Made by a program: the position numbers and the translations under genes. The notes beneath the pieces were generated by a model. That model was not told the DNA's origin. It ran no database searches and saw only the letters and a list, made by a program, of their open reading frames with translations. This document shows positions 1 through 64,000 of a DNA stretch of 64,000 nucleotides, piece after piece. Source of the DNA: Glaucostegus cemiculus (taxonomy: Eukaryota); the NCBI GenBank assembly GCA_976551045.1, contig CDPCPM010000037.1:17360001-17424000 (forward strand). Direction: 5' to 3'. Position 1 is the stretch's first letter. Each line of letters begins with the position of its first letter.

Positions 1-218
1 TTTTGTTTAACTTTCTTTAACAACGGCGGGGGTGGGGGAGAGAGGCACGGAAATAGGATAACGATCGATGAAGGTTATGTTATATATATTTGTATCCAGC
101 CACTTCGTCACTGCGGTTGTTTATAAGAAATAAGAATATGGATCTCTTAGCAGAAAAGATGCAACGTTTAGTTTGGGATTTACAGCCAAACGGACGGTTT
201 GTGTTATTTGGTGATGCT

Positions 219-301
219 GGCCCTTGCTCTCCGTGTTCACAGCGGACCTTGATTTAATGTCCATACAATTAAGGCACGCGGTGAATGCCAAGAGAGGGGC
301 C
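219..301 (+). ncRNA. MIR124: pre-miR-124 hairpin (likely mir-124-3 orthologue); 5p arm 232-253, mature 3p arm 270-291
   Basis: Seen: exact miR-124-3p TAAGGCACGCGGTGAATGCCAA (270-291) and 5p CGTGTTCACAGCGGACCTTGAT (232-253). Lower stem GGCCCTTGCTCTC pairs with GAGAGGGGCC; basal UG at -14 (218-219); CNNC motif CTTC at 308-311. Paralogue number inferred from the neighbouring YTHDF1. Confidence 0.99.
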
Positions 302-1874
302 GTCAAACTTCAGTTCTGTTTTAATTGGACGCAACAGCCTGTTAAGCAATACAACATCACTAATTTACGCTTATTTAATCAAATAGGGCAAGTCTTCTTT
401 TTTTAACTAATTAAGATACGGGTACTATACTAACAACAATTTCGAAAGCATAGCTTCAGTTTATGTATGCTAAAGGTCTTCATTTAAAAAATCTGAAATA
501 AATAGGGCAGTACATGCTGTAGATTTAGTCAATTACATATACAGATTTGTCGGAGATATAAGATACTGAGAGTGGAATAGAGTTTGTAGTTGTTTTGATT
601 TGTTAATTCTTTTTAAAGACTTGCTGTTTTTTATCAATCTTTATCACATTGTATCTGTATGTGTCCTGTTGTCTTGTAAATACGAAGCCCGGTAGATCTT
701 GTACATAATACATTCTCCGCTAGATTAGGCGAGTTCTCTTCTGTATTCCTTAATTCCCTACTATTAAATAACATTTATTTCACAAATGTACTCTGGTTTC
801 AGCAGTTGAAATTATTTTGTGTTCGTATGTGTCTCGATAATGTTCCAAAGAGCCAGAGGTAGAATGGACGCTATTCACTTATCTGAGCCCTAGGGTTAAT
901 GGCAATCGTCCTTCATTGCTCAATGTCATTTTATAATAAAATAATGCCATAAAATGATGTAGGATTCTAAATAATGGATTTTGATGGGAGTAGAGGACGA
1001 GCAGAACCTCGTGTCAGGAATGTTTAAAACTAATATTTTGTTTAGGGAAAATCTCCTACAAAAATACAGCTTTTTAATTTGTTGCATGTTATCTTATTCC
1101 TTTAATAAAACGTCTTCAATCTAGTTTTGATTGAATCACATGAATTTCTTCAGCCTTTCCTCCAGGATTGCTAAAAATACAATATTCGCAGATGTCAAAA
1201 TGCAATCGCACATATTACAAGATTTCATCTTAAGCGGATTATTTAAGAGATACAAAAATGGGCGATATGATAATTGCCATCTGTGATGGTAAAATTGAGG
1301 CTTTGGTTTTATACGACAGCATTTTTTTATGAACTGTTCCGGTCTAACCTAGAATTCAATAATAACAATCTGGACTTTAGAGATTTGCTGGACCCAGGCT
1401 CAATGATTTACCATTTAGTCTGCTCCCCCTAACTTGCAGAACAGTTAGTTCGTTCAAAGTGCGTCACCGTGCTCTCCTTGTAGATGTGTTGCTTATTTGT
1501 TTTTTTTAAGATTTACATACTGTCCTTGTCTTTTTTTTAAGTATATAGACTAATTATAACAAACCGAACTACTGGGAAAAAAATCAGCGTTTAACTCCAT
1601 CTATTCGTATAAAGCAATAAAGCACATATTCATTCATTTTAGCAAATCGATCGATGATATATAATTGCCATCTGATTCAGGTCATTGTTGGTGAGATCGC
1701 CACCAAATCATTCGTTTTGTTTTTAAACATGAGATCGATGAGAATTAAATCAAAATCATATTGTTTTGATGGGGCCGTTTCCGTGTTGCATCTTCATTTG
1801 GTGACAAACATTCCCAATGATTAAGAGAGTTCTCAAGTGTTTAGAATCAGTGTGCGGAACTGCCCACCACTTCG

Positions 1875-2038
1875 GTAAGTATGAAAGGGTTTGAAAGACA
1901 AGGATTCTATTCCAGTGTATGAGACACGCCTAGAATTGATGCGATTTTGTTGCATTGCGCTTTGAAATGTACAGTTATTGCGGTATGTAAACATTACATC
2001 TAATAGAATGTACGTTTTGTTGTTTTGTATGTGTGCAG
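1875..2038 (+). other. Candidate intron of a spliced miR-124 host (pri-miRNA/lncRNA) transcript
   Basis: Donor TCG|GTAAGT at 1875, branch-like CTAAT at 2000-2004, T-rich tract, acceptor GTGCAG| ending 2038. Confidence 0.5.
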
Positions 2039-5000
2039 ATGGAGGACATCAACGAACAGAACGCACGAGAGTGCGAGCTGAATGCTCTTGGATACTGGGA
2101 TACAAAAAAAAAGAAAATAAGGAATCGAGAAATAGTATTAGATCCCCTTAAAAGATTAAGAATATTACATTTTGGCATAACGTAGTTTTTATTCTTACAG
2201 CCTCATTTGTCAAACCTTGGACATTTGCGATCTTCCCCTCTATCAAAGTAGCCAATGTAGTCTATTGCACCACGTGATTGTTGGCTCTTGGCGGAAATAA
2301 ATGGTTTCTTTTAGGGTCTATGGCTATTAACAAAATTGTTCCCGTGCAGGAGGCTTCTTTTTCATAATACGCTTAAACAGAGGTTGTGGCAAAAAATTAA
2401 TGCTAGTTTTATCCGGAAGGGACTGCATGCAGCTTTTCGAGAACGCTCAGCTGTCCCCACTGCACGATCTAGGATAATGCGGTAGAGAGTTGGCGTTCAT
2501 TCTGACTGCAGTGCCGGGTGTCAACAGAGCGCCCCCTTCAAGCTTACACCCCGACATTACCATAATGGTAGTCCAACCATTAGAACCAAGATTTTATTCG
2601 TTTATATTTGCTAATTATAGTTACAATTTAAAACATGTAATCTCTCAAATCGTGCAAATATGTGAAACAAGATCAGCTTCAAATAGTTGCTAGACAACCC
2701 AGAATTTTATAAAATACGCCCTTGTGTGACGTTTTCTCCCCCCGCTGCTCAAAACGTCGCATTCAGTGTATAAAGCTGGCAATCCTGAGCAAATCTCAGA
2801 AACGGCAGGAAGGTGCAGGACAAATTTTTGTTTGAGGAGGGGGTGATGAGTTTTGACCTGAGACACTTCCGCTTTCCTGAGTTTACAATCCAGCATTCTC
2901 CTGAGCAACTTTTACATATTAATGGCGCCTTTGTTTAATGTTTCAACCAAATGACAGCACTTCCAACAATGCAGCACTGCATCAGTCTTGCACAGGAATG
3001 TCAGATTAGATTAAGCGTTCAAATCCTGGACTGGGGTTCAGTCGACAATATTTTGACTTGGAGGTTGAATGTTAACCACTGATGTGATGGTTTCGAAACG
3101 ATAACCTCATGCAGATTACTAAATAGGGACACGTTGCAGTAAATCTCGGATTTTTGTGTCGATTTATCAAAAACAAAGTGGGGACTGGATTTCTGGTATG
3201 AAATGGTGACTGTGACTAATTTTGATGCTAGGTAAAACGTTGCAAGTGTATGGCGCATAACTGATCCTGTAACGCCATGCAGTAGTTCCATTTTCCAAAC
3301 ACATCTATGGGATCAGGTTCACAGATTTGATATGCACTTTTGTTTTCAGGAAAGGCTCTGAAATTGATCCCAACAGAGTAAGATTTGAAAAAAAAACACA
3401 ATTCTAAAAATACAAAACCTGTGGGGTATTTATAGTTCAAATTCAGATAGATTTTCCAAAAAAATATTGATCGCTCTGAAGCAGATCAATTAATTGCATT
3501 CCGGTGCATTTTAGCTCTACTGTTAACAGTGGCGTCAATATCCTCTGAATGAAAAAGGCACGTTCAGTCATCCATAAGAGTTCAAGTTACGTTAATGGCA
3601 TTTAAGTTTCCGCCATTAATATACTGGAAATTGAGCCTAAATTTGGCAGTAATGGGACATATTCGCCGTTTTTTTAAAATGTCAATATATAAAGCTTACA
3701 GTGGGGTAATTAATCTGGCGCCACTCGGACAAGACTTCCGTCTACCTAGGTCATGTCGAACGTAATGATGAAGTTTTACGGTTAGCATGATTTGGGTTCT
3801 GATTATTTACAACAACAACTTTCCTTTATTTAGTGCCTTTAATACCCATGCGCAATTAGCAGGATTTTTAATCAAACACAAAAATAGTGCAGGTACTTCA
3901 AAAAGGTGAAATTTGAGAAAAATCCGCAAAAAGGAAAGGGAGTAGAAATACTGGAAATGTTAATGGAGGGAATTTCAGAGCTAAGGGTCTTGGCAGCGGC
4001 AAGCAAGGAGGCCAGTGGTGAAGGATTAAAATCGCAGATGCTCAGGTGGCCGGAACTGAAGTAGGGCAGGGGTGAGGACCGATGCAGATTAGAGTTAAGG
4101 AAATCACTCATTTAAGTTCCTCCCACCTTTTTTTGCAGTACAAATGTAGCCGGAGTTAACTCGGTTATATGGAATCCGCAGAAATTAAAGGTTGTGTTTT
4201 TGTTAAGAAACTATTTTTGAAAAGCACCGTCGAATTGATTTCAAAGTAGGAATGGTTTATCTGTAATTCCTAATCGAAAACGTCCCAACCACACACCATG
4301 CCGTCCCTCCTATAGTGTCTGTTGTGACAGAAAAAAATATTACAGTCTTTCACGAAAAGCAAAGGGAGACATCCGGTACTAAATAGTCTGCCGCACTGTA
4401 TGCATGTCGTCTTTAAGTTGACAATTACATTTATATAAAATACTACAAAGTAAATTGATAGGTCTTAATGGAATAAAACAAATCACAGTATTCTGAAATA
4501 AATGCGTAAATGCTGGAAATACACAACGGGTCGGTCAGTGGCTGAAGAGAATAGGACGAAGATCATGGGCCAGAACTGATTCCCAATTTGAAGAGCTTTC
4601 ATCCCAAACACTAATTTATCATTTTACGAATCCTACACAATTTCTTATTATTGTTTCATAAACTACTTTGATGCATATTGTAGTTTAACGGATTTTTCGA
4701 TTTGTAAACCTGTTATTTGCCTAATTTCTATTCGAACTTTACTTTTTCAATTTATCGAAATAATGCACGCCTCTTATATATTGGTTTGTTTAATCTTTCA
4801 CGTCAGTCGTCTTTAATTTTAAATATGACTAAAATTGTAACTTTTATGAAAAGAGATGTTTTAACGTATAACAGACCCTAAAGTCTAAATCAAGTGATGG
4901 ACAATACTGTTGATTTGGGTTTGACTGTATGCGTGCGTATAGATCTTCTGTGTGGGCTAATGATTTATTAATAGAACGACAGGCTGACCCAGGTTTGTCA

Positions 5001-7635
5001 ATGGATCATGTCACTGATAAACTTTGAGAAACTTTAAATATAAAAAATGAAATTCAGGCTTAACTTGCCGATTTAAAAATACCCTTCCCTACCACCGCCC
5101 CCCCCGCCCCCCCAAAAAATAAAACATTCTTTACTACTGATACTCAAACACTTCAAGGCAGCAGATCGCAAAGCCTTGGGAGATGTGGTGCGACTTGCTC
5201 CTGTTTCAGGTAGTTCAAGGTGTTTTGGAAAGCATTGACATTGGATGATGGTTATCGAGTGGTGACTTTCAAAATGGACTGCGACCAGGAATAGGCTGGG
5301 AGCTCGAACAATGCTCCCTGCCTTCCGAATTGCCGCCTGTAAAGTCTCAGTACTGCATGTTTTAGAGGGCACAGCTTGCTTTAAACTAACAATTTTTAAT
5401 AATTCTCTGCATTTTTCTTTCGCTCGATTTATTTATTTAAAATATAGAAGTTTCTTAAGTGCGTGCACAGGTTCGAGATTTCATAGGATCATCCGGAGAA
5501 TGATTGAGGAAGTTGATGGCTGTGCAGGGGTGCTGCGGTGAAATATTCTTGATACTTGTGTAGCCTCGTTCAGATTACCTTCAGGCGGAGTTACTCACAA
5601 AGGGACATATTTTGTTTTCCGATTTTTACATAGAATTGCCTGTAATATCGTTCAAAACCTAGTACCGTCAGCATCAATTTATCAACTATCAAATGGCACT
5701 GTGACATTCTCCTGCTTGGATCTAATAACTTAGTGGCTGGTTAAAAAAATAACTATTAGATGGAATCACTTTTTAAATCCATAGGTTATAAACAAAATGT
5801 ACGTTTCCGAACGCGGACATATCGCTCGTCATTACCACAGCTCCCATCCAATTGCCTTATAACATTTGTGCGCCTGCATCAATCTATATGAACGTACTTC
5901 AAAAGATCGGGGGTGTTGCAGTTCATATCATAACCAAAGACCTTCCGCTGGGTTATCGCAATATCTGACCATAAATCGGCTTTGGTTTGCTCTACGTTTA
6001 AACTCAGCACGTCGGGTCACGCTGTGAAATCGGACAAGGGACGCAATAAGATTTTTGCCTATTTTTTTTATTAAAATGTGCCTTTTCTCCATTTTAAGGC
6101 TATCAAACCTTAAAGAGTCGTGCTGTTAAATCCTCTGATTGATCAATCCGTACCATGTGACTGCACACAGCGGATTGACACAAATGTCGGATTTCTACAT
6201 CCTTCCTGCTGTTTACTGTTGCAACAGCTTTATTGCTTTCCGCCCTGTTTTAGTCATAAAAGCCTGGATTATCTGTTAACTTGCTTCCATTCGCCATTCA
6301 GGTAAATTGAATATTTTATGCTTCCATTTACTACTCGGGTTTCTCTATTTTCACAAATCTGCCTGTTAATGATGGCTTATTTTATCAATCCAATCAAAGT
6401 TTAACATGCAATAAAGCCTCCTGAATACTTCTCAAAGCAGTAGATGTATATCCCAGTTCTGTAGACAGATAACTAATATATTGTTATTTTATACAGAAAC
6501 CATTTTCTAATGTGGGTCTCTCTGTTCTGGGGCAGTAGGTGCATTTGGACAAGTTGTGGTGTTAAAACAGTTGGGGTGATGGGGGCGGAACAAAGTGGAT
6601 TTGCTTGGTGCCAACGCTGCAGCAGCCGCCCTAGATTCGTGTGGTTTACTTAGTAGCTTCCTAGATCATTTCAATCTGCAGGATACTCATCCCACATTGT
6701 TCAGGTGTCTAGAGAGGGTGATCAACCATTCCCATTCTTTACAATTTTATGGACATTACAAAATGGAAATGCATCATTTAGTGGAACTAGTCCATGTTGG
6801 CATTTACCTGACAGCAAAACTTTTCCATGTTACATATGTGTCCATATTTCTTTGCTATGTTTGGTTTAACCTACCTACTCACTTCTAGACATTAAAATAG
6901 CCTTTCCAATCACAGATCCAATATTTTCTTATGTAAAAAGAAATTTATTTTTCCTTTCTAAACAAAATATCTTGCAGTTAATCATGAATATGTGACCCTT
7001 CAACCTGCACTGAATTACCAAAAAACAGTATGGCTTGCATTAATATTGTGCCTTTAATGAAGAAACCCAGCTTGTATATTTTATTGGCTATGATCTGACT
7101 GTCCCTATCCTAGCCCATGCCTTCCTTAAGCTACTTCGTAACACAATGAAAACTGCTACAATTCAAGTGTTTAGTCATAATATCTTCTAATGTGCAAAAT
7201 CTTAAAATCTACACTCAATCTGACACTGGAATCCCTTGCACTGTACAAGACTGCACAGTATTCTATTTTTGTTAGAAAATCAAAATCAAACCTCAGACCA
7301 CTATTTCACCAAACTTTAAAATTTTACACCTTCAGCCACAACTCCCATTATTTCGTTAGCTTTATATTTATTGCCTCATCTATTTGATGAACAGGTTTTT
7401 AAAAGCAACTTGTGAGTGTAAACCTTCAAATTGCACCATTCTTGTTGTCACCCAAATTTCGCATTCAAAATACTACATTTTTTGCACCAAAAGATACCAC
7501 TTCACAGCTGCTGATATTGAACTCTACTTTTTAATCTAGAGAAACAAAGGACTGCAGGTGCTGGAATCTAGGTGAAAAACACTATGATGCTGGAGGAACT
7601 CAACAGACCAGGCAGCATCTATGGAGAAAAGCAGG

Positions 7636-7673
7636 CAGTCAATGTTTCGGGTCAGGACCCTTCTTCAGGACTG
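7636..7673 (-). ncRNA. Minimal type I hammerhead ribozyme motif (PLE-associated)
   Basis: Minus strand reads CAGUC-CUGAAGA-A-GGGUCCUGACCC-GAAAC-AUU-GACUG: stem I CAGUC/GACUG, CUGANGA and GAAA cores, stem II. Confidence 0.7.
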
Positions 7674-7880
7674 AAGGTAGGAAAAGGGGAAGCCCAATAT
7701 ACAGGAGAGAAAAGCAGAGCAGTGGATTCCCCCAGTGGATCTGTTCTCCTCTCCTCCCCCACACCTGCCTATCACTCTCTCTTACCTGCATCTACTTATC
7801 ACCACCCTGTGCCCACCCACCCCACCTATCGCTGCTCTGCTTTTCCCTCCTATATATTGGGCTTCCCCTTTTCCTATCTT

Positions 7881-7918
7881 CAGTCCTGAAGAAGGGTCCT
7901 GACCTGAAATGTTGACTG
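7881..7918 (+). ncRNA. Minimal type I hammerhead ribozyme motif (PLE-associated, CpG-decayed)
   Basis: CAGUC-CUGAAGA-A-GGGUCCUGACCU-GAAAU-GUU-GACUG. Confidence 0.65.
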
Positions 7919-9289
7919 CCTGCTTTTCTACTTTTTATCTATTCCACAATATAATCATCTTGCACTTGTAGATTCATTTGGCCCTTGAAACTATTATTAT
8001 ACATTCTATTTTAGTATCATTTGCTAATTAGGAACTGCTCCTTTTACCCCATACCCCCTAAAGGCAGGCACCAGTACTTACTTCCATAAAGTCAACAAAC
8101 TTTTCTTTCCTCCTCCTAGCCCTTACTAACCTCACCCCCTCCATTTTATTTATATATAACCAACTCAAAAACTTAACCAATTTTCTCTTGTTCGGTGCGT
8201 CATTCAAAATGTTTCTGGAAGTTCGTGAGCACAACATAGACCTGAAGTTCATCCATCTGTTCCCTGACTACAGAACTCTTTCAAGCTTGGCAAGCGTGAT
8301 TTTCATTATTGAATGATGTTTCTTCATTCTATAACATCTGCATCTGTTTGTAGAACTGTTGATAGATACTGAATTTAATTCCCCTTATACTACACATTGG
8401 TAAGTCTGGGGATAGGATAATATACTGGGGACAGTATAATTTGTACATGACAAATTGTATCATCCTATGATTGATAAGTGCATAAATTGATTTATCTCCA
8501 TAAGACTAAGAGTATTTATACATGGCTAAGCAACAGTGCACATACAGCCTATTGAAGATTAATTGATCTTGGATATATTGATTAAAGGCTATTTGCCACT
8601 GCAGAATTCTGTACAAAACCAATAGGAAATAATTAACTTTTCTGCTCCCCTTAAATCTTTGTATAAAGTTTGATTCCCAATATGAAGTCTTAAAATATGT
8701 GTGTGGAAAGGCAGTTAAGTGAAGTTTTAAAATGCAATTTACTTAGTTTTAAATGAGATCTTTTAGCAATATCTTAGAATGTAGATGCATTTCCATTTAG
8801 GCTACAATAATTGGCCTGAGGGTTCTTATTGGCAATATTGGCAGATGAATGGAACATTTTCTCAACTGAAATGTGGATAAAGGAAATAAATAAATAACTA
8901 TAATGCACCCACTTTCTAACATCAGTCTTGGTCAAACTACAGATATGGTCTCAAAGTAGTGTGGATTAAAGTCTTTAGTGAAGAATGCAGGCAGGAAAAC
9001 TTGTACAGATTGACTGACTGCATAGCTTTGAAGTAGTTTGAAGTTATACTGCATTGTGTGTGGAATCCCCGCTGAATGAGACCAGCTCCTGAATAGAATC
9101 TCTCATATCTTAGTTTAGTACATTTGGAAGGCAGAGCAATGACCAGATTCTGGACTTGTATTAAAACTTTCACATTACCAGTTCTGTCTCAGTACACCCG
9201 CATTATTGCACAGCAAAATTGTTACATAGAAAGGGACTATATTGAATTGCATAATTTTTTGGTAGTTATGGATTCTGGCAGGATATAAT

Positions 9290-10665
9290 TACTTTAATGT
9301 TTTTTTATGATATAATGGAAAGTGTTGATGAAGGGAATGCAGTACATGCCATCTACATGGACTTTCAAAAGGTAATTAATATTCTATACAAAAGTCTAGC
9401 AAGCAGACTTGGGCTTCATGGAATTACAGGGTCACAGCAAGGACAGGAAATCAACTTAAAAGGCATAAGGCAGAGAGTAACGGTAAATGGTTCTTTTTCA
9501 AATTGGAAGATGGTAAGTAGTGGTGTTCCCCTGGGGTCAATCCCACGACCACTGCTTTTTGATATATGTTAATAACATGGGTGTGCAAGATAACATTTCC
9601 AAATCTGCAATGGCACAAGTTAGGGAATATGATAAAATGTGGAGAATGGTAAACTGCAGGAAGACATGGATAGGCTGTCTGAAAGGGCTGACAAGTGACA
9701 GGTGAAATTTAGTGTAGAGGAATATCATAATTTTGCAGATAGAACAAAGTCAAGTTTGTCATATCCACAAGTACATGTCCACACAGGTACAATGAAAAAA
9801 CTTACTTGCAGCAGCATCACAGGCACAAACATCATATAAGCAGCATTCACAAGAAAAACATGAATTAAAGACAATTTTTTTTTACAAGAAAGAACACAAT
9901 TAGAACAAAAATAAATAGTCAATTTTAGTGCAAAGTGATCAAAGTAGTCATAGTGTTGCCAAACTCTAATAATTAGGGACAAGAAGAGGGAATAGGGATT
10001 TAAGACAGTCCTCAGGGTATACAGAAGTGGAGGAACCTGTGGAAAACCTTTAAAAGTGGATGTCATGTTGTGAGAGTGATTAGTAAGGCATATATGATTC
10101 TGGGAATTATTATTAGAGCCATAGAGTACAAAAGCGGGGAGGTTATATTGAATGCACAGAATCACTAGTTAGACCTCACCAAAATTTAGGAAAGATATGA
10201 AGGTCCTAGCGAGGGTGCAGAAAGGATTTAATGAAACGTTTCCAGAATGCTTTCAGCTGTAGAATGGAAAAGCTCAAGTTCTTTTCAGAGCAAATGTGGT
10301 TAAAAGGAAACTGATAAAGGTGTACAAGAACACAGCTGTCTGGGGATAGGGTAAATATAGGAAAGCGGTTCACATTTATGGATGCTTCAAAGACCAGAGG
10401 AGACAATTTTAAAATTCTGGACTAACAATAGCAGGAGAAATGTGAGGAAAAGCTTTTTAAATCAGAGGTCAGTTATCTGAAATTCATGACCTCTAAAACA
10501 AGTGGAAACTTAATCAGTGAAGAACAGTATAAGCCATTGAAAGAGTAATTTGCAAGGCTAAGGGGAGAGAGACCTGGCAAATGGGATTATAGGGATTGCT
10601 TTTAATAGCATTCAGCACAGACATATTGGGCAGAATGGCCATCCTCTGCTGTAACAGTTCTATGA
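9290..10665 (+). mobile_element. Decayed CR1-clade LINE (RT to 3' end), interrupted at ~9745-9985 by the 3' tail of another LINE in opposite orientation
   Basis: ORF 9297-9572 reads VDEGNAVHAIYMDFQK...RQRVTVNGSFSNWKMVSSGVP (CR1 RT motifs). CR1-type tail ...GGGCAGAATGGCC...TTCTATG near 10630-10665. Confidence 0.85.
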
Positions 10666-10870
10666 GGCTAAAATCTGCAAGGTTACCAGCTGAATTTTGA
10701 AATCATTAGCAAATCTGGCTGATGTTTCTATCAGTAATTTCATATATTATTGGCTGAAATTTAATCACTTCCAGTAAATATTTTCAGTTTTAGATTTCAA
10801 AATAATATAATGAAGCTACCTTTACTGAGTAATTTTCTTCACATTAATTTTCTCCTCTGGTCTCCTAAAG

Positions 10871-10971
10871 GTGGTGGTACACGCTGAGGCACAATGCCTC
10901 TTACCGGAGTATGGTTCTACAAGCTTCTGTATCTCTTTCAAGTGGACATTCTTCTTGTACAAGTCCAGACT
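10871..10971 (+). other. Candidate non-coding exon (101 nt)
   Basis: Pyrimidine tract plus AAAG| acceptor at 10870; donor ACT|GTGAGT at 10972; next strong acceptor TTTTTTCTTTCCCCAG| ending 11111. Confidence 0.4.
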
Positions 10972-13900
10972 GTGAGTAGGGGCAAATTATTGGATAATAG
11001 AAGGTATCAAAAGAGTCCCTCTATCTGACATTTTTCACAAGATCATTTGGAGATCACTAATTTGCTTTCAGCATTATGACTGAATCTTTTTTTGGTTTTT
11101 TCTTTCCCCAGTTCCAAGATAACTCAGGTCAACTTCTAACCACAAGTAACATTGTAATGGCTATTTCAGCACACATGGGGATTAAATTAGAACCTGGTCT
11201 GCATAAATTCAGCAGTACATTAGAAACACTGAGGGCCAACAAAAGCCTAATTGGCATTGGGACTCCCTCCAGAGGCACTTATTAAATCACAAAGGAATAC
11301 AGTGAGTCAGTCAACCCATATTTACTTAATTAACTTTACCTAATTATTTACTACATTAACTTTTAATGCATGGTATAAACAGAATATAACATGAAGACCT
11401 TTGGGAAATCATTTATTTCACATGACTGATGCTCATCATCAATCAGAATGAATGAAATTATTGTCAGTTATCAAGTCAGGACACACTACAACCAGCTTCT
11501 CACTTGTCACTGCCTGTTAAATGCAATCATGACTTTAGGCCTAACCCAAAAAGATGAATGTTTTGAGTTAACACTGCTGGTACAGAGTTTTCTGCAATGT
11601 TGGAACAGATTAGGAATTCAGGATTAATTGACAGCAGATCATGCAGGCTATGAAAAGAGTATGCTGCCTTTATCCCCCAAGCCCCATTATACACCTGAAT
11701 CTAACAAAGACATACACTAGGGATAATAAATGCAAAAACAAGTCCAATGGGTACTCGTAGGCTGAGATTTAAAAAAAAATGCATACTCAGTTTATCATTT
11801 AGCTAGTGAATTAGGAGAACCTGAGCCTAACTACTAGAAGCTTGAAAACGTAATTTTTTTTTTGTAAAATGTATTAAAGTAATATCATGTCTGCTCACAG
11901 GAGAAGCAAGAATCCCATCACAATTTGTATACTTCATTTTAACCTCTTTTCTACTTCAAAATATTTAAAGCTATTTTTGTAAACACAAAACCATGTTTGT
12001 GCATTACCAAACACTTCCATGAATATTCTTTTTATTTAAATGTAAAATACAAAGCACATTAAAGAATGCATATTTTGTCTACAATAGTTGTGCAGTAAAC
12101 TGATATAATTTTTGCATATAGTAATGCCCATATTGCAACTTTTATTAGGCCAAAACCTCAACATCTTACCCAAGCTGTCATTTTTTGTTCCTGGAGTTGG
12201 CTATAAAAGGTGTGAAGAAATCACTCAGTGGTCAGTGTCTTTTGTTAATTCTTGGGAAGTTCAGGTGGGAGACTCACGGTATAAAATCTAAGGCATCATC
12301 AAAACTTAAAATAGGAAAGGAGACAAGTTAAATCAAAAGAAAGTAGATTTGGACAACAAATGATGACTTTTAAACAGAATTGTCCATTGCAGATGAGAGG
12401 AAGGGAGATTAAAATTCTACAGTTTGGTTGTTGATGGAAACGTTTTAATCAGAATGGTATTTAAACCAGATTTCGGATAATTTGGAATTAATCAAAAAGG
12501 ATTCCAAAAATGGTCAAAGAGTCAGTAAAAGTATATGAAAATAAACTAGGAAACAATAGCAAAGAAAATAAAAGAAAAAGCACAAAAGGCAAAATAGAAG
12601 TCAGATGTTTAGAACTAATTTATGAGTTTAATATATTAATATTGCTGTAATAACTACTATATACCTTTTTTGTCAAAACAAGACACACTATTTAAAAATA
12701 GTTAGCCTTGGGGACCCAGAATATGCTCCAGATGCTACTGCCTCAAGGTTCAAATTCTACAGAACAGCATTTCGAAGCAAAGAGTTGAAGTACCTCCATT
12801 GAATCTCATCTTAATCTTATTTCTTCCAACATATATACAACCTGTTTTTCTTTTCATTCCAATAATTCTCATAAATTATTGCCAAAACCTTGTTAAGGAT
12901 GCAAAATTCTTTCCAAAATGTGGTATCCTGAATTGAACATAATCTCCCAGCTGACCATTAAGGATGGGTTTTCTTAAAGGTTTAGCATGACATCATTATT
13001 TTTGTGCCCTTTGCCACTATTAATAAAACCAGACATCTATTTTAACAGCCTCACTGTGTCCTGTTACCTTTTGAGTTTTGTGTAAATTCATTCTTCCTGC
13101 TCCCTTATGAAAACTGTACCATTTAATTTATATTGCCTTTCCTTTTTTTTCGGAAAATGCATCACTTAATCTTTCCCACAAATAAATTTCAGCCGACATT
13201 TTACCAGTCTTTTCATGTCCTCTTGGTAACCTCTCCAAGGTTTCTTACATTTCCCTTCTCCATTCTGATACTGACATTCCCCTTTGTTCTTCCCTGCGCC
13301 ACTCCTTATTCCCAGCTCCATACATGTTTGAGCACTATTAACTGCTAACCAGTTCCACTACTGGTGCAAGGTAATTGACTTAAAAGTTAACCCCATTTCT
13401 CTCTCCACAGTTCCTACAGAACCTACTGAATATTTACAGAAAGTTCAGTTTTTATCTCCATTTTAGGTTAGTACCTCTTTGCACTTTCATTAGTGCTATG
13501 CAGTGCTCTGTGTTTCAATGATGAGAAGATTGGATCAAATCAACGGTTAGCTTCAGGTTCATTCTGCAGGCAAATGACTTTCCACCAGAATTGTTCCTTC
13601 TTCACCAAATGTAAAGAAAATATTTAGTTCTTTTATGAGAACATACATGCACTTGCCCAATGCACTGTTAAAATTAATTTAAGGAGCTGCACAAATGCTA
13701 CAGTGCATACAAAACTAGAGACTATAGGAACATTGATGTTTAACTGCTCTGGAAACAGAGCTGTCTCTTGAACTTTTAAATTTGTAGTCAGAATGCTAAT
13801 TCACACTGATCATCTCCATAGGAGTGCCTTCTCTTATCACGGTCAAAAGCAGCATTACCCCTTGATCAATGCTTGACAATTTTTTTTCAAGGAAGATAAC

Positions 13901-14094
13901 AGGCTTTGCTCTCTTTTTTTTATTTTGGAAAAACAGCATGAATGGGCTGGCTTTAGCACGGACTAATTTAAACAAGGGTGTCAGGCAGCTTGAATAAATG
14001 TACAGATGCTGGCTTGAAAGAATATCAAGAGTGTTTTAAACCACGAGAAGCAAAGGTATTGGAACATGGAAAATCTAAGCAACAGTTTAATCAC

Positions 14095-14430
14095 AAGAGA
14101 CACAAGAGACTGCAGATGCTGGAGTCTGGAGCAACAAACAACCTGCCAGAGGAACTTAGCAGGTTGAGCAGCATCTGTGGGAGAAAAGGAATGCTCAATG
14201 TTTTGAGTCAAAACCCTGTACCAGGCCTGAAAGTGGAGAGGGGAGATGGCCAGTATAAAGAGGAGAGGAGCGGTGGACAGGAGTCCGAGGTGATTGGTGA
14301 ATGATGACAGGCAGGTTGCGGCAGGTAGGGGAGGGGTGAAGTTGGGAGACAATGGCAGGTGAACGATAGATGGAGGCAGACAGTGGGGGAAGAAATGAGA
14401 GGCAGATGGAACAAGATGGGGGCAGGGAGG
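14095..14430 (-). mobile_element. Penelope-like terminal repeat fragment with degenerate hammerhead
   Basis: ACACAAGAGACTGCAGATGCTGGAGTCTGGAGC...GCAGCATCTGTGG followed by a purine-rich tract, homologous to the 7539 and 62620 copies. Confidence 0.75.
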
Positions 14431-15639
14431 TTTCAATCCATACAGTTTAATCACTATCTGGAAAGGAGACAAAGCAAACTAGATAAAACAACCTTATTAA
14501 GAAACCTTTTCCTTTATTGAGACCTCCAACCTCAAGAAAACTGAGCAATTCAATATATTTACATTAAGCATTAAATTTGTTTATCATTAAGCTGTCATTT
14601 CCAAAGAAGTCCATGCAGTACATATGAAGTTAGAGACTATTAGTGTTTACATGTGTACATTATCTTGCCTTCCAGTGGCTTCATACTGCCATGATGTCTT
14701 TTTAAGACATTGGTATTTCATTTCCAGAAATGATTCAGAGAACCATTCCATCAAAGTAGTCTGAAGTTCTTCCCGGATAACAAGATGTCCCTGGTTCCAG
14801 AAAGCAGTCATGATCAAACTAACAATGTCAAATCACAGTCTGAAGATTGGTACTTGTAACCAATACAGAGTCATTACTGCATCGAACGTTTTCCTCCACA
14901 CAGCTCAATTCAAAGTTCCTTCTAGAAATTTGCATTCATTAATAAACATCAAAAAAACTAGAAATGAATATTTGTAAATGAATACAAGGTTAAGCAAATC
15001 ATTGATAATAACTTTCCAAGCTGGAGCAGCCAAATTAATTCCTCCATCAACCTTCTAAATATCCCAAACATAATGCAACATTTATAAAATAATAATAATT
15101 GCACAATTAATATAAATATTGACTAGAAAAATTACTCGTGAACACATGAATTAGAAACAGGGGCCTCGAGCCTGTTACCCCATTTAGTAAGATCATGGCT
15201 GATCTGATTGTAATCTCAAGTCTGCATTACTATCTATCTGTGATAACCTTTCAATCCTTTACTTATCAAGAATGTGTCCAAATAAAATATCGAAAGGCTG
15301 TACTTCTACCACACTTTAAAGGAAGAAAGTTCCAAACACTCATGACTCCTCAAGAAAAAAAAACAATGCAGGGTTTCTACCCAAAACGTCAAAGATTCTT
15401 CTCCCCCAAAAGGTGCTGCTTGACCTGTTGAGTTCATCCCGCTAATTGTTTATTGCTGAAAATTCCAGCATTGGCACTCTTGTGTCTCTGCATTCCCTTA
15501 CTTCTATCTTAAATGGGTAACCCTTCACTATTAAACAGTCAAAGCTTAAAATTAATGAAACAAATGTTGCCTTCCTAACTCTCTTCTGCTCAGAGCAGCA
15601 AATGGTGAGAATGTCAGGTACAAAGACTAATGATAAGCC

Positions 15640-17760
15640 TAAGTTACATGTTAGGATGCAAGGTAGGAGTAAGATTTAACAGCAGAAAGCACAGTTTATG
15701 CGAGGAAGAATATAAAGGATGTTTCCCCAGCAGTAATGGCAAGTACAGCACAGATCCAGCACTAAGCAATAGGTGATACACTTCCTGTTTTCTTCCATTT
15801 CTCAGTGTTTCACAGTGAGAGTCTGGTCCTACAGAGGTGGTGTTGATATAGGCACAGGGAACTATGTTGGTCAAGGTTGCTGCTACTAGTGTTCTTTTAG
15901 TATGTGGTTATAGTCTGTCCAACTAATGGTGTTCTGGTAATATAGTGAGGGGGGAAGAAACATTGCTTATCTCAGAATGTAACACAGTCAAGTTGGATTT
16001 CCTTACAAGTGAAGCAATATGTCATGGCACTAGTAGCCAGAGTTGGAGTGAACTTAAGGGTCCCTGATTCTGTATACATGATGGCATTTAGCTACACATC
16101 TATCATTTTTGTTTAGCAGCAGCAGCAGCAGATGACCCAGAAGGTAGAGCTCCATTCTGAAGCAGATGAGGTTCATAGGCAAGTTCCTTTCTGCAAAAGG
16201 AAATTTTAAGTTCTTTCACAGGTAGGACCATGTTGTTCACATGAAACATCGACACCACTCTCACTTCTGGATTGGGCCAGAGGTATCAAGTCCAGAAATA
16301 GCAAATCGCTTGTGAACGTTCTACTGGATTTCTGTGGCCTTGATGCTTGTGTCAGTGGTGCAATGTTGAGAACACACATCAACATCCAGAATGTGGTGCA
16401 GGGCATATTTACTGCAGAATGGGTATTCAAAAGGGCTGATGCAAACATTGACCTTCCGTGGGAGGCTCTTATTGAGTGATCATTTCTGGAAAGTCTTGTC
16501 AGATTAGTTGCCAACTTTCAGTTTTTCCAAAAGGATACTAATTATCCTGAAAGTTTAGTGGCACTTGATGATGCTTAAAAGTTTTGGTAGTTGGCCATCA
16601 CATTGGAGGAAACTTCAATGGCTCTTTTGCTCTGTGTTTGCTTGTGGTGGTAATTGTATAGTAAATTGTATAGTAGTTGCCTGTGAGTGGCTGGAAGGTT
16701 GGTTACAAAAGCATTAGCACTGACTTTTAGCTCTGAGATTGCACAAAGCTGGCCAAGCAGGTCCACGGGTTTCCCTTTGCAGTGTGAGAAATCAAAATGT
16801 TCCCTGGTTTTTTGGCATTATATCACTTTCTCCTAAGGAATCCAGGAGAGCTGTTGCTGTGTCCAAATCTTGGGCATTAATGAACTCTGCCAACAGCGTT
16901 TCACTCTCCTGGGATCAGCAATGGCTTGTGTTGCATCCTATAGTCATGCAGCACACTTACTGTGGCTGAGAGTTTAACAAGTCAAGTAAAGCTGCTGTAA
17001 TTGTGGTGGTATTCTCCAGTTTGTTTCCTCGATGTTATTTGTGAATATGGGTGACAAAGCCTTTGGGAAGTTGCATCTTCATTTTGTGGCAGGATTGACT
17101 ATTGGCACCTTGACTCCCATATGTATTGCACCACGTAGTGAGCAGGGCAAGTTCTTCAAGATCTGTTGGGAGCAGCTGGATGGCTGACCTTCACTGTCAC
17201 CAATCATGAAATAGAGGACCAAGCAGTGACATTTCAGTGGGAGAAGAAAGGTGCCCAGCTGATTGGCATCAATGACAAGCAAGCTGTTAGGTGCCTCTAC
17301 TCATCTGTCTGTTCTGATATTTGGTAGCCTCACATTGGTAACAGCTATTAAATTGTTAATGTAAATAGCCAACTGTAATGGAGAAACAACAGTTGTCTTC
17401 TTGAGTGACTTCTTCAGCTTCCATACCTCAATGGATATGGACGTACTACTGGACAAGGCTTTTCTTGGCAGGCTAATCGGTGGAAACCAGGCATCCTCAC
17501 AGTGCATGGGTTGGGTTCGGAATATGGGTTCTTGAAAGGCAAGAACGTCAATCTTCTGTGTGCCAAGTTCTTTTGATAAGACTTCACACTTTGATCCTGG
17601 CAGGCCCCTCACATTAAGTTGATCGATGCAGTGCTGGCCCATGCTTTCAAGTGGCATCTTTGGTGTTTCTTTGCTTTCCAGACTGGGGAGCTACTTATGG
17701 GCATTCAGTTGTCTTTTGAGTATACTACCTGATAACTTCTCAGTGAATTAATACATGGGG
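15640..17760 (-). mobile_element. Highly decayed LINE with AP-endonuclease, resembling the Ingi/Vingi (I group) type
   Basis: ORF 17301-17657 has QLNVRGL..SKCEVL...KIDVLAFQE (APE N-terminal motifs). Frameshifted post-RT remnants GSSA, DV*LNA..SGTLKFTP at ~16020-16140. Clade assignment is inference. Confidence 0.55.
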
Positions 17761-18869
17761 AAACCATACCATGTATAGGTTATAACCATGTATAGGTTAC
17801 CATTAGCTCTCCATCTCAGTACTGAAATCATGCTTAATATGGTCAGTATTAGATACCAGTTCCTTATCTGCTTCTTTATTTTGAGATGTAGGATTAATCC
17901 TTCAATTGATAATCCATCCTAGAACAGAACATTATATCTGTCCTCTTTGGCATATTAACATCCAACATCTCATGGATAGGTCAGATCAAATAACTGGACC
18001 TTTTCTTGTATCAGTACATAAATAATAAAGCACAACATAAATGCTGATTCTATATTAGCAAAAAAAGGGACAAAAAGAACACAAGCTTGTCTGTTATCTC
18101 CTTGGGGGCTTCATCTGGTGGTTCCACGCTCATGACTTTCTTTTTCCTGTTCTAATGCTATTCTTTGGTGCAGCCTGAAGCTCCATGCCACAAGAGGTGA
18201 TAAGGATCTTGTCAATCAATTTCTCATGACAAAGGGGTTCTTCCTCCTGCAAAAGCTTGAACCTGGATGGTTCCAAAACCAAATGCATCTCTGGGTCAGT
18301 TCTGGGAAGACTGATAATGTCTCCAGTATTCCAGTGGTGAAGTGCTCTGAGGGATCCAACATGCCTGACTGACCTGAGAGAGAGTAGTTTCTGGCATGCT
18401 GTTGCTGTTGAGCATTTCTTTGCATTGACCTGCTCACCTTAGTCAGAAGCAATGATTCAAACAAGGAGGGAGAGCTGTAATATAAAAAACCTAACACAGG
18501 CAAACAAAAGATTTTTTAGTACAAATACATCCTGTTGTAGCAAGGTGTGTGAAAAAGGAAAATTAGAGGTAGTTTTTTTAAAATTATTAAGCTTTAGTAT
18601 AAAAATCTACCCATTTGCTTGATGCATCAATCATGTCTTTTTTTTAGAAAAGGTATGGTTCTAGACTTTTCTCTACACAATTTATTCTAATTTATTAGAA
18701 ATTAAATAGGGAGAATGTTAAAGTGAGAGGAAATGTAAAAATCTAAAGAAAAATTCAAGGCCAAGAGCAGTCTGGCAGATTGGGTAATGAAAGGCAAGGA
18801 GTGACAGGAAGCAGACAGAATTTAATGGTAATAGTGAGCTCATAAAAAAGACAAAAATCAGTAAAAAAA

Positions 18870-19560
18870 AAGCTATTTTTGAATGCATAGTTATGAGGTT
18901 AATGAATTAATGGCACAAATAGAGATAAATGGGTTTGATCTAATAGCCATTACTAAAAAGGTATGATTAGATGGTGACCAGGGTTGCAAAATGAATACTT
19001 TAGGGTGTAGCATTTTAAAAAGACAACAAAATCAAAGAGATGGGATGAGTAGCTCTGATAGTAATACATTTCCAGTCAATTATCTTTTATTAAGTGCTAA
19101 ATGCACTATATAATTAACAGTTCAGCACATCTAGCACAATCATCCATGGACAAATTTCTAGCCAGACATGAGGACAGTGGTAGAGAAGGTCAGATAGCAG
19201 AATCATTCCAAGTGAGGATAAGAAATAAAAAAAAGGATAAAAGGTGTGATCTATAGCCTCCTGACCAATAGCCATATTGTATCAAGAAAGAAGAGCTGTA
19301 AGAAACCTAACGGGATAAACATGAGGAACTTTGATCTTTATATTGACTACATAAATAAGTAAAAGTATTTCAGATTTTTTTTAATTTATTGCAAGAAATT
19401 CCCTAAGAGAACTTGCGTAAGTAACTAGGATACAGTTTTTTAATATCTTGTCCTATATAATACAATAACATTAATTAATAGTTTTATGCTAAAGGACAAA
19501 ACTTCACATTAAGTTTGATAGCAATTTAAGGTCCTAACCTTAAATAAACCTGAAGAAATG
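18870..19560 (+). mobile_element. Decayed CR1 LINE ORF2 endonuclease region
   Basis: Frameshifted translation resembles LNA....NELMAQIEINGFDLIAIT..GDQG (CR1 APE). Confidence 0.7.
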
Positions 19561-20022
19561 GGTATTGGAACATTTTTAGAAGTACAGCAATCATTTAGTA
19601 ACTTTACATCATAATTGAAACTTTTAATTTGGAAAGCAATGCTGCTTTCTGAGTCCATTCTTAGTGTTGTAATCTCAACAGAATTACTTGCAATGGCAAA
19701 TAAAAGTTTCTTTTAAAATTGTACTTGGCTAATTTTCATGCCCAATTAATAGGAAAAAAGAAAAGGAAATGAAAGGAGGAAGAAAACAGATGCAGAACCA
19801 TGATGGAGAATATCCATTAGATGTGGCCAGATTTGTAAGGGAAGATCAATGAGTGTAATCATCATTGTGAATTAGACAGGACAGATTATAATGCACAGAA
19901 TACTTCCCACTACATTAACAATTATGTATAATTTTTTGTAATTTTTGAACATAAAATTGGCCATTTTTCCTTTTTTCTACCCAATTCATAGACAGACAAG
20001 AGTTCCTGTGGAGCAATTGTCA

Positions 20023-20036
20023 GTTGCCAGGGTAAC
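20023..20036. promoter_or_regulatory. RFX X-box motif
   Basis: GTTGCCAGGGTAAC fits the GTTGCCATGGCAAC-type X-box; flanks extend the dyad (CAGTT...AACTG). Confidence 0.45.
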
Positions 20037-20207
20037 TGGATACATAAGAAACACAATAAACAGCTACATAGACTTACAAACTTGTGGGGTATATTCCCAT
20101 ATATAGGATTGTTTCTTCAGTTTGGATTCAGGATTTCTGTAATTGTTTCTTTTCTTCCTTTTTTTAACTATACATCCTTTCCCAATGTTAGCAAGTTAGA
20201 CACACAC

Positions 20208-20520
20208 AATCAGAATCAGACAATCAGTTTATTGTCACTTTCATGTACACACGCAGCATACATGAAGGCGAGATATCGTACTCCACAGGCTAATGTGCAA
20301 AAGACATTAACGACAATAAAAGACAACAGTTACAAAAACATCAAAACATTGGAGCCACATGGACTTCGGTCTGCTGGTACAACACGTCCCCCAGAACCTC
20401 AACATTACATCTCCCAGCCCCAGCCTCACCCCGCACCAACAACCGCCTCCGGGCCCCGCAGTCCAACAACCGCCTCCGGGCCCCGCAGTCCAACAACCGC
20501 CTCCGGCCACACACTCACAC
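20208..20520 (-). mobile_element. Young-looking 5'-truncated LINE 3' end
   Basis: Minus strand ends GTGACAATAAACTGATTGTCTGATTCTGATT (AATAAA plus short-repeat tail). CpGs are retained. Confidence 0.6.
20429..20506. repeat. 27-bp GC-rich minisatellite, ~3 units
   Basis: CCCCGCA(GT)CCAACAACCGCCTCCGGG starting at 20429, 20454 and 20481. Confidence 0.95.
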
Positions 20521-21321
20521 AGGGACAGAATTCCACATTTAGAAAAGCATTTCAAAAACCTGAGCTAAAATGTTAATTTTCAGAGCAAGACAGCATTAAG
20601 TTGCTGGACGTTACACAATCCTGTTCTCCCTAGTTCGCAAGCAGTCATAATTTAAGCAAGGATTGTTTGATTTCACAGTTCCTGGTATTTCACAATTTTG
20701 GTACCACAGGCGTTAGTACAGATATGATCAATCAAAAGCAAACTTGGCTTATTATATCTGTACTAACACCTGTGGGAGCAAACCGAACAGTGGTATCCAA
20801 CATTGCCACTGGGAGACTAACTCAGCACAGAACTAGAACTGATTGCAGTTCTGACAACCTCTAAGGAACTTCATTTCACAATCAGCGGTGTAGTTATGGC
20901 TCAGCAACTCACCACATCAGAACATTGACCCAGCTGAAGGAAAAGACTTGAAGGATGAAATTAGTTATTTTGCATTTATAATGAGGAAAATACCTAATAG
21001 CATTGTAATTAAAACCATGATGGCTCACCTCAAATCGTAAAGGCCACTGTGAACAATGACCATGGATTTGGAAGAAATTATTCATGTTGAAAATACTCGA
21101 GAAAATAATTAAATCAGTGTACAAAATATTAGAAAGCTGTAATTTACTCAGAGTATTAGAATGCAATAGTTCTACATATATGTGGGCAAAATTGCTTTCA
21201 GTGAAGAAAAATTCATGAACTGTTGTTTCACTATCACACCATTTGCTCTGCCATCCAAGGCAAATTGATACCTTAAGGTTTTTAAAAAAGTGACCAGAGG
21301 AATAAATACAAATGAAAATCA

Positions 21322-21490
21322 AGAAAACTGCAGAAGTCTGAAATAAAAAGAGATTTTGTGGAAAGGGAAAGAGTTAAATTTTCAGGTGAAAGACTTTACA
21401 AGTGATAAAGGGTCTTCAACCTGAAATGCTAACTCTGCTTCTCTTTACATAAATGCTGTCTGACCTGCTAAATGTTTCTAACATTTTCTG
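21322..21490. mobile_element. Older inverted pair of Penelope-like termini
   Basis: AGAGTTAAATTTTCAGGTGAAAGAC is followed by its approximate reverse complement GGGTCTTCAACCTGAAATGCTAACTCT. Confidence 0.55.
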
Positions 21491-21577
21491 AATGAAGCAA
21501 ATAAAACAAGAAAAGCTAAGATCTGAGATTATTTTTTCCTGCCCCCACCTTCAACTATTGAATCAGATTTTCAAGGG

Positions 21578-22100
21578 AGTTCGGCATCACGGCTTGGTTT
21601 GGCAACTTCTCTGCCCAGGACCACAAGAAACTGCAGAGAGTTGTGGACGCAACCCAGTGCATCACGGACACCAGCCTCCCCTCCTTGGACTCTTGTCTTT
21701 ACCTCTCGTTGTCTTAGTGAAGCAGCCAGCATAATCAAAGACCCCACCCACCCAGGTTATTCTCTCTCCTCTCCTCTTCCATCGGGTAGAAGATACAGGA
21801 GCCTGAGGGCATGTACCACCAGAATTAAGGACAGCTTCTACCCCACCGTGATAAGACTATTGAATGGTTTCCTTATACAATGAGATGGATTATGACCTCA
21901 TGATCTGCCTTGTAACCTTGCACCTTATTGCACTGCACTTTCTCTGTAGCTGTGACACTGTACTGTTATTGTTACCTGTACTATATCAATGCACTCTGTA
22001 CTAACTCAATGTAACTGCACTTTGTAATGAATTGACCTGTATGCAAGGCAAGTTTTTCACTGTACCTCAGTACATGTGACAATAATAAACCATAACCAAT
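21578..22100 (+). mobile_element. Rex1/Babar-like LINE 3' fragment
   Basis: ORF 21599-21883 SIIKDPTHPGYSLSSPLPSGRRYRSLRACTTRIKDSFYPTVIRLLN is a typical Rex/Babar C-terminus; tail GACAATAATAAACCATAACC. Confidence 0.85.
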
Positions 22101-22129
22101 TATGGAACTCAATGGGAACTAGAGAAAAA

Positions 22130-22890
22130 TCTCTCCACCGGAGGGAGCCATACCTTGCACAAAGGAATATTAGCGTTGAAGATAAATCATCCCAGATGTG
22201 GGACATCTCTGCAAGAGTTCCTTGGGACCATGGCCCAACCATCCTCAAACACTTCTTCAATGTTTATGCCTCCATCCAAGAGTCAGAAGTGGCATTTTGT
22301 GTTCTATTCACAACTTCTCAGATTGAAGTAGACTATCACTGCTGCACCAAGACCCAGACAAGTCAGCATTTGGCTGGAAACTGCCAAGTAAATCTGCACT
22401 ACATACATCTGACAATGACCATCTCTGGCAAGAGAAGGTTGAAACACTTCCCTTTAACATCCAAAATCACTTCATTATTAAATTGCCCATTGCTGACTTT
22501 CTTGGCTGGAGGAGGAAGCTGTTGGTCACCTTTGCTCAGAAATTGAACGGGACCAGCCATATTATTACTTTGATTAAGACACCAGGTTAGCAACTGTACA
22601 TTATGTGCTGAGTAATACCCTAAGCCTTTCCACCACCTACAATGCCAAGTTAAGAGTGTGATGTTATACTGTTGGCTTGCCTTGATGGATATAGCTCTAA
22701 CAACACTCATGAAGTTCAGTACAATTCACAACAAAGCAACTTGCTTGATTGGTGCCTTATTCCACCTTCTTAGAAATTTGCTCCCTCCATTAATAGTGTT
22801 TGCATTGTGCACCTTCCATAAAATGCTCTGCAGCAACTTGCTAAGGCTCCTTCAACATCTCAACACCCATGACTTCCACAACCTTGTTAA
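22130..22890 (+). mobile_element. Decayed CR1/L2-group LINE RT fragment
   Basis: Degenerate GVPQGS.LGP-like RVPWDHGPTI, MTISGKR and TTLMKFSTIHNKATCLI motifs. Same family at 34030-34720 and ~52100-52760. Confidence 0.65.
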
Positions 22891-23554
22891 TGAAGTCTGT
22901 TCACTATGCAATTGGTATTAGAATAGGGGGATGGACGTACTGAGTAACCAATGGCAAGTTCACAGGGGTAATGTGATTGAAGGTCTTGTGCTGAAACTTA
23001 CAGCCACCAGAGTAAATGACCCCGAGCTGTCTTCTGAAATGACCCAACATATCATTCTGTTGGAGGGCATTTACTGTTAGATGATAATTCTTGAACTTGC
23101 TAGGGATGTCTGCAACCTGTAAACAATTGGCTTGAACTTGTAGAAGTAATAATATCAAAACATTGTGAAACTTAGAGCCAACTCTTCTCTTTAAGCAGTT
23201 TTGCAGCTTTGCCACTGGAATTAAGAGGAATTCAGCTGAATTGATGTGGTTAAGCTTTTTACAAACTAGTTCAACTGCAAAATATTCCTGAAAATATTAT
23301 GCAGTTTTTGCATGGGGGTCTAAGAAAGATTTTAAATGGCATACTATGGCTTAGCTCTAAATGCCAAATTCCATGCAGGAGTATTCCAGATAAATATTTA
23401 AAGCATCTCACTATTTTTTTAAAAATATTTCAGCCTCTATCTTAATGAGATGCATATGCCAATCTTTATTTAGCAATCTGTAAATATTTAATAAAGTAAA
23501 TTAAAAATATAAAATTTTCCTTTATTGCCTATGAGATTGCTTTAATGTGAGTGT

Positions 23555-23920
23555 TTTTTTAATTCTTCATTCTTGGAATGTGGAGATGTTGCTGTCAAAA
23601 CCAACGATCGTTATCTGTCCCCATCTGCCCTAGCTTCTGGGATGCGGTTAAGAGTCGACCATTTGACTGGAGTCTGGAGTCACAAACAGATCAAACTGGG
23701 TAAAAGAGGCTGATCTCCTTCCCTAAAGAACCAAATGGATTTCTTTTTATATGACAATCCAGTAATACTAGAATCAATACAAGTATTACAGTATCTTTAG
23801 TAAAATCCAGATTATTTGATTAACTGAATACAAATTTATCATCTTCCACAATGGAACCTGAACCTATACCTCCAGCTCTCTCGATAAGTAGTTCAGTATA
23901 ACAACCACAGCACTGGCATT
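23555..23920 (-). mobile_element. Decayed tRNA-derived SINE
   Basis: Degenerate B-box-like GGTTCAGGTTCC on the minus strand near 23850-23865; body and tail resemble recurrent chondrichthyan SINEs (from recall, not searched). Confidence 0.5.
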
Positions 23921-24879
23921 CCTCACTGATGATATTTTTCTGCTGACTGCAGAATTCAGACAAATGCTTCATCGATCTAGTTTTCGTGTCAAGTGCATGA
24001 TGCAGTTTAATCTGCTAATTCAAACTATTATACAGTCAAAGATCTTTAAAATAGCTCCCTTCAGCCTAATGTTGTATGCACCATCCTAGTCTCCAGTATG
24101 GTCCTCCTTCTTGCCCCTTAACGCCCTTTACCACCATCAGCTGTAATTCCTTCAGTCACCTTGCCTCCATTCTATGGAGTTTCTTCACTGAATATCTCCA
24201 CCTCTTGCAACTTCTTAACTGTTGAAGGCTTCCTTAAGATGCTTCTATTAAAACAAGATTTCTTTTATTAAAAAAAACAATGCAATACAATTGAAAATTC
24301 ACATCTTTACAAAGAAAATTTGCATGATTGATCTATGCCAGGTTTATACTAGGTTGATATGCAAAAAATATCAAAAATCATTTATGCCAACCCTGAGTTA
24401 TGTTAGCCAAAATCTCACAGTTCCTCTTCCCCCATGCAGGAAGATGGATTACGTGCCATAATTTGGGTTTTCTTTCCAATTTCGGATAATTTTATCTCAG
24501 CTTTTACAATTTTCTTTGTAGCTATGGATACAAAATAAGATAATTTAATGTCTACTGCCACTTCTTGCAAGCCCTCTTTAGCCCTTCTTGACAGGCTGTT
24601 GATAGCCAGCCTAGATGAGTTGGATTTCATCTACTGAGTCATGGCAAAGACCAAAGCCAGCAACTTGGGCCTCTGTAACATAATCTATACCCTCATTGTT
24701 GATTTAACTGCCCTCCCAGCTGTCAGATGTTGAACCATTCCATTGCCAACCTCACTGCCCTAATTGGTTCAGAACAGAGAGTGATCCCATACACTTTGCC
24801 TCACAAAGACTAGCTCCAAAGTGGATCGCCTTTGAAAAAGGCCAGAGGCAAAGAGGATGACAGTATAATAATAAAACAC

Positions 24880-26040
24880 AATAATGGAGAAAATGAAAAG
24901 CTGAAATAGTAATAGGAAATACTGCAAATAAGCAGAACATCTCTGAAGAGAAAAACTGATTCAACATTTCAGGTTGATGACATTTCAGCAGAATTTGAAG
25001 CAATCACAGGCTTAACAATTTTTAAATCATGAACAGAGGTGAGGCTAGGGGAAGTGGGAAGGGGAAAAAAAAAGGACTGGTCAAAAGGCATTAGTGTTTA
25101 AAGAATTAAAGGAGTGATAATGGAAAAATAAGGATACCCAGAGGAGCTGCAGATGACAGCACAATCCCTACCAATGACATTGTGCAAATCCAGAAGTTTA
25201 CAATTCCTCAAGCTTAAGTGTTCACTAGAGTATTTTAAGAGGCTAAGAACAGAGTGATTAGGGAGTTGGAGAAAAGGTGACAAGAATAGAACCTTATCAT
25301 AGTTTTTGGTAGGGTGTGGATAAGAACTGTGGCAAGAAGTAGGGAAAATAGGATGGAATAGGTTGAGGAAACAGTAAGAACAGTGGAGGGTATTCCTTAA
25401 CTGAGGAAAAAGACAGTAAGGAAGTATTTGTGTGAAAGGGTTGCGTTTTCAAAACAAGTAATACAGAACCAGAGAAAGTGGAAGATTGGCAGGATGGAAG
25501 GAAGCCAAATCAATGTAGCCAAGGGAGTCAGTTGGCTTATATTGTTTGATAGATAATCCAACAGAAACATATGTCAGAGATGCATTGGAGATGGACCAAG
25601 TGAAGGTGAGGAAAGAGTGAAAACTGAAACACGAATTGATGAAATTTTCATTTTTGGGAAGAGAGCAGGAAGCACTGATATAGCAGTATATCCTAAAATT
25701 CAGAGGAGATGCAGTAGGGGGGGAAAAAAACATTCCAAGTGTCTGCAAAAAAAAATTAAATAGGTTTGTGTATTCTGCACATGGGTTTCCCTAGTACCAT
25801 CTTTTATTTGAAGGAAATGAATGGAATCAAAAAGTTGTTCAACTTGAGCTAGTTTAGCCAGAGAGGATGGTATTAGTCATTGGAAAATGGTTGGGTCTCA
25901 ATTCAAGAAGCATGAAGACTGAAAGTGGCGTCCTATTGGGAATGAAGGTGCAGTGGAGAAAATGAGACTGTTAAGAACAAAAAAACTGGAAACTTAAATC
26001 ACAAAATGCACAGGAAAAGTTAATGATCTAGGTCAAAAGA
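24880..26040 (-). mobile_element. Decayed Penelope-like retroelement (RT C-terminal part plus terminus)
   Basis: ORF 25449-25748 ENFINSCFSFHSFLTFTWSISNASL...YKPTDSLGYIDLASFHP resembles the PLE RT/thumb region and aligns by eye with 58150-58350. Confidence 0.7.
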
Positions 26041-27351
26041 AGAAAATAAATTTTAGTTACACAAGTCCATATAAGGAAGATATGCCAATGTCACAACAGA
26101 TTTAACCACACGTTATGATACAAGTCCATATCATGAGTGTATGTTATACAATTGCAAGTATCAGAACTAGTACACATTCAACATTACAAACTGCACAAAT
26201 ATATGTTAATGTTACATTCCATATATGGTGCTTTGGAAGTAATCAAACAGGAAAGAGAAAAGTCAATGATGACATCAAGTTTTCCTTCAATTATAACCTA
26301 TTTAGTCCCAAGTCTTTATCTCTATCAATACCAAGACAGATGTAGAGAGAAGTCAGAAATTTAGTATTTTGCACCTACGTTAAACTTGTCTTTTCTGGTT
26401 ACAGCACCCCTGATGTTTTGCAATTTCAACTGCTCCAAGCCCAAGTAATTTCAGATTGGGACAATATTGGTGTTGCATTAGGTTCACAGATAATTGACCC
26501 TAGTCACTTAAAGTGTCCTCAAAGAAAATAGAAATATTGATCTGATTCAATACTTTTGCATCAATTTTTGTACAATGATGTAAGCTGAAACAGATTAATT
26601 TAATGCTACATTTAATTTCAGCAAGGCATGCTGCCCAGAAATATTGATTGTAATGGAGTTTTGCAATAGTGTACACCCTTTCACTTCCCAAATATAATCA
26701 CTTTCCACAGCAGACCACCCTGGTCACTTCTCTCAGATTAAATCATGGTTAAGTTTTCAGATAAGAACCTTTGTTCACTTGGAACAGAATTAGGTCAGCT
26801 CAATCATTTTTGCTTGTACTCCTCAAAAGGGAAGAGAAGTTACCAACGAGTCTGATTAAAAAGCTAATATCCTGCATTCTTTTGAAAAGCAGTTGATATC
26901 ATTACATAGATAGGCACCCACTACCAGCACAATCATTCAAGCCGTGATAAACTCTACAATAGATTTCACCTCCAATATAGTTAGTCAGAGCAGTTAACTA
27001 TTGAACTTACTCATGGATACTCAGTTAACTGCCCAACAATGGACTTAACACTATAAACTAGGTGCCAGAGGGCATTAAAATAATACAATCACAATTTAAG
27101 ATTTGAGTGTGGTTTAAGGAGAACGGGAAAGTGCACAGATTGCAGCTAATATCGCAGAGGCAGAGAGATAGTCAATGTTTCAGGTTGAGATTCTACATTA
27201 ATCCTCCACAGATGCTGTCTGACCTGCCGAGTTTCTCCAACGGTTTGTCTGCTCGCTCAGCGATCACAGCATTTGCTGTCTTGTGTCTCCTTTTGTCTAA
27301 TATCGTCTTTGGAAAGACTTGGTGATGAAAATAGGTGTCGGAATTGCATCA

Positions 27352-27370
27352 TACTACCATCTAGTGGCCG
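27352..27370 (-). promoter_or_regulatory. Candidate CTCF binding site
   Basis: CGGCCACTAGATGGTAGTA fits the CCACYAGRKGGC core with one C>T; CpGs are locally retained at 27120-27372. Confidence 0.6.
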
Positions 27371-30300
27371 TCTTATGGCTGAGCTAGTTCCCTTAAAAAA
27401 AGGCAATCCCTTGTGAATGGGTTATTGCCCACAGATGAGCTCCATTACCTTACAGCCTCAAGACCAGTTTCGATTATTGTTATGGTTGAAATGATTTCTA
27501 ACCTTACTTGCTCATGCATGTGGCTTACCAATCATCTTCAATTGTGGGCTATGCCCGTTTCAGTCAATGAAGTCTGGATCTACATATTAATTCAGATCAC
27601 AGCAGATCACTTGCTGGAAATAACATTCTACCAGCAATTTTAAAGATTTATAACATTAAAGCACTTTGCATGACTGCAACAATATTCCAACTCTAGATGA
27701 GTTAGGAAGTAAAGATTTCAAGAACACAAATGTACAAGTCATCAAAGGAGATGACTCCCTTTAAAAGTGGCTGCTGTTCTCGTGGCCATTTCTGCCAAGG
27801 TGTGAAATAACACTTGTGAAATAAATACCAGTTAGAGTCTGAAGAATCCATACATTTACTGCCAATGCAAGAGTAACAGACAGCCCAAAGCCCTTATATC
27901 TTCTCTCCTTTGACATAGACAAGACTTCTTTATCAGTTAATTTTGGTGGCTTATAAACTGCACACATTTCATAAGATAATTAATTATAAATTGATTTGAG
28001 ATGGAGTGAACCCGAGGTCATACAGATGGTTATCTTGTTGGGAAATGTGTATCACAACTTATAGGGAATACTGCTCCAACATTAGATCATAAATTTCCAG
28101 TAATAAATTGTTCAGTATGACATGATATAAAAATCTCATAATGCTGCACACAAATAATGCATTTAAGAAGCACTAGATTACCAAATTATGCTTCAGACTT
28201 GGTGAGGTGCTATCTGCATCTGATGCAGACAAGCAATCTTTTGCATAGACTAAGGTCTAGGCATAACATATAAATGAATTTTGTCTGAAAAACAAATGCT
28301 AAATATGCTTTGATCTTCCACGTACATTACTGATAAACTTAATGTGGTCTTTGTGCCCACATGGATTACTGTTGAAAATTCATTCAGGGTCTTCTATGCA
28401 TTTCCCATGTAAACCCACAGAGCAGCCAGATATGCATAACATCAAACTTCTGATCACTCAGTGCCTACAAACACTATGACCCACACACACACCAAACTAA
28501 ACCTTGCTTGGAGAATTGAAAGCTGCTGCAGGATTGATTAAGGAGGTCACAGCCTTGACACCCAGGACAACTGTCTACTTACAGGTTGATCTTGCTACAA
28601 GCCCGCTGTAAATGCTTAGGTATTTTGAGACATTGTTAAGGTGTTCAGGCTCACTTCCCCTCACTCCAGACCCAACCCAACCCCACCGAATTTAGCTCTG
28701 AACTCCTCCCACCACCTAATCTCCTCCCCACCATCCAAACCAGTGTCAAACCACCAGATGCCCTGTCCCTTAATGATGCTCCTACCCAAGTTCCTCCCAA
28801 ACTCCAGGCCTGATCCTCAACCATTCCACACCCACCTCCCAATGTGATTTGGAGCATACATAAGTATCTCAAGCTCTCCACAATGGCATACACAGGTCAG
28901 TTTTACTGATCAAAACTCCTTCGACCTCAAGCACAGCCTCACACAAAAACTGGTAGCAGCATTTTACCAAACTATCTCTCGTACAGTATTTGCAAGAAAT
29001 TAATTTCATTGGTATTTATTACAAACTTCAGTTGCCCTGGACAGAATCTCTGTAAATGCTGTCATTTTTCAGCAAAACAATCATTGCAGCATTGTATGCT
29101 AACCACTGGTAAAGGGAACACTTGCATGAATTCTCCCAGTAAATAGGTAGCCAAGTAAAAAATGTTAACTCCGTTTCTTTCCCCACATATGCTGCTCAAC
29201 CTGTTGAGCATTTCCAATATTTTCTGTTTTGTACCAATTACTGTCACATTATATTTCTGCTTATAACTGCAATGTAAAGTTTTGGAAATACATTAGTTTG
29301 ACTTAACTGGCTTGGTGTATTAATTTCCCATCCAAAGACAGCTACTGCTTTCACTGCTCAAGAAAATAAAAAACATCAAGTCACTTGTTTAATTTGTATG
29401 TGCAAGTATTACAAATTCTATCTCTTGGTCCTTGCTTATCTTCTTCTAGATCCTTATCAGTACCAACTAATTTTAGTTGGTCTACTTGAAAGTTGATACA
29501 CTTTATTCCAGATTACTGACAGAAAAAAAACAATGGAAAGTTGATGCACTAGTTCATATATTACTCGTCAAATTAAAGAAAAAGTTGTTCTCTAATAGTG
29601 AGATCAAGTGACAGTTGCTAATTAATTTGGCTGCAAACCAGTCAATATTTTGCTATATGATTATCCTTGTAATATCGAGTGATAACCATCACAGGATTCA
29701 AAATCCAAAATAGAGAGATTGGAGCAACTGCAAATAACTCTCTTTATGTCCTACAGCAAAAGCAATAGATTTGGTATTTGACCACCTTCAAACCAATCAA
29801 TAATGCTAAAAACCCTAATTAGTTGCTAAGCCATGCAGGAAATCCTTTCTTTCAGTAATTATGATAATATTCTTTTAAAAAGAGATTGAATAGTCACACA
29901 TTTCCTGTGTCACAATTTTTGTCATTTTTGCCAATCATTACAAAGATGTTACTATGGGAACCCATATGGGCCAGACCTTTGCTTGAGTTTTTAAGTGAAC
30001 TCTATTTATTCCAGTCCCTCCCTGGTCTCATGCCTCTTTTTTTTTTAAACCAGTTAAAATTTAATTTAACCATTCAATATAAAGTACCCAAACTCCAACC
30101 AAAAGACCCAACAAACATTGGTCTTAAAAGCCCTTGTTTACCAATGCATGATAGGTAATTTGAATCAGTTAAAAATTACATTGCCTTCATTAAGAGGAAA
30201 AGTTAATGTACCTTACTGTGTATCATTAAACATTTGCATCCAGCATGCATACTGTTTTTCATACTTGTCTCACTAACTTTGTCATTTCCAGTAATTACAA

Positions 30301-30564
30301 TAAAGGTGTCAGTAGAGGAACCATAAGATACAAACCATGCCAGAGTTTTCATGGGGATACTCTCAGTCCTTCTCGGATCCCTTCCCTCATCTCTTTCACC
30401 AGAACACTGATGAGTGTTTCAGTGCTAATTCCATCTCTTGCCTCAAATCGGAAAGACTTGCCTAATACAGGCAAATGGGATTAGTGTAGATGGGTAACAA
30501 GGTTGGCACGGACATGGTGGGCTGAATGCCCCATTACTGAACTATACAACAATGACTCTATGAA

Positions 30565-31415
30565 AAGCTTCTTCAGCTTTGCTTCCCATTTCCACCATTC
30601 CCTCAGTTTCATGCCTCTGATTCTTCCTTTCTCATTCTCAACTTCTCTGCCTCAGTCTCTGGAGAGAAGGTTGTCAAATGAATAAACAACATCAGCCTAT
30701 ACTGACCCTCACATTTCCTCTCATTCTGACTCATGCAAGGACTCTATTAATTCCAGTTTCTCTGCTTTTGTGATATCCGTCCTGACAACATCACCATTTA
30801 CACTAGCACTTTCCCTATGTCAGTTTAGCTCTGCTCCAACTGACGGAGCCAGTGAATCTCTCCATTTCAGTTCCTGCACTTTTGCTTGTACCTCATCCCT
30901 TCCTTTCTAGAACCATGATAAGTCTCCTGATCAGCACTTTCCCCCCAGCCCCTAACACCAGACTCTCCATTCGACAAATCCTTACATATTTATTATGATG
31001 CCAAGACCAAACAATGTTGTTCTAGAAGCAATCCAACAGGACAATTCATCAGCCAATAACCTGGGTTATTGTTCAATCACATTCCACTTCCCAAGTCACC
31101 TGCCAATCCAAGCACATTTCCTTTCCTACCATCAGAGCTCCAATCACTATTTGATGTAGTTTTGCTGCTCCCAAACACAGTATATCAGGGAAATCCAACA
31201 AATATTCTGCAACTGCTTTGCAGGACAATTATTTACACCTGCAACTAAGAACCTGAGCTTGTAGTCAACTGTCACTTCAAATTTTCATCCCACCCCCATC
31301 TGCCTCAGCCTATCCCAATAATACTCAAAATAAATTTGAGGTATAAAATGCCAACTTTCAATTAAACACTGTACAGCATGCCAGGTTCAATTTCAACAAA
31401 TTTAGATCATGATTC
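30565..31415 (+). mobile_element. Decayed Penelope-like element fragment
   Basis: CCATTTCCACCATTCCCTC...TCATGCAAGGACTCTATT...CAGTTTCTC is similar to the RT/linker part of the 57160-59215 element. Confidence 0.55.
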
Positions 31416-31429
31416 TCAAATTCAAGAGA

Positions 31430-32370
31430 CATGATTTCCCATGCACAAAGCAATGCTAACTATCCCTAATCATTCCCTGCCGCCCCAAATGCAGGTGATC
31501 CTATCTCTCAAAATTCCCTCCAGTAACTTTCCCATCACTGACATTGGGCTCACTGACCTGCAGTTCCCGGCTTGTCCTTGCAGTTCTTCTTTGAAAAGAG
31601 GTAGAACATTAGCCACCCTCCAGCTTTCAGTACCTCACCCGTGGTTAACAATGATACAAATATCTCTGCCAGGGTCCCAGCAGTTTCATCCTTAGCTTCC
31701 CACAATGTCCTACGATATACTTGGTCAGGCCCCAGAGATTTAAACCACCTCTGTGTGCTTTAAGACCACCAGCACCTCCTCTTACGTGGATATGTTTCAA
31801 GACATCATTATTTTCTTCCCTGAATCCCCTAGCTTCCATAATCATCTCCACAATACATATAGATAGGAAGTATTTAAGACCTCATCCCTGTAGCTCCACA
31901 TAGATTATCAGATTGATCCTAAAGGGATCCTATTCTCTCCCTCGTTTCTCTTTTGCCCCTAATATTCTTATAGAATCTTTTAGATTCTATACCTTAACTG
32001 TCAAAGCTAGCTCATGTCCTCTTCTGCCCTCCTGATTTCCATCTTAAGTGTACTCCTACATCCCTTATACTCAAGGAATTCGCTTGATCCCAGCTGCTTA
32101 CACCTGACATATGCTGCCTCCTTTTTTCTGAGCAGAGCTCCAATATCCCTCATGAACCAGAATTCCCTAATCCTGCCAGCCTTGCCCTTCACCCTAATGG
32201 GAGCATGTTGGCCCCGAGCTCTCCCCATCTTGTCTCCCACTTGCCAGATGTCCCTTTACCCGCAAACTGCCTTTGCTATCAAAATTAGCTTTGTCCCAAT
32301 TTAGAACTTTAATTGTGAACCAGTCCCATCTTTTTCCATAACTATTTAAAAAAAGCAGAATAATGATCAC
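31430..32370 (-). mobile_element. Decayed CR1 LINE ORF2 middle region
   Basis: Minus-strand fragments KVLNWDKANF, PIRVKGKAGRIREFWFMRDI and TLKMEIRRA are CR1-type. Confidence 0.8.
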
Positions 32371-32635
32371 CAACAGAATCATTTCCAGACATTTTATGCT
32401 CACCTCCCTGAAGTTGAAGCTGGAATTTTCCAACTCAGGCAGAAGTGCTTGTAAATGCAACTCTTGAATGTGCTGCAAAAAAAACACCATTTCCTTCACC
32501 AAAACCATCAGTTCCAGTAGATATTCTCTCAGCCTTAAAATCTATCCTGAATCTCAGCTTGAAAGGCATCATTTTATAGTTGTCACCATGTAACCAACTA
32601 GGAAACATTAAAATCTTACAGCAAGTTGGGGAAAC

Positions 32636-32770
32636 GAGTTCTGATGCAGGGTTGTGAACACAAACAGCGAGAGTCCTGATGCAGGGTCTTGGCCTGAAAT
32701 GTCAACAATTCTTTTCCTCCAAGACTTTGCTCAACCTGCCGAGTTCCTTCAGAAGATTGTTTGCTGCTCT
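32636..32770 (+). mobile_element. Penelope-like terminus with tandem degenerate hammerhead motifs
   Basis: GAGTT-CTGATGC-AGGG (32636) and GAGTC-CTGATGC-AGGGTCTTGGCCT-GAAATGTC (32671-32703); core A9 is changed to C. Confidence 0.65.
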
Positions 32771-34029
32771 TACATTAAGTTATTAAAAGCATAATATTAA
32801 AGATATCCATTCCTTCCCCCCACCCCTAACAGCAAAGTTTCTGACTACATTGTCATTACCGCAAAAGCCATCGAGAGTTATACAGCACAGAAACGGGCCA
32901 CACAGCCCACACCAACCTTTTTGCCCATCTACACAAACCCTATTTGCCTGCACTAAGACCATATCCTTCCACATCTCTTAAAAATAGTAATTGTATCTAA
33001 TTCCACCACCTCCTCTGCCTTCCCATTCCAGATATCAACGATTTTCTGTCTAAAAAAAACTTTCCCGAGATAAACAGCAAGCAGAATGTTTTACTCAACA
33101 TTCTACAATTTATGTTCATTCTAAACATTCTAAAATCTCTATTACAAATCTTGGATGTGTTTGAATTTGCTTTCACTGAGTGTGCAAGTTACATCTACAA
33201 TTTACGATCTTATGTTTTGTACCAAAAATAAAAACTTTCCATTTAATAGACCAAATTCCACAAATACTAACAATTGGGGATGAAGTATAATACAATGGAA
33301 AGATACAAAAAAGTGGAAGTTTTATTGGCAAAACAAATGTTATATTTACCTATATTTATTTATATTGTTGGTGCAATTATTTAACTTCAGGTTTCAGAAC
33401 AGTTCAATTTTTATGAATATATTAGGTTGTATAATGCAAATCAAGCAAATACAGAGAAGAAAAATTAACTGAAAAATTAACTGGAAGAATTTGCATTTAT
33501 TTTGTATTCAATCTCATACCTTCACAATATCATTGAACTCTTAAGGTCACTAATACCCAGTAGTAAAGTGCAACTACACTGGTACTCCAGATAACATTAT
33601 CCCATAGAGCTGTGATTCACCATAGCACTCCTGGTCTTGGGAGTTCAAACACTTACAGGTTAGTTCTTTGAAAAATTGTGTGCTGTTGTGCCAATCTTCT
33701 ACTGCCCACAGGGGTCCAACAATGAAATGGCTATATCACCTTGCAGTTCAGTGTGCAGTGAATCACCAAAGCACTGAGAAGTTATTGGCTGGCTGAGGCA
33801 AACTGTATGGCCACTTAACATTTACATGTAGGGCTCAGGGGTGCAAACACCGGCCAGCACTGTCAGAATGGATTATTGCCAATGGACTAGCAATGGATGC
33901 TCCACAAGTTGACAGACCATCTGTAGCCTACATCATCACCACCTATTGGATGCAATGAAAGCCGTTTCTTCTCCCCAACTCTGCTTGGCTGCATAGCTCA
34001 CTCCAGTCCAGCAATGATTTTTGTTTTAC

Positions 34030-34720
34030 AGTTTCATTTTCAGGATCTGGGCATTGCTGCGCAGGCCAAGATGTTTTGCCCATCTTATTAAGAGGATGGC
34101 AAACCACCTTCCTGAACTACAGCAGTCCCTCTGAAGATACTCCCAGTGCTGTTGAGTTGGGAATTCCAAGATTTAGACCCAATGATGATGGACAGATGTA
34201 CTTCCAATTTAAGGTGGTGGGTGATTTGTAGGTTAATCTACAGATACTTATCCACTGCTAGTCTTTCTTGGTGGTAGAAGTAGCTGGTTTGAGAGGTGCT
34301 GCTGGAATAGCCCGGGCAAGTAACTTAGTGCACAGCAATTGTGTGCTGATCGTGGCGGCAAAGAATGTCTCAGGTGATTGATGGGATGCCAAATGAGCTG
34401 CTTTGTCAAGGACTGTGCCAAGTTTCTCGATAGTTGCTTGTGCTGCTTTCATCAAATTAATTGCAGAGTATTCCATCATGCTCCTGATTGAAGCCTCAAT
34501 GGTAGAAAGACTTTGGGCTTATCAGCAGCCAAGTCATTCAAGAGGATAACCAGTCCCTGACTTAATGCCACAGTCACAGAATATATAGGGCTCACTCAGT
34601 TGAGTTTCTGGTCAATGGTGACTCCCAGGATATTGATGATGGGAAACCAAGTGATGATAATGCCATTGAATGGCAAGGCTGATTGGTTGCTAACCACTTA
34701 GCTTGTTACCATATAGACAA
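34030..34720 (-). mobile_element. Decayed CR1/L2-group LINE 3' part
   Basis: ORF 34258-34479 MMEYSAINLMKAAQATIEKLGTVLDKAAHL (EY...W...LD..Q.KA.RL-type LINE motif). Confidence 0.7.
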
Positions 34721-35629
34721 ATCTCCAGGTAGGGGAAGAGTTGTAGTCATACAAAGAGGGAGAGACATCAGAATCCAATGCATCCAACAAGACACCTGCA
34801 GGACCTGGGCTATCATCACATGGAGCAGCAATTACTAAACCCCAGCAATGGCCTGCATTCACCTTATAGAGTTCAGCTTTAAACCTCATATTTCACTAAT
34901 TGTAGTGGCAACATCACTCACCCCAGCCAGCCCAAAACCATTCCTCACTGGGGCCACTGCACATTGTCTCAATAGCTTTACCTGTGTCCAGACGTAAGGT
35001 GATAAGATCACTTTAATGTTGCAGGAGAGCCAGCAGAGGGGTTTACCACATTTCTGGTACAGGAACTTGCAAGAGGTTTCCAGCAGAGTTAGTACAAATG
35101 TCTACAATGCTGTTATTCAGTACCAATTCCACTGGGGATGCATATCCATTGGAAAAAAGATCCATTTTTGTAAAAAACCAGAACAAAACAATTGAATTTC
35201 ATTACCCATTTTCAAAGTTTTCACTTATTCAAAACCAACCAGAAAATCTTGCTAGGCAATTCATTCTACCCAAAGTGCATCAACAAAATAATGAGATGAA
35301 CTTTTAAAAAATACTAGAAATATTCAGCCCTCAAGTGTGCCATGCAGCTCACAGAGCTTGCCAACTCAAAGACTGGACTCCATGCACTTATAATTCAAAC
35401 TGGCTGACTTCTTTTAATTAAAGTTTTGTAAACCTGGTGAATTGGAAAAAAAAACCTTTCATGTGCGAATACATCTTCAATCATGGAACCAAATTCTGTC
35501 AGTCACCTCATCTTCAGATATACATTTATATATTCATCCCATGACACGGCACAAGTACATTATCAGACAAAACTTAGCACCAAAGGAAACAATAAACTTG
35601 GTCAAAGAATAAGGCTTTAATGAGCTCCT

Positions 35630-37019
35630 GAAAAGAGAAAGGTGAATCTAATTTTAATCAGAGGGCTGTATTAACTAATTTTGGATTAAATATTTTTAAC
35701 TGAATGATGAGGAAGAAAAGAACAGCATTTCAATACACTGATCATTTCTAAACTATACATTCCATAACTATTCATCAAGGCTGTTCACCTTGAGGGTTAT
35801 TGCTGAACATAGTAAGGAGCTGAATAGTACTGTGCAGGTGGAATAATACCGACTGACCAACTCCACCACCATCCATCAATTGCAAAGTTCTTGACTGTTT
35901 TACATAGTTACTTGACATTTCTTTCAAGAGAAATTTACAAAACTTGAAGAATCAGAATTCAATGCAATTCATGCATAGTTATTCATTGCACATTTTTAAC
36001 AATACAGTATATCCAAACATGAATGGAAAGAAAGCTGAACATAATTGAATGAAGCCATGAAGAAGAAATCACTTGTGCTTGCTAAACAGATATTGTTTAT
36101 TAAGGCTTGTATTCTCCTAGAGGAAAGAAAATCAACCCAATGATGTTCATTTACCTTACAGGCAATATTCCATAGACATAACTAAAATTGTCTAAATAAG
36201 TCTAAATGATAGTTTATTTCTTTAAATTGAGGTCCATTTTTATAACTAAGTTAGAAGAGTTAATTGTTTGCTTCCTAATGATAGTAAAGTTCCTCTACAA
36301 TAAACACGTGCAAGTTTCTGTGAACTAAAGCAACAGGCATGAGCACCGTTTCATGCTTTATCCAGTCGGCAGCAATTTCAATGGTTCCCTCATTTCACAG
36401 ACAGTACAGCAAAGTACAGCTTTCGGACAGAAAAAAATCAAAATATTTTGTCTCGGAAGAATCAAGAGACGTTTGCATCAATTTATAATTTTTTTGACAC
36501 ATCAACCATCATTTCCACTATTTGCTCCTACATTAAAGCTCAGCTTTACAGAAGAAAAAATAAAATGGCCTTGGGATTTTCATGAAAGAATGCAAATTAA
36601 CAGCAGCTTGAAAAAAAAGCTCAAAGTTAACACACATCACCAAAAACTAGTAACGTTGAAAGCATCACATCATCCAAACTACAGAAGGCTGATGCAGTAA
36701 TATTTCCTATAAAAGGAGCACGAAGGGCTCATCTTCACAGGATTGCTAAACAAATGCAAGCTAAAGCTTCAGTGTAACAGAAGTTACCAGTGACTGCTAC
36801 AGCATTTAGGTGCAAAATTACAAACAAAATGCAGACCAGTCTGGGCAAAACAAAAAAAAATCAAAAAACAGAAGAGTATTAAAAACATGATATAGCTTAA
36901 TTCCCCTGCACAAAGATATCACTGGAGCAGAAAGCTTTGATATTTCATTCTGATGCTGGGATCACAGCACCAGGTTTTCAGTTTTTTTTTAATAATTCAT
37001 CAAGTCAAATGTTTTCTTA
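35630..37019 (-). other. YTHDF1: YTHDF1 3' UTR (extent inferred); candidate poly(A) signals AATAAA 36218-36213, AATAAA 36101-36096, ATTAAA 35658-35653
   Basis: Repeat-free U-rich sequence after the stop codon. The hexamers are seen on the minus strand; which one is used is unknown. Confidence 0.55.
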
Positions 37020-37043
37020 TCATTTGTTTCGATTCAGGCGCTC
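37020..37043 (-). CDS. YTHDF1: YTHDF1 coding exon 5 (ERLNRNK*)
   Basis: Acceptor CTTTTCTTTCTCTGCAG| then GAG CGC CTG AAT CGA AAC AAA TGA TAA; matches the YTHDF1 C-terminus (human ERQSRNKQ); phase 0. Confidence 0.95.
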   Translation of the reverse strand, partial: ERLNRNK

Positions 37044-40000
37044 CTGCAGAGAAAGAAAAGAGTTATTTTTGTAAAGGTACAAGGAACTATTTTCTTTTAA
37101 CCTACATTTTATACAGTATACTAACCAACTGTTAGATTTTCAACTGTACTTTATAATCCATCAAGAAAAATTGTCTTTTGTCCTCTTGCTTTGCATTTTT
37201 AATGTTAAAAAATAACAATTCTTGTCAATAAATTATAATCATGCATTAATTCACAGTATTGCAAAGACTTTTTTTTTATTTTAAACAAATTAAGTACACT
37301 TGTTGATTTGTTGGAAACTGATTAGCTATAAGAACAATGTACTTTAGTTGACCTGAGTTCTAGTTGAAAACAAACACATTGGACAGATTATGAATTGAGT
37401 CTCCAAGTCATAAGAATGAGTATGTCCAGCTAACTCCAGATTTCAGATAATGATCCAAAGCCAGCAATGCTTACAGAAGTGGTTCTCAGGATGCCAGCCC
37501 TTTTCAAAAATTCTCATATTATCCATCCTAATATATGCTCCTTTTTACGTACCTCGTGCAATGTGAAAACCCCACACCATATTTCTCATCAGTTCTTTAC
37601 AGCTTGCATGTTTGATAATTTAAAAAAAAACATACAACATAGCAGCCCTGAAGTTCTCACGTCAGCACAGCCCTATTGCAGGCAAGTATTAGTCACAAGT
37701 TCACAGTTGTATCAGCATAATTCTTGTCAGTTATGATTGGGCCAAAGGGAGAATGCAGGTCCCATACTGAAATTCATTTTGTTTGGGACAGTTCTACACC
37801 CAGCGTCATCTTGCGCCCCCCACCCCAAAAATGAGGGCATCACAAATGTAGTGAAATACTCCAGCAGACTTCTTAAAGCTTACTTGTCATTTATAAAGTT
37901 GACTAAAAACTTCTGGAAGTCTTGATATTTACTTGCAATAAGCTCTTTATAGATTCTTTTTGCACTAAAAAATGTTATTTCAACATGAACATCAGAGAAA
38001 ATTGGCCCAGATCAATCAACCGGAAAGTCAGTAACTGGGCAACTTCTGGCCATGGGCTGATGCACACCATTCTACTTAGCACCAGCACTTCCACAGATTT
38101 CTCAGCTATCACTCTGGGAAATCTACATACCTGCTGAGCCCAGACTAAGTATAACAGACCCTGACAACGGATGGAAGAAATCAACTGCTGGGAGAAAGCC
38201 AGGAAGAGCAATTAATTTAGCCTAAATACTTCTAATTGTTTTTATGTAATTGTTTTTCATGCTTAGAATTTTAAATATTAAAAACCTACATCCATAGTGA
38301 TTCTGTATGTTCATGAACATCAAGGTACTCATATTCAACAACAATGGCTTTCAGACCCATGACCTTGGTGTGGGGTCAGCAGACCCTTTCAACCAGGGCT
38401 ACCAGCCAGTTATCCTGGGAAATAGCTTCACTCTGTACCATGCTGTGCTTGGACTTTCCAGTTACCTGGGAGTAGGGCTCCCAGCAGAAAATGACACCCC
38501 AGATCACAATGATGCAGCAGCATGATACAGGAGCAAGTAGCTAGAGGTTTTGGCATTTTCAGAAAATCCACTGCATTATGTAGCAGATCTTTGCAACTTA
38601 GTGGGAAAGGAATTTCCTTTTAATACTGCCCCACCAAAATTCCAATCTGCACTGAAGGCCAATTCCCAACCAAGGGCCTATTACAACAATGGGGAGGGGC
38701 CCGTTCCTGTAACTTACACAAAGCTGTCAGGGTCAGAATACCTAAAGATGACGAAATGCAATCCTAGAATTGGCAAGAACATAATTTGACGCTGTAAATA
38801 AATCAATAATTGTGTGCCCCAACATATAGTACAATATTCGGGCATTTTTTTTTACTGCTTTTCCGGCCAAAGTAAAAGCTTCAAATTTGCAGCTCAGGGT
38901 CAAAAGACATTTAGGATTAGAAGAGAATTGGTATCGTATTCCAAAGAAAACAATCGTTTTCTACACAGATTTCCACCCATGTTATCTGCTCACAAACCAA
39001 CCTCTCACCTACCCTGACCTTCCCAAGACTCCTTTAACTGAACCATTCCCCTAGGAGCAAAGGGACATGATTTTTTTTTAAATCAGATTGGAGGTAGGTT
39101 AAACACAAAATTTTTAAGGGGAGAAATAGTGCAGCAAACTCCAATGGGATCCTTCTATTAAGTAAATATATTTATTTCATTACAGGTAGACCTTAGAAAG
39201 GTTTTTCAAACAAAAGTCTCTCATTACCTGCACAGCCAACTGTTACCTTCTTCCCACTGAACTTCTCCCACAAACTCTCAACTTGAATGAGTTATGAGAA
39301 ATGGAAGATTTGTGATGTTAGACATCTTCCCTTTCTAGAACAGGAAAAGAAAGAGTCTACCACAGTGGAAGTAAATTATACCAAGATGTGCAAAGTGTGT
39401 TTTACAATGATCCTAATTCTTGACTTCTCAGAATTCTTGGGAATTTTTAAGATGCAGGGGAACAGAGGAAATGGCTTTTGAAACTACTACAGCTTTTCTG
39501 TCTTGAGAATAACAAACAGATTAAGAGCCAAGACCATGTGCACTTTAAAGAAAACAGAGGTAGGGTTAGGGATTAATGCAATCATAATTGCCAGAAAATG
39601 GCACAGGGAATAGGCTGTGGAGTGCCCAGTTATGATGAAATGTTGAAAGATATAATGGAAACATTTAGGGTTGAATCAAAATGGGAAAGAATCAAAAGCC
39701 CCTGAAGAACACCAGAACAGGACATAAGCCTAATGAAAATCACACTGCTCCACCATTTAATAAACTTAGCCCACAGAATGGTAGAAGCAAGATCTGCAAT
39801 ATTAAAAATAAACAAAGGCCCATGAACAAGAACCTTCCTTAGGCGCTATTGACTGCTTTGAAGCAATACCAAGGACAAGCAGGGAAATATATGGAACATA
39901 GGACATAAGTAGGGTATTAATTCTTCAACACCATCTCATCAATGGGATCATGGTTGGTCAGTACCTTGATTCCACTGACCTGACTTTGCTTGGAACTCTG

Positions 40001-43000
40001 AGGTCCTGGCTGATACATTCTGCCTCAAATATGTCTGAGGAACAGTATCATTGACAAAATTAAGTCACCATTGCAGATACCTTACAGATGTAATCTAACC
40101 AGTTGCACAGTATAGGCAATCATTAAAATGATGTCTTCCTACTGAAGCCTGCAATACGATTGCTCAATTGGTTGGAACTGTCAATCCAGCCATGTGCCAA
40201 GGTGCAGCTCAAATCGTCAAGACCAAATTCCTGAATGTCTTAAACATGGAAACTAGATGATATCTTGCTGTGTTCAGCACATTTTGGCTTTTATTTAAAT
40301 TACAGGATCTATACTAGGTAGATCAAATACTGCCTTGCTGTTTTTATAACCTTACTATAAATTTCGCTCACTAGGGATCAAGTGGTGACCTAACACACTC
40401 TAACAAAGGGTCTCAGAACTCAAGTTAACTATGTTTCTCTTTTCACAAATGCTGCTTGACCCAAGTGTTCCTAGATTTTATTTCAGATTTCCAGTCGCTA
40501 CAGTTTTTTTTATTTTTATCTAATTTGGCCACATTTGAGGTTTCTAGATCCTATAAAAGCCTGTTGTAATCAGACTTTTTCTATTTGTCCAATTATTAAT
40601 GCTGAAACATAATTATGAACACATTTTCTGCAAATGTAACCAGTTTTCCTATGTATAGGTCAAAAATCAACATGCTGCTGGTTTCAGTAGAGCTGCCTCA
40701 TTTATATTGCTCAACGTTGCCCAAAGAAGGAACAATCCACTCATTACAATCCACTACAATTCACTCATTGGCAATTCATTCTTGTTTGGCAAATCTATTG
40801 AGCCACGAACGCCATTGTTCTTTGCTACTAGGATTCAATTTAAGTATGTAGATCAAAACTTTTTTTTATACACAAGAATTTGGAACAGAAATGGAAATAA
40901 GTTGATAAAATAAAGACTACAATGTAGCAATACCAGCATATTAACATTTGAAATAGGGACAAACATTCAACACGTATCCCTATCGTGCATGCTGAAAGAA
41001 ATACTTTAATATCTAGGAAACAAAGTTTTATTTTGCACTGCCTGAAAACTGGCATAGGCATTTCCCCTGACTTAGATTGCAATTAAGTGTCAATACAGCC
41101 TGTGAATGGGTCAAAATACTACACAGCTTATCGCAAAGTACAAAAAAGGCACATTTGCTAGGTTTTAAGCTGCAACTAGTTCAGCTACTCCAATTGTCTA
41201 AATGACCCACATCAGTCCCAAAAAAAATTCTTACACCATTTCCATTTCGACATCTATTTCCCATTTTTAGTTTTCTGGGGAGCTGGCTGTGTAGAACTCA
41301 AAAGTAATGGGATCTCTTTCAACAAGTGTTCAGATAATACAACCAAATTATGCCTAATGTGTGCAGATTGCACTATATTGCATGTGAGATCTAACACACT
41401 GATTTAGTGGAAGTCGGAGTAGCCATCCCAATTTGCCAAAAGTGGCTAGGCAAAACTTAGGGGAAGAACTTTTTTCCCCAGTCTCCACCTTGGCACCTAG
41501 TTGGAATTTAACACTACGGAATGATGATTCCTTGGTCTAGATTAAGTTTTCTATTGACGCTTACCAGTGGTCTTTGGAGTAAAACTTGAAGAGGATGAGG
41601 ACAGATGCAGCCGTTCTGATGCAGCTCATTCTCCCTGGAGCTTGGATGACTGTGCCTTCATAGGAACGGTGGCTGGAAGGGGAAGAGGAGTGGGATGACT
41701 TTGAGCACTTGCCGACCAGAGGCAAGTCAGACACTGATGCTTCAGCCATCTTGGATTTTGTGATCTAATGCAATCTTTGAACCAAGGCTTCCCAATTTTA
41801 TTTCCCTGGGAAAGTTTGACAATTCACATAATGCTACATTGTGGTCATGAAAAAGGTAATAAACATTATGTTCAGTGAAAGGCCAGAACAGAATTCATTA
41901 GAAATAAAACCATGACCACAATGCCAGAGACAGATGGGCATGGTATTGTAGATCCTATCACACTCATGATAGTTGTGTGATCACACCCATTTTCAATAGG
42001 AGAAAGAACTGAGGAGCAACGGCATGGGGAATGTAGTAAAGGGTATGGAAAAAAAAAATCACAAATGGGACAGACATCCTAAAACCTCCCACCACATAAA
42101 TACTGGCTTCGGATCATTACTAAATTTTCTGGAGGAAACGAAAATAATTCACTTAATTTTTTGTACTTGTTCATGATTCTAAGTATTGTTCTATCACAAC
42201 CAAAAGTTTTCTTCAATAGAACATAACGTTACAAACAATGTTGAGAATGCCTAACATGTCACATCAGTGTAACTCAAATCATAGATCGTAGTGCAAATGC
42301 ATAAGAATATGCTGAATAAATAAGCTTTGAGTGACAATATTCAGATTCAACAATTCACAGGCAAATCCAGTTAGTGGCTTTTTCTGAAGTATAAGATTTC
42401 TGTATTTTTAGCATACAAATGCATATAGGCATGTTGGTAACTGTACCTATGCAAATGAATTTTATTAGAATTGAGAAGTACAATTGCACCGGAGAACTTA
42501 CTGTAACATTTTATTTTAAGCTTTGCAGATTGGAACAATAGGGTAAAAATTAAACATTTCTTCAACATTTTATTTAAGTATACTTATTGAAGAACAGCAA
42601 GCTTTTGTTCTCATTCTTGCATGTGACCCATCTCTATCATGGCTGCCAATTTGGTCACATGCTCAAAGACCCAATGCAAATTTGGACCTTTACAAGAGGC
42701 AGTGCCAATAATCAACCCAGATTCAGGAATGGCCATGTAGGAAATTCTAGGCAAAAAGCTAGATCTTACACTGTACTGGTAGAGGCCATAGGCTTGGTGC
42801 AAGAAAGAATGATACAGTATGTTCTAAAATAGTCTAACATTATAGCACAGGCAAGGAATAAAGTTCAGCAGGCAGCCATGCTCCAAGGCTTCAAGAGAGA
42901 GATCAAAACCAGATACTAAAAAGTGAAAATGTGTAGTCAGATTTGAGAACTGGAAGCATCAACTCTAAAAGATTTGTTTCCAAAGTTTTTTTTTACACAC

Positions 43001-43670
43001 ACATGAAATGGTTAAATGTTACATTATGATTTATTTCTTTATATGGTTACTTCAATCAATTTACACTATTTCCTGTGCCAGCTGTTTTCCAAACTCTATC
43101 CCAAGCACTAGGCAGTCACCAAGCCAACCAAAGATTCTACAGTCTGGTCTGAGTACGATCAGCTTTTTGTTTCCCAGCTGAATTACAAATGGCGTATACA
43201 TGTAAACCAAAGCCATCCAAAATGCCACAAGCTTTTCTTTTCAAAAAACTAATACATTCTTTTATAATATTTACCTTGTAAATAATGAGAAGCCACTGGC
43301 AGAGAAACCTTGTCCTGAAAATTTAAAACAAAAAGGCATGTCTTTTTGATTTGTTGGTTTACTATTAATGACAAAAGTAACATGTTAACTCATTCATCAA
43401 TGCAACACCCCTAAATAAGAGCTCATAAATAGCACTACACTTCAAACAGGTTTTCTATTTAAATGCCAGAAGTAGTATAGACATTAAATTCAGTTAAATG
43501 TTATTACTGGACCTGATTAGCAAGAACTGGAAAAACCTGTACTGAGTCATTTTATCCCAATATAATTTTGAATTAACACCTTATGTCAATATAAAAACTT
43601 GTAATCTCCAGCTTCAAATTGGACATCCCTACAGGAATTAATTTTTTCATGAATCAGAATGGATTCATGA

Positions 43671-43716
43671 AGTCAGAGTTAATGTACATCCATACAGTCA
43701 GAGTTAATGTACATCC
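43671..43716. repeat. Tandem duplication, 25-bp period
   Basis: AGTCAGAGTTAATGTACATCC at 43671 and 43696. Confidence 0.9.
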
Positions 43717-43989
43717 CTCAATTTATTTGTCCAATGGAAAGACTATCCTCTCCTAGATGATCCAGTCAGGAAATGCACTTGCTAGCAAAGGGATCAAACA
43801 AATTAATATTTTAGTTAGTTGAGCTCTAATTAATGAATGACAAGTTTGCATTTTAAATTCCTTTAAAATGCAAAATAAAGGAACCTAGGCTAACTACCAT
43901 CTTCACTAATTACGTTTTTATCTCAAACTGCTGTGACCACCAGAATATACTCATTTTGGGACTGTCACTTTGGACACAAAAGTGAGTGG

Positions 43990-44340
43990 TACAGCAGTTA
44001 AATGGAAACACAAGGAATTCTGTATATGCTGGAATCTGGAACAATACACAAAAAGTGCTGGAGGAACACAGCAGGTCAGGCAGCATCTATGGCGGGAAAT
44101 ATACAGTCAACATTTTAAGAGACTCCTCATCAGCACAGGAAAGGAAGCGGGCAGAAGCCAGAATAAGAAGGTGGGGGAGGGGAGGAGCACACACAGGCAG
44201 GTGATAAACAAGTCCAGGTGAGAGGGGTGGGGGAGGAAAGGTTGGTGGATGGTTGGGGGAAGAAAGTAGTAATAAGCTGAGAAATGATAGGTAGAAGGCC
44301 TGAAAGAGGAGGAATCCAGTAGGAAAGGGCAGTGGTCCAC
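43990..44340 (-). mobile_element. Penelope-like terminal repeat fragment
   Basis: Clearly homologous to 62620-62970 (GCTGGAATCTGG..., GGGCAGAAGCC.GAATAAGAAGGTG); hammerhead stem II partly deleted. Confidence 0.8.
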
Positions 44341-47300
44341 TTTATGGTCCCAAAATAGCCTTCTGTTCAAGGATCATCTTGGAAAGCATAATGCCATTTC
44401 TTTTCCCACTAAATTTGTTTCAACTTTTACAGACAACTCATGTATTATCACCATCTGTTCAACAGCCTCCCATTTGCTCCTTCTTTCCCACTGAGGTAAA
44501 ACTTATCTTGGTGGGAAAGGAAAGAAAAAGGTGTTAAATCTCTGCCCGACATACAAATTTCTCTCAATTCTCTTCCCATGCCCCAAGAGTCCCATTCTCA
44601 ACTAATCAAACATTATTTCTAATTGTTACAAAATAAGGGGGAATATGAAGAAAAGCTTCAAAAAAAAAAGAACTGTTACCATTGGGAACTCGCTCTCTGG
44701 AAGGTGATGGAAACAGAGTCAATCAGGGATTTCAAAAGGAAATTGGAAAAGCACTTGATGGAAAATAATTTTTGGGTACTGAGGAATGAGCAAGCAGACT
44801 TGATAGCTCAAGTGTCTTTCTGTGAGGTAACGATTCTGTGATTCCATTCTTTAACTGCTCCCAAGCTTACAATTCCTAAGTATTTATTACTTTCCCCAAA
44901 TCTGGTTTCTTCAACACACTCTACACACTACATTTCTGGTTGTTACACTTGAGATCTGTGGAATTCCCACTCTGAACATTCCTTTGTTCTGGCATTGAAA
45001 ACTATATTTTCTAGGATTTTAATCATTCCTACACATTCTCCTTTGACTTGAAGTCAATTTATGCATTGGTGAACAATCCTGCAAGGTATTTCTATTATAA
45101 AATGCAGAAAAAATATCAAGTTGTTACTGGAAATAAAACAAAATTTGACTGAGTCATAAATCAATACAGAATAAGATTTAGCACAAGTGAATATTTCATT
45201 ATTTTTAAACTGAAGACTCATCAATGGTTAATTTATGTTTAGCTTGCATGTCAAAGCAAATGCCAATAAAATTCAGGTCAGTTTTATACAAATATATTAA
45301 TCAAAAATAAATTGAATTAATCAATAAAATGAAGGAAATAGCTTTGCAATTTTGGATTCAGGCAAGAAATGAAAAGTTGCACAGCACTGTTACGTTCCAA
45401 TCTAAAATGAATAGCTTATCTTAGTCAGGCCAGACTGCACCTTCAGATATTCCACCAGCATTATTCTTGTGTCAGACTGCAAATATACTTTGATTTGGCT
45501 TCATATTGTTCTTTGCAGTATTTTCTTAAAGCTTCAAAAGGACTTGTTATTTTCAATTTGCAACGATCAATAACTTCTAAGAAGCAATCTGATCAATGTT
45601 TTTAGTAAATTAATAATCAGGACAGAGGAATTAACCTTTCTCTTGGCTTTTGTACTATTCAATTGCAAAGTGGACAACCTAAAACAGAAAGCTATACTTT
45701 CACTTCCATTAAACAGATCAATGTATAATGTGCTCAGAAGGAAAAAAAAGCTAATTTAAATACAAGTGTATCATAATACAACCATTTCTGAACATTGAAA
45801 TTATCTAACTGGCTGAACACATATCTGGATCGCAGAAATCAAAAGGTTTAAAATGCAGTCACCATATTGTTAGTTATATGCAGACATCAGCTGCATGAAC
45901 AATGCCAAGAGCCAAATAAGAAACAATGTAATGTCTGCATGGCAACCTCGACACGTCTAGATTTATATGAAACAATGGAGCAGATTTTCATCTTCACCAT
46001 TTTTATGATAACCCAATGGATCAGGTCCAGATTGCACTCCTTTATAAAACCCTAACATCAATGAAGAGATTACCAGGCACTTTCTGTGAAAGAGTGGCAA
46101 TCCACTCCTAAAGTTTATTGCCCAGTGAAGGCAAAAACATGCTTCAATGTTTCAAAACACTTCCACACTGAGAATACACCCAGCCACAAAGATTTTATTA
46201 CTATAGTTGAGCAAGTCCCACATACATCCAAGTAGTTCATCTAAATGTAATACCTTTTACTAACAGTCGGAAGGAAAAGTGCTGTCAGAGAAGACTGATT
46301 AGATTTTGAATACTTCATAATTGACCAAGTTCTCACAGGCTAATCAATAATGGGCAGTCAATATAATACCAGTAAATGCTGAATTATCAACTTCCTCAAA
46401 TATGGGGGAAAATAAGCAGCACTTTAAATCTGTACTTCCATTTAATTAGATTGTGGCTTCTCAATTTCATTTACTCACCTTTAATCCAGTATTAAACATT
46501 TGAGATGACTTTAATTACTGCATTGTTTTTGGAGTTCAGGTGGAGGTGGAAGTTCCAGACTTCCACATCTACTCTATGTGGAAAAATGTTTTCTTAATTG
46601 TGTGGCTTCAATTTTGTAATCACAATCTGTTGTTTGCATTCCCAAAGGAATTAATTTCCCTATGTTTACACTGTCATATTAAGTTCATTTCAAACATGCC
46701 AGTTAGATCATACTGTACCTTCTAAACAGAAGCAAATTAGGCCCTGGTAAAGTTCTGCTGAAATGTCCACATCCTTTAGTTCTGTGCCTACTGTAGCTCA
46801 TGATTTTGTGAAACTGTTAAGAGGTTTCAGAAGGTGAGAGGGGAGTTTGGGGGGCGGGGGTGGAAAATGGGTGTTGTTCCAAAAACTCCTAAGGGACACA
46901 GCAGATTATGTGTAACTAAACATTCTCAGTTGTTTCACCTTGCTATCTTTATTATTGGACAAATCAGAATTTTTACATCATAAAATGCATTTTTTTAGAA
47001 CAATTTACCTCCAGTAAAGGATTGCATTTTAAAGTTTTTTTTTGTTATTTCCCCACACCTGCTTTTAAACCTTATAAGATTGCCTAGAGTTTATCTGACT
47101 TAAAAGAAACAAAAAAAAGGGAGAAATTTGTCTTTGGTCACAAGAGCTGTCCCATTTGAACTGAACATGTGGCAGCAAGTACAACTGGCAGCCAATACTT
47201 TTGCATACATTTAGCTCAATTTACCAAAAATAAATTTCTCCTCTGATGGATATTTAGAAAATTGCTGATCCTAAATGAGATGACTGAATTTTCTACATGT

Positions 47301-47912
47301 TTGCCAGTTTAAGTAGAACTATCTGAACACATTAAGAAGTTCTTTTAATGTCATTAGCTTTTGAAGGTCAGTTTCAAACTGTGTACAATCATTCCCTACA
47401 AACCTAAATAAAATTTGTATCCAGTGTGAAGAGTGTACTAAGGACATGCAAAGCACAACATTCATATAGTTATAATTATTTTGCATATAATGACAACTAT
47501 TCATTTGAAACAATCAGCATTTTATCTTCTAACTAACGAACAATCCACCTTAGATGATCACATTCTCCACTCTGGACTCTAAATCACAATAAACAAAAGC
47601 TGGGGTGAGGGAGGAATGGGCTTGTAGGGGGATAGTGTTTCCTGCCAATTTCTGCAGGACAGCAAAAGATATGACTTGAAACCTTGATGGGTTACCGAAT
47701 TATCATCTTGAACAAATTCTGAATGACAACACTGGCGAGGGGGTCCCAATTGTAATTGCATTCCAACTTTATTGGTAAATAATTATGTATTTTTTTCCTT
47801 CTGCAGCTACAATAACTTAGTCAAGTGTATACAATAAGCTCAAATATTCCAACATGAGAGCAAGTTGATTGCATTTGAATCATAAGCGCATAAATACCCC
47901 AACAGGACTCAC

Positions 47913-49439
47913 CTTACGTACAACTTCCTCCTCTTCCTGGCGCTTTTCGTAATGTGAAAAGTCATCAAAAATTGAGGTGGTATGCTTGTAAGTAGCAATA
48001 ATTTTGAGCACTTGCTTGGCTTTTTCTAAAGGAACCTCCTGTGTGTCTCGAGAGTTAGTGACTGGTTTATTATCATTGTTTTCCAAACGGATATGCCTCA
48101 GCTGGTTATTAGGCACGTCTTTTACAAAGATCCACTTAACATCAAATTTGCCTTTCCACTTGTCCTGTGACCAAACCCCAGCACATGTACCATAGTCCAC
48201 TGCCGATTTCATTTCTGCCACTCCACAAAAATGTCCACTGCCATTTACACTGAATAGTAAGTAAACAGGACCTTTGCCAGCCATCGAGCGATACGCACTG
48301 TCCAAGCGTTTATTGCCATGTTCTGTACTGCACCAAATGGAGTACTTGATAGAGCGATGGATGTCATCCTCAGAGTAGCTCTTGATAATAAACACTCGAC
48401 CATTTTTGACATTCCAGTCAAAGTCTTTTGGATTGTAGCTGTAAGCAGCCTTCAGTTTTTCAAGGACAGGATGAGTCTCATTGCTTGGTGGAGAGCTAAC
48501 TGGTACATTACCCAGAGAGTTGTTTTCATTACCAGCTCCATTGTTTTGACCAAATGCTGCACCTCTGTTGCGAGGGGCAATCCAACGATTCTGCGGGGGT
48601 TGCTGAGGATTCTGAAATGGTTGCTGTGGAATCTGCAACTGCTGAGGTGGAGGGGGCTGAGTCAACTGCTGCTGAGGAACTGCCTGAGTAGTAGGGACCT
48701 GATGAGGTGGAGGAGCTTTTGGTACAGGTCCTTTATTGTCCCATGTACCAATATCCATATTGTGTTTTATAGGAGGTGGGGGCAACGTAGAACTTCCCAC
48801 TGCCGCTCCAGTCTTTGGTTTTAGTTTTGGTTGAGGCTTGGCTGGTTTACTTGCAATGGCAGCCCATGATGTTGGCTTTGGAGCAGATACACCTGCTGTT
48901 GAGCCATTTCCAGATGCTGCATTGGTCATACCTGGGCTATTTACCACAGACCCCACTGTCTTCACACCTGATGATGTCACAGCGCCACCAATCTTTAATC
49001 CAACCATCCCTTGTTCAATGCTATTCATGCCTGGAGCTTTATTCAAAGTATCATTCGGAAACCCTGTCTGGCCATCGACTATTGTACCACCCAAAGAACT
49101 AGGTGGGTAGCTATAGCTACTGCCATATGCTGAGCTTGGTGTTTGTTGTCCCTGAGACCCACCTGTCCCCCATGCAGAAAACCCAGGGTTTTCAGGAAAA
49201 AAGTTGAACCTATGTTGATTTAAATATGGAGTGCTCCCTAGACCCCCAGGTTGACCAAAGACAGCATCATGCATGAAATGATGGTCTCCATTGCTCAGCT
49301 GTCCATAGGTTGTTAAGTATGGAATAGGAGGATCGCCACCAGTGGACCATGGTGCTGCTTCACTAAGAGAATAGGAAAATCCAATGGGAGGATAATAACT
49401 TGACAGATATGGATCAGTCATTGACGGATAGCTGTTATT
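47913..49439 (-). CDS. YTHDF1: YTHDF1 coding exon 4 (1527 nt): P/Q/G-rich low-complexity region plus entire YTH domain
   Basis: ORF 47880-49421 contains [39 protein letters not shown] and [10 protein letters not shown] (the three aromatic-cage Trp). Acceptor CAG|AAT at 49439, donor AAG|GTGAGT at 47912. Confidence 0.99.
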
Positions 49440-50200
49440 CTGTTGATTAAAAAAAGGGCAAAAGGTTAAAGAACCATGTTACAATCATTTACACTCATCT
49501 ATTCTTCCATTCTAACATAATCCAAAATTAATCCAACTGATTAATTTGAAGACCTTCAAGATTGTGATTAGTTGCAGAATTCTGATTTTATTAAGCAGTC
49601 AAATAATTAAAAATACTATTTAAAGATACAATTAAACTTCTGAATCTCTACCAGACCCATCACTTGAGTACTGCAGAAATAAACTGACTTAGTACTAAAA
49701 TTATACAGGATCAACTAATATAATGTGTATTTGAACAGTAAATCTGTCACTACACTTGACTTATTAAAGTGAAAGAACTATAATAAAAAAAATAACATAC
49801 ATCTAGTTAAGTAATTTGTTAATGTTGTCCAAGTAGTATAGCATTTTCAGAAACAGTCAATTTTGTTTGCCATATTCTGACCTTAAATACCTCAGAAAAT
49901 TAATACGTGCTGGAAGAAGCGGGTACATATATATCAAAGAGCAATAAAAGTGTGAGTGACAGAGTTGATAGCCTTTCACTCAGTTTCAAATGCAGCCATG
50001 GGAAAACTTCAATAATCCACAATCTGACTGTTCGGCATCTGGTTCTCTGGGTGATGTTTTCCAAGCCCTCTTTAAACTTCCCTGGTTCATTGAAAAATAT
50101 TAAACTATTGTGTAACATCTAAGAAACAAATGAATTAAAATGTACAGGGGTAGTAATAGAAATAGCATCCAAAAAAAACTACCAGTTCAGCACCTCTGTC

Positions 50201-50233
50201 CCAAGGGTGCCGGATTATCGGAGTTTTATTGTA
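50201..50233 (-). mobile_element. Tc1/mariner (Tigger/pogo-like) terminal inverted repeat remnant
   Basis: Minus strand TA-CAATAAAACTCCGATAATCCGGCAC resembles a TA+CAGTAAAAC... Tigger end; the partner TIR is not clear. Confidence 0.45.
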
Positions 50234-53200
50234 CCATACCTACAAGAGCTACCACTAGAGGTGACATGCCAAACAAAGTACCCATTTTAAGCAACAATCC
50301 ATTTTAAACAACTTAAGCAAGAAATTGGATGGACTGAAAATAATTTTCCCCCTGTATTTTCAGCACAGTAATTATTTCAGAAAAGCTGAGATGCAATTTC
50401 TCCTCGAGGAAACAGAAAAAAATACACTTGAGATATGTCAAAATTAAAACTATTGTATTTACATTCCAGCCTAATGGTTTGAAAATTATCCCTAAACTGT
50501 TCCTGGAAAGCCTGTGATGAACATCCAATCAAACATCAACCAGTAGGAAAGGATATACAAACACATTCTCTGGTAGAGTTAAACTAAATAATGATAAGCA
50601 AGTGCCCAACTGATTTTCTACCACTAAATCAAGAGCAATAAAATTAATTCCCTGACTAGGATCAGTGCAAACAAGGGCTCAGATTTAGAACTTTACAAAT
50701 TAAAATGGTTTAGCACAATATTAAGAAATATAATACACTATGATATAAACATCAGACATTTTTGACAGGTGACTAAGCTTCCATTGGTGTGACATGTTCT
50801 GTCTAAATTGAGCCCACAAAAAGAAAACAGTATTTGTTTAGGGTGCATGGGGTTGATGGAGTGGGTCTGAAGTGCAAATGAATTCATTAAATTTATTCAG
50901 TTTTTGCCCTAAATAAATGTCTATAAAGTAAATGCCAATAACTATCATATAATTGCTTTCAGACATTGACACAATATTGTTAATTTAGAAAAAGAATTAT
51001 CTGTTAGAAATCACTGAAATTATGAGACAGAAGGAAAACCATTTGGACCAATATGCCTCTGGCAGGGTTAACACTTTAACTGAAACTCGTTATTCTACTC
51101 TCATTTCCCAGCACTTCTTAGCAATCTTTTTAAAGACATTTTAAAACAATTATCAATATCTTTTTAAAATTATGTTACATAGCCTCATTTAAAGGCAAAT
51201 TTACAATTCTAATTATAAAAACTTCTGCCTTAATGGTTACTGTACTCAATTTATAACTCCATACAGTGATTCCCTAATCAGTGGGCATAAAATCCTGCTT
51301 TGTATATTTTCTCAAAGCCTTTTATAAATCTTGATCCATTCAGATCCTTCAACTTTGAAAACACGAAAAAAAAATACAAATGCTAGAAGTACAAAATGAA
51401 AACCAAAAATTGTATAGAAAAAGAATTAACATTTCAGACCTGGGGTTCAGTTTATATGTCATTGTTTAGGCACCAATCTGTGTCTTACTGGAGAAGTGAC
51501 AATCATATAAATGAATACTGCACCAACACTGTTAGCCTGGACCTTATAAAAATCGGTTAACAAGCACTTTGACAAACCAGATTAAATTTTTCTATCTTAA
51601 ATGAAATAAATATAGTTTCTTAAATTTCCAAGCCCTAATATCTTTGTTAATTACAAAATTCAGTATCAAATCAATACAATTATTTATCGCATTGCACATT
51701 ACAAGTTTTGCCCATAAATATCAGATTACGACCCACAAGTACCAAGTCATAGATTCACAATTGTGGCGTTCAATTTGTGGTGAGCTTCAAAAATGCAAAC
51801 CAAGTTAGTCACAAATATTGCATGCTACATCAACAACACCATGACCAATTTCACTGTTGCACTCTCTTAAATAATCATATTATGTGACACGGATATCAGT
51901 TGAGTGTTTTTTCACATCTCTCCCATAAGGGTATATTACATGGTGTCTGCATTAGAAAGCCCACTTACAAGTACTGCCCTTGGCCAGGCCAAAGTGGACT
52001 TATGGTTTATCAAACTATCCAAAAGATCTGAGCAAAGTTTTACTGAAAATAATTTAAAATATGTATTTAAGTTTCATGGGGGGGGAAGAGGGGAAAGAGT
52101 ACATCTCAGAACTTAGGAGGAAGGAATTCATTCTTGAGGTAAGTTTTTCTTGCAAAGATCACATCTACTGTTGTTAAGGCCTTCCTTTTGAACTGCTACT
52201 GAACATCTAACGTTAGCATTTATATAATAGTTCGGTCAGAATTTAGTCCTAGAGAGAATGCAGGACCCACAAAATATACTCAGCTCAAGACAGTGTGTGG
52301 TCTTCTAGATGACAGAAGAGATGGGCATGTAAGAAGAAACAGCAAGTCATTGTAATGTATTGCATAAGTGGACAATGGACGAAGCAAAATACTGTGCCCA
52401 GATGGTACCAAGCACCTTAAGTACAAGACAGATGCACCCATCAAGGAAAGTTGGAAGTACTCTGTCACTTGCCCAACTTGTACCTTGCAAGTGGCAAAAA
52501 GCTTGAGAGTCAGATGAAACATTCTGCATAATACTAAGTTTTGATATGATATTAATACGAATTCAGTTTATTTTTTAGTCAATTATGTTCTTGAAAAATA
52601 TTGATGGTGGGGACTCACTGATGGTAATACCACCGAATTCAATACGAGATGGTTTGCTTTTCTTTATTGGAGATGGTTGTTGCCTGCCACATGGTTGGCA
52701 CAAATGCAACTTGCTGCATGCACAAATAAACTGTTTCATTTCTGAGGAATTCAGTACATGTTATGATTACAGAACTTTTACACGTGTATTTTCCTTACCA
52801 TTTAATTTCTTTAAAGTATTGCAGCCCCTGATTGACCATGTATCAGTAACCATTTTTGAAATTCTTGTTATGTTACATAAACTTCAGAGTTCAATATTAA
52901 ATGGACACAAGATTCCCCTAAAAGCAATTTTCCAATTAATCTATCAGTCCTCTTAACAAGAAACAGTGGTTGAATACCATTCTAATGCTGCTGCAAATTT
53001 GTACAAAATAATTTTTCTTAAAATCCAATTATTCACAGTAATAAAATTAATTCATCTGCTCCACCATTTTAGGAAAATGTTCTGAAAATATATAACTGCA
53101 GATATTTTTAAATCACTATGGATTTACTTTTAGAATTTTTAATGTTATTCATAACCCATAGAACAGGAAACAGAAATTTAAACAATACAATCAAAATGTA

Positions 53201-55824
53201 AAAGCAGTCCTTTCAGTGTTTTTTTACATACAGAATTAGAACATGGGATTCAAAAAGGCAATTCAGGTGTAGTATTAAAGTAGGGCTTTTATAGTACTAA
53301 AATATAAAAAAATTATAGTTAAAATATAACCAACCAGAATATCTTTTTAAACAAGGAATTTCATATTATGGAGAAAAACTGTCAGGTATGGTGCAATCAA
53401 GTTTATACAGTTTAAACTGACATTCCCTGCTTTCCCCAGCCTTTTTGTGCTAAATTTTCTCACAAAAACATTATTAACCTGCTTTATGTGACTGATGTAC
53501 ACATAAAACTAGATTATTCATTTTAAATGTGATTAATTATATTTTGTTAACCAAAGGGCATTGAGAACAAGGTAGTCAAAGTCAGAGTTGAATCAGACAT
53601 TATCTCATTGAATGGCAGAAAGATGCAAGAAGCAATATATATACCCAGTATCTACAATTCTTTTCCTTTAACCAACCTCACATTTAGATTTATTTTCTAG
53701 GATGCCTGGGACTTATTTCAATTTTACCAGAATAATCTTTAACTACACAGAAACATTTCAGCTGTTTTAATAGGTAGGGAGCTAAAACTGATGGCCAGAA
53801 TGCTATTCAGAATTATGAAGATTACTACTCTTGGGCTGTTATTTTATTCAAATATTCAGCTTTTGAAAATATTCACATGATTTTGCAAGTATAGACCAAA
53901 CAACTAAAAGATTCTTTATTCTGAATATTAAGAAAATTCAATACATGGTTAGCCACTGTGTAATTTTCAGTTAACTCTGGGAATATTTGGGGGAAGTTAA
54001 CATAATAAACTTTAAGTTATCTGCCACATCTAATAACGTGTGCAACCCAAGGCGAGCAACAGCAAGTACTTTTAACATTAACTCATTTGGAGCACTTAGT
54101 AAATTTCTTTGCAATAGACAAAATTCAATAGTAATCTAGATCACAAAATAATTAATCATAATAAATGCAAATATGAACTAATTGATCTGAACTTGCATTA
54201 AATTAAAAATAAAGAGGCAATTACTACAGATAGTAGGTTCTTGAATGGATCTGCAAACCATCCAATGACCAAGCAAGTCACATGAACCAGGATGGTCTCA
54301 GTTTGATACTGTGTGCCAAGTTAACTGATGCATTGGCAGACATACCATTATTGGCCTCACTGCCCTGGAATAAGGAAGGACATTCAAATGAGGTTCTGGA
54401 TTCCAATCACCATCACATAACACCCGCCAGAAATGCATGCATAAGAACATTGGACAAGTCTGGAATGAGGCAGCAACAACAATCTGTTGTCCTGTACTAT
54501 AATCTTCCAGTATTTGGTCAAGGATCGACCAGAATACTTGGGTAAAGTATTTCAAGAATTATTGCTCAACAAGGCCATAAACAGGAAGAGAGAGACCTTC
54601 CTGTGAACTGAACAAATAACTAACATAATTTTAAAAATGTAACTTATTGGAGAGATCCAACAGGTTGTTTGTTAGTAAGATTTCTGATCAAGTGACTTCT
54701 AAATAGTAAATGAAATGTAACAGTGGGTGAATTTAAGTCATTTGTTTTTACATCCAATGCATGGCACTATGACAGAACCAACCTACAAAACAGTAAGTTA
54801 CTTCAGTAGAACAAAAGCATTACAAAATAAATAGCAGAGCGATCAGCAACATTCCATTAGTTATGATCCAAAAAATAATAATTTTTTTTTAAATCATTCA
54901 ATTAACAGTGCTAATATACTATGGAAGCAAAAATGACTAAATGTCATCAAGGGAATCCAGATGTACAGAAACTGCTCAGTTACTGAACGTGATGACTTTG
55001 GACATTCACCAGACTGAAAGGCACATAAAAGCTGATTAACAGGAATTATCATTAGTTCTTCAGCTACTTCACCATACAGTGATTCCTATTTCAGAAATAA
55101 AAACATATCTTGATTTTTTCTTTGCAGAAAATACTCCAAGAATGGCACCCAGAGAACTGGATACATGTTTGAGGGCTCAATCATGAAAGCTTCTTTAAAA
55201 GGAGTGTGAAGATGTATGGCACCATGAAAATGCAAAATTAGAGCACCAAACATTGAGATTTTATCAAATATAATTAATTTGTGGCATCAATATTAATAGT
55301 ACAACTTTCCAATAATAAATGAAGGTGTGCAGTTCCTCATCTTTTGGTATGGAACATTAAAAGGATGCACTGTTTATCAAATAATGTTAGTGGCTTCAAA
55401 TGGCAGTTGTATAACTGACTGATGTTTAAAATAGTAAATATGATTGGCACAAACATTTTTCCCATTAGATGAAATAGCTGACTACTTTCATAACATAAAA
55501 AATGTATACTTTCATTGATAGGTTCACTTTGTATCCTAACACTACATTTAAAATGTACACAAATCTTAAACAAGCTCTATCCTAAAGTCCAAATAAAAGT
55601 ATTTTTAGATCTACTGGAAGCCTCATAATACACACACACAATGTTTTGCTCCCCCAATTAATTCTACACTTCTGTAAAGTACATGTGTACAGAACGCAAC
55701 TTTTTAAACTACTATAATCACACCTTACAAAAGATTAAAAAAAGTTCTCCCCATTTATTATAGCTGCATTTGACAGGTTAGACAGCCCCCAGATCTCTAT
55801 ACATGAAATATGCAACAGACTCAC

Positions 55825-55904
55825 CTGATTAGACTGACTGCTTAGGTATGGCTCAAAATCATTGTCGTGCACTGTATCCTTTTGATGCAGAGAACCATTT
55901 TGCA
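55825..55904 (-). CDS. YTHDF1: YTHDF1 coding exon 3 (80 nt)
   Basis: [27 protein letters not shown]; TTTTGCAG| acceptor and CAG|GTGAGT donor; frame consistent with the neighbouring exons. Confidence 0.98.
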
Positions 55905-56433
55905 CTGCAAAACAAGACATCCTAATAAACGTCCATATCGTTTCCATAAATCTTCAAAGATATTAAATATAAAACAAATCACAAATGTTGGAAATCAGCA
56001 GCAAAACAAACAAATATCCAACTGTTAAAACTACATGGTCACAACGTATTTCCAGCATTTTGTTTTGGAGAACGGCATTTTGCTAAATAAGGAAACAAAA
56101 AAAAAATCTCATTTCATTTAGACTGGTGAAGGTAAATTCGCCCCACAATTGCTCATCTGGATAAAACAAGGCAAAATCATTCGATCTTTGCTTTGTACAA
56201 ATCATCCAGTGCTGGGAAAACTTGGCCTTAACTCCTAACTTTACCCAACATTTCCGCCACATTTACTGCCAACGTGATTGCAGACCCAAGATCAGAGGAG
56301 ACGGCCCAGACGGGTAAAGGAAAGGGAGATCGATCTCTCCTCTAAAATGAAAAAGGAAGCAAACATTCAGGGCAACTTTATACTTTCTTTAATCCCCTCT
56401 GTGAGAGCCCGGGCCTCCAGGCCAGCATCTTAC

Positions 56434-56458
56434 CTTTATTCTCTTGTCCTTTTGCTCT
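56434..56458 (-). CDS. YTHDF1: YTHDF1 coding exon 2 (25 nt, RAKGQENK)
   Basis: CTAACCAG|AGAGCAAAAGGACAAGAGAATAAAG|GTAAGA; matches human RTKGQDNK. Confidence 0.96.
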
Positions 56459-56676
56459 CTGGTTAGGGCCACCAGACACATACACAGCGGCGGCGGCAGC
56501 AGCAGCAGCAAAATGGGAAGGAAGAAGAAGAAAAAACAAGCGTTAGTGCCCGATTGCTCCGGAACACCCGTGGCCTCCGCCGATGGAAGCGAGCCCGCCA
56601 CCCATCGCCCCCGTGAAGCAACCAGCAGGGGAGAGGGGGCACAACAAAGAGCCGGCCGCCCGCCGGCCCTGCCTAC

Positions 56677-56703
56677 CTGAGGGTCAACGCTTGTGGCAGA
56701 CAT
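56677..56703 (-). CDS. YTHDF1: YTHDF1 coding exon 1 (MSATSVDPQ)
   Basis: ATG at 56703, donor CAG|GTAGGC. The N-terminus and [15 protein letters not shown] motifs fit YTHDF1 rather than YTHDF2/3. Spliced CDS is 1683 nt = 560 aa. Confidence 0.97.
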
Positions 56704-57159
56704 GCTTCATTAACCACCGCCTGCTCCCGCTCAGCTGCAGACTCGCTATCCCAAGCGGTGTGGGGGTCGCCGAGCTCGGGCCGGAGCAGTAACCAGAGGC
56801 CGCCGTTTCTTCTCCTCTTCCCCCCCTCCCCCCAGCTTCAACTTGGCTCCTCGTCCGGATTTCTCAGACGTTTAACCCAATGGCGACCATACTCGGGTTC
56901 CAGTGACGTAGTACGCATTCCGCGCACCGACACTGACGGGAAGGGGCTGGGGTGGGGGGGGAGGAGTCCGCCACTATTGATTACGTGGTGCACATGACAA
57001 CCGGGATGGAGGAATGGACGGCGTTGCTGCCTTGCTCAGAGTCCGCACCAAACCCTGTTGTATCTTCACTATTCCTGCCCCCCCTCTCTCTGGCTCTGCG
57101 GCCTCTGCAGAGGCCTAACCTTGCACAACTTATGGCTACACTTCAGTAAGTTTTGGGCC

Positions 57160-59215
57160 CGACAGGATGTCGCGCTCTTCTTCTGCCGCCTTTACCTCCG
57201 TGCCTGTTCCTTGGGCAAAGGGACCTCAATCCCTGCTCTCTGACATCTCCAGCACCCCCCTAACACTTGGACACCCTCTTACGCTCTCCTGACCTTTTCA
57301 TTTTCAATTGCTGACGCGTTATTGACCGCCTTGACTTCTCCACTCCCCTCACTCATTCCAACCTTACCCCTCTGAACTCTCATTTTGCACCAATCTCAAC
57401 CTTATCATCAAGCCTGCAGATAAGGGTGATGGTGTTGTGATTTGACACCCAGACTTCTACCTCGCAGAGGCCAAACAGCAGCTCTTGGACACTTCCTCGT
57501 ACCTTTCCTTGGACCAGGACCCAACTAAAACACTAGGCCACTGTCTCCCAGACCATTACTGATCTTACTGCATCAGGTAATCGCCACTTCACAGCCTCCA
57601 ACTTGATAGTGCCCAATGCCACACTGCCTGCTTCTATCTCCTACCTAAAATCCACAAACAGGACTTTACCGGTAGATCTATTGTTTCTGCCTGCTCTTGC
57701 CCTACCAAACTTGTCTCTTCAAACCCTGACTCTGCCCTATCTCCCCATATCCATCCATTCCCACCTACATCCCAGACTCTTCTCACATCCTCCACTATTT
57801 TGACAACTTCTAATTCCCTGGTTCCCAGTGCCTCATTTTTACCATGCACGCCCAGTCTCTGTACATATTCATCCCTCATCAAGAAGGTCTTGGGGCCCTC
57901 CACTTTCTGGAACAAAGACCCAAACAGTTCCTCTCCACCAACAGTCTCATCTGCCTTGCAGAACAACTTCTTACCCAGAACAACTTCTCCCTCGATCCCT
58001 CCCACTTTCTACCAATCAAAGGCATAGCCGCAGGGCACTTGCATGGGCTCCATCCAAGCCTGTCTTTTTGTTGGCTATGTGGAACAGTCCTGTGCTGGCA
58101 CCCCTCCCCAACTCTTTCTCCACTACGTTGATGACTGCATTGATTCTGCTTCCTACACTCATGCAGAACTCATCGATTTGATCACCTTTGCCACCATCTT
58201 CCACCCTGGACTATTTCTGACACTTCTCTTTTTCTGGATCTCTCTGTCTCCATCTCAAGAGACAAATTATCCACCAATACCTACTCTAAATCTACAGACT
58301 CCCAGAGCTACATCACCTCCCACCCTGTCACCTGCAAGGACGCTATCCCTTTCAGTTTCTCCATCTCCATCGCATCTACTCTCAAGATGAGGTTCTTTTC
58401 TCCACCCCCAACCCCCCTTTCCTGCTTTCTGCAGGGATCACTCTCTCTGTTACTCTCTGGTCCGCACATCGCTTTCTACCCCTTCACTCCCTGTCCCCTG
58501 GTACTTTTTCCTGCAACTGTAGGAAGTGCAATACTTGTCCTTACACCTCCTCCCTCACCACCATCCAAGAATCTAAACAGCCCTTCCACATGATGCAGTG
58601 ATTCATGTGCACTTCCTCTAACCTGGTCTATTGCATTTAGTGCTCATGATATGACCTCTTCTACATTGGTGAGACCAAGTGGAAACCAAGCAACCATTTT
58701 GCAGAGGATCCACATCTTGTCCGCAATGGCCATCCTGAGTTTCTGGTTGCATGTCATTTCCATTCCCACAATGACCTGTCTGTCCTTGGCTTTCTCCACT
58801 GCCGTGGTGAGATCAAACACAAACTAGAATAGCATCTTGTATTCCTCTTGGGTAGCCAATGGCCCAATGACAGGAACATCAAATTTTCCAGTTTCAGGAA
58901 ACCCACTCCCTGTGTTACTTTTCCTCTCCCACCAGTCCACCCAGTTTCTATCTCCATTAACTCACTTTAATGTTCCTCCTGCCATTGTTACCTAGATTCA
59001 TGACCCTCCCCCACCTGGTTCCATCTGCCCATCACCCACATACCTATCTAAGTGGGTTTCTTTTCCCTTAGTTCCCTTTTTCCATCCCCTCCCCATCTGG
59101 TTCCATCTGCCCATTATCCCTCCCTTATCTGGTTCCACCTATCACGTACCAGACCTTGTCACTGCCTTTACCCCTCCCCTCCCATGCCTGGCTTCACCTG
59201 ACTATATTTTTCTTC
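57160..59215 (+). mobile_element. Penelope-like retroelement pseudogene (RT plus GIY-YIG endonuclease)
   Basis: KPADKG at 57410-57427, YVDD at 58124-58135, NLVYCI*CS*YDLFYIGET at 58620-58676; many stops and frameshifts; pyrimidine-rich 3' region with TGGTTCCATCTGCCCA repeats. Confidence 0.92.
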
Positions 59216-59739
59216 TTATATTTCTCATGTGGGAAAGGAGAGAATTGCAGTTAATGCTGCAGAATCTCCCAAATCTACTACCTAGTGCTAAAATAGAAAT
59301 GGTCAGAAACCTAATGTTCAGCTACTGCTTCCCTTTTTAACAGTGAGTTAAATTGCATGTAAAATAATGGTTGAAGAGAAAAGGAGAACTCTTCAGTTGC
59401 AGAGCTTGCAGTAAGATGCAAGTCATGCTCTTTTATAAATATAGCACATATTACTTAGGTATAATGTATGTTTGGCCTTGAGGCAGCAGACCCTAATATT
59501 TGTAAATCTGGAGACCAACGGCGCAAAGATCAGGTCAAAATCTGTGCCCAGCCTAAACCCTTACCCTACTTTTCTTGACCTGCAGCACCACCTCTTCCTT
59601 CACAATCCCTTGATCAGTTACCGCTTGTGCCCCCTTGGAATGGGAGGAGGAGGGAAAAATAGTTTTAAAGTGTTATAGTATTAGTCATTCCAGAAGTCCA
59701 CTCTGTTCAAAGATCCAGTTTGACCAAAAGTGGTGGGCT

Positions 59740-61066
59740 TTTGGAGAGGATTCTTAGGGACAGGATTTACGAGCATTTGGAGAAGCATAGTCTTATTAGG
59801 GATAGTCAGCATGGCTTTGTGAGAGGCACATCATGCCTCACGAGCCTAACTGAGTTTTTCAAAGAGGTGACCAAACAAAGGTAGAGTGGTGGATGTGGTG
59901 TAGATGGACTTTAGTAAGGCGTTTGACAAGGTTCTCCATGATAGGCGCATCCAGAAAGTCATGAGACATGGGATCCATGGAGACTTGGCTGCGTGGATTG
60001 AGAATTAGCTTGCCCACAGAAAGCAGAGGTTGGTAGTAGATAGAGAGTATTCTGCCTGGAGGTCATTCACTAGTGGTGTTCTGCAGGACCCCTGCTCTTT
60101 GTGATTTTTATAAATTATTTGGATGAAGAAGTGGAGCGATGGGTTGGTAAGTTTGCAGATAACACGAAGGTTGGAGTGTTGTGGATAGTGTAGAAGGTTG
60201 TCGTAGGTTACAACAAGATATAGACAGGATGCAGAGTTGAGTGGAGAAGTGGCAGATGGAGTTCAATCCGAACAAGTGTATAGCGATACACTGTAGAAGA
60301 TCAAACTTGAAGGTGGAGTACAAGGTTAAAGGCAGGAGTCTTAGCAGTATGGAGGAACTGAGGAATCTTGGGGTCCAAGTCCATAGTTCCCTTGAAGTTG
60401 CTGTGCAAGTTGATAGGGTGGTTAGGAGGGCATATGATGTTCTGGTCTTCATTGGTCAGGGGATTCAGTTCAAGAGCCACAAAGTAATGTTGCAGCTCTG
60501 TAAAGCTCTGGTTAGACCATACTGAAAGTATAGTGTTCAGTTCTGGTTGCCTGATTATAGGAAGGATGTGAAAGGTTTAGAGAGGGTGCAGAGGAGATTT
60601 ACCAGGATGCTGCCTGGATTAGAGAACATGTCTTATAAGGAAACGTTGAGCAAGCTAGGGCTTTTCTCTTTGGACTGATGGGGGATGAGAGGCGACTTGA
60701 TAGAGTTGTATAAGAATATGAGAGGCACAGATAAAGTGGACAGCCAACACCTTTTCCCCAGGGTGGCAATGGCCAATACCAGAGGACATCAGTTTGTCAG
60801 AGGAGGAAAGTTTCAGTGGGATGTCAGAGGTAGGATTTTTACACAGAGAGTGGTGGGTGCCTGGAACGCACTGCAGGGGGTGATGGTTGAGACTAATACA
60901 ATAGGGACATTTGAAAGACTCTTAGATAGGCACATGGATGTAAGAGAAACAGAGGGTTATGGGCTGTGTACGAGGGAACTTTTAGATTGATCTTAGACTC
61001 ATTCGGCACAACATTGGGCCGAAGGGCCTGTACTGAGCTATATTGTTCTATGTCATATGTTCTATG
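59740..61066 (+). mobile_element. 5'-truncated CR1 LINE (RT plus 3' tail)
   Basis: DFSKAFDKV, KFADNTK (60149-60169), EKWQMEFNPNKC and RGDLIELYK; tail GGGCCGAAGGGCCTGT...TTCTATG repeats. Confidence 0.95.
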
Positions 61067-61754
61067 AAAGATAGACGCCACAGTTTACATGGCAAAAGAA
61101 TATGCTCCCACTCTAATTTCCTCCCCATCGTAGGCCACCTTGCACCCACAAGTACACTTAATCCACATCCTTATGTTCTAACCCCAGATAACGCTATTGG
61201 CCTCTTAATTTCAGCCTTAGGTGAATTGCTGCCAAGGAGTCAAAGCAAGAGGATTTAACTTCACAAGAAAGAAGTGTGTAACACAGACCTTAAGTTGGCT
61301 CTGGCACCCTGCACCTGCTGCTGCTTTAGGCCTCTCATTTTGAGAGTCTTGATCTATGGAGTTCCTTCTCTAAATCTTCCATGCTCTTAGATGTTATTCA
61401 TTAATTTCCTCCTTTGGAAAAACACGGGAGAATGGTTATATGATTTAGTATAATAATGTAAGAAAAAGGAGCCAGTTATTCCTTCATATCTGCGCCACTC
61501 ATTAAGATTATAGATGATCTTCTACATCAAAGTCATGCTTCTACAGTATCCCCATACCTGTTTAAATATTGGGGCATGTATTTTTCTCTGTTTTGAATGA
61601 ACTTAAGGACTGAGCTTCTACAGAGCTGGCAGTGACCGGTAACTCAGTGACAACAAATATATTGTTTCCCTCAGCAGAGATATGAACTTATCAAAAGAAC
61701 CAATATTCCATTTTGCCAATGATCAGCCTGATCTATATCTCAACCACAAGAGCC

Positions 61755-62160
61755 AGTGCAACATCTACAAGAGGCATTGTCTCAGGAAGGCAATGTCCGT
61801 CATTAAGGACTCCCACTTTCCGGGCCATGCCCTCTTCTCATTGTGTCATCAGGCAGGAGGTACAGGAGCCTGAAGACCCACACCTCAAGGTTAAACAACA
61901 GCTTCACGCCCACTGCCACTTGAACTGACCGGAAAAACCCTAATTCTACCTCGGACTATATTTCCCTCAACTTGCACTGATGTCATTGCATTTACTTCTG
62001 GTTATTTTATCATGCAAGTTATGTATAATTTTATGTTAATTTAAGTTAATGTAATTAATGTTTGTAATATACTGTGCTGCTGCTGCAAAAAGCTAATCTT
62101 CATGGCATTTACACCCTGGGTATATATGCCCATGACAATAAATTTGAACTTGAACTTGAA
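61755..62160 (+). mobile_element. Rex1/Babar-like LINE 3' fragment
   Basis: IYKRHCLRKAMSVIKDSHFPGHALFS; tail GACAATAAATTTGAACTTGAACTTGAA. Confidence 0.85.
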
Positions 62161-62619
62161 ATCATCTGACCATGTTTCCAAGTCTCTGTTTTGCCAGCCC
62201 CATCCCTGAAACAAACCTGTTAAAGAGATAAATAACATTTTTTTTCTATTATGGTAATAAAATGCTGATTTCTGAATTGAAGCCCTGGCAAATGCTTATA
62301 TTTCCTGCTAGGACAGCTTCAGCATCTTCTTGAGTCTCTCAGAGTCAAGGATGAATTCCGTTTACATGATTCTGAAGTAACTAATGAATCCTTTGCAAGG
62401 ACTGCAGACTGCCACAGCTGGCTCTCAATGAGTGGATGGGTGATTAACTTGGATTATTGAATACTCCTTCTGCTCATTGTATGCTCCTGGTGCAGAGACA
62501 TAATGCTAGGGCCCCTCTCCAATGCTTCTTCACCAGTTTGAGCTGATTTGGGACAGGGATTCCCATGAGTTGGTGAGGATGTTACATTTTTTTACCAAGA
62601 AAGCTCTGAGGACATTCCT

Positions 62620-63108
62620 GAGACACAAGAAATTCTGCAGCTGCTGGAATCTGGAGCAATACATAAGAAGTGCTGGAGGAAAATCAACAGGTCAGATAGC
62701 ATCCGTGGAGGGAAATAAACAGTCAATGTTTCGGGCCAAGACCCTTCATCAGGACTGGAAAGGAAGAGGGCAGAAGCCTGAATAAGAAGGTGAGAGGAGG
62801 AGCACACACAGGCAGTTGATAGGTGAGTTCAGGTGAGAGGCGAATCCAAGTGAGAGGGTTAAGTTAGGTGGGCGGGGGAGGGGGAAAGATGTAATAAGCT
62901 GATAGGTGATAGGTAGAAGAGGCAAGGGGCTGAAGAAGAAGGAATCCGGTAGGAGAGGGCAGTGGACCATGGGAATAAAGGATAGGGGAGGAGAGGAGAT
63001 GGGCATCAAGGCAGGGAAAGGGAGCCACAGGAATTCAGCTAAGACAAAGGAGTGGGGGGAAGAAAAAGAAGCGGTAAGATTACTGGAAGTTAGAAAAGTC
63101 GATGTTGG
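62620..63108 (-). mobile_element. Penelope-like element 3' end (ORF C-terminus NIDFSNFQ*, 3' region, terminus)
   Basis: Minus strand AACATCGACTTTTCTAACTTCCAGTAA matches the ORF end of the 57160 element (NIKFSSFR at ~58875), linking this terminal repeat family to the PLE. Confidence 0.85.
62720..62757 (-). ncRNA. Minimal type I hammerhead ribozyme motif (best-preserved core)
   Basis: CAGUC-CUGAUGA-A-GGGUCUUGGCCC-GAAAC-AUU-GACUG. Confidence 0.75.
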
Positions 63109-64000
63109 AGACTCCCAACGTGGAATATGGAAGCCTTTTCTCTGTTCTACAGGAAATCTCTTGTGATGAAGCTCAGAGATAAGTACTTGCTTCTGATGTT
63201 AAGTACTTGCTTCAGAGGTTTGATGTCAGGCATGTGAATGATGTGACCTAAAGCTAGAGATATATGATCAGAGCATGCCAGCGATGGTGGGCTGGGAAAG
63301 AAAGTTGACATTGTTTAATTATATAACCTGAAAATGGAAGTATAGATGCAGCATGCACCAATGTCCATTCATGCCACCTCACTTATGGGAATGCTAGATT
63401 CTTGGTGTCCTTTTTAGTTGAGCCCACTGAAGACCCACCTCATCCAGTAGGGCTGCTGTTCATTGTCTCCAAAATTTGAGACAAAATGAACATGACATTG
63501 GAATGAGCTGTTAACAATAAATTGCCTAGCCTGGCAAAGTGAAAGAATTTACTGTGTTCAAGAGTCTTCACCAGCCTCAATTTCAAGGGAAATATTCATA
63601 AGAATGCCTCAGATAGCAAACAGAATTGTATATTTGTTAATTATTTTAATTGTTTGAGTAATTCCTATCCCTCCATTAGTTGCCTTTCCATTCATTAATT
63701 AGTAAATGAGCATTTTGTCAGAACTGGCTCTATTTTGAAACAAATGAAATGATACAAATTTGGCCCATTTTGCATTTTTGGGCATTCCAAAAGAGTGAAT
63801 AGCTAATTAACCATCTTTGAAGTGCCAGTGCTGAAAGGAAAAACAGAATTGCATGCATAATTGGCCAGATAAAATGATTTTCATGATGTTGATTGAGGGA
63901 TCAAATTGCCCTGGGGATTCCCTTATCCTTCTTCAAAAAAGATCATGATTTTGTTTTACATTCACCTGCTAGGGCAAAGGGATCAGCTACCAATGTCTGA

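Follow-up and report, generated by a model that had tools for sequence, protein, structure and literature searches.

The hammerhead-like motifs in a 64,000-nucleotide stretch of Glaucostegus cemiculus DNA (hereafter the window) are, with a probability that we put at roughly 0.85, decayed minimal type I hammerhead ribozymes lying in the pseudo-LTR (pLTR) ends of Neptune-like Penelope retrotransposons. In active master elements they likely cut the element's own RNA as dimers, and their CpGs have been lost evenly and neutrally since insertion. The assignment of the motifs to minimal hammerheads of a Penelope-like element had been proposed in an initial annotation of this DNA and is supported by the present analysis.

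The three best copies in the window, at 62720, 7636 and 7881 (Table 1), read as had been described: a CAGUC/GACUG stem I, CUGANGA, an extra A, a GGGU stem II, GAAA and a stem III without a loop. Under type I hammerhead numbering, all of these elements are present in the 62720 copy, with CUGAUGA as its core, a stem II of 4 bp and U17. The core residues C3 U4 G5 A6 N7 G8 A9 ... G12 A13 A14 A15.1 U16.1 H17 are present in all three copies and in the majority state of lineages A and B, defined below, and the motif has both the extra nucleotide that sits after position 9 and before 10.1 and the G10.1-C11.1 pair. The palindrome 15.2-16.2 without loop III is found as the ancestral form ACGU and has decayed in each of the three. 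The full core and ACGU occur together in none of the window copies; the sole ACGU copy in the window (ACGTC at 15386-15390) is without C3-G5 and has A at G12. Profile searching gave 16 matches in the window, whereas none of 10 shuffles yielded any. A loose descriptor gave 20 matches in the 64-kb window against 16.7 expected, which is not above chance, and hammerhead families were absent at E<=5 from an Rfam scan of the window. The weaker copies reported near 14195, 15365, 21405 and 44105 also exist, the second of them 5'-truncated and with G12 lost. The copy that had been given as 32671-32703(+) is present, but it extends to 32708, has C at position 9 and has a broken stem I. The copies at 7636 and 7881 form a single head-to-head insertion and lie on opposite strands, so that no cis dimer is possible and any transcript has only one of them in sense; their GACUG may be a CpG decay product of GACCG. 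No same-strand intact partner for a hammerhead was found within the window.

Table 1. Hammerhead copies and Penelope-like remnants in the window (positions are those of the window)
Feature	Position	Strand	Remarks
Minimal type I hammerhead, lineage A	62720..62757	-	core complete, stem III decayed to ACAT
5'-truncated Penelope-like 3' end	62625..63129	-	last ORF codons (stop 63082-63080), pyrimidine-rich spacer, hammerhead, tail
Intron-like stretch, putative	62755..63083	-	GT at ORF stop, pyrimidine tract, CAG = stem I 5' strand
Minimal hammerhead, lineage B	7636..7673	-	N7=A, loop CCUG, U17; stem III ACAT
Minimal hammerhead, lineage B	7881..7918	+	stem III ATGT, G10.1-U11.1 wobble
Head-to-head insertion with both lineage B copies	7540..7929	.	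arms 94% alike over 98 nt; 11-nt TSD-like repeat at 7523 and 7927
Lineage C hammerhead (CUGAUG-C-A-G)	32671..32708	+	ATGT stem III, stem I broken; partial duplicate 32637-32659
Degenerate lineage C hammerhead	14192..14229	-	broken core
5'-truncated lineage C copy	15366..15395	+	ACGU kept; G12 and G1.1 -> A
Degenerate 5'-truncated copy, probably lineage D	21403..21435	+	
Head-to-head remnant	27155..27286	.	partial hammerhead on -, tail on +
Lineage A copy	44104..44138	-	stem II deletion, G12 lost; inside element 44005-44339
RT + GIY-YIG-type relic, frameshifted, Neptune-like	57250..58900	+	CX2CxxC linker; no Pfam match; separate insertion

Several other features were seen in the window. A mir-124 precursor at 225-296 (+) scored 85.9 bits, above the Rfam gathering score, and a large exon of a YTHDF-like YTH-domain protein lies at 47880-49478 (-) (PF04146, E 8e-50); the GC-rich stretch near 56.6-57.2 kb may be the promoter of this gene. 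In mammals, YTHDF1 is presumably a neighbour of mir-124-3. An imperfect inverted repeat of ~90 nt at 20697-20784 is unrelated to the hammerhead family, and other repeat fragments common to several loci, LINE-like by eye, were seen at 21527-22100 and 60108-61100.

When the genome (2.85 Gb) was searched with a strict pattern in which the CpG sites were left free, 5326 places matched, and the reversed control gave none. A further sample, the flank-selected copies, comprised the first 100 of 6972 copies found via the 3' flank alone, which avoids selection on the motif. By tblastn, 7 of the first 30 loci checked had the end of an RT/endonuclease ORF upstream on the same strand; this upholds the tie between this terminus and an RT/GIY-YIG ORF that had been drawn from the window; the link was found in lineage A and in some loci of lineages B, C and D. 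The hammerheads sit on the sense strand of the ORF, ~330 nt past its stop, and the 62720 copy holds its own last ORF codons. The layout is that of an EN+ Penelope-like element, in which an RT followed by a C-terminal GIY-YIG lies upstream of the pLTR and shares its strand; the GIY-YIG assignment comes from a weak Pfam match in locus L031 (E 3e-4, just below the cut-off), and the RT, for which the Pfam search gave no match, was identified by eye from motifs including DKG. The relic at 57250-58900, beside which no hammerhead was found, has a CX2CxxC linker between RT and endonuclease, and a CX2-5CxxC linker there is a feature of the Neptune clade (PMC8557442). Other traits of EN+ Penelope elements were also seen, namely 5' truncation, an optional tail of 30-40 bp and an adjoining inverted copy, the last in 34 of the 100 flank-selected copies. 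Most copies are stubs without the ORF. An intact ORF flanked by two same-strand hammerhead-bearing pLTRs was found in none of 20 stretches, which were chosen after 150 of 2484 RT candidates had been scored.

Some loci had a distinct organization. Arrays at L252-L257 (G000:C591:470001-530000), C98 and C110 consist of ~8-kb units in which short tandem repeats accompany a broken Penelope-like ORF and two degenerate hammerhead ends. These arrays are dead copies amplified as a satellite or segmental repeat; the C591 array was considered as a candidate intact element, and its long frames proved to be tandem-repeat read-throughs of broken copies. At L031, L032 and L035, Penelope-like ends lie inside long tandem repeats with an inverted pLTR upstream, and L130 has lost the part of the hammerhead that lies between A6 and the stem I 3' strand but has intact flanks.

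The copies fall into at least four lineages, and the four described here are split by the flank alone (64 of 73 copies assigned). Lineage A has U7, C17 and four CpGs, located in loop II, at C11.1-G12, in stem III and, across the scissile bond, at C17-G1.1. Its subfamily A' shows a G-A mismatch at 2.2-1.2 in 14/14 copies. The A' loci (L003, L004, L014, L015, L018, L019, L021, L023, L025-L028) also show less CpG decay, CAG-G before the core and no upstream ORF match; A' is possibly a younger non-autonomous family. Lineage B is marked by A7, U17 and the loop CCUG, and its 3' strand was likely GACCG ancestrally. The lineage C core is CUGAUG-C-A-G: among 15 flank-assigned copies, position 9 is C in 13 and never A. 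The strict pattern of this lineage matched the genome 4387 times. Lineage D (1471 pattern matches) has U17 and U11.1, the latter giving a G-U wobble at 10.1-11.1. It pairs U2.1-A1.1 where the others pair C-G (27/30 loci; p=1e-4 in an unbiased sample); the lineage D loci were chosen on a canonical core. Stem III holds the sole core CpG left in lineage D (CA 10, TG 10, CG 5), position 11.1-12 being TG in 22 and CA in 0 of 27, and it is the only CpG kept by all four lineages.

The stem I common to the lineages is of 3 bp only, and distal stem I is unpaired in B and C. Stem covariation across subfamilies, on which the initial annotation had staked its reading, was seen as one compensatory pair in stem I (2.1-1.1), but none was seen in stem II. 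A changed G10.2 was considered as a subfamily marker and rejected; among 100 listed of 272 its partner C, judged by eye, is nearly always kept, which indicates decay and not subfamilies. The differences between lineages are mostly at tolerated positions (N7, loop II, H17 and wobbles) together with the compensatory pair by the cut site, and G12 and ACGU are unchanged. Because drift at tolerated positions is found with a compensatory pair and a fixed G12 and ACGU, the sequence comparison suggests selection on master elements, which would be the sound part of the dimer-helix idea considered below.

The ends of the insertions were mapped relative to the motif in the 100 flank-selected copies. In 29 of them the 5' end lies in a 16-nt interval around the stem I 5' strand, ~6 times the upstream per-base rate. 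A 5'-end pile-up at the cleavage site was considered as a sign of in vivo cleavage and set aside, the 8/100 copies within -9..-5 being a weak signal near the anchor of the search. On the 3' side there are two clusters of ends ~30 nt apart, at +50-64 (35 copies) and at +85 or more (53 copies). In all four lineages a pyrimidine tract and CAG run into the stem I 5' strand; no lineage has lost this CAG, which precedes the core, whereas its 3' partners differ. A branch-point-like word occurs in 12/27 lineage D copies; shuffles gave 5.8, with a maximum of 12 in 500. The 5' site also fits the initiator motif consensus. A candidate for a spliced junction of ORF end and hammerhead in the genome, 1 match with 1 mismatch, proved to be an ordinary lineage C flank. 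Among the 15 joints listed of 221 (RNA and DNA runs), 11 are inversions starting at the stem I 5' edge and none is a splice joint. RNA reads from the same or a related organism cover the motif on both strands; in three such raw runs, of each of which 18-24% was read, there was no pile-up of molecule starts or ends, and fragmented libraries would miss such ends.

Judged from sequence, the stem I 5' strand may be a splice acceptor or a transcription start. We regard as possible, though rather doubtful, a wider proposal in which lineage C is a natural variant that works as a hammerhead but escapes CUGANGA descriptors, and the stem I 5' strand also serves as a splice acceptor or transcription start, thereby setting the RNA 5' end and gating the ribozyme. 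Insertions would then begin at the stem I 5' strand more than at the cut site because the acceptor or start sits there. If true, lineage C would show that the bulged nucleotide of a PLE hammerhead can sit between G8 and A9. No report of a C9 hammerhead form was found in the literature, where the figures and supplements of PMC4209133 and PMC3088659 may show one.

The initial annotation held that deamination falls exactly on the dimerisation helix. In lineage A all four CpGs have decayed: among the 5326 copies loop II is intact in 2280 (43%), C11.1-G12 in 1846 (35%), stem III in 2013 (38%) and C17-G1.1 in 2580 (48%), the last count being biased upward by a base pattern that restricted that site. 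The stem III CpG is slightly better kept than the CpG with G12, which is the general base of the hammerhead (PMC6155905). The corresponding fractions in the flank-selected copies are 31/83, 24/83, 33/88 and 36/89, with no difference between stem III and the other three (p=0.80), and two far-upstream ORF-end CpGs are intact in 4/15 and 5/20 copies of this sample. In the 48 copies reaching past the motif, non-CpG changes affect 32/466 cells of the core (6.9%) and 206/2373 of the upstream flank (8.7%; p=0.23). The core changing like its flank is neutral decay. In an unbiased sample of 914 kb of contiguous DNA we found 154 matches, including 71 near-full motifs of which 1 was intact; stem III had decayed in 66 copies, and 47 of these had a further break in the core. 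The ACGU ancestor that had been reconstructed for stem III agrees with the copies still intact there, and the decayed forms in the sampled copies are mainly ACAT and ATGT. From this transition pattern and a window CpG ratio of 0.26 we infer methylation; a search of the literature on CpG, deamination and methylation yielded just one general review.

It appears very improbable that the host, through CpG methylation, has a separate way of switching the ribozyme off that works specifically by deamination in the dimerisation helix. Forced 4-bp duplex energies of -1.7 kcal/mol for ACGU/ACGU, +2.6 for AUGU/AUGU and +5.2 for ACAU/ACAU indicate that both decayed forms would weaken the predicted homodimer helix, but ACAU and AUGU are mutually complementary (-0.3 kcal/mol). 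Stem III is the one CpG ancestral in every lineage; loss at C11.1-G12, however, is equal or greater in the 5326 copies, and stem III does not stand out in the flank-selected ones. The unbiased and older 914-kb sample, with stem III intact in 8/120 and C11.1-G12 in 16/113 (p=0.083), leans to the targeting view and is not significant, and 2798 genome copies still hold the core, ACGU and inner stems. Most copies, moreover, are ORF-less stubs. The 'permanent inactivation' by methylation that had been proposed is true per copy only, and hammerhead core mutants left in vitro insertion unblocked in the Anolis Poseidon element PAc (Frangieh et al. 2024, PMC11167929). As CpG loss is equal or greater at C11.1-G12, and in view of the 2798 copies with core and ACGU, deamination harms individual copies at several of their sites rather than targeting the dimer helix; CpG decay is the ordinary fate of a repeat.

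It is also unlikely that the motif lacks ribozyme function, be it in all lineages or in some, and has been kept as a promoter, splice-acceptor or protein-binding signal. Such a signal would fit the retained CAG with its varying 3' partners and the excess of 5' ends at the 5' edge (29/100) over those near the cut site, but the compensatory pair of lineage D lies next to the cleavage site. The C9 core, with its thousands of matches, and the G-A mismatch of A' also speak for it, as do the Naiad elements, which thrive without canonical hammerheads (PMC8557442); the lineages nevertheless differ mostly at positions that a hammerhead tolerates, and the related anole motif cleaves, with rescue by C3G/G8C (PMC11167929). 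The RNA reads over the motif on both strands and the 2798 intact-looking copies might point instead to individual copies domesticated to cut host transcripts. We consider this highly improbable, given a core that decays like its flank, 0 intact copies in the window and 1/71 in the 914 kb, and a window without a same-strand intact partner.

If the motifs are decayed pLTR hammerheads, as we prefer to read them, two sense hammerheads on one tandem transcript of an active master would, by analogy with published elements, share a 4-bp ACGU helix and cut after C/U17 (H17). Cleavage would be weak and probably helped by the element's protein. Under selection on masters, ACGU and G12 would have been retained and tolerated positions would have drifted. 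Most insertions would be short stubs copied from uncleaved RNA, with the 5' end likely at the hammerhead 5' edge, and these could not move again whatever the state of the ribozyme; host methylation would likely erode them as any repeat. Some observations speak against this reading: in structure predictions the core of a lone monomer pairs with stem III to give an inactive rod, and a dimer folds as a plain duplex instead of a double hammerhead; the A' mismatch, the C9 of lineage C and the lack of stem II covariation point the same way. The four lineages show which positions drifted, covaried or stayed fixed, and that a lineage with a non-consensus core still reached thousands of copies; a series of this kind could bear on whether Penelope elements need hammerhead cleavage at all.

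The extra A had been likened to that of the CChMVd viroid hammerhead, a monomer-competent ribozyme that De la Pena and Flores reportedly described in 2001. As in CChMVd, one extra nucleotide lies between the CUGANGA box and stem II, but this is a published general trait of such motifs and not merely a viroid parallel, and the parallel itself was already drawn in PMC4209133. Cervera and de la Pena (2014, PMC4209133) had already described minimal hammerheads in metazoan PLEs, where they lie in the pLTRs, and fish Xena, Poseidon and Neptune are among the carriers; no paper on Penelope/Neptune hammerheads in sharks was found. The traits given in 2014 are an extra nucleotide between 9 and 10.1, G10.1-C11.1, a palindromic 15.2-16.2, a loopless stem III and a short stem I, in mostly solo copies with opposite-strand pairs 100-700 bp apart, and dimer cleavage was proposed, with low activity (PMC4209133). 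The motifs here share the loopless palindromic stem III, extra nucleotide, G10.1-C11.1, short stem I, mostly solo occurrence and opposite-strand pairs. They differ in a stem II of 4 bp versus 7-8 bp in Schistosoma, in the CUGAUG-C-A-G of lineage C and in the U11.1 of lineage D. The strict patterns here gave 5326, 4387 and 1471 matches, and the parts of PMC4209133 compared contain no CpG analysis.

The PAc hammerhead, which cleaves only with the element's protein (PMC11167929), is likewise a pLTR hammerhead with two 3'-end clusters ~30 nt apart and few ends at the cleavage site. PAc belongs to the Penelope/Poseidon clade and its ORF starts in the hammerhead, whereas the elements here have a Neptune-type linker and none was found intact. 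In Drosophila virilis Penelope the intron 3' end lies at hammerhead helix I (PMC4209133), which resembles the pyrimidine tract and CAG entering the stem I 5' strand here, a likeness seen at the sequence level; in D. virilis, helix III is small and palindromic and helix II carries a bulge, which sets that motif apart. Vertebrate genomes, that of one chondrichthyan among them, contain non-LTR retrozymes whose type I hammerheads derive from PLEs (bioRxiv 10.64898/2026.07.22.740005). Retrozymes are tandem repeats in which each unit has a complete hammerhead, whereas the copies here are dispersed stubs or inverted pairs, and the sole tandem pair in the window (32637/32671) is degenerate. The motif, the extra nucleotide and the palindrome are thus already published, and what these copies add is a natural mutagenesis series and the C9 lineage.
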